Shown in pieces: positions 1 through 64,000 of a stretch of DNA of 64,000 nt (positions are counted from its first letter, which is position 1; each line of letters begins with the position of its first letter). The stretch is from positions 123,690,001-123,754,000 of the forward strand of contig OX597814.1 of the NCBI GenBank assembly GCA_951406725.2, written 5' to 3'. Origin of the DNA: Octopus vulgaris (lineage: Eukaryota). Under the pieces are notes generated by a model. The model saw only the letters and a list, made by a program, of their open reading frames with translations. It was not told the origin of the DNA and did not search any database. The position numbers and the translations under genes are program-made.

Positions 1-662
1 GAGAAGACCCATCAAGCCAAGCAAAATCGCAGTCGTGATAGATACCGGTGTCATGTAAAAGCACCCATTGGAGTGGTTGGCATTAGGAAGGGCATCCAGC
101 CATAGAAAACCATACCAAATCAGACTGGAGCCTGGCACAGCCTTCTGGCATGCCAGCCCAGTCAAACTGTCCACCCCGTGCCAGTACAGACAACGGACAT
201 TAAATGATGATGATAATTGTGTGTGTGTATATGTACATATATATATAAAGGTAGTTTTCACTTGTGTTTAAATGTACACTATTTTATATATATACAGATA
301 GATAGATAAATACATACATACAACGGGCTTCTTTCAGTTTCTGTCTACCAAATCCACACAAGACTTTGGTCAGTCTGAGGTTATAGAAGAAGACACTTGC
401 CCAAGGTACCACACAGTGGGACTGAAACCCACTGTGTTTTCTAACACATGCATGCACATGTGTGTGAGAGGGAGCAATTACAAACACTCACATATCAACA
501 TCACCCTTATCTTATTTATCTAGGTAATGGTTTTCAAATGGGTTAGACAAATGGTTACTTAGAAGTGACAGTAGTTTTTAGGCCTTGGAATGGTATGCAA
601 AAGGTTAGACAAATGGCGCAAGATCTAATAACCTAAGAAAGAAAAGAATAACAAATGCTTAC

Positions 663-814
663 GTTTGCCATGTTTATCAAATAAAGACATTCCTGAGGCA
701 GTCTTTGTCTTGGCTTCCTGTAGCCAGCCTGGAGGGTATCCATAGAACCTCATTCTGTATATATGAATGGGTACTGTGCTGGGGCCTAGTCTCATAGCTT
801 CTCGTAAACTGTCA
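663..814 (-). CDS. ZCCHC8: ZCCHC8 exon 10, PSP domain (DSLREAM...YRMRFYGYPPGWL...DKHGK)
   Basis: CAG acceptor, GTAAGC donor; GYPPGWL PSP signature. Confidence 0.94.
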
Positions 815-3800
815 CTGGGATAGAATAATTCAATAGATAATCTTGATAAAAGACTTTTCTTACAAAACAATTAATAACGTGGAGGATGCAATAAAAGTGT
901 GATGGTGTTGGAGCTGTAAAACGAGTTGAAAAGTGAAAACAATTAAAGAGAAACAAATAGAACCGTTCTTGGGATCCACAAACTGAAGAGAACTAGAAAA
1001 TAGAACTTCGGTAAATTAAAAAAATTGGTGGGATCATATTAAGAAATACTGGAGGAGAGGAATGAAATAGATGAAGAAAATATAATCAGTTTTAAGTCAA
1101 AATATTATGGATGAAGCATTTGAAAATCTGAAAGTACAGCTAAATAAAATGTGAATGAGACTACAGAAAATTAGAAGTCATGTTGTACATAGAATATAGG
1201 AACTTCATATACAACTGAGAGATTGTTTAAAAAACTAGAAAGGAAACTTAACTTTAATGTCATTGAGTCTAGAGAGGGTCGATTTGCAGAAAAATGCATG
1301 CACTGGTTGTATCTCACTTCTTTTTATTATTACTTGTCAGTTAGTTGACTAATTAACCAATTAACTAATCAATTACTTGACTAATTGATAGATCAATCAA
1401 TCAATTGGTTTGCCAGAGTCCTTTCACTGCCATTCATGACATCACTAACAATGTGCCTTAGTTGTTCCAGGTCTGTCATCAACTGAACAATTAACTGATT
1501 AAATAAACAATTAAGTAATCGATTAATTAGTTGGCAAGTAATAATGAAAAGAAGTGAAGTTGAGCCCATGTGTGTATTTTTATTGGCAATATGACCCTCC
1601 TAAGATACGATATCCATTTCAACACACAATTTCCCATGAAGAAATTTGGAAAACAAATAAATAACCTTAATGATTAAGGTGAATAGTAGAATAGAATAGA
1701 TGTGGCTGAGCGTAACAATCCAAAACTTACCTTAAATAACCAGGTTTAAAGGAAGAAAACCGTGGATCAGTTTCAGCATGGTAGCGAGAAGTTCTGTAAT
1801 TTTGTAAAAAAAAAAAAAAAAGCTTACTAATTTCACAAAGGTATGAATATTAGTTAAAATACAATATAAAACAGGGGTCATGGGGATGCTACTAACAGAC
1901 TGCTAATTTGTAGTAGAACTGAAATACTACTCTGAAAAGGTTGCAAAACACAATGAAAATTTTAGGAAAATAAAAATAAGAAATAAGTGGAAATTTTACC
2001 GGTGAGTGTGTTACATTATAAGGCACAAAAAGACAACGACTCTCTCCAGACACAACAGAATATGCTTCAACATACAAACTCATATAAAGAATCTTGCAAA
2101 CCAAATCCAAAAACAAACTGGAATACTACTCGTTTTAGCTATTTCTCTTAAAACTATTTTAGATATTCCTGAGAAAGCACAAATAACAGACAACCTCAGG
2201 TAAACTGTCCTAAAACAGACACAAGAGCTCCAAACCCTTCTAGCTACAACTGTGGTCACCCTCACAGCAACCAGTGTTTACAGCTTGACAACAAATATGA
2301 TACTTCAAATACTTACTTGGGGTTATTACTCTGGCTATTTTGCATAAAGTTCTGGCGATTCATCTGGATACGAGCTGCATCTCTCTTCTCTTTACAATCT
2401 CTGATCATATGGGCTCCGCCACAGTTGAAACACTGTGGCTTCCTCCTGAAATAATGCAATAGACAGCATGAAGCCAAGATATAGAGATATCAAGCCAATA
2501 TTACACAATGGGAAAATTTCAATGAAATAGTAATTAAGAGAAAATTAGCTAGAATTATTGTTCCTATTTGTTCCAGCACAGGTCAATAGAAAATACCAAA
2601 TATATAAAAAATATCTTCTTATTTCCATTGTCTATGTCTGTGCACCACAACTGGTGTTCTGCAGTGTAACCTGACTATAATTTTTTTCCTTTTAGTTATA
2701 TCTTTAATGCAGGTATGTTGAAAAGAATATAAATGTACTGCAAGTGAAAAAAAGTTGCAGAGCACTGGTCTATATTTTGTTTGTTCCTTCTTGAGCCACA
2801 CCTGGCTCATAAGGGCTGGTTTCCCGGTTTCCTTGGTGTATAGGTTCCCCACCTGGACGGGACGCCGGTCCATCACAGGTGAGCTGCAAGATGCAGAAGG
2901 GAAGAGTGAGAGAAAGTTGTGGCGAAAGAGTCAGCAGAAGTTTGCCATTACCCTCTGCCAGAGCCGTGTGGAGCTTAGGTGTTTCGCTCATAAACACACA
3001 CATCACCTGGTCTGAGATTCGAACCCGCTATCCCTCGACCGTGAGTCCGCTGCTCTAACCACTAGGCCATGTGTCTCCACACTGGTCTATATTAGAGATC
3101 ATTGTATTGTTATTGTTGTTTCTCTAACAAAAGGTCAGTGTTACAACCTGAGATGGAGTGAGGATGGCTTCATTTTAAAACTTGTGTGGAGAAATGGCTA
3201 TGAGTGCATAGTGGATATAGAATGTATTTCTGACAGTTGAACTGAGGCAATGCAGAATAAAGTGTACTGACCAAATAAACAAAGAAATACCTGCAGTGGA
3301 TTTGAATTTAAGATCACCGACCCTGTGGTCCAATACCATATCTATTTGGTTATTGTCTTTTAACCGTGTGTGTGTGCATGCATATTTCTGTTACCAAGTC
3401 AAATAGTATTACAGAGTTGAAGTAATGCTGTAGTGTCAACCAACCTTTCTGGTTTACTCTCTTTGGGTACATCCCCCTCTTCCAGGTCAATGGGAAGAGC
3501 TTCGAAGAAGACTTGTTCATATCTTTTCATTAAGGAAAATAACATGGAACTAATGAACCAAATTTTGGAATTTCATATTCAAATTAACAGTCACAAGACA
3601 ATACCATATCTAACGAAGCAACTCATTAAGAAATTTTTTTATCATCATCATTATAACCAGCAACACAAATGAAAGACTAATAATTCTCACAGACAGATTT
3701 CAAAAGTAAAAAACATGTAAAGGATACTTTGGTATTTCCCAACTGTCAGTCAAAGAGGGTTCAAAATTCACTAAAGGCCAACCTGATGTATCAATCATAA

Positions 3801-6800
3801 AGTTATTGTAGAACTGACTGGTGCCAATGATCTGGTAATCGGAGTAAAATAGAATAGAATATGATGAAAATTTGGAATGTATGATGGAGGGTGAGATAGC
3901 AATGCAGTGGGGAAAATGAAATAGTTTATTGTAAAAACATTACATATTAATAGGACATGGTGCTTATGAGAAACAACTATTATATGCCTGTAGTTGGTGA
4001 CATAAAACAAATGTCACTTGTATGACAAGCTTATTTACAACTATCATGATGTCTAGACAAGGGCACACAAAAACACACATATACATAAACATACGACAGA
4101 CTTCTTTCAGTTTCCATGTAATAAGTCTACCCACAAGGTCTTGCGCAGCGGGTTTGATCCTGAGGCCACATGACTGGGAAGCTTGTCAATCACACAGCCA
4201 TGCCTGTGCCTATGCAAGTATCATGACCATTATTTACATTGGATGGATATGTGTCCTCATCTCGTTTGTTGTTACCACAACGTTTCGGCTGACTTACTCT
4301 CCAGCCTTCATCAGATGTCCTGGGAGAATTTTGAACCCAACCCTGGGTTCTCATTCTTAAGGTATTTTTTGCTGATGCTATTATTATTATTATTATTATT
4401 TATACAAAGCAGTGCCTGGAACTGAACTCACAATTTTGGGGTTAGTAGCCCGCGCTCTTAGCCATTACGCTATATGCCCACGGGCACATAGTATAATCCC
4501 GATCAATTCCAAGCAGTGGAAGGAAGGAAGGGAGGGAATAAATGAATAATAATAATAACAACAATATCAGCAGTAAAAAAATACCTTAGGAATGAGAACC
4601 CAGGGTTGGGTTCAAAATTCTACCAGGACACCCAATGAAGGCTGGAGAGTAAACCAGCCGAAATGTGGTAACAAAAAACAAGATGAGGACACACATCCGT
4701 CCAATGTAAATAATGTACAGAATTCCTAATCTAAAATGTAGAATAGTATCGTGAAATCATTAAGGTGAAACTTACCGCATGGTTACACCACATGTTATGG
4801 CCCCTCTGTTCCGAATCTAACTCATCATTTAAGTCAACACAAGTCAGTGAGGAGGCCTAAATGAAAACAAAACAATACAGAGTAATAAGCTATATGACTT
4901 GTCTTTAGCAAACATTGAAATAATGAATCTACAGTCACGAAACCAGCACTTCAACCTCACAGACATTGTAGCAGAGATTCACTAGTTTTAGAGCTTTGAT
5001 AACTAATAACTGGCATTCAGTTGGTTATGACGAGGATTCCAGTTGATCCAATCAATGGAACACCCTGCTCATGGAATTAATATGTAAGCACTAGTGTAGC
5101 TAGAGTGTGTGCTGCCCCAGGGTGGCCCTTATATTTGCCACCCCTGCACCCCACAAAAAACACATATTGCCTACAGTAGACCCAAAAGTGCCACCCAGGA
5201 CAGACTGCCCTGCACCAGCTACACAAGTACATGTAAGTGGCTGAGCACTCCACAGATATGTGCACCCTTAATGTAGTTCTCAGGGAGATTCGGTGTGACA
5301 TGGAATGTGACAAGGCTGGTCCTTTGAATTACAGGTACAACTCATTCTTGCCAACTGAGTGAACTGGAGCAATGTGAAATAAAGTGTCTTGCTCAAGGGC
5401 AAAATGCACTACCAGATATTGAACTCATGACCTTATGATTATGAGCTGAATACCCTAACCACTTAGCCATGCTTTGATGATGATTAGTTGAAAATGGTTT
5501 AGTGGGTTTGTTTGTGGAGTGTTTTGAACATCTCTGGAGCATGCAAGGAATACGGTTTACACTATGATTGTCTGTACATTGTAATGTATAAAATTGCAAT
5601 ACCCTACAATTACTTTTTAAAGTTATCTCTACTGATTTTCTATAGAAACTAGAGCTAGTACTGGAAGTTACAATGTTTCACAGATGAATATCATCATCAT
5701 TTTAACGTCTGTTGTCCATGCTGGCATGAGTCGGATGGTTTGACTGAGCTGGTACACTGGAAGGCTGCGCCAGGCTCCAGTCTGATTTGGCATGGTTTTC
5801 TACAGCTGGATGTCCTTCCTAATGCCAACCTTCTGTACAGTTATCATGGGACAAAACAAAGAAACATTAGATGTAGTGTTTCTCTTACATGTAACCGTGA
5901 ATATTTTTTTTATATTTCTTTGTTTCTTTTAATCATAGATGAAGGAGGAGTGATAGATTCTATAACATTTGCAGACCATCTCACATCAGTGAGAAGTTCA
6001 CATCTTGAACTTCTGTGGAGATAATGTGAACGAGGAATGAATTCCAGAGGACTGCAATTCTGGAGAAGGTTAATGGGGAAGTGATTAATTTAAGTTTCAC
6101 AAGTGAGATACAGTAGAGGTGATGAGAAGTTATTGATTAGGTCCAGGTGAGCCCTAATTAATAGGTTTATGATCAAAAGCATTCTAGCCATCATCTTTTT
6201 TTATATATTCAAGCATTGTATATTTAATACAGATATCAAATGTCTTAGATATCAATATGTTTAAGATGGTAGGGTGGGATGGGTAGGGTTAAGTGAAATT
6301 TGGCTGCTATTTCTGGTAAGTTGAGTGACCACATAAAGAGGTCAATGCATTAGGTGGGCTTGAGTGAAAGAGGTGGTCCATGACTTGCTAGTTCAGAATA
6401 AAAAAATAGCCATTATTCTAGTGGTAAAAGAATTGGAGAGAAAATATAGCTCATCTGAGAGCTAGTGGTGTATTTGAGAATGAGTCCTTACCAATCAGCT
6501 CCATGTATAAAATGTATGTCTAACACTACCTGGGATAAAATTGTGTATATGACAGCCGAACTATTGCAGATATGTTTGAATATGATTGTAGCTTCGCATG
6601 GTATATAGTTATAATTAAGTGGTGTGGACTGTTGAGATTTGATTGAATTGACAAGGGACACATCACTGACCTTTCGAATGTTGAGTGATTCAGTACTCTA
6701 ACAATTCAGTCATTTGTGACCCCTATTTGGTTTCTTATGTTGATTCCTTAATTAAATTCATAAAATTCACACACAAAACAAAAAAAAAAAACATTCCATT

Positions 6801-9800
6801 CTTTCACAATACTTACTTTCAAATTTAAATCTGGTAACTTTTCATATCTTTCTCTCTGATGTCTGAATATCAAATGGTTGATGAAGTCCTCAATTTCAGA
6901 GCGATATTTGCTAACAACAAAATTATAGAAGGAAACTAGAGGATGGTCTTAGATTATCTTTTAATAATTAGGAGAAAAGACACAGCAATTAATTTATCTA
7001 GTGTGAGACTGAGAGAAAGGAAAAACAGAACAAAAAAACCCCACATAAAATTGTAAGGTCAAACAATTAGTTGAACAATTTTTAAAAATAAATAAACATT
7101 TTCTTTTCAAAGAAAATGTTTATTTATTTGTGCAGGTGGCACATAAATGAGCGTGGCCATTGCCAGTACCGCCTGACTGGCCCTCGTGCCGGTGGCATGT
7201 AAAAGCACTCACTACACTCTCGGAGTTGTTGGTGTTAAGAAGGGCATCCAGCTGTAGAAACTCTGCTAGATCAGATTGGAGCCTGGTGCAGTCATCTGGT
7301 TCACCAGTCCTTAGTCAAATCGTCCAACCCATGCTAGCATGGAAAGCGGACGTTAAACGATGAAACAATTTCTTTGAAAATGAAATAAATATATTTCATT
7401 AAAAAAAAAAGATTTTTCCTGGTAGACATTCAGTTTATTTAAGAACTGACAATAACATCTCCATAAATTAAACAGATCAAGCACATGGCAACCTCTCTAG
7501 TGAGGGAGTCAAGAAAAGTGCACCAAATACATTCCATAAGGTGACTGGAGGTAGGAAGGGTACCCAGAAACAAAGATGAGTGAAAGAAATGTGAGTCTCC
7601 AATTTATCAAGAAGAGCAGACTTTCCAAATAAAAACTGACTAAGATGACCCATCTAATCAAAGCCAGTATGAATAGTGGACATAAAACGATGATGGTGAC
7701 AATATATATCCTGACAATAGAGAAGTAAAGAGTAAAACATATTGATTTAGGCTGTATACTAACCGAGAAAATGCATTATTCTGGTATATAATTTGAAGAC
7801 CTGGAGACTCTTCATCTGGAACACACCTAGCAGCATGGAAGAGAATAATAGAAACATAACTACGATGTTAAGAACAAAAAAAAAACACAAAAAAAAAACT
7901 AAGAGTTACTCTAATGAAAGTTGATGGTTTGAATATATCTATCAGAAAATATTGAAATATCTACAAAAAATAAAATCCCACAGGTAATATTATTAAAGAA
8001 CAGGTGACAGATGGTGACAGAAAGGGCATCCAGCCACAGAAAATCTGCTTCAACAAATTCTGTCCGACTGATGCAAGTATGGAAAAGAGGACTTTAAAAA
8101 TGATGATGGTGATGATGATAATACGTGATCTGGATTAAGATATTTTGCTAAGTCAAGATCATCATCATCACCATCAATATATGAGGCGTTTAGTAACAGA
8201 CTGTCATAAGCGTCAACGCAGCCAAAGTTCTGTGACATTCAAAATGTGATATCTTGGCAAGGAATGAAGTTAGGAAGCTGATTTTGGTCTTAAAATGACA
8301 GTGAAGACTTCCTCTAATCATTCCACCTATGTAAAGTTATTTAGTTATGTATGCATTTGAAAGATGAAACAATGACTACGTCTTTCTCATTTTGTAGAAT
8401 ATACCAGTACTATGAAATGGTGTATTGCATTGCATATTTTAGCCATAGTATCTAGAGAAAATATACAGAGACCCTTATCAAAGGTATTGTTTGTGTTTTA
8501 ATATACTAAGGTATCTTTAAGAGGCAAGTAAGACAAGATAGTAAGATAATAGCCCATTATCATTACGAGGAGTATTAGAAAGTGAGCCATAACACTTCAG
8601 AAAATGATAGAGACCACACCAAAGTTGTTGATTGAGAGTGTGTGCTTACAATGGTGTGTTACTAAACTCTCTGGTCTGAGTTTGGGTGAGTGAGCATCAT
8701 ATCAATAGTGTTGAGGTACAATTTTTTTTCAGACAGATTTTTGACCTCTTTGCAAGCCTCAGCAGTTCTTTCTTCCAACTTTTTCGGATTCTAGACATCG
8801 AGGCAAAGAAAATGATAAACAAACCTCGAAAATGGTCGGGATGGCACTTATGACACTCTGTCACTAAACACCTCAAATGTATAATGATTTAATATTAAAT
8901 ATAGAAAGCCATAGCAGATATTGGTTAAAATTGTGGTACTGAATAACTGAAAGACAGTTTATAGTTTGAGTACTGCCACAAAGTCAGGTTTTTTTATTTT
9001 TCCAAGTTTAATAAATTGTCACATTTGAATATTCATTTCTAAATGTCAAACATTTGTTTTATAAGTCAACTTAAACCAACATATGAAACTTTCAAAATTA
9101 GTCAATAAATATATTTTACCTGGTGGAGTCAATCTTCTTAGCAAACTTTCTCAGTTTATCACCTATACATTCCAGTTAAGGACATATAACAATGGTTATC
9201 AAAATCTGACAATATTATACCAAATTAAGCAATGTTTAAATTAACTTAATTGCCTGCAAAATACAGAAAGTTCATTTGTTATATCTCTGTTACCATTTAT
9301 TGCTAATCACAAAACCATTCTATTCTACAGTGGAGGATACTTGGAAATTTGCGAAAAATAAATAAAATAATTAATACAGTGATATGAGCTAAATGCAGAG
9401 GAATATGATGCAAAGATTGCAAAGAAAAGTGACACCATGATCACAAGAAGAAAGGCAAGTACCACAAGATATTAAAATACTGTTAAGACTGACCTGAATT
9501 ACTCAACTGTTCTAATTAACCCCAAAATATACCAGATTTTACAAAAGTATTTTTTTTAAAAACTGACTCTCTGCTTCAATTGCCAAAGAATTACACTACA
9601 AAATTTGTGTAGAGGAAATACAGTTGATTTAAAATCATTCTTTCATGCAGTAGTTATCAAAGTTTCAAACTTCAACTGATACTTATTAAAAGTAAGTACA
9701 TAATTCATTTTAATGATACTTTCATAAGGAAAAAATCTATACATTTTATTCTAATCACTATCGGAAGAACAAAATTTCATTATCATACGTGGAGTAAAAA

Positions 9801-10805
9801 TGAAAGTAATTGGCCTAACTTCCCATGAAAAGAAAATGAAAGTAATCTTTAAAACTCGTATTAAAAACTATTATTGGCAGAGTGGAAAACTATTGTTACT
9901 TAACCAAAACTAAACATTGGAAACACAAATGATCGAGAAAAACTAGTAATAAATCAAATAATGCATTAAATTCTAATCAAAAACTAGTGTTTAATGAATA
10001 TCCTGACAGATACATGAGGAGTCTCACATCAGATGTGTAAGGGTTGAACTGAAAATGTATACAGAAAAGAGATTTATTTAGGTAAAGCAGATTAGTTAGT
10101 TGGAAGTGGGTAAAATAGGAACTCAATCACAACAACAACAACAATTTAAAAAACGCGATAAAAGAACAATCGCATACAAATCGAAAGATTTAACTTGACA
10201 CAAAAACGTGGAGCTCGTATTGACAGAAGATAATCAAAATAGAAACTATAAATGTATGTGTGTGTATGTATGTATGTGTGCATGTATATATATATATATA
10301 TATATATACATATATATGCGTGTGTGAGTGTGTAATATATATATATGTGTTAGAAACAATAATAGCAAGTAAATAATGGTTAACACGTGTTAAGGATACG
10401 TTCAAACTGTAGCTGGTGATTGGTGTGTTTCATCATACCAACGAGCATCTCTCCATTCCTTTTCTTTCGTTTTTTACTCTGCTTCTCGCTTTTTCCTTCT
10501 GCGGCAACATCCTCGGTCCGTTTATCTGTAATAATATCATCTCCATCCTCATTTGTTTGATCATTGCTGTCTTTGTCTTCGCTGTCTTCCTCTTCGCTAT
10601 CATCTGAAACTTCGGCGGCTTCTCCGGAGGATTTAGAATCTAACTCAGAAGATGAACTGGAATCTGATTCTTCAAAACGAAATATGATTTTACTCCGATC
10701 TTCGGAGCCGTATTCATTTTGGTTGTATGATATAAATGTCGATGCAGAAGACCTGTCTCTTTCAAATTCTTCAAAAAGTGAAGAATCTCCAAATGAAGAC
10801 GCCAT
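663..10805 (-). CDS. ZCCHC8: Zinc finger CCHC domain-containing protein 8 (NEXT complex scaffold), 10 coding exons in window, 3' part beyond the left edge
   Basis: Exons 10805-10400, 9162-9120, 7826-7764, 6910-6817, 4856-4776, 3831-3728, 3522-3445, 2445-2317, 1793-1731 and 814-663 join in frame with GT-AG boundaries (1213 nt). The product has the ZCCHC8 hallmarks FGDxxLFEEF, LQIIYQNNAFSRKYRSEIEDFI, WEIPKYEQVF, the knuckle CFNCGGAHMIRDC, RYHAE..FKPG and the PSP domain IYRMRFYGYPPGWL. Confidence 0.95.
1268..1603. mobile_element. Old fold-back MITE in ZCCHC8 intron 9
   Basis: TCACTTCTTTTTATTATTACTTG (about 1314) versus CAAGTAATAATGAAAAGAAGTGA (about 1535); degenerate GAGGGTC/GACCCTC termini. 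Confidence 0.6.
1731..1793 (-). CDS. ZCCHC8: ZCCHC8 exon 9 (TSRYHAETDPRFSSFKPGYL)
   Basis: CAG acceptor, GTAAGT donor; RYH..FKPG motif at the start of the PSP domain. Confidence 0.92.
2317..2445 (-). CDS. ZCCHC8: ZCCHC8 exon 8, zinc knuckle (RKPQCFNCGGAHMIRDC...)
   Basis: TTTCAG acceptor, GTAAGT donor, 129 nt in frame, CCHC motif. Confidence 0.93.
2777..3079 (-). mobile_element. tRNA-derived SINE with 14-bp TSD
   Basis: Head TGGCCTAGTGGTTAGAGC...GGTTCGAATCTC; TSD CACTGGTCTATATT at 2763-2776 and 3080-3093; related copy at about 61790-62107. Confidence 0.85.
3445..3522 (-). CDS. ZCCHC8: ZCCHC8 exon 7 (YEQVFFEALPIDLEEGDVPKESKPE)
   Basis: U12 branch TTCCTTAAT plus AAG acceptor; completes the WEIPKYEQVF motif; GT donor. 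Confidence 0.88.
3523..3727 (-). other. U12-type GT-AG intron 6 of ZCCHC8
   Basis: Donor GTATCCTTT; branch site TTCCTTAAT at 3537-3529 followed directly by GAAAAG. Confidence 0.9.
3728..3831 (-). CDS. ZCCHC8: ZCCHC8 exon 6 (IIGTSQFYNNFMIDTSGWPL...WEIP)
   Basis: CAG acceptor, 104 nt, ending at the U12 donor GTATCCTTT. Confidence 0.92.
4228..4745. mobile_element. Inverted-repeat element: tRNA-like head, (TAA)n, Penelope-like tail with hammerhead-like core
   Basis: Arms about 4228-4400 and 4545-4715 are reverse complements; minus strand CTGATGA-A-GGCTG..CAGCC-GAAACGTT at 4314-4279; tRNA-like A and B boxes at 4479-4413. Confidence 0.7.
4776..4856 (-). CDS. ZCCHC8: ZCCHC8 exon 5 (ASSLTCVDLNDEL...CNHA)
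   Basis: TTTAG acceptor, GTAAGT donor, 81 nt, phase 0-0. Confidence 0.82.
5089..5229. mobile_element. Small hAT-like MITE inserted into a SINE
   Basis: Termini CACTAGTGTAGCT / AGCTACACAAGTA with 8-bp TSD TATGTAAG / CATGTAAG. Confidence 0.65.
6817..6910 (-). CDS. ZCCHC8: ZCCHC8 exon 4 (KYRSEIEDFINHLIF...LNLK)
   Basis: TAG acceptor, GTAAGT donor, 94 nt in frame. Confidence 0.9.
7764..7826 (-). CDS. ZCCHC8: ZCCHC8 exon 3 (CVPDEESPGLQIIYQNNAFS)
   Basis: AG/GT boundaries, 63 nt in frame; resembles the vertebrate LQILFMNNAIS segment (recalled). Confidence 0.9.
9120..9162 (-). CDS. ZCCHC8: ZCCHC8 exon 2 (43 nt, DKLRKFAKKIDST)
   Basis: Preceded by U12 branch site TCCTTAAC and TAG, followed by GTAAAA; phase 1 to phase 2 fits both neighbours. 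Confidence 0.88.
9163..10399 (-). other. U12-type (minor spliceosome) GT-AG intron 1 of ZCCHC8
   Basis: Donor GTATCCTTAA; branch site TCCTTAAC at 9182-9175, 12 nt before the exon; no polypyrimidine tract. Confidence 0.92.
10400..10805 (-). CDS. ZCCHC8: ZCCHC8 coding exon 1 (MASSFGDSSLFEEFE...HQLQFE)
   Basis: ATG at 10805, 406 nt, ending at the U12-type donor GTATCCTTAA (10399-10390). Confidence 0.92.
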
Positions 10806-11250
10806 GTTTACTGTTGTGTTGTAGTAATTATAAAATGGGAAATCCCGGAACGAGGAATTAAAACGAAAATCCCACTTGAATTTTCACTATCTGTCCATTT
10901 TATTTATTTTCATGTATTTAATATACTTTACAGGTAAAACATTGATTCCAAACTACTTCTTAGATGATGTCCAATCGCAAAAAAACCTAATTACTGCTTT
11001 AACAAGTCATTAGCTGCTTTTATGAACTTTTTACACGAGTAACCAAACTAAATTCACAAAAATAAGATAAAGTAAAATTTAAAATACATAAAATACCAAT
11101 AAACATTAGCATGAATTCTAATTTTATTATTTCTTTGTTTAAAGCCAGCTTTTTTCTTCGGGTTCGTTTCTTAATTCCGGTTGTATTTGCAGTCGAAGCA
11201 GAAGTGTTTATCATCGACTTTGACTACTGCGTTTTGAGCGGTAAATAATT
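10806..11250. promoter_or_regulatory. Putative (possibly bidirectional) promoter upstream of ZCCHC8
   Basis: Repeat-free, CpG-retaining segment next to the ZCCHC8 ATG; ETS-like CCGGAA (10845) and TTCCGG (11175); candidate + strand donor GCG|GTAAAT at 11240/11241. Confidence 0.4.
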
Positions 11251-11614
11251 CAAAGTTGAGATCTCGACATCCTAAAATGTACAAGTTAATGTTTATTTGA
11301 GTTATTAAACTATGAAATTATTATGTTAGCAATTCCAAGACATAATTCAATAGCTAGATGCAACAGAAAGTAATATTAAACTTAATAAAACTACAATCCT
11401 GAATTAGTACGTTGATGGCGGTTTTTTTCAAGGTGTTTGGTTATTAATCTTATATAAGAATATATGTATAACAGTTTAATATTAAATAAGGAAATCCATA
11501 ACAAATATTGGTTAAAATATTTAACAAATATAGTAAGAGATTATATAGAAATGGACTATTCCATAATCCAGTTTGTTAGTCAAGTGGTATATTTATGTGA
11601 TGTTCTTTTTTTTA

Positions 11615-11980
11615 CTTTTTTAGTTGTTTCAGTCAGTTGACTGGCCATGCTGGAGCACCGCCTTTAGTCAAGCAAATCGACCCCAGGACTTATTTTTTGT
11701 AAGCCTAGTACTTATTCTATCGGCCTCTTTTGCCGAACTGCTAAGTTACGGGGACGTAAACACACCAGCATCGGTTGTCAAGCGATGTTGAGGGGACAAA
11801 CACAGACACACACACATATATAAGATGGGCTTCTTTCAGTTTCCGTCTACCAAATCCATTCAATGTTTTGGTTGGCCCGAGGCTATAGTAGAAGACACTT
11901 GCCCAAGGTGCCACGCAGTGGGACTGAACAGGGAACCATGTGGTTCGTAAGCAAGCTACTTACCACACAGCCACTCCTAC
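11615..11980 (-). mobile_element. tRNA-derived CORE-like SINE with internal CA tract (other copies about 39510-39910, 43920-44500, 49740-50390, 62405-62575)
   Basis: Head GGAGTGGCTGTGTGGTAAG..GTTCAGTCCC and CCTTGGGCAAGT core; near-identical blocks repeat across the window. Confidence 0.85.
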
Positions 11981-14900
11981 TTTTTAAAAAAACCTTTATT
12001 GATGCAGTGTTTACAGTAAGATCAAAAAAGTAAAATGTGTCACTCTTCAGAGATTTCTAAAGTGGGACAAATATCAAAGTCAACGCTATCCTCGTCATCA
12101 ACATTATTTTCATTAGCAGCAGCAACACCACCACTGCCACATCACTATCGTCGTCGTCATGTAAATGTTGGCTGTTTAGCCACTGGTTAAGATTTAAATA
12201 AACAAAACTATAACCAAAGACATCTTAGCCATCATCATCGTTTTCGTGCATTGTGTATCTAGGACTGTATTACCCAATTTGTTCTTCCTTTATGTAGGGT
12301 GTGACTAGGAGATTTAGCTACTATTTTTAATAGGTTTTAGTCATACCGATAGGTTTTAGATAATTATTCTTATCAATAAAAGAATAATCTTAATTAATAA
12401 AATTTTCTTGAATTACTGCATTCATCGATGGATGGAATAAACAACATCTCACTTGTATGTTCTGTTTTTGGCCCGATTTCTATGGATGAATACCTTTCCT
12501 ATTATCAATCGCTTTACAGAATATATTGGGCACAATTTAGTGTGACACCAACACTAGTAAGGTTGACATGTTATTGACAGGACAAGACTAAAGGATCCTC
12601 TTAACCTTATGAAGATAAATTAAGGTGAGAGTGAAAAAGAAGTAAGAGTATAGTGGAGGAAACAGTGATTCGGGTGACAGTGTGGAAGGGTCAGTGCCAG
12701 AATGGAGTAATAACAGACAGTAATGACAGAAGTATTTCTTTATTGCCTATACGGGCGTACATAGAGGGGACAACACAATATGATTTGGGGGTCTTGTACA
12801 GCGAATGATATAAAAATTTATAACGACACAATGAGAAGAAAACGAATGGGACACAAAATACAATAACATCCAATTAGAGACAATATGGGGTTAAAAAAAC
12901 AGGTATGCTTCGATCCCACGAGCCCTGTCTTCTCAACCGACACTTTGGTAGTCTTTACGACGTGCTCAAGCAGGGCTTTTCACTCCCAGCATCCGTGCAA
13001 CACGCGTCATTTTTTTTTTTAACATCTGTGCTGATGGCATGTAAAAACAACGCCATCCGAACGTGGCCGATGCCAGTGCCGCCTTGACTGGCGCCCGCGC
13101 CGGTGGCACGTAAAAAGCACCCACTACACTCATGGAGTGGTTGGCGTTAGGAAGGGCATCCAGCTGCAGAAACACTGCCAGATCAGACTGGAGCCTGGTG
13201 CAGCCTCCTGACTTCCCAGACCCCGGTCGAACTGTCCATGCTAGCATGGAAAACGGACGTTAAACGATGATGATGACACTCTGACAGACACCTCCTTTTC
13301 AGTCTTACCTTTCTTTTCAGGTGAGACGTGAAAACATTCATCAAGGCAAGGCCGGAGACGAAGGTGATTAGAGAGTAATAACTGCTATATGTTTGCTGGT
13401 ATGAGTGATGGTCAATGGCAAAAGAGTGTGACTGGTGTGAATAGGAGGGAGAGGGAAGAGTAGTGGCTACAATCTCTCATCACTTAAGCATTGTGATGAG
13501 AGTGAGAGGGGGTGGGAGTAGAGACATACAAATGGTTGAGATGGAATTTGTGAAGTTAAAGAATGACGAGAGGGAGAAAAACATGTAACTCGCTGTAGAA
13601 GAAATACATGTCTACCCTAGCTGGAAAGGGAGATGGGATGGTGGAAATGTGGTCATGGCATATCTTCAAGATACAAGAACATGAAATATAAGGGTGAACT
13701 GAGAGAGAAGATAGGGAAGAATGGGTAGGTAAGTTAGTGAGAGTGAAAGGAGGATGACAGATGGTTAGAGATGGACACAGAGGTTAGGGAATACAGTGAG
13801 GATGTGGTTAATGATGAATATCAGTTTGGAGAGAAGATGAAGGAAATAGGAACGGGTCAGGAAGGAGGAGGTGATATGTGACAGTAGAAAAGGAGGAGGT
13901 GAAGAGTAACAGTATAATAAAGCCATAAATAGATGAGAAAAGGGAGCTGATGTGAAGTGTGTTTGTGAAAGAGAGGATTGCACAGTGACAGAGATTAAAG
14001 TCAAAGATATGTAGGGGTGGATATAGTGAAGACAAACAAAGGTAGAAGATATGTTGATGGCCTATATAAGAGGCCGCTCAGAGGAAAGGGGCTAAATGTG
14101 GTAAAGTATGATATTGAAAGTTCGGGACAGGTGACAAAGGAAGTGGAAAAGGATAGCTGTTAGCACAAAATGGGGTTGAACTATGTGTAGTTCTGCTCTC
14201 ATATGAGCAGATGAGTAAATAGTGCCATAGTTAGAATAGTGATGGAGGGATGAGTTTTAGAAAGATGAGTTGTGGGGAAGACTCAATAACAACTTGAGTG
14301 CTGAGGTATAAACATAATTAATATACATAATTAATATGATTTGGGCCCTTATTTTTTAACTGAGTTAGACTAGTCTTCTTGAGCACAGTGAATTACCAGT
14401 TTGGTCCTTTCTCATCTTCTTCATGAGGCTTGACATTGGTCTTCACTATTTCTTCCTATGTTTCCCTCTTTTACAAGTTTCATCCACATTTAAGGATTGG
14501 TACTTCTAATGCACCTGTTTCATATGCATCACATGACCATGCCAGCAGGCTTCTCTTTTGTTCATTACAGCTGATTTCTCTTACACCTACTCTCTCTATT
14601 GTCTTACTTATTTTTGTATAGCTACAGATTCTGGTTGTGGAAGTAAGGAAGGTGCACTCAGCCAGAACATGCCAGTCATTGTTCCTCTACAATTATTGTT
14701 GGTGGTGTGCATCCCAGAACAGGTTGAAGAAAAGTAATGTTATTGAAGTTGCAACATTTTCTGCATGTTTGTGTTCGCCTGGGCTAAGTGGGAAAGATAA
14801 CTTTCTTAAGATGGTGTTGTAGAAATATTCTGGGTTATTGTATATGTATCTGGATACATGGTGGTTTTTCATATAAATGGCAGGCACTTTAGGGATTAAG

Positions 14901-17400
14901 AATGTGCTTCTTGCATGTCCAAATGGTCTTTTATTTTTAGTATCTTTGTTTCGTTGTTCAGGTCTGTGGATGCAGTTTGTATACAACTTATGATGTTGCA
15001 CATGCTGTTCTGCATACTTTGTAGTTTATTAGGGTTTGTTGTGGAGAGACTGGAGTCCAGGTAGAATCAGATATCTATATAACCTGTGAAAAATTGCAAC
15101 CAAATTTTCCTCAAATATTACACTACTATCATAAAAGTATAGTGTTAAATTAGTGTTCTGTGGTGATATAGATGTGTCTGGATTAAAACGATGGTGTAAT
15201 TGTACTCTAGGGTATTGGTGATGTCTTTGGGTGATTGGGAATGATTGAACATGTAATGACAAGAACCATTTGGATTGGAGCCTGCTAGAAACAGCAGTCA
15301 AAGCTCTTACATATCATATTCTATCAACTTACAAATAGAAAGACGCATTACATAATGCAATGCTGGATACACTATACTGGCACAAAAGACAGACAGTCAT
15401 GTCTGGATCGTCGTCGTCGTTTAACGTCTGCTTTCCATGCTGGCATGGGTTGGACGGTTTGACTGAGGGCTGGTGAGCCAGAGGCTGCACCAGACTCAAT
15501 CTGGTCAGGCAAAGTTTCTACAGCTAGATGCCCTTCCTAACGCCAACCACTCTGAGTGTAGTGGGTGCTTTTTACGTGCCACCGGCATGAGGGCCAGCCA
15601 AGTGGTTCTGGCAACGACCACGCTCACGCTCGAAAGGTGTTTTTACGTGCTACTTGCATGGGAGCCACTCTGGCGGCACTGGCAACGACCACGCTCGAAC
15701 GTTATTTTTCACGTGTCACCGGTATGGGAGCCAATCCGTGGCCCTTGGCAATGGTCACGCTCGGATGTGCTTTTAATGTCCCATTGGAATGAGTGCCAAT
15801 CAGGCGGTACTGTCTTCAGCCAGGTCAGCGATTTTGGTTTTACACTTGTCTCAATAGGTCTTCGCAAGCAGGCCCGGTTACACCTCTCGTTCGGATGTGC
15901 TTTTAACATTCCACTGGCACGAGTGCCAATCAGGCGGTACTGTCGTTGGCCACATCAGCAATTTTGATTTTGATTTCACTTGCTTCAACAGGTCTTCACA
16001 AGCAAGGTTTATTGTCCAGTGAATGAGGGGTATTCATAAACAGTCTGGTTACACCCACTGGCATGGGCCATGAGCTATGGTCTCACTTGGCTTGTCGGGT
16101 CTTCTCAAGCACAGCATATCTCCAAAGGTCCCGGTCATTAGTCATTGCCTCGGTAAGGCCCAATGTTCGAAAGGTCGTGCTTGATGAGGGTCCTCATACG
16201 TTCAGGTGGTATTTTTGTGAATATTTTTGTTGTATTGTGTAAGATATCTGTATAGTGAAGTTCACAGCTTTGAGTTCTTTATAATTTGTTGTGATTTATT
16301 GTAGAAAGATCCCCTTTGTGTGTGTGTGTGGTTAGAATGAACAGCTAGCTGTCGTCCACCAACGAGTATGATAACATGGCTTGATAACACATATACTTTT
16401 GCCTATTGTTTCAAGTGTCTATGTAGTCGTGAGCTGACATAGACATCTTGCCGCTCCTGTCCTTTGACTCGATGGCACATCCAGGATGTGACAGTTGGAG
16501 GAAGAGAGTACCATTACTCGGCTGGTATTCATCAGCAGCAACAAGGAATGAAATACTTTGCTTAAAGACACAACATAACGCTTGGTCCAGTATAACAATA
16601 CGATCGCGAGCTGAGCAACCCCAAACACTAAGGCCCGCACCTGTACCTACGATTAGGACAGTAATTGGCCAGATGCATCGGATAGGAAAAAAAGGGAGAT
16701 CATTCTATAGCATAGTAGAGTTATGGTTCTTGAAATAAGTGGTGTACCGAAACGAAATATCTGCAAGATTATCGGGTTTATATAAGATTTGCACTTTTAG
16801 ACTTCTAGAAAGCTTTGGTTCCGTTAGACTCTGCTGTTACGTATTATATTTATTTTCTCTGTCTGTATACTATACTATATTGTTAATTTTTTTTTACTGA
16901 GACCAGTTCTCATTTATTTTGAAACGAAGAACATTCTAGACTTTCAAAGCATGACGTAATACTACATTTACCAACCCGTGTATATATAAATATATATATA
17001 TATCCTCATACATATTATAACTTACTGTTATTACCTTGTCTATCTGGTTTGGTAATGTTCTTTCATTGATACGTATACATAACTTTTTTACACATACATA
17101 AATAACAGCATCCACACCTACGTCACCGGTTCATTGCACATGGTGATATCCATGTTATATCCGGAAAGAGCTTTTATTCTTAAGAAATATTTAGTATCGT
17201 TAATAATGTTCTATTTAATCCGTAACATACCCTAGGGCTGTTGATCTATTCTCAAAGAAACGTATACGGTATGTTTGTACATGTAAACACATTGTTATAC
17301 ACACGCATACACATACATGTTTATGCATTACTATGTATGTAGCCTTAGGAAGCTGAGCCTATGTATGTAAACCTATAAACCTGATCCTTCTCCAGTTAGC

Positions 17401-18002
17401 ATGGCGCGAATTTTGATAAGTGTTCGGTCTGAAGACTTCCTAGTTGACTGTTATTTATTCCGCCGTGGTCACAACCCAACACAACTCGATGTGTCCCAGT
17501 TGGAATACAACAAACAGACAAACAGTCTACATTTAGTTCCTAACCAAACATATCCCCTTGCTCTATCTGCAGCTAATTCCTCCGAGTCTCCAATATCAGA
17601 CAGTACAGAAAAGTGTGTTTTTAACAGGTCCCCACATTTATACTCGACAGCACCAACATGTTCAGACTTCACCCTTGACAATGATGATCGTATTGATGAT
17701 GCCAGTGATTGTTGTAGGGGAGGAGTTGATCATATCTCCAAGACTCCAGCTGTCATGGTCCCCACCGTGATGTATCCCATTCGTCAGACATGCCTCTTAC
17801 TTGATAGTCATCTCGTCTCTCTTCTTATGGATCGAGTTCGTTTTTCCCCCAAATTCAAGAAGCGGTTCATCAAATTCGTCCAGTCCAATATTGGTTTCAG
17901 CCACCGTCCTGCAAATATTATCCTTGACCAATCACACACCACAGTGCCCTATTTTATCGATATTGTTCTCCAGTATCCTAAACAATACATTGATTATAGT
18001 TG
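17401..18002 (+). CDS. DUF4807 protein first coding exon
   Basis: 200-codon ORF from ATG just after the acceptor CCTTCTCCAG; ends IDYS-TG|GTAAGT, and the phase-2 TG completes Trp with the next exon. Confidence 0.82.
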
Positions 18003-21000
18003 GTAAGTATTTGTGAATGCGAACAGCATTTGTTTCTACTCCTCGGATGGGCCCGTAACAAACCCCAGCCTACTTTAGGCTCGAATTATTAAACTAATTT
18101 CAACTATAAACATACTTTTTAAGGTTCGCTACTGTTTCACCTCTATTACCCTTGTTGTTTTCCTTAACATTTATCTACTCCCCCTCTCTCTTTTCCTATT
18201 TATTTATTGTGTCAATTGTCTTTCTCTTTTTACATATCTGTCTGGCAACTCTCTCTCTCTCTCTCTACTTACCTGTCAGTTCTCTCTTTCTTGTCTGTCT
18301 CCTTTATCTGTCTTTCTATCTATTTTTTCTTTGCTATATTATTGAACTTTCATTTCTACAGTCCATTTTAATCTCTCTCTTTCTGTCCTAATGTACTTTA
18401 TTAGTGATTTGTAACTGTTAACCTAACTTGGTATCACTACTATCTGTGCTTGTGCACATCTGTGTGCTGTGTATGTGCCTTCAAAAGGTTAGTGTGATGC
18501 CAAGACAATGCAAAAACCCTTCATCTACTCACAACACCTACATCTATATCTGACCACCACACAGTCACCAAACACCTTTTATTTTTTTGCCCCTCTTAAA
18601 CCCAGCCTCTGCAAAAACTATCAACAACTCCGCACCTATCGGATCATCAGACAGACAGTGGTATAATCATCACTGCTTACGACATGTCTATCAATCACAT
18701 AACAGCTATCGGATTGTAAAGCATTTCACATTAACTTAATGGTCGGGAGCACCACTAGTTTTCCATTAACTATCCCAAATGTACTCCAGATTAATTTGAG
18801 ACAGTTAATCAGTTAAGCATTGAAATTTCCCTTTGCTTCACATTTCTCGAACAATCAAAGCCTAATCCTAACTCACAAGTGGTCTACATACATTGGCATA
18901 AAGCATTGTTGGAGAAGAACATGGTTTACAACACCTGGCAAAATTCATTCATTTCCAGCAACTGGATGGCTTTCATCCACTACCACAACTTCCGTGAGAT
19001 GACTATCCATTAGTAAAAAATACCTTCATGCAAGCTTCAGACAGTAAGCTCCCCAGCGTCCCCAATTGCAGTCAGGCCTCTTGGTCTTTTACCAAAAGAA
19101 TCTCTACAACTTTGTAAGAATCCCTTTGCCTGTTGTTCCTGAACCATGATGGCCCTGTAAGTTGTACTCCTGTAAAGAAAGTTTCCTGTTAGACTACTTG
19201 ATTTGAACTTAAACCCTGACACATATTCTGTTCATTCTGGTGGACCTTAAGGTTTAGCATGTTCCTCTCTAGACTCTTCTTGTACATTAATAATCTCTTA
19301 GCTGTCACTTCTAACTCTGTTCTTTCCTCTGCAGGTAATACTGTAATGGGAGTTGTCTTCCCTTATGTTTTATAACCCCAAACACATATGCACAGAGTTG
19401 AATAAAACGTTTACTGTTTCCATCTTCAGAATTGTTATAATATGTTGCTAAGATACCGTTTATGAACTGCAATACACAGCTGTAACATGGTGTCAGAAAT
19501 TTTAACCACATCAGAATACTAGCTTTATTAACTTGTATCACATGTGTTCATGGTTGATTAGTGCAAAGCTAAGGGACTCTTCTTGAAATAATTGACTGTA
19601 GTCTAACAAATATTAATAAGTATCCGAATATCAGTTCCTATCTCATTTACTAGTGCTAACAAGTGGCATCTCTTGAGAAAGGATCTTACACAATTTTTGG
19701 TAACTGTTCAGAAGGACGAGCCAGCTGATATTGTGCTGCTGCTGCTGCTACTACTACTACTACTACTACTACTGAAAGAAGTAAAGCTATTGTCTATTTC
19801 ATATATAAGGAAGTCCTTAGGATAAATATGTAAATATAGATAGCAAAGAAAACTTGACACTTTCTATGCACCTAGAATTAATCACTTTAATTCTAAAGAC
19901 TGGTTCCTCACTACCAAACAAAATGGTACAAATATTGAATATTTGACAAAACGAAAAAAACAAAAAAAGCAAACACATATGTAAGTTTAATGATTTGAGT
20001 GATACATTCACCCTTGGTCTCTAGGATATTTCTTTAATATGCAAACTCATCTTTACCTGGTTAAAGCTGTAGCCATTGTATGAAGACCTGTGGAGATCAG
20101 AGCAGTGGTAATGCCACAGAAATCCATGTAGTGGTAACACTACACCTGTTAATAAGTGTGTCAGTAATCTCAAATGTTTTAAAAACAAAGGTAGCAGATA
20201 TGCAAAAAGTGCAGTGGTGATCGCAAAGAAAGAACATTGCAAATGCCAACAAGCTGTTTTAAATGATGGAGTGACATCATTATATAATGTCCCTTTTCCC
20301 ATGCTGGCCTGGGTTAGATGGTTTGATATGAATTGATGGGTCAGAGGGCTGTCCTGTGCTCCAGTGCTTGCTTTGGCATAGCTTTCACAGCTGGATTCCT
20401 TTCCTAACACCAGCCATTTCACAGGTGCTGTTTTTGTGGTCCCAGTGTTGGTGAGTTTATCAAGTACCTGCAAAACAAGATCCCTCAACTGAGAGGGGGA
20501 AAGTAAGAAAACTCAGTTGTGTACTTCATCATCATCATCATCATCGTTTAACATCCGTTTTCCATGCTAGTATGGGTTGGACGGTTTGACCAGGGTCTGG
20601 GAAGCCAGGAGGCTGCAACAGGCTCCAGTCTGATCTGGCAGTGTTTCTACAGCTGGATTCCCTTCCTAACGCCAACCACTCCGTGAGTGTAGTGGGTGCT
20701 TTTTACATGCCACCAGCACAGGAGCCAAGGGAGGCTGGCAACGACCATGATCAGTTGGTGCTTTTTACGTGCCACCGACACGGAAGCTAGTCAAGGCGGC
20801 GCTGGCATCGGCCACATTCGGATGGTGTTTTTACATGCCATGTAAAATATTTTGGACGTTTTATAAACAGAGAAGACCTATTAAACACTATAATTTTGTT
20901 CATCCTGCTTTACAACTAGCCACTGATTGCAGGCACATTAACATAGTTGACTAAGTTTATTTTTCATCTGCCAGAGGTGAGTGAATGTCTGAGAAAGTTT

Positions 21001-24000
21001 ACAGAACAATTATTCATCGTCATCATCATCATCATTTAACATCCATTTTCTATGTCGGCATGGTTGGATGGCTTGATAGGAACTGGTAAGGCTAGGGGTC
21101 ACACCAGCCTCCATTGTCTGTTTTGGTATGGTTTCTATGGCTGGATGCCCTTCCTAACACTAACTGCTCCACAAAGTGTACTGGATACTTTTTAATGTGG
21201 CACCATCACCAGTACTTTTTGTGTAACACCTTGGTTTTAGGACCTCAGTTCTGTTGTGGTGCACTGGTCTTCTCCAGTACAGTAATGTGCTACATATCTC
21301 AGTCCTCTGTCATCTCCTTTGTAAGATTCAACATTTTGAGATTGGCCTTCAATACTTCATCCCATGTCTTCCTGGGTCTCCCACTTCCATAACTTCCTTC
21401 CACTTTAAATGATTGGCATGTCTTTATGCAACTGTCCTCATCCACCTGCATCACATGGCCAAACAAGTGCAGTCTTCTCTCTTGCATGCTGCATCTAATT
21501 CCCCTTATGCCCAACTTCTCTCTCAATGCATCAATGCTCTGTTGCTTATGCACACTGACATCGCACATCCAGTGGAGCATACCAGCTTTGTTCCTCTCTA
21601 GCCTTTGCATGTCCTCTGCAATCAGAGCCCACATCTCATTACTCTGCAGCATTGCAGTTCATACACATGCATCATACAATCTTACCTTCACTCGAAGAGA
21701 GAGAGAGAGAGTGCTTTGGTTGCCAACAGAGGTAAAAGCTTCTGGACTTTTTCTACCTTATTCTAATTCTAGCAATTACACTTTGTGTACAATCTCCTCC
21801 ACTGCTAAACAGGTCACCTAGGTAGCAAAAGTTATCTACAACTCCCACCAGAAGAGCCAGTAGGACCCAGAAAGCCGAGTGCATAGCAATGGACAGACAT
21901 ACAGCAGGAAAAAGTCTGGTGCAGGCTTCGGCCTGGCTGGCTTTTGTGGTACCATCCCACCCATGCTAGCATGGAACACGGATGTTAAATGATGATGATG
22001 AGATACTAGGAATATCATGGTATTCTCAATCACTTAGAATATGATAAATTCCTACCACTAAGAGAAAGGTAGTTCCCAGTCTGTAGAACAATGAATATAG
22101 TAGTTAGTTTCCAGCCACTGATAATGTGACAGCTAATTTTTGGCAACTAGGAATATGGTCCTTAATTCCAAGCCAAGCAATTGTACTTTTAAGAATGTTT
22201 TTAGTCACAACTGGAACATAAGTCACCAAGAATATTACTAGTATATTCTTTAGTTTTCTGATTTCAGTTAAAGGACTTCTGCTATATTGGAACACTATCT
22301 GCAAAAGTTTTAGTCAATAATATCAACCACTCCCCATTACTGGGTCTTGTACTATTTTATCAATATCTTTCAAATAATGGCTCACCATATTGAGTTACGC
22401 CCCTTCATTGAATTAGGTTTCTTTAGAGACGTATGTCACACAATGTTCACAGACATGCAATGTATTGCATTACCTTACATTGCTAATACTGTATTTCCAT
22501 ACATACATGCATATACACTTACATTCAGTTTTATTTCTACAGCACACATTGATAAACATTGCAGTGTGTGTGTGTGTGTATCATCATCATCATCATCATT
22601 CAGTGTCCGTTTTCCATGCTAGCATGGGTTGGACGATTCAACTGGGGTCTGTGAAGCCAGAAGGCTGCATCAGGCCCAGTCTGATCTGGCAGTGTTTCTA
22701 CGGCTGGATGCCCTTCCTAACGCCAACCACTCCGTGAGTGTAGTGGGTGCTTTTTACATGCCACTCGCACAGGTGCCAGACGGAGCTGGCAAACGGCCAC
22801 GAACGGATGGTGCTTTTATGTGCCACCGGCACGGGGGCCAGGCGAGGCTGGCAACGGACACGAACGGATGGTGCTTTTACGTGCCACCCGCACGGGGGCC
22901 AGGCGAGGCTGGCAACGGACACGAACGGATGGTGCTTTTACGTGCTACCGGCACGGAGGCCAGTCGGGGCGGCACTGGCAACGGCCACGAACGGATGGTG
23001 CTTTTTACGTGCCACCGGCACGGGGGCCAGGCGAGGCTGGCAACGGCCACGAACGGATGGTGCTTTTTACGTGTCATCAGCACAGAGGCTAGTCGGGGCA
23101 GCGCTGGTAACGGCCACAATCGGATGGTTCGCTTACTTGTCACCGGCACTGGTATCACAGCCGCAATTTCCATTGATGTTGATCGACTTCGATTTTGGTT
23201 CTGTTTCTGATATCTGATTTGATTTTGATTTTCACTTGCCTCAACGGGTCTTCACAAGTGGAGTTTTGTGTCCCAAGAAGGAAAGGTATGTATAAGTCGA
23301 CTGGCTACATACCAGGTAGAGGCCACGGGTTATGGTCTCACTAGTCTTGCCGGGTCTTCTCACGCACAGCATACTTCCATAGGTCGTGTGTATATATATA
23401 TATATATATATATCATCATCATCGTTTAATGTCCATTTTCCATGCTAGCATGGGTTGGATGGTTCGACCGGGGTCTGGGAAGCCAGGAGGCTGCACCAGA
23501 CTCCAATCTGATCTGGCAGTGTTTCTATAGCTGGATGCCCTTCCTAATGCCAACCATTCTATGAGTGTAGTGGGTGCTTTTTATGTGCCACCGGCACAGG
23601 GGCCAAGGCAGGCTGGCAACAGCCATGATCGGTTGGTGCTTTTTACATGCCACTGGCACGGAAGCCAGTCAAGGCGGTGCTGGTATCAGCCACATTCGGA
23701 TGGTGCTTTTTACGTGCCACTGGCACAGGTATCACAACTACAAATTCCATTTGATTTTTATTTTGATGTTAATGTACTTGACTCAATAGGTATATATATA
23801 TATATGTATGTATGTATGTGTGTGTGTGTGTGTGTATATATATAAATCTTTAGTTAAATATATTCAATGAGAATATTATATACTAAATTTATATTGAGTG
23901 CTCTATTGTATCAAAGTATTAATACTATTAAAGTATTTATATATTTAATACAAGCGATTATATATTTGGGCATCCAGCTGTAGAAACACTGCCAGATAAG

Positions 24001-27000
24001 ACAGGAGCCTGGTGCAGCCTTCTGGCTTCCCAGATCCCCGGTCGAACCGTCCAACCCATGCTAGCATGGAGAACGGACGTTAAACGATGATGATGATGAT
24101 ATATATATATATATATATGTATATGTATATAAAGTCATCTGTATGTGTATGACAACTAATTTTTGGCAACTACAAATTTGGTCCCTAACTCCATGCCAAA
24201 CAATTGTACATTTAAGCTGAAGTGCCTCTAAGAATATGGTTAGTTACAAGAGAAACATAAGTAACCTAAAATATTACTAGTATATTCTTTATATTCTTTA
24301 GTATGAAGGGTACTGAAAAGTTCCTGGCTTTGGGTAAAAGAAAACACTGGAGGATCAGTTAATTATGATTTTATTCAACATATCCCCTCAGATTCACATA
24401 CTTATTGCAGTGGTCCTTCAGTTTTTCTCACTCCTTCAAAAGAACTTGGAACGTTAGGCCCCCAACCAAACCTTTGACGATACCCTTAAAGTCAGGAACT
24501 TCTCAGCATCCCCTTGTATATATGCATGAGTAGAGAGATAGAACAATCTTGTATACTGTTTCTCATTTACCAGACTTCACTTCCGAGCTTTTGGTCAACC
24601 TAAGGCTATAGTAGAAGACATTCAAAGCACTGCATTGTGGGATTGGATCTGGATCCATGTAGTTGTGGATGTAAATGATAAATGCCAAGTTGAAAAGTGC
24701 AATGTTCATGGTGGAAGAAAAATCAAGGAAGATGTGGGAAGAAATGGTGTGATTTGAAAAAAGTGGATGTTAAAATGATGATAATGATGTGTACCATGAT
24801 TATTTGTAATTTTTTACTTCTTACTCTTTTAGGCATTGTAAGATGCAGCATTTGGTTGAGATGAAGCTGAGAATGGATGAAGCAATGGCCATATTATCTA
24901 CTCTTGGGGGTGGATATTCTGCCTTAGGAGAGTATTATGAAAATCATGTATGCATTTGATTTTAACTTAGAGTTCAAATATGTTAATGATATTTAAATTT
25001 ATAATGTGAATTAATTAATCTGATATACATCTTCATATACAAAAGTGACATGTACTTTGGCACAAGACCTATTTTAAATAACAATTTTATTTTATTTCGT
25101 CTTTGGATTTGGTTTGCAAGATTCTTTATATGAGTTTGTGTTTTGAAGCATAATCTGTTGTGTCTGGGGAGAGTCATTTTCTTTTTGTGTCTTATAATGT
25201 AACATACTGCAAGACGCAACGAACATTTTAGGAAAATAAAAATAAGAAATAAGTGGAAATTTTATCTGTGAGTGTGTTACATTATAAGGCACAAAAAGAA
25301 AATGACTCTCCCCAGACACAACAGAATTTTATTTTAGAGAATATTTAAAATACAGATATTTTAAAGAATGCAGTAATGTAGTTTTAGACATGTTGTTATT
25401 TTGTAGACTGGCTCATGGCATCATTTAACTCTTTAGCATTCAAATTATTCTGTTAAATGTAATGTTTATCTATTCTGCAATTGGAACCCATGCTGGTGGT
25501 ACATAAAAAGCACCCATTACACTCATGGCGTAGTTGGTGTTAAGAAAGAAACCATGCTAAATCAAATTGGAACCTGGTCTAGCCCTCTAGCTTACCAGTT
25601 TCAGTCAAACCGTCTAACCCATGCCAGCATAGAAAGCAGATGGTAAATGATGATGAATTTGTTTTGATCTAATCATGCGTTATCTTGTAGCTTCAAGATT
25701 TCAATGATGTGATTGTATATTTTTGAATGACATTGTAGGGTAGGTGCAAAAGGCTAGATGTAGCTGATTTGAACACAAAACAGGTTGAATATTTAGGCTT
25801 GATGTGGCCAGTTTAAATGCTAAAAGGTTAAATTTCTTTAATTCTAATGTTTCAAAATCAAATTATATTTTCTACTTTTCAAAAACTTATTAGTATTATT
25901 ATATTATTGTTTAGAGTCTTATTCTTGTAATTTCACATCATTGTTATTTCTTCTTTGGAAATAATTATTTAATAATCTTATTTCTAATTAAGTGTAACTC
26001 TGATTTTGTCTTCTCAACAGTCTTTGGAAGCTTTCAACATTGCTGTAAAACAACTGCAAATTGCATTGAAATCTACCGATCCACTGAGTGTTTCCCGCTG
26101 CTATCTCTACATTGCACTCAGTCTTATGCAACGAGGCTATCTTCATTGTTCACGTGCCATAATCAGGTAACATCAGACACTTATCAGAGTTTTCTGTTGT
26201 CCACTTGTTGGATGGTTTGACTGGGCTGGCACGCTGGAAGGCTGTGCCATGCTCCATTCTGATTTGGCAGGGTTTTCTGTGGTTGGATGTCCAACCACTC
26301 CAAGAGTGTAATGGGTGCTTTTATGTGCCATTGGTACAGATGCCATTTGTGTGACTGTGGTATGTTTATGTGCTATTGGCATGGGTGCCAATTTGTGTGA
26401 CTCTGGTATCTACCAAGACTGCGATTTTGCTTGGCTTGATGGGTCTTCTCAAGCATGGCTTAATGCCAAAGGTCTTGGTCATTGCCTCATGAATGACAAT
26501 ATAATAAATTATGATGTATCAAATGTGGGATGCTCAGTAACTGAACGATTTTTAGCCTTTTAAGGGTTTGTACTGGGTCACCTTCACCTCAGAACGTTAT
26601 ATCTAAGTCACTTCATCAAAGATTGGTTCTCATCTGCCTCTTGTTTATCACAGTCTTTCAGGCTATAACAAAGGAATTTAAGACTGGTTCTCCATATGAG
26701 CTCCTCTATGCTGATGACTTTGTTCTTATAGCTGAATATCTACTAGAATTAGAGAAGAAATTTTAGGTGTGGAAACAAGATCTAGAATCAAAGGGCTTTT
26801 GAGTTAATTTAGCAAAGACCAAAGTCCAAAGCAGACAAATCACCAATTCCTTCAGGGATATGGCCTCTGCTTGACATGTAGAAAAGGTGTAGGTAGGAAC
26901 TCCATACTGTGTTCCCAGTGCAAGTTTTGGACACATAAGAGATGCTGTGGAATCCCAGGAAGGTTACCACATAAAGTTTCTATGTGGAAGATGTAATGGT

Positions 27001-29335
27001 ATAATAAACACTAAGAATCTACAGAAAATAGACATTCTCAAATGCCTGGGCAGGGGATCCTTAGAAGTAGTAGATAGCTTCTGTTACCTAGGCAATGAAG
27101 TTAGCTGTGGAGAATGCTCTGAAAGTGTAGTTGCTAGAATAAAAATGGGCTGGGAAAAGTTTAAAGAGCTACTACAATTGTTGGTAATGAAGGACCTCTC
27201 CCTCAGAGTGAAAGGTAGATTGCATGAGCCTGTGTTAAGACAGCTGTGCTATATCACAGTGAAGCATGGATTGTACTTGCAGAGAGGACATGCAGAAGCT
27301 TGAAAGAACTAAAGCCAGCATGTTTTGTTGGGTAATGTCAGTGTGCACATATGGCAAAGTGTAAATGATTTAAGAGAAAAACTGGCTGTAAGAGGCATCA
27401 GATATTGTGTGCAGGAGAGAAGACTGCACTGGTATGGTCATGTGACGAGTATGAGCAAGGACAGCTGCATAAAAAAGTGCTGATCAACTGGGGAAAAGGT
27501 AGACCCAAGAAGATGGGTGATAAACCGATAAGAAATGATCATCAGATGTTGGGTCTCACAGAGGAGATGACAAGGGACCAAAATTTCTGGCGATTTGCTG
27601 TGCATGAAAAGCCACACGAAGCTACATCCATGAGAAGCCACATCTATACATGCAGGCGTGCGTGTCCTTTATAGCCATGCTTCACCACCTGACATACATA
27701 CATACATAATCTGTCCTATGTCAAAACTCCCTCCACAACTCATCTTCCTAATCCCCCACACCCACTAACCATGATCACCACCTGTTGCAGACCTCTGCAC
27801 TACCTCCTGCACACTCTCCATTCCCCTCACATATCTACTACACTCACCTCCCAGCCTCTCCCATTTCCCTTATTACCATTTGCTACTCTCACTTCTTCCT
27901 CATCTCCAAGACTCTTCCTTTACACTCTTACGGAATATCTCCCTCTGTTCTCTCTGTACCACTTATACTCCCCTTGCTGTTCCACCACTTCTCTCTCTCT
28001 CTTTCATTCTTTTCTACTCTAAGCACAAGGCCCAAAATTTTGGGGAGTGGGGCCAGTTGATTAGACCGACCCCAGTACGCAACTGGTACTTAATTTATCG
28101 ACCCCGAAAGGATGAAAGGTAAAGTCGACCTCAGCAGAATTTGAATTCAGAATGTAAAGACGATCGAAATACCTCTAAGCATTTTGCCCAGCAAGCTAGT
28201 GTTTCTGCCAGCTCACCACCTTCCTTTATAGAAATATTCTTTTCTATTCTAGGCACAAGGCCCAAAATTTGGGGGGGAGGGAGCCAGTCAATTAAATCGA
28301 CCTCAGTATGCAACTGGTACTTAATTTATCGACCCCGAAAGGATGAAACACAAAGTCGACCATGGTGGAATTTGAACTCAGAACATAAAGACACGAAATA
28401 CCACTAAGCATTTTGCCTGGAGTGCTAACATTTCTGCCAGCTTGCCGCCTTCTCTTTCATTCTCTCTCTTTATCTTTCTCTCTGACTTCTGTTTCTTCTT
28501 CCTCTCATTTCCTTTCCTGCTGGAGTAGCTGAGTATCCCCTGTATAGTAAGACATCTATCTTTATCCCTCTATCATATTTTAACCTTTCAAATGGCACAA
28601 AACTATCTTCCTCAGTTCCAATCTCTCACCCAGCTGAGAGGTCTTCATTTTGCTTGTTACTTGGTCACCCCAGTGTTATTGGTGCCTCATAAAAAGGACC
28701 AGTGCTGGTGCCACATAAAATGCACCCAGCATACTCTGTAAAGTGGTTGGCATTAGAAAACGGTATCTAGCTGTAGAAACCATGCCAAGCAAACAATGGA
28801 ACCTGATGCAGGTCTCTGGCTTGCCAGCTCCTCTCAAACTGTCCAACCCATGCCAACATGGAAGAAGGATGATGGTATATGGGTATATATATGTATGTGT
28901 GTGTACTAAGTGTATATTTTATATGCCTATGGTGTGTTCTGTGTATATTATACTGCATGTGTATTACTGTCTACTTATTATTATGTTCTGACTCTATATT
29001 ATACTGCATATATATCATATATATGATATGATATTAATTATATGTCTTACATGAAATATTGTCAACAATATTTTAATCTTTGCTTTATTTTAAACTTTCC
29101 ATTTTTCAGAAAGCAGTTTTCATTTGCCAAAAACCACATGATCCAAGATGGACGTTTAATATCAATGTGCCATGGACTTTGGGCTAAACTGGGTTTCTTG
29201 TATCATCTGAGGAATATGAAGAAGAAAGGTTTACAATATAGCACAGACACAGAAATGGACAATGTTCTGTCTTCTCCCTCCACTTACCCTAACCAAAATT
29301 GTTGCAAAATTCAGTTGGCACCCTGTAGTTCTTGA
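17401..29335 (+). CDS. DUF4807 (STLGG-motif) uncharacterised protein, 4 coding exons, 362 aa
   Basis: Exons 17401-18002, 24833-24947, 26021-26166 and 29110-29335 join in frame (1089 nt). Motifs IDYSW, MAILSTLGGGYSALGE, QLQIAL...DPL..SRCYLYIALSLMQRG and RLISMCHGLWAKL match the DUF4807 family as recalled. Confidence 0.88.
18700..19730 (+). mobile_element. Highly decayed LINE (CR1/L2/Jockey-like) RT-region remnant
   Basis: Scattered peptide remnants (WSFTKRIS, DG..SCTPV, YQFLS) with many stops; not cleanly alignable by eye. Confidence 0.4.
21295..21830 (-). mobile_element. RTE-clade LINE 3' fragment (degenerate)
   Basis: WAL..EDMQRLERN..ML.WMC, LREKLGIRGI, QERRL..FGHVM, G.GRPRKTW.EV. Confidence 0.8.
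22581..23385 (-). mobile_element. Young copy of the most abundant SINE-like repeat ((GAT)n tail) with an internal ~60-bp tandem array; many other copies (e.g. 1-215, 7135-7365, 13030-13275, 15410-16180, 20525-20840, 23415-23790, 57490-57820, 61530-61785)
   Basis: Shared block GGTTGGCGTTAGGAAGGGCATCCAGC...CCATGCTAGCATGGAAA..GGACGTTAAACGATGATG recurs many times on both strands. Confidence 0.85.
24302..24518. mobile_element. Mariner-derived MITE (second copy in opposite orientation at about 34351-34572)
   Basis: TA-flanked TIRs ..GGGTACTGAAAAGTTCCTGGCTTT / AAAGTCAGGAACTTCTCAGCATCCCC; the second copy reads KGLEKLKDHCTKCV..RREYVE*, a mariner C-terminus. Confidence 0.8.
24833..24947 (+). CDS. DUF4807 protein exon with STLGG motif
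   Basis: Pyrimidine tract plus TAG; HCKMQHLVEMKLRMDEAMAILSTLGGGYSALGEYYENH; GTATGC donor. Confidence 0.9.
25429..25827. mobile_element. piggyBac-type MITE interrupted by a SINE
   Basis: TTAA|CTCTTTAGCATT ... AATGCTAAAAGG|TTAA. Confidence 0.75.
26021..26166 (+). CDS. DUF4807 protein internal exon
   Basis: CAG acceptor; SLEAFNIAVKQLQIALKSTDPLSVSRCYLYIALSLMQRGYLHCSRAII; AG|GTAA donor. Confidence 0.9.
26650..27610 (+). mobile_element. RTE-clade LINE RT/3' fragment (degenerate)
   Basis: ELLYADDFVL, VNLAKTKV, Cys-rich insert CRKGVGRNSILC..C..WTHKRC, LEVVDSFCYLG, RRLHWYGHV and GKGRPKK, with frameshifts. Confidence 0.82.
29110..29335 (+). CDS. DUF4807 protein last coding exon
   Basis: TTTTTCAG acceptor; KQFSFAK...DGRLISMCHGLWAKL...; TGA ending at 29335. 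Confidence 0.87.
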
Positions 29336-30348
29336 TGATTCTTTCACTTTAGCTGTTGCACTGAAAGAACTGATTCACAGAGTAAATTCTAGAATTTCAT
29401 TAAATTGGAAAAATTTCTTGTCTGAATTCTTTGTGAAAATTCTAGTATATGGAAATATTTTAGGACCCAATTATTTTTGCCAACTTCAAGTATAATGCAA
29501 AACTATGTTCATGAGTTTTCACTGGAGTACTTTGATTCTCGAGGTGTTTGGAAAATAATGGGACCCTCAGAGTTTTGTCTCCTTTATAATTTTTATATAA
29601 TTCATATTTGCAGCATTATCTCCTGTTTTAATTCTGCATGATTTATTTTGACTACCAGTGTTTTATCCCTGGTTGAAATCACCCCTGATATATTATACAC
29701 TGATTACAGCTTTAATAATAAGATCTGTGTGTCAGCCATGTAACATTCCAATGGTTTATTATAATATTATACAACAGCAGACCTTTGCTCTTATTTCTGA
29801 TGGTCATCAACAACATTCCACTTTTTAGATGTTCAAAATGACAATATAAAGTGTGCCGAACTTGCTTACATTTGGCTTCTGATTTTATTTTAGTAACATC
29901 AGAAAAAACAACAACAATATGTTGAGGAATTCATCAAGCTTCAATTCATTCTCGCAGTTGTCAATGTGATTTCTTAAGGTACATTCAAGAGGATACCTTG
30001 AGGTATACCTATGAAAGTGTCAAGTAAAAATTCTGGTTAAGCATGGAGTTATTTCCCTTGCAATATACTTTCATGTTAGAGTCCGCACGCGTGTGTGAAA
30101 GCGAGAGAGAGAAAGAAAGAGAGTGGGAGAGAAAGACTATGTATATGTAAGATAGTGTATGAGTGAAAAAATTGTGACAAAGTATATGTGCCTGTGTTTG
30201 CTTTTTATCCATCCTATTAGAAATGCAGATGTTTTTAAGTGTTTACATATAACGGCGGTGCATCAGCATGGCCCCAGCTATCAGCTGAAACTACAGCAAA
30301 AAATAAACAAACAAACATACATACATACATATATATGTATGTGTGTGA

Positions 30349-30523
30349 GTACTACTTAACAAGAGTGGTCCCGGTGCGCGCACTAACGCATCCGCGCTAG
30401 CTAGTCGTGTCTAGTCGATTCTTACTTTGTGTTTTATTTACTTTGCTAGGTAGTCGTAGAATCGACTAGTCACGACTAGCTAGCGCGAGTGCGCGCACCG
30501 GGACCACTCTTCTTGAGTAGTAC
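30349..30523. repeat. CpG-rich 175-bp imperfect palindrome (MITE-like)
   Basis: Arms GTACTACT..AAGAGTGGTCCCGGTGCGCGCACT..CGCGCTAGCTAGTCGTG.CTAGTCGATTCT and its reverse complement around an AT-rich spacer. Confidence 0.85.
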
Positions 30524-31224
30524 CGTGTGTGTGTGTGTGTGAATGTTGATATTACATTGCTTTGCTTGTCATGATCTGAATAAAACTGTGAGAAGTTGTT
30601 TACATTGGGTTGGTAACAAGAGGGGCATCCACCGTCAAACCCTGCGTCGGATAATGTCCAGGTTTACATGGAAAACAAACCTTAAGAAAAAGCAGAAAAA
30701 ATTCATTGTGTGTATGTGTGCGCGCAGGTATGGCTGTATCGTTAGAAACAGGTGAGGATTGGTGACAGGAAAGGTATAGGAGCCATAGAATTCTGTCTTT
30801 GCAAACTCTGTCCAACCCATGCAAGCGTGGAAAAGTGCATTTTCAAAACAACAATGATGGTGTTCATTTATTCAGTGCCTGATTTCCGCGTTAGCGTACG
30901 TTGGAAGGGGAGGTAACTCGAGGCAAAATTTTACAGCCAGACGCCCTTTCCGTTTCTTACTTACAAGCATGGGGTTTATATATCTGTTTTTATATTTTAC
31001 TTCCTTCAGCCACTGGGCTGCAGTCATGCTGGGGCACCACCGTTAAGGGCTTAGTCAAACAAATTAACCCCAGTGCTGATTGTTTTTTTAAAGTCTGATA
31101 CTTATTCTGCTGGTCTCTATTGGTCAATTACTAATTTATGGGGATGTAAACAAACCAGCACAAGTTGTCAAGCAGGGAGGACGAACACAGACACATTTAT
31201 ATGCACGCCCACGCATATACATAC

Positions 31225-31296
31225 ATTTATATATATATATATATATATACATATATACATGCATGCATGCATGCATGCATCCATCCATCCATCCAT

Positions 31297-31350
<54 letters not shown>

Positions 31351-31385
31351 ACACACACACATACATACATACATACATACATACG
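31225..31385. repeat. Compound TA/ATGC/ATCC/CA/ACAT microsatellite
   Basis: Visible tandem tracts. Confidence 0.92.
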
Positions 31386-32110
31386 TTGACCCTCACAGAG
31401 GCAAAGTGGCTGAGTTCCCTTCGAGTAAACCTCACAGAGGCAATGACCAAGATCTTTGACATTATGTCGTGCTTCAGAAAACCCATCAAGCTGAGCAAAA
31501 TTACAGTTGTGGCAGATACCAGTGTCATGCAAATGGCACCCTTTGCTGATGGCATATAAAAGCACCCATTACACTCTCGCTGGCGTCAGGAAGGGCATCC
31601 AGCTGTGGAAAACCATGCTAAATCAGACTGGATCTTGGCGCAGCCTTCCAGCATGCCAGCCCAGTCAAATCGTCCAACCCATGCCAGCATGGACATTGGA
31701 TGCTAAATGATGATGATGATATATATGTATATGCTGGTGCCATGTAAAATCACCCAGTACACCCCATAAATTGGTTGGTATTAGGATGGGCATCTAGCTG
31801 TAGAAACCATGCCAAAACAGGCAATTGGAATGTGGTGCATTTCTTTGGTTTGCCAGCTCCTGTCAAACTGTCCAACCCATGGACGTTCAATGATGATGAT
31901 GATGATGGCGATGACAAACCTCTATACAGTTTCTGTCTTTCAAATTTACTCACAAAGTATTGGTTGGCCTCCTGGGGTTATTGTAAAAGACATTTTCTCA
32001 AGGTTCTCTGCTGTGAGAATGATCCTGAAATTGCATGGTTGCAAAGTGAAATTCTTAATCACATAGCTATACCAGCACCTACACACACACACATTTAAAT
32101 TTCTATTTAA

Positions 32111-32603
32111 CCCTTTAGCATTTAAATGGCTGTGGAGGTACGTGGCTTAGTGGTTAGGGTGTCAGCATTATGATCATAAGATTGTGGTTTCGATTCCTGG
32201 ACCAGGCGACGTGTTGTGTTCTTGAGCAAAACACTTCATTTCACGTTGCTCCAGTTCACTCAACTGGCAAAAATGAGTAACGTTGCGAGGGACTGGCATC
32301 CTGTCCAGCTGGGGAACACATATGCCATTGAAACCGAGAAACAGGGCCCATAAGCCTGGCTAGACTTTAAACAGGGTGCATTTATTTTTATTTTATTTAA
32401 ATGACCATATTTGGTCAAAATATTCTACCTTTTTTTATGTTCAAACTGGCCAGATCTGACCTAACATCTACCCTAAAATGTCATTCTAAAAATCTACAAT
32501 CACATCAACGAAATCTCAAAGCTACAAGATCATGCATAATTAATCTGAAACAATTGGAATAAATAAGCAGAATATTTGACAGAATAATCTAAATGCTAAA
32601 AGG
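32111..32603. mobile_element. piggyBac-type MITE of the same family, opposite orientation, interrupted by a tRNA-SINE
   Basis: TTAA|CCCTTTAGCATTT ... AAATGCTAAAAGG|TTAA; internal sequence is the reverse complement of the 25429 copy. Confidence 0.78.
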
Positions 32604-32664
32604 TTAAGTTTGTGAAAGCAATATTAAGAATAATAGCAAAACATTTACTGATGAAGAGATTCAA

Positions 32665-33080
32665 TACTGATGGCAAAATCGTTAGCACGCCGGGCGAAAT
32701 GCTTTGTAGTATTTCGTCTGCCGCTGCGTTCTGAGTTCAAAATCCACCGAGGTCGACTTTGCCTTTCATCCTTTCGGGGTCGATTAAATAAGTACCAGTT
32801 ACACACTGGGGTCGATATAATTGACTTAATCCATTTGTCTCTCCTTGTTTGTCCTCTCTGTGTTTAGTCCCTTGCAGGTAGTAAAGAAATAGGTATTTCG
32901 TCTGCTGCTGCATTCTGAGTTCAAATTCCGCCGAGGTCGACTTTACCTTTCATCTTTTCAAGGGTCGATTAAATAAGTACCAGTTACGCACTGGGGTCAA
33001 TATAATTGACTTAATCCGTTTGTCTGTCCTTGTTTGTTCTCTCTGTGTTTAGTCCCTTGTGGGTAGTAAAGAAATAGGTA
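32665..33080 (+). mobile_element. Dimeric SINE of the GAGGTCGACTTTGCCTTTCATCC family (other copies about 28015-28450, 33915-34150, 42600-42835, 48770-49190, 49520-49730, 53865-54095)
   Basis: B-box-like GAGTTCAAATTCC followed by a conserved central domain; the unit is tandemly duplicated here. Confidence 0.8.
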
Positions 33081-34668
33081 GAGTTAAATGTATTTTAACT
33101 AACAATTTGACTGTTGAAGAAGCTGGTAGGTGGAACTTAAAGTCTCAATCAAAATGAATTTTATTATACATTCTCATTATTTTAATACCCACCTTTACCT
33201 GCTCATAGGGGTCAGTCAGTCAGAAAAAGCTTTGCTGTAGCAGATTTTTCTCTGACCAGCTACTCTTTCTGTTGCCAGCCCTCACCTATTTTCAAATAAT
33301 ATAATATTCCCTCAAGCCTTCAAACAACGAACAACTTACCTTTCCTCTCATCACCCATATTGTGCATTCTTCACCAGACTCTGCACTGATTGCTAGGCTC
33401 AGTCTTGCCTTCTCAGAATGTTGTATTGCTGCAATTTTCTCATTGTCCATTTTTTTTTTCCTGTAGCAGTCAACTTGCAATTTCTGAGAGGAGCAACTGC
33501 ATTGGACTTGGTGGGTCAGCGAAAGTATAGCCCCCTTACTCTAGACCAAAGTAACACACACATACTCACATTCACACACACACACACACACACTGTATGT
33601 GTAGAATATAAAGCAAACATTTCACAGGTAGATCATAATTTATTTTCTTTTAACAGCTATCTCATTAAGAATAAACATCATTAATTCTATAAATATGTAA
33701 TTAAGAAACATAATGATGAATTAATTTTAAGTAATGTTTATCCCAAAACATCAGGAATACTGTAATCTTTGCTTGTTATAAATCCACTAAATTTACTGCC
33801 TTGTTATAATGTTAATTACCTGTTATTAATTTGGCTCTTAATTATTGTGGATATATATAGTTTTTTTATGTTTTATTCATCATCTCTTTTTATAGGTATA
33901 TATAATGTATGTGGAAAGGCGGCAAGTTGGGCTGGTAGAAACGTTAGCACGTTGGGTGAAATGCTTAGTGGTATTTCGTCTGCAGTCTGAGTTCAAATTC
34001 CGCCGAGGTCGACTTTGCCTTTCATCCTTTCGGGGTCGATTAAATAAGTACTAGTTATGCACAGGGGTCGATACAATTGACTTAATCCATTTGTCTGTCC
34101 TTGTTTGCTCTGTCTGTGTTTAGTCCCTTGTGGGTAGTAAAGAAACAGGTATATATAATGTATGTGGAGGCATGTGGTTAGTAGTTAGAGGTGTTGGACT
34201 CCTGATTGTAAGACTGGAGTTTCAATTCCTGCTCAGGGCAACACATTGTGCTTTTGAGCAAAATACTTCGTTTCACCTTGGTCCAGTTTACTCAACTGAC
34301 AAAAGCGAGTAATCCTGCGACAGACCGACGTCCTGTCCAGTGGTGGAATATATGAGGAGATGCTGAGAAGTTCCTGGCTTTAAGGGTATCACAAAAGACC
34401 TGGTTGGAAGCTCTACCTTCTGAGTTCTTTTAAAGGGCTTAGAAAAACTGAAGGACCACTGCACTAAGTGTGTGAATCCGAGAAGGGAATATGTTGAATA
34501 AAATCGTAATTAACTGATCCTCCTGTATTTCCATTTATCCAAAGCCATGGACTTTTCAGCACCCTCCTTGTGCACACCATGGACACCAGGAAACCAGTCC
34601 TATGAGTCTAAATTGACTCAAGAAAGATCTTTATCCTTTTATAATGTATTTGTACAAGAACATCAATG

Positions 34669-35959
34669 CGTTGCTCGGGGCTGAATTGCTTGAAAGTACT
34701 GTTAATGATTGCACTGAATTATGATGATTATTCAGGCAAATATTGATATAAGTTTACGGTGGGAGATAAGGACTTAACGATCAAACGTGTGCCATTGCAT
34801 TGTTTTGGGGGAACCAAATTTCTGATGAGCATTATAGGGGCACCAACTTTAAGTTTGAGAAAGTGTGGTGGTAGTCCGGGGTGCTCAAAGGAATTGAGTA
34901 CCTCTATTGGATAGTTGATGACGTCCTCTGGGTCAGGAGTTGTATCGATAGACTGATATACATAGACTTCCCCAGGGATGAGTTTTAGCATTTCATCATT
35001 AATATGGTGAACAGTTTTATTCCTCGGGGCCAGTATAGCCTTTTTGCCAATCCAATCCATATTCTGATAATTAGCTTGTAGATCTGGGAACACTGCATCT
35101 CTGAGATCAGAAGGCGTCTTAACAATGGTACAAATGGAATCGATGGCAATATTACCATTTTCATCCCCTGGTATTTTGCCTTCGCCAAGTGCAAGGAGGA
35201 TGTGAGGAAATGCTGCTGATGTGATATTACGTCGCATATGAGCACGCATATTGGTGTGAAGTTTGAGAGTTACTTCCCTTTATTAAAAAGAATATGCATT
35301 AAAATGGAAAAAAATGATGGTAAATTATTTGTAAAATCATCGACTCATCGTAGACGCGCGCTAATACCCAGAAGGGCTCGATATGAATCACGACTATAAG
35401 ATACCCGGTTTTGGTTAAACTGCATCGCAAAATGTGGGAGTAGTTAGGAATCTAAATCGGAGTAGACAGACACACAACCTTTCTTTTATATATAAATATT
35501 TTCGTCCTAAAAAACTTTGTATGGATTGAATGGTTACCTCTATGGAAATATATACACGCACATTATACATACATGTGTGTATAGATGAATATATAAATAC
35601 GTTTAAATATCTATATACACTTTCGGGCGATCTTTCATACATGTGTGCATAGATGAATATATAAATACATTTATATATCTATATACACTTTTGGGCGATC
35701 TTTGTGCTACTTAGAGATAACTTTAGATCTTATTTTCGTCCTAAAATACTTTGTGCGGAGTGAATGGTTACGTCTATAGAAATATATACACACACATTAT
35801 ACATACATCTGTGTATAGATGAATATATAAATACATTTAAATATCTATATACACTTTTGGTCAATCTTTCTGCTACTTGGATATAGGTCTTATATTCGTT
35901 GTAAAAAACTTTCCTGTCACACACTCACGCACACACACACACACACAGACGCACCCTCA

Positions 35960-35992
<33 letters not shown>

Positions 35993-36399
35993 TCACACAC
36001 ACGCACGTTAGCTTACAATTTTATTTATATATTTGCGTGTCTATGTGTGTAAAGAGGAAGTGGGAGGCAGAGTGAAAGAATCACTCACTACAGAAAGTGA
36101 ATTACTTTCCTGTCAACACACAGTGAATTAGTTTCAGTTTATTCGTTGCACACTGTGTGTGTGCGTTTGCGTGTGCTGTAACCCAAACTAAGAAAAAGCA
36201 TTTGACATATACACCAGAATGTGAGTTTTCTCTAAATTTTGCTTAATTGGGGTTGAAATTTTAAAAACCGGACCTGGCAAAACCCGATGCATTCTACTCT
36301 TAAAAATGCTAGGTAAATTGTAATTGAAGAAATCCTATATTGTAGATTTCTATAACTGACAAAGGGAGGCAGATAAAATCTGCCTTTTATAATAAGAGA
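34669..36399 (-). mobile_element. Non-autonomous Helitron carrying a PIF1-like helicase fragment (34728-35270)
   Basis: ORF with NMRAH, LLALGEG, AILAPRN, SID, LNS..PGLPPH.LKLKVGAPIMLIRNL..CNGTRL (RepHel helicase C-terminal part); 5' terminus A|TCTCTTATTATAAAA; half of the terminal hairpin CCCGAGCAACG at 34679-34669. Confidence 0.85.
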
Positions 36400-37224
36400 T
36401 TTGTACAAGAACATCAATGTGTTGAGTACAACCTGGTGTTGTGAGTATGAAATATATGATATATGTTTATATGTGATATGCACACATACATGATGATGAC
36501 TGTCCATTTGTGACCGAGGAAAGCTATCACTAACCATTGCCCATGCAAAATGCCAGCAACGCCCATGCATGAGGTTATTGTACCCACAGTTGGCTTTACC
36601 TGGGATCACATGGCTCCCTCCAGCTTGGCAGGGCATTGAAAAATCACCTCATTGGCAATTGCACAACTTAAAATTTTAGGTCCAATAAGGCTTGCACAAT
36701 GCCTTGATATCCAGTGTCAGTATAGATTTCAGGCTCAGGAATATGGGAGCACCATGGTCTCAGGTGCAAGCAAAAGATCTCCAAAATGTCCAATACCATT
36801 CCCTGCATATCTGGTCTTCTTCCAGAGACATGCTTTAATAAAAGACTTACTTCCAGTGGTCATCCAGCATGTTGGACACCAGCCTGGAATTTCTGACAGC
36901 CCATGCTAACATACTACACACATGTATGTATATCCCCCATCATCATCATTATCATCATCACCACCATCACATTTAATGCCTATCTTCCATGGTAGTTGAG
37001 GTTATATATATATTTATTATGGAGATGTACTTGCATAGTAAGTGACCTGATCTGAGATTGTGTGCTGGAATGAAAACAATTGCAGCGTAGAAGGTGTTTA
37101 TAAGCCATTTAAGAAACACACAAAAACCGTTAGATTCACTTCAACATTTAAATTTAATTTGTCAAAATATTTTTGTTGCTTTGAGACCACGACCTGTTCA
37201 CGCTTTGAGGCCGTGCTGCATCTG

Positions 37225-37266
<42 letters not shown>

Positions 37267-38403
37267 ATTTACACTCACACTCACATAAGGAAAAGATTAA
37301 CAGTAACTTTAAAGTTTCAGCTCAGTTGCTTTCATTAGACTGACAAAGGCTACTGAGCCAAAATTTTGAAGTCACTCAACTTTTTTCTTGTTCAGGTAAT
37401 ACTTGACTATTACCTGTATACGTATACATAAAAATGAACAATTATATGTGCACATGTGCACATCTATCCCTCTATGCATTTATGTGTGCGTGTGTGTGTG
37501 CGTGCATATATATATATATATATATGTATGTATCTATGTATGTCATTATTGAGTTTATTTTAAGATTTCTTGCCAATAGAGAAAGAGCTGGTTTCTAACC
37601 TAGATCCCAGTTCCTTCATTGGAATTTCAACATCAGCAACAGGGTATTGTTTGTTTGTTTGTTTGTATGTGTGTGTGTGTGCATGCGTGCGTGCAGATTT
37701 GTATGCTCATATATGTTTAAATGATAAACTTCTGGAAAATTTTACAGTTCCAGTAATGGATTGGATCTGTAGTCTTTGAATTAGCTTTCTCCTTTCTGGT
37801 TTTGAGAAACCTAATTTTGCCTCTCTGTGTGTGTGTGGGTGTTGAGAGGGTTCAGGAAAGGACCTATATGTATGTATATATATATATATATATAATAAAG
37901 AGATGATAAAGGAATAAATGATTATCTTATAAACTTCATTAGCTTACAGGCAGTTTCTGCTAAAAGACGTAGAGGACTCATCGCTAAGTACCTTATAACT
38001 TCATCAGAGCCTCAAGCACAAAGACCAATTTATTTGGGAAAACAATTACATTTAAGCATATATAGAAGAAAACTATAAAGTGTGACTCAGGCACTCAAAA
38101 CTATGAGTCCACTGCCTCTTATACCAAGAGCAGCTGTTTGCAAATGAAGTCCATAAGATAACGGTGTTAACCTTTGTAATCTCATTTTCTTTTGTGACTC
38201 TGTACTTGATTAACACTTCTTTCAGAAGCATATGTATATTGTGTTCTACACCAGGTTATTAAGATCACACTGCCTCTCCAGATTATCCACCTCTTCCTCC
38301 TTTTCCTCCTCTCTGGACTTTTTCCTCTTTCTGACAAAGATCCATGCTTGAAATGTCATTTCTACTCCTATTTTTCCAGTCTAAAACTTTCACTGAGCAT
38401 TAA

Positions 38404-38911
38404 TCTCTATATCTATAAATGGAAAAATGTCTGTGTATCTGTGTGTCTGTGTGTTCTTTATACAAATCCACAGTTTTTCATGTAAAAGGCTCGCATTTTC
38501 TATGGGCTTTCAAAACTGTCTGAGGGTGGTCGTGAAGATCTTTTCATTTCCCCAGTCACACCAGAAAGCCATTAAAAAAATCGATAAACTGACCCCTTAT
38601 GCCTATAAGTTATTTTGCGGCCAAATTCGAATTTTTCGCTTTCTTCTGCCTCCTTTTTTGTCTGACTAATGGCACGTGCACAGTCCCGCTAATTTTCCAT
38701 GATTATGCCGTTCCAGGTGTGAAAACCAAAGTCCAATGAATATTAATTACTCTCATAAAAAGCTCCAACTAGCTCATAAACAACAAAACTGGCCCAGGCT
38801 GAAATGTGATAAGAAACTTAGCTCTTAATTTAGTGAGAAATTTTTACTGCGACCCAGCAACGAACAACAAGCACTAACACTAGACCCGGCAACGCTGGGT
38901 CACAGTGCTAG
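38404..38911 (+). mobile_element. Short non-autonomous Helitron
   Basis: A|TCTCTATATCTATAAA 5' end, GTCTGT repeats, 3' hairpin GACCCGGCAACGCTGGGTC (38883-38901) and CTAG|T terminus. Confidence 0.85.
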
Positions 38912-38985
38912 TCTGATATACTCATTGTATATGTCCAATTGGCTTTTGTTGTTTCTTCACTGCATTATTGTTTTTGTTCTTAGAT

Positions 38986-39032
<47 letters not shown>

Positions 39033-41900
39033 ATCAATGTTTACTCCAAACTTGTTTATTGTAAGAGATATATGGTTTGTATGGTGTAACTGTAGTAAAA
39101 TCTACAACTTCCCCACTTGCTCAGTTGTATGACCGGCCAGTACCTTGGATGAGATTTTTGAGCTGTGTAAATATAAGAGGAGGTATATGGTGGTGGTGGT
39201 GGGGGCTTTGTGAGGGTTCAAAATCTCATCTTTAACAAATCTTTAATCTTGGTTGGTTTTTATTGTTTAGCTTCTGATTGACCTTAAATATACAGAAATA
39301 TGATTGAAGGCATTCCAGTTTTACACATCACATGTTTTTCAGGGATATCTAGGACTCCTACTTCATCTGCTGTGTCAATTTCTTAAGATTAATTAATGAT
39401 TTGAAGAAGCTTTGGCTTTTTTTGTATAACAACCATGTAGAATAGGGATGGAGAAACTCTTAGTATCAGAGGTAAATTGGGAATGTGAAAGAGTCTGTGC
39501 TAGTATCTCTTTACTCTTTTACTTGTTTCAGTCATTTGACTGTAGCCATGCTGGAGCACCACCTTTAGTTGAGGAAATCGACCCCAGGACTTATTCTTTG
39601 TAAGCCTAGTACTTATTCTATTGGTCTCTTTTTGCCGAACCGCTAAGTTACATGGATGTAAACACACCAGCATCGGTTGTCAAGCGATGTTGGTGGGGAC
39701 AAACACAGACACACAAACACACACACACACATATATACATATACATATATATGATAGGTTTTCAGTTTCCGTCTACCAAATCCACTCACAAGGCTTTGGT
39801 CGGTCCGAGGCTATAGTAGAAGATACTTGCCCATGGTGCCATGCAGTGGGACTGAACCTGGAACCATGTGGTTGGTAAGCAAGCTATTTACCACACAGCC
39901 ACTCCTGCACCTATATCTGCACTGAGAAAAATAATGAATCATTATGTTTACAAATCTATTAGTATATAACTTATTTTGAGTTACTGTTTTGGCCTTAAGG
40001 CTTGGTCTTCTCTCTGCACCTGATATAGAAGTTCCTTCATTAACTAATGTGTCTTAAGCTTACATGTATTCAGGATTTTTGAGACAGGTAAACTACCTAC
40101 CTTTTCTGACTTTGTACTGTTGGTTGGTTCTTCACAGAGCTATGTTATAATTGCTGTAATATTGTGAGGTCCTTCTTTTGACCAGTGTCATGACTACACT
40201 AACATAACGAGGTTTACGTAATTAATGGTTGTCTGTAAAAAGTAAGAAATCAATAAAATCAGTCACTATGATTGGTCAAAGGTGATCCTTTTCTGATTAA
40301 TAACAATCCTTTGAGAGATGATGGTCAAATACCTTACAGTACAATAAATGTCATCAGGTGCCATTTATCTACTTGAAGACTTTAATGAAATCTCCAGAGG
40401 CCATTTGAAGTTTGAACAAAGAATGATGACTGTCTTATCAAAGAAATACTTCATCATAGGTTGATAATGATGTAAGAATTCTTGAGAGAGAGTATGGAAT
40501 GGAATGGGGAAGTAAACCATTATACCTTCATACCTGTTACTACCACTTCTACCACCTAAACTGAGAATGTTGGTATTATGTGTAACTTATATGTATGGAA
40601 ATGTGTATATGGTGTATGAATATAACAATAAACTGTATTGAAAGAAACCAGGAGCTTTAAAAAAAATAAAATAGGAAAAGTATTATCTACTAAAAAAATA
40701 CTAAATTATTCTTAAAACATTGGAACCTATGTAACTGAGTTCTGCAGGAAATTATTAAAGCGGTGTTTATGGAAAAAAAAAAAACAAAAACATATTTATA
40801 ATAAAAATATTCCAACACATTGTTTAAATTGTTTGTTTATTTCAAAGTTGAATGCTTTGAATAGAGAAGAATGGATTTTTACTTGTAGATTTTGTTCTAA
40901 AGAGATGATCATTGTTGATCAGGTCTCTGACCTGATCAAGTAGTCTTATGATCAAAAGAATTCCAGCTGTGACCACCCCTGGCTCATCCTACTTTTTTAT
41001 AAAGACAGCAGGATGTGATTGAGAAGAGCAAAATTTGGCTGCTATTTTTAAGAGCTTGAGGCTTCTTTATTGATGTTGATAGTTTTGGCAGTTACTTGTG
41101 AATAGTTGAGGATGGATTACTGTTGACAATTTAACTGTTTATTTTTTTCAGAAAATTGCTAGACTCTATTTTTATTCTCTATTCTGCAAGATATATTTGA
41201 GTCAGAAGTGATTCACTTTTGAATGGAGTCCAAGACTGTTCTAAACACCAAGATGAGTGGTTGGCTGGAATAAATATTTGATATTGAAGCATACACTCTT
41301 TACTCTTTTACTTGTTTTAGTCATTTGACTGTGGGGAATTTTGAAGGAGATGAACTTTATGCATACAGTGTGGAGCTGGATGCAAAAGAAGGGAAGTATA
41401 TGTGAAGGCTTTCAATGAGGGAGTACTGCTAGTAGTATATTGGGATTTTCTGGCAGTGTATCTAGGAGCACTCCGTCGGTTGTGATGACGAGGGTCCCAG
41501 CTGATACGATCAACGGAACAGCCTGCTCGTGAAATTAATGTGCAAGTGACTGAGCAATCCACAGACACGCGTACCCCTAACGTAGTTCTCAGGAAGATTC
41601 AGCATAACACAGAGTATGACAAGGCCAACTCTTTGAATACACAGGTACAACTCATTTTTGCCAGCTGAGTGGACTGGAGCAACGTGAAATAAAGTGTCTT
41701 GCAAGGACACAACGCGCCGCCAAGTATCGAACTCACAACCTTACAATCGTGAGCCGAATGCCCTAACTACTAAGCCACGTGCCTTCACATCTAGGAGTGT
41801 ATCTAGGACTACATTATTCAATGTGCCTTTTACAAGATGGTAAAGTGTCATTTGAGGGAAACTTGTTGCTACTTCTAGCTGGCAAGGAAACCATCTGGAG

Positions 41901-42529
41901 CAGTGGTTCCCAATGATTTTATAACTATGGACCCCTTTGATTCCTATTTTACTTGGATGGGACCCCATAGCCATTTGATGTTTAAGATGTCCTATTATAT
42001 TAATTTATTGAGACTGGAGCCTGGTGCAGCCTCCTGGCTTCCCAGACCCCGGTCGAACCATCCAACCCATGCTAGCATGGAAAACGGACGTTAAACGATG
42101 ATGATGATGAAGATGATGATGACTCATGAAGACCTGTTCTTCACAGCAGAAGTGTTAAAGCCATTCTTCCTGGAGAAGAGGATTGGCTTACAAGAGTCAT
42201 GTGGTAGTGCCACATAAGAAGCACTCATGCTGGTACTACATAAAAGCAACCATGTGGGTGGCACATAAAAGCACTCATGTGGTGCCCTGTCAAAAGCACC
42301 CAACAAACACTGTATAGTGGTTGGCATTAGGAAGGGCATCAAGCTGTAGAAATGAAGCCAAATCAGACTGGCTCCTGGTACAACTCTCCAGTTTGCCAAA
42401 TCTAGTGAAAACCATCCAGCTCATGCCAACATGGAAAATGGATGTTAAACGATGATGACGATGAAATTTTTGCAACGAAATCTTATGTGGATCCCCAAAG
42501 GGCATATGGATCCTCTTTGAGAACCACTG
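41901..42529. mobile_element. hAT/Charlie-like MITE with nested SINEs
   Basis: TIRs CAGTGGTTCCCAA / TTGAGAACCACTG with degenerate 8-bp flanks ATCTGGAG / ATGTAGAC. Confidence 0.65.
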
Positions 42530-43319
42530 ATGTAGACGGTCATTTGTTACCTTGACCTTGTACAATTGCAGCTATAATTGGGGTCAGTGTGTAAGTATAT
42601 ATTTCTTTACTACCCACAAGGGGCTAAACATAGAGGGGACAAACAAGGACAGACAAACGGATTAAGTCGATTACATCGACCCCCAGTGCGAAACTGGTAC
42701 TTTATTTATCGGCCCCGAAAGGATGAAAGGCAAATTCGACTTCGGTGGAATTTGAACTCAGAACGTAATGACAGACAAAATACCACTAAGCATTTCGCCT
42801 GGCGCGCTAACGCTTCAGCCAGTCCGCCGCCTTGTCAGTGTGTAAGTATAATCATGGAGAAAGCAACGGTTGATGTATGACCCACAGTATTCCCTTAGCC
42901 GGAGATCTGTGTTCTAATACTAAAAAGTAGGACAAGATGAACATCTAAAGGCATTATTTGGGTTAATTAATTTTCTGCCTTTATCTGTCATACATTGGCT
43001 GATTAGCAATGCTAATTGTTTTCTTCATGAAACAAATACAATGTTAGCAACTGTTTATTGTGAGTAATTACCATTCTTAAATACTGCTAGGTCTGCATTA
43101 CTGGGAGAGGCTTTCAGTTTGGTGCAATATTCTGTCACATGATTCAGTGTTTATAGGATGGTGTTAGTATTGGTACTGTTGTTGTTGTTGATGATAGTCA
43201 AGGCATTGGAGGATGTGGCTGTATTTCAGAAATGATGGCAAAGGTGGTAATACTTGTTATGAAGCTGCTGGAGGTGAGGGTGGAGGCACTTATAATCCTG
43301 GCATTGATGAGGATTAAGA

Positions 43320-43622
43320 CAGCTGTGGTGGTGATGATGGAAGTGGTGGTGGTGAGGTGGTGGTGATGGTGGTGGTAGCTGAAGTATGATGGTGATGGCG
43401 GTAGTGATAGTGATGATGGCATTACTAGTGGCATTGGTGGAGGTAACAACGGGTATGGTGGTTGTAGTTGTAGCAGCAATGATGGTGGTGGTTGTGGTGT
43501 AAAGTGGTTGTTGTGGTGTAAAGTGGTTGTTGTATTTATTTCAGTGGTGATTGCCACATTAATGACAGCGATATTTATAAAGACAACATTAGTGGTGGTG
43601 GTGGTGGTGGTAGTGGTGGTGG

Positions 43623-43668
<46 letters not shown>

Positions 43669-43710
43669 GGTGGTGGTGGTGGTGGTGGTGGTGATGATGG
43701 TGATGATGGT
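43320..43710. repeat. (GGT)n/(GAT)n microsatellite region
   Basis: Visible triplet tracts. Confidence 0.9.
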
Positions 43711-44644
43711 ATTTCTTTTCAGTAATTAGTGTTGTGCTAATTAGACACCATTTTTACTAAAGCAGGGCAGAGTCAGAACGCCTAACTAACTGTCTTAAAG
43801 CATTTAATTTTAGTCCTCTCAAGCCTGAGTTCAGATCCTGCTTTTGTCAACTTCACTTTTAATAATCACCCTGGGACTCAATGAAATAACCACCAGCAAT
43901 ATTCTTTTATTCTTTTATTCTTTTACTTGTTTCAGTCATTTGACTGTGGCCATGCTGGAACACTACCTTTAGTTGTACAAATCGACTCTAGGACTTATTC
44001 TTTATAATTCTAGTACTTATTCTATTCAACTCTTTTGCCGAACTGCTAAGTTATGGGGACATAAACACACCAACATCGGTTGTCAAACAGAGATACACGA
44101 ATACATACATACACACATACACACATCATCATTGTTTAACGTCCGCTTTCCATGCTAGCATGGGTTGGACGATTTTGACTGAGGGCTGGCGAACCAGATG
44201 GCTGCACCAGGCTCCAATCTTGATCTGGCAGAGTTTCTACAGCTGGATGCCCTTCCTAATGCCAACCACTCTGAGAGTGTAGTGGGTGCTTTTTATGTGC
44301 CACCAGCGTGGGCATGCCTTACATATATATATATGCGATGGGCTTCTTTCAGTTCCTGTCTACCAAATCCACTCACAAGGCTTTGATCAGCCCGAGGCTA
44401 TAGTAGAAGACACTTGCCCAAGGTGCCATGCAGTGGGACTGAACCCGGAACCATTTTGTTGGGAAGCAAGCTTCTTACTACACAGCCACTCTTGTACCTA
44501 TGAAGTTTATTAAAACATCTGTGCCTTCCAGTACAAGATAATAGACTCTGAAGCTGAATGGTTAAAAATTTTGTTTTGTAATCCTGAGATTCCATGTTGA
44601 AGCTATTGTTTGTATATGAATTCTGCCAAATGTGAGCTTTTTTT

Positions 44645-44890
44645 TCAGGTACATGATGCTGCTGTCCCCCATCTCAGGGTCTCATGGGCCCACACCTCCC
44701 ACACCCTCAGGGTTGGCACACTCAGCGTGGGCACACTGAAAGCTAGGTCTGGTGAGATTGTTGAGATGCTTGAATGGAGACATGTAGATTTGTGTTGCAT
44801 CCAAGAAGTAAGGTGGAGAGGAGGTTCCACTAGGTTTCTCACATGCAAAGAACATAGGTGCAAGATTATCTGGGCAGGGAACACTGACAC
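44645..44890 (+). mobile_element. RTE-clade LINE fragment, N-terminal AP endonuclease
   Basis: HTLRVGTLSVGTL...HVDLCCIQEVRWRG, a typical APE start. Confidence 0.8.
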
Positions 44891-45284
44891 TTAAAAGATT
44901 TTGGTGACTCCATATATAAGTAATTCAAAATGACTTTTCCCATAACTCCCAGTTTAACCCAAACCTCATGAGTGAATTTTTGGTAGGTAGAAACGGATGG
45001 AAGTGATTCAAAAGTCCGGCCCCATCACAGACTATGTTACATTGATTCTACCCAGGGGCAAAGTTATGGGTACACATGTCTGTAGAATACTTGGTCACTT
45101 ATACAAGAATATAATGAATAGGTGAATACTCATCTTTAAGGCAGGAATGTGTGGTTAAGAAGTTTGCTACCCTGCCACATGGTGTCGGGTTCTGTCCCAG
45201 CTGTGTGACACTTTCGGCTGACCATAAACCTTGTGAGTATAATTGGTTGATGGAAACTGAAAGAAATTCGTCAACATTCAATTC

Positions 45285-45648
45285 AACATCATCATCATCA
45301 CCATCATCACCATCACTATCACCACCACCACAACCACCACCACCATCATCATCATCATCAACATCACCATCATCATCATCACCATCATCATCATCACCAT
45401 CATCATCTCCATCACCACCACCACCACCACCATCATCATCATCACCCACATCATCATCACCACCACCACGACCATCATCATCATCACCATCATCACATCA
45501 TCACCATCATCATCACCATCATCATTACCATCATCACCATCATCACCACCACCACCACCACCACCACCACCACCACCACCACCACCACCACAATCATCAT
45601 CATCAACATCATCATCACCATCATCATCATCATCATCACCATCATCAC

Positions 45649-45695
<47 letters not shown>

Positions 45696-45800
45696 CCACC
45701 ACCATCACCACATCCACCACCACCACCACCACCACCACCACCACCACCACCACCACCACCACCACCACCACCACCACCACCACCACCACCACCACCAGCA
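45285..45800. repeat. Compound (CAT)n/(CAC)n microsatellite
   Basis: Visible triplet tracts; source of the poly-His/Gly/Met ORFs. Confidence 0.95.
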
Positions 45801-46375
45801 TCTGAAGGTTGAACAGTGTGACAGGATCTGATGAGCCTAAGGACGGCATCATGTTTCCGTGTTTGCTCTGGCATGGTTTCTATGGCTGGCCGTCCTTCCT
45901 AATAACCAACCACTTTACAGCATGGGTTGGGTGCTTTTTCTATTCGACCAGCACTAGTGAGATGACCATGCAGCTTGCAAGATTACGAACTCTGAGTTGG
46001 GCAATTCTATGCTATCTCTTGAAGAGTAGAGAAGGGCAAATTTTGAGAGAAAACAGATGGAATGGAACAAGATCCTTGCTGTGGAGGAGCTACGTGAATA
46101 CACGGATTTTAGAAGAAAGGCTGAGAATGATTGGGTGGAGCTAAAAAGCAATAAAAATGGCAGTGATGAGTCGTCAACGTTAACCCTCAAAGTACCAGGA
46201 GGGTAGGAATGAGTGAAACAGAGGGGCCAGGTTTGAGTGGGGGAGTAGGAAATGTCTAATAGTGTAGAACAGCAGAATAGCAATGATGTTAGAGTAAAGA
46301 GGAAGAGAACAAAAGAGGGATGCAATGCTGTTGGGTACATTGCAGATAATAATAACAACAATAATAATAATAATG

Positions 46376-46408
<33 letters not shown>

Positions 46409-46411
<3 letters not shown>

Positions 46412-48382
46412 TTCCCCTGTGATTTCAAACTTCCTGAAGCACAATATGTCGTTGTGGAATACGAATCTCCAATTATACCACTCTAATGGAGTACTTGCCT
46501 CAGAAAATATAAACATCAACTGTGGAATTTTTCAAGGTGACTCACTTTCACCTTTAATATTCTGCATAGCCCTAATACCCCTTACAAGTGAATTAAACAG
46601 AACAGGGTATGGGTATAAAATTGCCAATAAAAAAATAAGCCATCTATTTTATATGGATGACTTAAAACTTTATGGTAAAGGCAATAATGAACTTGAAGGC
46701 CTATTGCGCACCGTGAAAGCATTCAGCGATGACATCGGGATGGAGTTTGGACTTGAGAAGTGTGCCAAGGCCACTTTCCAGAAAGGGAAAGTGAAGACCA
46801 CAAATTCAGTCGTGTTAGATGTTGACACAGTCATAAGAGAGCTTGAGCAAGAACAAACATACAAATATTTAGGGATAAATGAAGGCTCTGGTATTCAGCA
46901 TGCAAGCATGAAAGAGAAAATCAGGAAGGAATGTTATAGGAGAGTTCGTGCAGTCCTGAAATCTGAACTAAATGCACGTAACAAGGTGTTAGCTATAAAT
47001 TCCTTAGCAGTTCCAGTTGTTACTTATAGCTACAATGTGTTGAACTGGAATATGAGTGAAGTAAAGAATATAGATAGAAAAATACGCAAGCTGCTGAGTT
47101 GTAATAGGATGCACCACCCAAAGGCAGACGTAGATCGCCTTTACCTTCCCAGAGCCCAAGGAGGTCGAGGCCTGATCCAATTTGAACTAGCTTACAAAAC
47201 AACCACAATTGGACTGGCCAAATATCTCGAAATATTGAATAACTGGATGCTAAAGCTCGTGGAAAATCACGAGAGACGAAAGAAGCTTCATTCTATCATA
47301 AAGGAAAGCAAAAAATTTGCTATTGATCTCGTGCAGGATACCCAAATTGAACAACCCGAGGGAAGTATGGCAACTATTGTTGCAAAGAAGGTGAAAATGA
47401 TGGCAATGAAAAAAGCGCACGAGCAATTGGCTGATAGGTGGGAGGAGAAACCTCTGCACGGCAAATATGTGACCCGCAGCAAACAAGCTGATGTTGACCA
47501 GAAGCGAACCCATCAGTGGCTACGGAGCTCAGGGCTAAAAGCAGAGAGCGAAGGTTTCATCCTGGCTGCTCAAGATCAAAGCCTATTAACCCGGAACTAC
47601 CAGGCCAATGTGATGAAAAATGGAGCAGACCCAAAATGCCGATTCTGCAACGACATGATTGAAACAGTGGACCACCTAATCTCTGGATGTAAAGTCTTAG
47701 CACCAGTGGAGTATAAATTAAGGCATGACAGAGTTGGCCAATATCTCCACTGGCTAATAAGTCGGCATTACAATATCAAAACTGCCGACAAGTGGTATAA
47801 TCACCACCCTGAGGCTGTAACTGAAGGAGAAAATGTAACCATTCTGTGGGACTTTCCAGTACATACAGACCGAACCATCAAGGCCAATAAACCAGATATT
47901 GTTGTGAAAGACCAAAACAATAAAGTTTGCTTATTGATCGACATGAGCATCCCCTGTGATCATAATATCTCAGCGAAAGAGTTTGACAAGCTCAGAAAAT
48001 ATAAAGACCTACTCATTGAAATTGAGAAAATGTGGCATCTCAAGGCGGTTACAATACCAGTGATCGTAGGAGCACTAGGAATGATCAAGAAGGGAACCGA
48101 AAATTATATGAGAATGATCCCTGGCTTACCATCCCTGCAAGAAGTGCAAAAGATTGTCTTAACTGGTACATCACACGTATTGAGAAGAGCATTGTCGATG
48201 TGAGAACTGTTGCTGCTCATGTATTTTAATTTAACTTTAAAAAAAAAAAAAAAAAAAAAAATGACCGAACTACTGAGTTTGGTTTAATGGCCTACCAAAG
48301 TATACTATGAGTTTCTTTGCCCTAGGAGTCGGGAAGACACTCGGCAAGAAATGGAAGCAAATTTGAAAGAGGAAAAAAAAAG
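46409..48382 (+). mobile_element. 5'-truncated non-LTR retrotransposon, Dong/R4-like clade (RT, CCHC finger, restriction-like endonuclease), inserted in (TAA)n
   Basis: Uninterrupted 594-aa ORF 46419-48203 with GIFQGDSLSP, LFYMDDLKLY, CRFC..ETVDHLISGC and KPDIVV..LIDMSIP..K..KY.DL; short 3' UTR; (TAA)n on both sides (46346-46408, 48383-48404). Confidence 0.92.
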
Positions 48383-49869
48383 TAATAATAATAATAATAA
48401 TAATGAAATTATTGTATACAGTGCTCAGGTGCACTACAACTTGTCAAAAGTGTGCATAAAACATATGCAGTAATGTACAAATGTCTGGGAAGTGAACAGT
48501 GTATGAGTCAGATACATGTTTGCGTGTGTATGGAGGGGAGAAAATCAGGTGTAGTGTTGGTGAATCTCAGGAAGTATAGAAATTTTGAAGGATGGGGAAG
48601 AAAGAGGTAGGCATAATGTATAAAAGAGTAAAGAAAAGACCTCAACTGGTTTTCATCAACAAAATGATCTATTCATTGAAGTACCATAAAAGTGGCTGAG
48701 TATTCCATAGATACGTGACATAGTTCTTAGGGAGAATGATTATGGTACAATAAGTGACTAGGCAAGCTGGGAAAATCGTTTGTTCACTGGGTGAAATGCT
48801 TAGTGGTAATTCATCTGCTCTTATGTTCTGAGTTCAAATTCTGCCGAGGTTGACTTTGCCTTTCATCCTTTCAGGGTCGATTAAATAAGTACCAGTTATG
48901 CACTGGGGTTGATATAATCGACTTAATCTGTTTGTCTGTCTTCATTTGTCCCCTCTGTGTGTAGCCCCTTGTGGGCAGTAAAGAAATAAGAAATGTTAGC
49001 ATGCCGGGTAAAGTGCTTGTGGCATTTCATGTCTTTACGTTCTAAGTTCAAATTCCACCGAGGTCGACTTTGCCTTTCATCCTTTCAGGGTCGATAAATT
49101 AAGTACCAGTTGCATACTGGGGTAGATCTAATCGACTGGCCCCCTCCCCCAAAATTTCGGGCCTTGTGCCTAAAATAGAAAAGAATATACTGTTGTTATG
49201 GTATATAGGCAACACGCAGTTGTTATGGTAAGCTATATGAAATTGCGTTAGTAGGCAATATGAAGCTGTTACACTAGCCACTAAGCTGTTATGATTGACA
49301 ATATGGCTTTGTTATAGTATGCTTTATGAGGTTGCTACAGGAGCCAATGTAGTTGCTATCATAGGTAATATAGCGTGAAGATTGGTAACACGAATTTGTC
49401 TTTTAGAAGATAATGTGAAGCTGTTGCAGTAGACAATATGGTTGGTTATGATATGCAACATGAGGTTGTTATTGCAGGCTTTCTCTTGCTATCTTTCTCT
49501 ATGTATGTGTGGTTAGAAATTTGCACGCTGGGCGAAATGCTTAGCAGTATTTCGTCTGCCGTTACATTCTGAGTTCAAATTCTGCCATAGTTGACTTTGC
49601 CTTTCATCCTTTCGGGGTAGATTAAATAAGTACCAGTTACGCACTGGGGTTGATGTAATTGACTTAATCCCTTTGTCTGTCCTTGTTTGTCCCCTCTGTG
49701 TTTAGCCCCTTGTGGGCAATAAAGAAATAAGAAATTTGCTTTGCAACCATACATTTAAGTGTTCAGTTCCACTGTGTGGTACCTTGGGCAAATGTCTTCT
49801 ACTACAGCCTCAGGCCAACCAAAGACTTGTGAGTGGATTTGGTAGACGGAAACTGAATGAGGGCTGTTG

Positions 49870-50694
49870 TATACATACCTACCTACCTACATACATACAT
49901 ACATACATACATTAACACACATACATGCATGCATACATACATACATACATACATACATACATACATGCATACATAAACACACACGCATGCATACATACAC
50001 ATACATACATACATACATACATACATACATACATACATACATACATACATAAACACACACGCATGCATACATACATGCATACATACATACATACATACAT
50101 ACATACATACATACATACATACATAAATACACACGCATGCATACATACATACACACACATACACCCACCGACATATGTGTGTGTTTGTCCCCTGCCACTG
50201 CTTGACAACTGGTGTTGGTGTGTTTACATCCTCATAACTTAGTGGTTCAGCAAAAGAAACCGATAGAATAATCACCAGGCTTAAAAAAGAGAAAATAAAT
50301 ACAAGAGCGGGGGGTCGATTCATTCAAACAAAATTCTTCATGGTGGTGCTCCAGCATGGCCGCTGTCTAATGATGAAACAAGTAAAAGATAAATGATATA
50401 TATGAAGTTATTAGAGAAAGCGACATCAAGTGTCGACTTAAATACCTCTAAATAGAAACCATTGCAATTATCTGAAGCACTTAGCTATACTTAACTCCAT
50501 TCATTTGATACATTCATTAACTCTCCCATCACATCCACACAGCCACATTCTATCATACATACTTCTGCACGCACACATACACACATACGTACACACACGT
50601 ACACACACGCACACACACACACAAACACATGGACACACTCACTCACGCACACATACATACACACACAAACACATGGACATACTCACTCACGCAC

Positions 50695-50731
<37 letters not shown>

Positions 50732-50897
50732 CACACACTCACTCACACACACGCATCACGCACACACCTATGCACTGACACGCACTCACTTGTGCACACA
50801 CTCCCATGCACTGGCACACACTCACTCGCACACACACACACTCCCTCTCTCCCTCTCTCTCTCTCTCTCACAAACACACCTGCACATTCACTCTCAT

Positions 50898-50930
<33 letters not shown>

Positions 50931-51300
50931 CACTCTCTCTCCCTCTTTCTCTCATGCATACACACACATAAGCACATACAAATATATTTCCATAAATATG
51001 GACACAGATACACATGCACATACACACACACACACATGCATATATATAGATATACACATACGCATACATGCACACATACATGCACACATACATACAAATA
51101 TGCATACATTCATACACACTGACACATAGAGTTCATGTGTATATACGCACACAGACATTGTAATATATACATATTCAGGCATAGAGAAACAATCACACAC
51201 TGCTTCAGTCATATACAAACATACCCACATACATACACATACACATGCACACACCCAAGCACACAGAAACACATACAGACAAACACAAACACAAAGACAC
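49870..51300. repeat. (ACAT)n and (CA)n microsatellite-rich region
   Basis: Visible tetra- and dinucleotide tracts at 49870-50165 and 50570-51300. Confidence 0.9.
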
Positions 51301-54300
51301 GCTCATTCCTTCAAAAAGAGGGGAAACAAAATGATCACAAACAACGAAAAAAGGATTTCTGAAGAAAAAGTCAGGGTAAGTCAAGAATTAATCCCCTTTA
51401 ATCCGTTAATCTGTATTTGAGAACATCCCAATGTTCTTAGATGTTTAAGATGAATATAGTCAGTTATTGGTGTGCCATTTTGGATTGAGAGAAAAATCAT
51501 GTGAATGTTAAATTCAAGCATTACTTTAAAGCAAGTTTTAGAACAACAAAGAGCATTTACTTACAGGGAGCTGAGACCATTGAGAATAGAATCAAATTTA
51601 TTTCAAAATTTATGTTGTCTATAATTTAAAGTTTCCTCATTGAATAAGCTCAAACTTCTAGTCAATACAAACTTAATGAGAAAAGCATGTATCAAATTTT
51701 TAGTAATTCACTAATAAACATCTATCTAGTATATAAGTGCTGTGAAACATAATTTAATTTATTTAGGTTATTTATATTAATATTATTTATTAGAGCTATT
51801 TGTTAATTCTGTTTATTAAAAATCTTTATTAATTTTGTTTACCAAAGTTATTTAGAATGTAAATTCCTGGACTCTTTACATCATTCTTACAGAGTATGTT
51901 TACAATACTTATATCTGCATTAAGGAAGTGAGCTGCCAAAATAGTTAGCACACAGGTCAAAATGCTTAATGGCATTTCGTCCAACTTTATGTTCTGAGTT
52001 CAAATTCTGCTGAGGTTGACCTTGTTTTTCATCCTTTCAAGGTCAATTAAACACGACCCCAGTAGAACTCCGGGGTCAGTTTAATCAACTTATCCCCTCC
52101 TCCAAATCGCTGGCTTTGTGTTAAAATTTGAAATCAATATTTATATCTACATTATGCTTCAAATGGTTCTTTCTCTGACAGTCATCAGCTGTTTTATTCC
52201 TGGGTAATAAGTGTATAATTTTCAACTGCATCCCATTGTGGGGCCATGGCTTGGAAGTTCCAGGGTTTTAAGGAATATGGAACCATTGCTTAGCCACTAA
52301 TGTTCCCAAGTCCACTTTGACCCAGAGTCATCTGTCACAGTCCAAGCTGTTGGTCAATTAGCATGAAAAAGAAACCTCGGGAGGTGGGTCACTCACATAT
52401 ACACCTCATAGACCCAGGGTAGATGAGGCACATCAGCTCTTCAGATGCTCATCAGAAAAAAAGATAACTCTAACCAAATTCTGCATCCTGATAACTACTG
52501 GGCTCATGGCACCTGTTGTACCAGACTAATACAATTCTGAAGAATGAGAAAGTGAGGTTGGCTCTGTCCAAGTTATGCACACTATGATAATGAACCCCAA
52601 CTGTCTTGTGGGGTAATTCATTGAGCATTTAAAAAAAGGCTAAGAGAGTAAGCCACTACAGAAAATCCAGAGGGAGGGACCCTAAGGCAGATATGTATGG
52701 TAATGCTTAACCAATATCTGGCATACATTGCAGCTCCATAAATGTTACAAAGTGGTTGAGCTCCTTTCGAATGTTGGGCCTCACAGAGGCAATGACTGAG
52801 ATCTTTGGCATTATGTTATGCTTGGGAAGAAGACACACCAAACCAAGTAAAATAGTAGTCGTGGCAGATACCGGTGTCACGTAAATGCCAGTGGCATGTA
52901 AAAGCACCTTTTGAGCATTGGGCCTTATGGAAGCAAGGACCAAGTCCATTTGGCATTATGCTGTGCTTGAAAAGAAGACCCATAAAGCCAAGTAAAACCA
53001 CAGTCATGGCAGATACTGGTGTCATGCAAATGGCACCTGTGCCAGTGGAACGTAAAAGCACCCATTACAGTCTCAGAGTGGTTTGCATTAGGAAGGGAAT
53101 CCAGCCATAGAAACCATGCCGAAGCAGACTGGAGTTTGGTCAGACTGCCCAACCCATGCCAGCATGGATAATGGACGTTAAATGATGATGATGATATTGA
53201 CTTGCTTTACTTTTGTGACTTATCCATGAGTGGAGGGGTAATAGATGTACCTGGGGCAAGGCAATGGCTTCTGGAAAGAGCCCAGTCACAGCAGAAGTGG
53301 TTCAGTTACTGTCTCTGCAATACCAGAGACATCAATAAAAATAATACCAACCAACATGGTTTCTGACTGGGCTTGAATTATGGACCGTATAATATATTCA
53401 GGAATTAGACACCTGAGGGCAATCAAAGACTAAACCAAATAAAAGCAGTGTCATCATCATCATCGTCGTCATCGTCACCATCACCATCATCATCATCATC
53501 ATCATCATTGTCGTCGTCATCACCATCACCATCGTCATTGTCACCACCACCTCCGCCACCAACATCATCATTGGTTTTAATGTTCTGCTTTTCCATGCAT
53601 ATATGGCCTGATGTAGTTAATTGAGGAAGAATTTTCTAGGGCTGGATGCCCTTTCTGTCACTACCCTTCACTTGTTTCCTGCTAAGGTAACAGTTCCCCA
53701 TGGCTGGACATGTCTTTATAGCAGACTGAAAACAAGGGACTCTACTCGTATGGTGATGTTTTTGTTTTTTAATTATCGCATTATATCAAGACAAAGAGAA
53801 ACAAATATGCACACATACATACACACACACATACACACACACATACATACAATCTACAACTCAAGGCAGCGAGCTGGCAGAATTGTTAGCACACCAGGTG
53901 AAATGCTTAGTGGTATTTCATATGTCTTCACGTTCTGAGTTCAAATTCCGCCGAGCTCAATTTTGCTTTTCACCCTTTCGGGGTCGATAAATTAAGTACA
54001 GTTACACACTGGGGTTGATGTAATTGACTTAATCCCTTTGTCTGTCCTTGTTTGTCCCCTCTATGTGTAGCCCCTTGTGGGCAATGAAGAAATAATGATC
54101 TACACCTCATAGAAAATGTATGTTGAATGATGATGATGATAATACACAGGCTTCTTTCAGTTTCTATCTACCAAAGCCACTCACAAAGCTTTGGTCAGCC
54201 TGAGATTACAGTGTCACACAGTGGAACTGAACCCAAAACCGCATGGTTCAGAAGCAAGCCCTTTATGTGTACAGCCATATACATAACACAGATGAGGTAA

Positions 54301-54617
54301 ACAATCTAAGAATTATAATCTAAATAACAATTCCTTCTAGACGTTTAGACATTTAAATTCTTTCATATTGGTAAATAATTCTTTAGCAACAGTTTGAATT
54401 CTAACTGGTAATTCAAGAAATATTGATGCTCAATCATTATTTGAAGTTTCAATTAATGTTTTATATTTCTTGTCAATAGTTTTGTGTAGTTATAACCTGA
54501 AGAGAAAGTTAGATTAATGGAGAGGAAACATTTGAAAATTTTCATTGAATGACGATGGCATTGTAACTATGGAAACAATACTAAACATTATTATTACTAT
54601 CATCATCATCATCATCA

Positions 54618-54670
<53 letters not shown>

Positions 54671-55216
54671 GGTGGTGGTGAGTTGGCAGAATTGTTAGTG
54701 CATAGGACAAAATGCTTACTGGCATTTCTTTCAGTTTTGCATTCTCAGTTCTAGCATCTCTGTGGATGATTTTTACCTTACATCATTTTGGGGTTGATGA
54801 AATAAATATCAGTTGAACACTGGGACCAATATAATCAACTTACTCCTTTTCTTATAATTGCTGGCCTTGTGCAAAAATTTGAAACAATTATTATTATTAT
54901 TATTGTTGCTGTTGTTGTTAAGGCAATGAGCTTACAGAATTGTTAGCATGTTGGACAAAATTTGCAGAGTCAGCTTTACCTTTCATCCTTTTGGGGTTGA
55001 TAAAATAAAGTACCAGGTGAGCCAGCTGAGTACCGGGCTCAGTATTATTGACTAAATGCTTCCTCCTAAAATTATTGTTACTTGGTCTTTACCCATCACT
55101 ATACTGCCAGTAAAAATATTTGTCGATCATACACAGTCCTTCTTTTAACACTAGACTGTTATATAGTGGAAGACTCATGAGTTATTTATGGTGACAATGC
55201 TTTACCTATCTATTTA

Positions 55217-55256
<40 letters not shown>

Positions 55257-55389
55257 TCACACACACACTAGTGTACACACACATGTGTACACACACACAC
55301 ACTCTCTTTCTCTCTCTCTCTCTTTCTCACTGTAATTCCCTCTCAACAACAATCTGTTTTTTTTCTTGAAACAGATTTTAATTCTATCG

Positions 55390-55473
<84 letters not shown>

Positions 55474-55871
55474 CCCTCTCTCTTCAACACTGATTTTCTC
55501 ATTCAACAACAACAACAACCTGTCATAGTGAAAGTATTTTTTTAAAGTATGTGTTGTGTTTTCTCTATGTTGAGAGACATACAGAAACACAAAGATACAC
55601 ATACATACACACACACACAAAAAAAATAACTATATTGTTACGTAATGAAAGTCCTTTTTTTTGAAGCTGTGTTGCTGTTCCTTTGTCTCTATGTTGAAAG
55701 ATATACAGAAACACATACACACATACACACACAACCAAACGAATAACTACATATATTGTTATACAAAATGAAAGTTTTTTTTAAGCTGTGTTGCGTTGTA
55801 TTGACAAACTGGCACTTAAAATTCTTGTGTTTTTAATCAAAATTTGTCAGTTACTATGGTGACAACACCAC

Positions 55872-55947
<76 letters not shown>

Positions 55948-56469
55948 TACCTACCTATGTATCTGTACCCACACACCCCACTCACCTACACACACACTCT
56001 CTTTCTCACACCGTATTTCTCTCTCAACAGCAACTTTTTCTCCTCCCCTTTTTCTAAAAATCTATTTTGATTCCTCTCCTTTTCCCCCCTCCCTCTAATA
56101 GATGTTGTGAGGACAGACAGATGGAGATCTGCTTCTCTTTTATAATATAAAATTGTTCTTGTTGTTGTTGCTAAGGCAGCAAGCTGACAGAATTGCTAGC
56201 ATATTGGACAAAATGGTTAGTGGCATTCTGATTTTTTCCATTCTGAGTTCAAATTCCTCCAGAGTTAACTTTACCTTTCATCTTTTTGGGGTTGATAGAA
56301 TAAGTACTAGTCGAGCCATTTGTGTACTGGGTTCATTGTAATTGACATAATACCTCCCCCTAAAATTGCTGGACTTGTGACAAAATTTGCAGATTTTTAT
56401 TTTACTATTGTATTATTATTTCATTAGTGCATACTTATTTAGTTAGCAAGTATTTTATCTTGAGGTTTA

Positions 56470-57400
56470 GTGACAACAAGTCCCCTCAAATATCAAAAAT
56501 CCTTATTAGAATTCTTGTAAGATACAGGATGGTACTTTTCTGCAAGTCAGCAAGGCAAGTTACAATCCCAGTCTCTTTCATTCCTACAGGTAACATTTTG
56601 GGATTTGTGCCAAGTGCACCAAATACCACAGGAATAATTGTTGTCTTGGTCTTCCACAGTCTCCTCAGCTCTCTGACTAGATCCTGATATTACTAGCTGC
56701 AAAGTCAATAATCGCATACTGTTTGTTTATTTTGTCCTCTATAATCATATCTGGTCTTCTTATTTCAATAGTATGGTCAGTCTTTATGAGATTTCCTATG
56801 GGACTGAAGTCCCATAGGATCCTGTAATTCTCATTCTTTGTCACAGCCTCTGGTCAGTATTCATACCACTTTTCTGTTGTTTTGAAGTTACACACTTAAC
56901 TAACATCCCAATGCACTCTTTTGCCTACACAGTCATGCCTGCACTTATACTCCTTTTGTGCTAGTATACTGCACTCACTCAAAATGTGACACTCTCATCT
57001 CCTTTTCCATAGATTCTAAATTTGCTGTCTGAGTTTTGGCAATCTTTGCCTTTATCAAATTTATTCTAAGGGCTTGTTCCTGAGTGGCTATAATTAGCAT
57101 TTCTGTTTCTTGTTTCAAATTCTTATCAGCCAAATCCATCAATCTTCACTTCCAACATTCTTGGTTTGTTGCATGAATTGGCTATGCAGTTCCATTTCCT
57201 TTCATTTCTTTATTCTGTGGTTTTTCTTTTTCTCTTTGATTTCTCTTACTGTTTCACTCACTCTTCAGGTATCTCTGGCTGCCGAAAGTATTCTTTCTTT
57301 ACAGTGTACAACATAAATTTCATGCCCAGTGTTGCAGTACTAACAACATCTTCCATGTTTATCCTTAATATTATCCTACATGTTCCTGCATTACTGTTTT
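56470..57400 (-). mobile_element. Degenerate Dong/R4-like retrotransposon 3' fragment
   Basis: Minus-strand translation gives PEAVTKNENYRILWDF, RRPDMII and YQDLVRELRRLWKTKTTIIPVVFGALGT, with stops and frameshifts. Confidence 0.75.
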
Positions 57401-57419
57401 GTTCAAGGTATATATGTAT

Positions 57420-57491
<72 letters not shown>

Positions 57492-59344
57492 GTTTAACGT
57501 CCGTTTTCCATGCTAGTATGTGTTGGACAGTTCGACCGGGGTCTGGGAAGCCAGGAGGCTGCACCAGGCTCCAGTCTGATCTGGCAGTGTTTCTACAGCT
57601 GAATGCCCTTCGTAACACCAACCACTCCGTGAGTGTAGTGGGTGCTTTTTACGTGCCACCGGCACAGGTGAGGCTGGCAACGGCCACGATTGGTTGGTGC
57701 TTTTTATGTGTCACTGGTACAGAAGCCAGTCAAGGCGGCACTGGCATCAGCCACGTTCAGATGGTGCTTTTTACGTGCCACTGGCACAGGTATCACAACT
57801 ACAATTTCCATTTGATTTTTTGATGTTGAGAGAAGGGGAGAAAGGGAGACTAACAGAGAGAAAGGAAGAGAAGGTACGATATTATTTTGCATATGTGCGT
57901 TCAAATCACAAGCACAATCAAAATGTTTAACATAGTGAAACAATGTCATGAAGATTTATAAATTCTTTATTTCCTTCTTTTGTTTGGATTTCATTTCATA
58001 CTGTCAATGAATGATTTTCATTTGTTAATTATTTATTAAACCAACTGAACACATTATAAATTATAGCAGTTAATTTCAAAGAAACAGAAAAAGAAAGTGG
58101 GATGTTGAGCAGCAGAAGATAGAGGTGGAGGGAGTAATAGGTCTTACACTTCAGAACAAATGGTGTACTCAGATATACTGAGAGATAGTTAAATTAAAGG
58201 GAAATAACCTCAGCAAATAGCTATGGATGATACACTTTTATCTTTTACATATTCCAGACCAAAAGTTGTTGCCATGCTGGGGCATGCCATTATCAATATA
58301 TTTTTTGTTATTTGGTTTAAATACTTACGGGTATTAAGAGAGTAGAGAGATACAAAATGGAATGCAGATATGAGAGTTAATTAGCCAGCTGTCTGGCTCA
58401 CTAGATAGATAAATAGGTATGTAGGTGAGTCTATAGATATATATGTAAGGTGGCTGGTGTTAGGAAGGGCATCCAACTATAAAAACCCTGCCAAAATAGA
58501 CAGTGAAACCTGGTGCAAACATCTGCCAAGACAGCCCCTGTTAAACTGTCCAACTCATGCCAGCATGGAAAAAGGATGTAATAGGTGAACTGAACTGAAA
58601 TGAAAAGAAATGGGAAAAAATGAAAAAAAATCTCAATTGGTAAATTACTGTGACTGAGCCTTGGTGGGGCTGGATAGCGAAAAGTGTAGTTTTATATATA
58701 TATATATTGATTTGGCTCCAATCTCTGCCAAATCAAGATTGGAGCCTGGTGCAGCCATCTGGTTCGCTAGCCTTCAGTCAAACCCGTCCAACCCATGCTA
58801 GCATGGAAAGCAGACGTTAAATGATGATGATGATGATGATGACGATGATGATCATCGTCATCGTTTAATGTCCGTTTTCCATGCTGGCATGGGTCGGATG
58901 GTTTGACTGGGGATTGGCAAACCAGGAGGCTGCACCAGGCTCTAATCTGATCTGGCAATGCTTCTACAGCCGGATGTCCTTCCTAATGCCAACCACTCCG
59001 AGAGTGTAGTGTGTACTTTTTACTTGCCACCAACAAAAGAGCCAGTCAGGTGGTACTGGCATCGGCCATGTTCAGATGGTGCTTTTTATGTGCCACCGGC
59101 ATGAATAAGTTGTTTTATCTTTTTAATTCATCTTTTATTTCCTTAAATTAAAAACCACATCATATCTGTCAAACATATTAAGAAATGAAAAATAAGCAAT
59201 GGCTTCTAAGTTCATTTCAATTATATTTAAAAGTGCAGCTTTGATTAAATGACAGGATTTCAAAAGAATATTTTGAAATTCCTTGCTTGTGTTTAATATA
59301 ACATGTTTTAAAATAAGCTGAATATCCACAGGTCCTGCTAGTTA

Positions 59345-59655
59345 TTATTATTATTATAATTATTATTATTATATGTTTGACTTTTGCTTTGTATTTGTAT
59401 ACATTGACTCCAAGTCTCACTCAGAGACCTCAAGAGACAACAAGTTAGAAGTTCATGTTGGTGTTATACCTAGGGTGTCATATATTTGGTTTTGCACAAA
59501 GTATCATTCTAGAGAATGTTCAAGAAAACATAAAAAAATTATGAGTTTGTTTTAAAGTTTGACATTACACAGACAATATTTTATTTAGGTTATGGGAAGT
59601 TGCCATGAGCACTGTCTTTTGAATTTCTGCCTTTTTGGGGTTCCTGGTATCTGAA
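59345..59655 (-). mobile_element. Short 3' end of a Dong/R4-like element embedded in TAA repeats
   Basis: AEIQKTVLMATSHNLNKILSV* resembles the C-terminus of the 46419 ORF (EVQKIVLTGTSHVLRRALSM*); TTA tracts on both sides. Confidence 0.65.
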
Positions 59656-59782
59656 CTACTACTACTACTACTACTATTATTATTATTATTATCATTATTA
59701 TTATCACATTTATTATTATTATTATCATTATTATTATTATTATCATTATCATTATTATTATTATTACTATTATTATTTATTA

Positions 59783-59862
<80 letters not shown>

Positions 59863-59863
59863 G

Positions 59864-59944
<81 letters not shown>

Positions 59945-60137
59945 GGGCTGGGAGAATCATTAGCATGCCGGGTAGATTGCTTAACAGCATTTTGCCCGTC
60001 ACTACCTTCTGAGTTAAAATTCCACCAGGTTCGACTTTGCCTTTCATCCTTTCGGAAACACTGGGGTTGATGTAATCGACTATTCCTGTCCTCAAAAATT
60101 TGAGGCCTTATGCTTCCAATATAAAGGATTATTATTG

Positions 60138-60207
<70 letters not shown>

Positions 60208-60232
60208 CATTATTATTATTATTATCATTATT
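59655..60232. repeat. (TTA)n/(ATCATT)n microsatellite with an embedded SINE
   Basis: Visible triplet tracts. Confidence 0.92.
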
Positions 60233-60719
60233 TGAGCTGGGGGAATTGTTAGCATGGTGGGCAAAATGCTTAGCAGTATTTTGTCAATCTTTATGTTCTG
60301 AGTTCAAATTATGTTTATGTTCATCTTTATGTTCTCCATCTTCATGTTCTGGGTTCAACAACACGAGCACATGGTACAAGTAAAGTATTAGCAGACACTC
60401 AGGGAAGGAAAGAGAGGTAGTTTTAAGTTTCGAGCAAATATCTTCTTCAGAAACAGGAGACAGACGAAAGTCCAATAGAAAAGGAAGATGAAGGAAAAAT
60501 AAAAATCGTCAATGATTCACATGTGGTTAAATTTTGAAAATGTGTGTATATATATATATATATATACTGTTGAAAATTTGTATTTTGCAACTGAAGATGG
60601 CATTGTATTTCAAATTGATGTAATGCTTGTTCAATTAATTGGAGCTGCCTGAAACGTCCATATTGCATTAATACCTTGACATCCTTGTTACTTATTTGCT
60701 TTATATATATATATATATA

Positions 60720-61013
60720 TATTGTATAAAGGATTGTGGGTAAGGCCAGAACAATGTGAAGTAAATGCAAGGCATATCCCAAGAAAACAAATATATGAAT
60801 TAATGTAGACTTACCTTGCATTCAATATTTAGGGGTTATGACCCCATTTTCAAGAAAGCGGCAACATTCATTAATTTCTTGGAAATGAAGTCATAACCAA
60901 TGAAATATTGAATACAAGGTTAGTCTACATTAATTCACATATTTTTTTTCTTGGGATTTGCCTTGTATTTACTTCACATTGTTCTGGCTTTACCTATGGT
61001 CCTTCATACAATA
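60720..61013. mobile_element. Fold-back MITE with ~120-bp arms
   Basis: 60720-60842 and about 60890-61013 are imperfect reverse complements (e.g. CCAGAACAATGTGAAGTAAAT / ATTTACTTCACATTGTTCTGG). Confidence 0.8.
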
Positions 61014-61037
61014 CACACACACACACACACATACATG

Positions 61038-61409
61038 CAGGGTGATTCAAAAGTCTCCATACATAGGAAAAAATAATTTTTTTATAAGAAACAGTTTATA
61101 AGATCCCCTAGATCCCCTGATCTGACCCCTCTTGATTTTTATCTTTAGGGCCATTTGAAAGGCACAGTATATCACTGAAAGATAAAAGACATAAATCATT
61201 TGAAGGAACACATCACCGACTCATTTGCACACGTATCACCGGATGTGCTATTATGAGTTCACAATGAGTGGGTTAAACGTATTGCAATGTGTATTCAAAA
61301 CAATGGTAGCCATATAGAGACTGCTAAATAAAAAAAAAATCGTTCTTATAAACTGTTTCTTATAAAAACATAAATTGCTCTTATGTATGGTGACTTTTGA
61401 ATCACCTTG
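61038..61409 (+). mobile_element. Internally deleted Tc1/mariner-superfamily (DD37D-like) element
   Basis: TIRs CAGGGTGATTCAAAAGTC / GACTTTTGAATCACCTTG; remnant PRSPDLTPLDFYL*GHLKG.VY and KRIAMCIQNNGSHIE. Confidence 0.82.
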
Positions 61410-61489
61410 TATATATATAAATATTTTTTTCTGTGCAAATGGTTTTGTTATATGGTGACAAGTTTTACAATCCTGTAAATAATAACAAT

Positions 61490-61527
<38 letters not shown>

Positions 61528-62574
61528 GTTGGCACAAAAAAGCACCATCCAATCGTGGCCGTTTGCCAGCCTCGTCTGGCACCTGTGCCAGTGGTACGTA
61601 AAAAGCAGCCACTACACTCACGGAGTGGTTGGCGTTAGGAAGGGCATCCAGCCGTAGAAACATTGCCAGATCAGACTGGGCCTGGTGCAGCCTTCTGGCT
61701 TCCCAGACTCCAGTTGAACCGTCCAACCCATGCTAGCATGGAAAGCGGACGCTAAACGATGATGATGATGATGATGATGATGATATATGTATATCACTGT
61801 GATCACCGTAACCGAGCAGGCTATCAGATGTTGCTACACATCGCTGGTCACAATGCGCTTTTGCATTGTTTTAGCCTTCAAATGATGCCACCCCACTGGC
61901 TAAGCAAGCAGGCCAACAGAAGAAAGTGTGAGAGAAAGTTGTGGCGAAAGAGTACAGCAGGGATTACCACCACCCCCTGCCAGAGCCTCGTGGAGCTTTA
62001 GGTGTTTTCGCTCAATAAACACTCACAACGCCCGGTCTGGGAATCGAAACTGCGATCCTACAACCACGAGTCCATTGCCCTAACCACTGGGCCATTGTGC
62101 CTCCACAAACACACACACACACATATATATATGTATATGTATGTATGTATATATCATTCTTAGGAAACTGCTTACTTCCCTCAATCCATTGTCTGTATCC
62201 TCTCTTATGCTCTCCTCCTTGTACTTTGAAGGGTGCTCTGGCAACACATCCCAACTGTCGTTCTCTTCTTTCCAGCTACTCCCATTCTCCCTTATATAAC
62301 GTGGGGAAGCCATGTATCTTCTCTAAAGCAAGATTTTTGTGCTTGTCCCTCTGTCATACCTGCCATAAAACCACCTTACCTTCTCAAATATCTTCTCCTC
62401 TACTTACTCTTTTACTTGTTTCAGTCATTTGACTGCAGTCATGCTGGAGTACCGCCTTTAGTCGAGCAAATCGACCCCAGGACTTATTCTTTGCAAGCCT
62501 AGTACTTATTCTATCAGTCTCTTTTCCTGAACCACTAAGTTACGAGGACATAAACACACCAGCATTGGTTGTCA

Positions 62575-62609
62575 AGATGACAAAGATGATGATGACAATG
62601 ATGATGATG

Positions 62610-62683
<74 letters not shown>

Positions 62684-63046
62684 GATGATGATGATGATGA
62701 TGATGATGATGGTAATGATGATGGTGATGGTGATGACGAAGATTATAAAGATGATGATGATGATGATGATTATGATGATGGTGGTGGTGGTGGTGGTGGT
62801 GAGGATGATGATGATGATGATGATGATGAGGTGGGGAAGGAGGTGTGTTGGAGGAGAGGGAGGAGGTGATTGGGGAGTACAGGAGGAGGAAGAGGAGGGA
62901 GGGGAAGGGAGGAGTACAAGGACGACAACAACAATGATAATGACAATGATGATGATGGTGATGATGGTGATGATGCAATGATTATGATGATGATGATGAT
63001 GAGGATGATGATGATGAGGATGATGATGATGATGGTGATGATGATG

Positions 63047-63118
<72 letters not shown>

Positions 63119-63202
63119 GTTATGAAGATGATAATGATGATGATGATGATGATGGTGATGATGATGGTGATGATGACAGTGATAATGATGATGATGATGA
63201 TA
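62575..63202. repeat. (GAT)n/(GGT)n microsatellite
   Basis: Visible triplet tracts. Confidence 0.95.
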
Positions 63203-64000
63203 AATAAGAAACTGTTAAAGTTACCCCTGATCTTCTCAACAAAGCAAAAAAAAACATTTAAGTAAAAAACTACTTCCTTTAGAATCACCAAGTTTTTTGT
63301 TGCAATAACTGCTGTTCATTGATTATATTTTGTCTCTACCAAACTGAACATTTTATATTCTCAATGCACAATATTTTCAACTGTTTGTGTGTTTCTGTGA
63401 GTATATATAAATGTCATTCAATAATTATACACACTGTTTTCTTATCTGATACTGATGTTTATCACTTACATGAAAACTAATGGAATTACTGTTTTCAATT
63501 ATGATTGTGGAGTCTAGATACTGTAACTAGAGAGATGGGGGTGGATGGGTTAGCTGACAACACTTGGCATCCTTCCTCCACACGCCAACAGACTGCATCA
63601 TTTCTTCATCCTCCACTCCTCTTTATTCATGTACGTCTTCTGTCTGTAAAGTAATTATCTTACAACCAATGCCATTGACACCATTGCTACTGCTATCGCC
63701 ACTTCTACTGCGGCCACCACTACTGCTATTGCCGCCACAGCTTCCGCTGCCACCACCACAACCGCCACTGCCACCACCACACCGCCACTGCCACCACCAT
63801 CACCAATTCCACTAACACCACCATACCACCATAACACCACCATACCACCATACCACCAGACGTTGTTTCAGTCACGTCTGCCATCATCATTATCATCATC
63901 ATCGGGATTGGTGTTGGTTGATGTTGTTGTTATAACGTCTACTTTTCCATGCCTGCATGGATCAGATGAAACTCATTGAGGCAGAATACCAACACCATCA

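Follow-up and report, generated by a model that had tools for sequence, protein, structure and literature searches.

A tRNA-Arg-like segment in the pseudo-LTR of an octopus Penelope/Poseidon retrotransposon as a putative Pol III promoter

Penelope-like elements (PLEs) are known to insert as inverted copies that bear a tail on one side, with TSDs of 9-10 bp and palindromic junctions (PMC8557442, PMC3846280; here and below, papers are cited from the part of their text that was available). For the anole element PAc, a PLE tail of 30-40 bp has been tied to two internal RT start sites, and in vitro PAc nicks both target strands and primes two cDNAs at these sites; the PAc hammerhead depends on protein, and insertion in vitro does not require it (PMC11167929). 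The promoters described for Penelope/Poseidon elements in these papers are of the Pol II type, with TATA/Inr and DPE (PMC11167929, PMC3846280). The octopus family reported here resembles PAc (PMC11167929) and the Adineta element Pen2a (PMC3846280) in its single ORF of about 835-840 aa with an RT and a C-terminal endonuclease, in a pLTR that includes the ORF start, in a hammerhead at that start, in two 3' ends about 30 nt apart, and in inverted 5'-truncated copies with a 9-10 bp TSD and a palindrome at the inverted junction. Unlike PAc and Pen2a as presented in those sections, it has a spacer made up mostly of a tRNA-Arg-like segment with A and B boxes and an (AAT)n tract, its copies start at this segment, and its coding strand has no runs of four T (T4).

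The nearest precedents are the Schistosoma repeats with a Pol III promoter and a hammerhead (review PMC6765202) and the TRIMp3 elements Cassandra, Helenus and Ajax (PMC10886601). The Schistosoma repeats, Sm-alpha and Sj-alpha, are likewise short retroposons, but they are non-coding and carry canonical hammerheads, whereas the octopus unit serves as end repeat to a coding element, its minimal hammerhead lying within the ORF. The TRIMp3 elements also carry a small-RNA-derived Pol III promoter in a terminal repeat, placed there probably by SINE capture (PMC10886601); these LTR elements measure 0.3-1.3 kb and are non-autonomous, whereas the PLE whose pseudo-LTR holds the octopus segment is autonomous and 2.7 kb long. 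Comparable short units, bearing a hammerhead or derived from a pLTR and moved by PLE proteins, are the non-LTR retrozymes and non-autonomous PLEs, among them MRC1 (PMC7229834, 10.64898/2026.07.22.740005, PMC8557442), but the available parts of these sources describe no tRNA head, and retrozymes form tandem arrays, whereas the octopus copies are dispersed singles or inverted pairs. We rejected assignment to the non-LTR retrozymes because the copies are single or inverted and derived from a coding unit, not head-to-tail tandems. An octopus repeat annotation reports 190 Penelope-like families, with no tRNA-promoter detail in its available text (PMC13282606). We found no description of a tRNA-derived promoter in a pLTR in the full-text literature; Repbase, Dfam, subscription papers and bioRxiv supplements lay outside this search and may hold the family. 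Ohshima and Okada reportedly described, in 1994, octopus tRNA-derived SINEs with tRNA-derived heads; the octopus PLE family has no conserved central domain between the head and the AAT tract.

The window analyzed here is a 64,000-nt stretch of the Octopus vulgaris genome (contig OX597814.1, positions 123,690,001 to 123,754,000). It contains, from 4228 to about 4748, an inverted repeat consisting of two head-to-head pLTR arms, 85-92% complementary, from a decayed Penelope/Poseidon retrotransposon (Table 1).

Table 1. Features of the inverted Penelope insert (window positions; pt, source available in part).
Feature	Position	Strand	Remarks
Left copy of likely 10-bp TSD	4217..4226	+	9/10 identical to 4745-4754
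Left arm, first ~42 codons of Penelope ORF (ATG at 4354)	4228..4354	-	Stops at 'short' 3' site (~ORF +120-129)
Minimal type I hammerhead motif within ORF start	4274..4319	-	Core 4314-4279; layout as in PMC4209133 (pt)
(AAT)n tract and ~22-nt leader upstream of ATG	4355..4404	-	
tRNA-Arg-like head, part of pLTR	4405..4479	-	A box 4472-4462, B-box-like motif 4427-4419
Head-to-head junction (dyad)	4470..4491	.	Centred on native micro-palindrome TGCCC-AY-GGGCA
Right arm: internally deleted head, (GGAA)-type filler, AAT tract, leader	4482..4591	+	Aligned to A-type head
Right arm ORF start (ATG 4592)	4592..4748	+	Ends at 'long' 3' site
Right copy of likely TSD	4745..4754	+	First 4 nt shared with element end

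The earlier note on this DNA had pointed out the minus-strand head with its A box and AAT tract, the hammerhead core with a perfect 5-bp helix II, a weak helix I and a palindromic AACGTT in place of helix III, and the dyad at the head start, all of which we recovered in the sequence; the hammerhead also has an extra nucleotide after A9. Rfam and ARAGORN called no tRNA or hammerhead in the insert. The proposed B-box-like motif is present, and its sequence here (GTTCAGTTC) is not the one that most of the family has (GTTCAATTC/GTTCGATTC). The inverted second tail was likewise real, with its broken CCAATGA core (at 4632, CGT deleted), but its extent had been given as 4545-4715, whereas the right arm begins at 4482 and continues to about 4748. 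This plus-strand arm is the longer one, reaching 33 nt past the extent of the left arm, and positions 4716-4748 form its ~33-nt Penelope tail. Both arms translate to the N-terminus of the Penelope ORF, and the copy belongs to the smaller of two subfamilies (A). The suggested TSD, AGTATC(A/G)TGA at 4217 and 4745, is likely, given its identity at nine of ten positions and the family-wide TSDs reported below, and scored 7, just below our cut-off of 8. The micro-palindrome at the junction occurs also in uninverted, ORF-linked copies. The arrangement of the insert is textbook Penelope, and the copy is dead and, by structure, an ordinary Penelope insertion. Other parts of the window (20526-20840, 22580-23150, 23412-23770, 57465-57827 and others) hold abundant dispersed repeats unrelated to the Penelope family, probably other SINEs. 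Near-perfect foldbacks at 25157-25322 and 58774-58909, with arms of about 40 and 55 bp, are MITE-like or inverted SINE pairs, and Rfam miRNA matches there were below threshold.

Head and tail together are almost certainly the pLTR of a Penelope/Poseidon retrotransposon. Several copies, from both subfamilies, share the end of a Penelope RT-endonuclease ORF as the sequence that precedes the head. We examined 30 RT-anchored loci, including the query locus and one near-identical duplicate, and in 21 of the 22 that reach the ORF end the head lies 29 nt past the stop. The 'tail' runs in frame into the ORF and corresponds to its first 120-160 coding nucleotides. The repeat unit is ordered ORF, 29 nt, 75-nt head, (AAT)n, 22 nt and ATG, so that the head is integral to the autonomous element, between the stop of one ORF and the ATG of the next. 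The earlier attribution to Penelope machinery was therefore right, and the tail does match an autonomous Penelope, as the coding start of its ORF and not as a borrowed end. The proposed fusion of a SINE head to a PLE tail had to be abandoned, because the head occupies the spacer between two ORFs and the tail is protein-coding.

The consensus ORF is uninterrupted and encodes 835 aa (2,508 nt of a 2,634-nt unit), with a match to RVT_1 (E 1.5e-7). Its 81 relatives carry PF26215, mostly together with PF00078, and three of the 81 carry PF01541 (GIY-YIG); some of the relatives are 52-67% identical. An 836-aa relative from Anolis carolinensis shares 33% identity over 98% of a 300-aa query, and the endonuclease region of the consensus can be aligned with this Anolis protein through the YxIPCSCG core (27% identity, E 1e-23), with no direct match of that region to Pfam GIY-YIG (0 families). 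The Neptune-type Cys linker is absent from the consensus ORF, and the pLTR derives from partial tandems and includes the ORF start, as in PLEs. These features place the family among the EN+ PLEs, in the Penelope/Poseidon clade. A full copy (L326) consists of head, whole ORF and head and is 90% identical to the consensus; two others (L321 and L322) carry long ORF stretches and likewise start at the head. Since the copies are about 7-10% diverged from the consensus and no intact ORF was found among those examined, the family is probably inactive. We had also considered an abundant Pfam GIY-YIG family as the partner, which was rejected with a tail match in 0 of 20 loci and reused as a control. 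Loci L401-L403, L067 and L072 represent a second PLE family, which is younger, has many ORFs of 781 aa still intact and carries a Cys linker of the Neptune type; the hammerhead pattern was not found near its 3' end.

We searched the genome (2.8 Gb, 227 contigs) with an exact hammerhead pattern, which gave 3,693 matches versus none with the reversed control, and with a looser pattern, which gave 6,049 versus 2, indicating at least 6,049 hammerhead-bearing arms. Sister families were sought with the looser pattern, and the first 100 of the 6,049 matches all belonged to the Penelope/tRNA-head family. The linkage of head and tail, which the earlier note had proposed checking, was upheld: 20 of 29 other tail-anchored loci had a head match, and 28 of 29 head-anchored loci carried the tail, so that no free-standing parent SINE was found. 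The dominant subfamily is B; head and tail subtypes agreed in all 38 scorable cases, the A and B boxes of the subfamilies differ at degenerate positions of the box consensus, and the subfamily indel in the tail preserves the reading frame. Five 5'-truncated copies (L002, L022, L024, L091 and L099) lie within (AAT)n tails of unrelated LINEs, which suggests joining via AAT microhomology or a target preference.

The insertion signature was examined in 87 hammerhead-anchored loci, whose 3' ends were bimodal, at ORF +120-130 (45 loci) and +151-165 (36 loci), giving two sites about 30-35 nt apart. Among 88 inverted pairs, 80 combined one long and one short arm, five had two short arms and three were intermediate, in keeping with the inverted partial copy that had been recognized as PLE-like. 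TSD-like repeats scoring at least 8 were found at 54 of the 88 pairs versus 13 of 309 mismatched controls; the TSDs are real family-wide. The family thus shows the inverted 5'-truncated copy, the 30-40 bp tail at one end and the short TSD of PLEs.

The consensus hammerhead also belongs with the PLEs. Its core is intact, answering a check that had been proposed, with the extra nucleotide after A9 lying between 9 and 10.1, a G10.1-C11.1 pair and a palindromic 15.2-16.2; helix I has 5 bp in subfamily B and is weaker in A and in the window copy. The layout matches, as far as sequence can indicate, the minimal PLE type by the criteria available from PMC4209133, in agreement with the type originally suggested. 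Rfam made no hammerhead call. Among 84 copies chosen without regard to the core, 36 had it intact, and it was conserved no better than its flanks, as expected of neutrally decaying copies. The catalytic dimer was not formed in the cofold MFE of either of two sequences tried, which is a prediction and not a measure of activity.

The unusual part of the family is its promoter region; the structure is otherwise that of an ordinary Penelope. The consensus head is identical to genomic tRNA-Arg genes at 49-51 of 75 positions (z 7-8 versus shuffles), tRNA-Arg being the best among 27 distinct genomic tRNAs in a comparison of 30 tRNA loci that did not include tRNA-Arg(ACG). A degenerate-pattern search for the parent tRNA gave no match. 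The head carries A and B boxes, as do tRNA-derived heads of the SINE2 type, does not fold as a cloverleaf and received no tRNA call from ARAGORN or Rfam. A separate SINE2 family distinct from its autonomous partner was rejected, head and tail both being parts of the autonomous element.

The 5' ends of the copies cluster at the head start. The head was linked in 41 of the 87 hammerhead-anchored loci, the other 46 starting in the AAT tract or the ORF part, and the 41 head-linked 5' ends fell inside the head (12), at -17 to +4 (23) or farther upstream (6). Copies that reach the tRNA start therefore begin there in 23 of 29 cases, and the number of 5' stops per 100 nt at risk was 6.5 at the head start, 0.62 within the head and 0.30 upstream; these calls were automated, some internally deleted copies were misclassed, and part of the -17 to +4 window reflects the native palindrome. 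This palindrome is a confounder that could itself cause stops or template switching. By eye, about six copies (L089, L194, L195, L196, L209 and L215) start at -7 to +4 next to unrelated sequence and are not inverted. In a set of 30 loci anchored in the 5' region of the ORF, two begin at the head start and one inside the head, so a start at the head is not common to all long templates. Three loci of this set are contiguous with the end of a previous ORF, so multimeric templates exist; these fit terminator-free read-through, and also Pol II. Seven of the 30 long copies (L262, L269, L270, L272, L275, L277 and L280) begin at ORF +109 to +113, near the short 3' site, as if each spanned one unit between successive RT start sites on a circular or tandem template.

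Pol III normally makes short non-coding RNAs and is terminated by four or more T. The consensus ORF and the whole 2,634-nt unit contain no TTTT run, where 2.8-4.5 were expected (P = 0.025 by synonymous shuffle, 0.014 mononucleotide, 0.027 codon, and 0.005 with Phe codons pooled), in a post hoc test on one family with modest P, a low expectation and subfamily A present in fragments only. Four control retroelement ORF families (31 ORFs from 33 loci) had T4 counts of 13, 9, 3 and 7 versus 9.4, 7.2, 1.8 and 7.9 expected, above expectation in three of the four. Decayed copies of the octopus family contained 0.37 T4/kb over 144 kb versus 1.95-5.3 in the controls. RNA-seq on L326 (three raw runs and one contig set) was unstranded, 70-74% of the raw reads continued into unlike sequence, and depth tracked copy number, embedded copies dominating the signal. 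The A/B-box head, the 5' ends at its start and the missing TTTT lend indirect support to the probable Pol III promoter that the earlier note had proposed. We rate the use of the head by Pol III as rather likely, and transcription of the coding element by Pol III likewise, as inferred from these features. Against this, an uncapped Pol III mRNA would need an unexplained route of translation, and the B box of the window copy is off-consensus.

We favour, as the probable full explanation, a Penelope with a tRNA-derived Pol III promoter in its pLTR. Transcription by Pol III would begin a little upstream of the tRNA-like segment and, for want of a terminator, would continue across the ORF and on into the next pLTR. 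The RT-endonuclease would then nick the target on either strand and start two cDNAs at two internal sites, as PAc does in vitro, and these cDNAs would join at their 5' ends, often via the native palindrome at the RNA start, to leave the dyad. Solo pLTRs would also give short SINE-like RNAs, and the short copies may have behaved like SINEs if they came from such short Pol III transcripts of the pLTR. We give about even chances to the most far-reaching form of this explanation, in which an autonomous Penelope captured a tRNA-derived Pol III promoter in its pLTR, purged TTTT from its whole 2.6-kb unit, relied on Pol III for an RT mRNA whose translation dispensed with a normal cap, and spawned thousands of SINE-like copies from the same promoter, a LINE-like element and its SINE being one sequence.

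The dominance of short copies (six of the 87 hammerhead-anchored loci reach farther than 17 nt beyond the head on its upstream side) and the start of most long copies elsewhere than at the head would also follow if Pol III made only short pLTR RNAs, moved in trans like SINEs, with the coding RNA made by Pol II from the pLTR or a host promoter. Such a division has parallels in the available sources, in the TATA-less, LINE-like internal promoter of D. virilis Penelope (PMC2377424) and in the argument that the autonomous elements partnering Pol III TRIMs have to depend on Pol II (PMC10886601). It leaves the absence of T4 across the whole ORF unexplained, however, and L326, L321 and L322 contain long ORF stretches yet start at the head, while a spacer of 29 + 75 nt, AAT and 22 nt leaves little room for a second promoter; we consider it unlikely, although it is the strongest of the alternatives. 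We find it more doubtful still that the tRNA-like segment is no promoter at all, being instead a passenger or a processing signal (an RNase P-type cut, or an RT that stops or switches template at the palindrome) carried by Pol II RNA that is multimeric or arises by read-through, with the missing TTTT due to chance in an A-rich ORF. The native palindrome sits exactly where the 5' ends cluster, inverted PLE junctions are known to be palindromic where no tRNA is involved (PMC3846280, in part), and multimeric templates are present, all of which would suit a passenger or signal; the roughly six uninverted copies with unrelated flank begin at -7 to +4 nonetheless, the control families show no T4 depletion, and a head that neither folds as a cloverleaf nor is called a tRNA argues against RNase P.

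Most copies do look like head, AAT and tail, and some 5'-truncated ones do occupy AAT tails of unrelated LINEs, as would be expected of an independent chimeric SINE with a tRNA head and a PLE-derived tail, or of a PLE end nested by chance in the AAT tail of a SINE. This origin is very improbable, given a head directly downstream of the PLE ORF at 21 of 22 junctions in both subfamilies, an indel in the tail that keeps the frame, and head and tail subtypes agreeing in 38 of 38 cases; the head-tail linkage, together with the junction and subtype counts, excludes chance nesting.

The insert lies in a ZCCHC8-like gene on the minus strand (PSP, E 6e-11; zinc knuckle, E 0.03, under its cut-off), consistent with the host gene named earlier; the note had put an exon donor about 30 nt away, and a donor-like GTAAG lies on the minus strand at 4775, a distance of 27 nt from the element. 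The two arms fold into a single hairpin (-305 kcal/mol, z = -25, 0 of 100 shuffles as good), as had been anticipated, and the hammerhead core is predicted to be buried inside this long hairpin in the host pre-mRNA. The sole likely effect of the window copy is an intronic RNA duplex of about 170 bp near the donor-like site. With this duplex beside the site at 4775, ADAR editing and altered splicing are candidate effects on the ZCCHC8-like gene.

The octopus family offers a handle on the open question of how PLE inverted repeats form. The predominance of pairs with one long and one short arm fits two cDNAs primed on opposite target strands at the two internal sites known from PAc (PMC11167929). 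Thousands of family copies could be annotated as SINEs. If the favoured explanation of a Penelope with a Pol III promoter in its pLTR is true, such SINE-like elements would have arisen without a chimera, the end repeat of the PLE being its own Pol III gene, and the family would represent a protein-coding retrotransposon expressed by Pol III, which PMC10886601, in the part available, holds to be impossible from transcript length.
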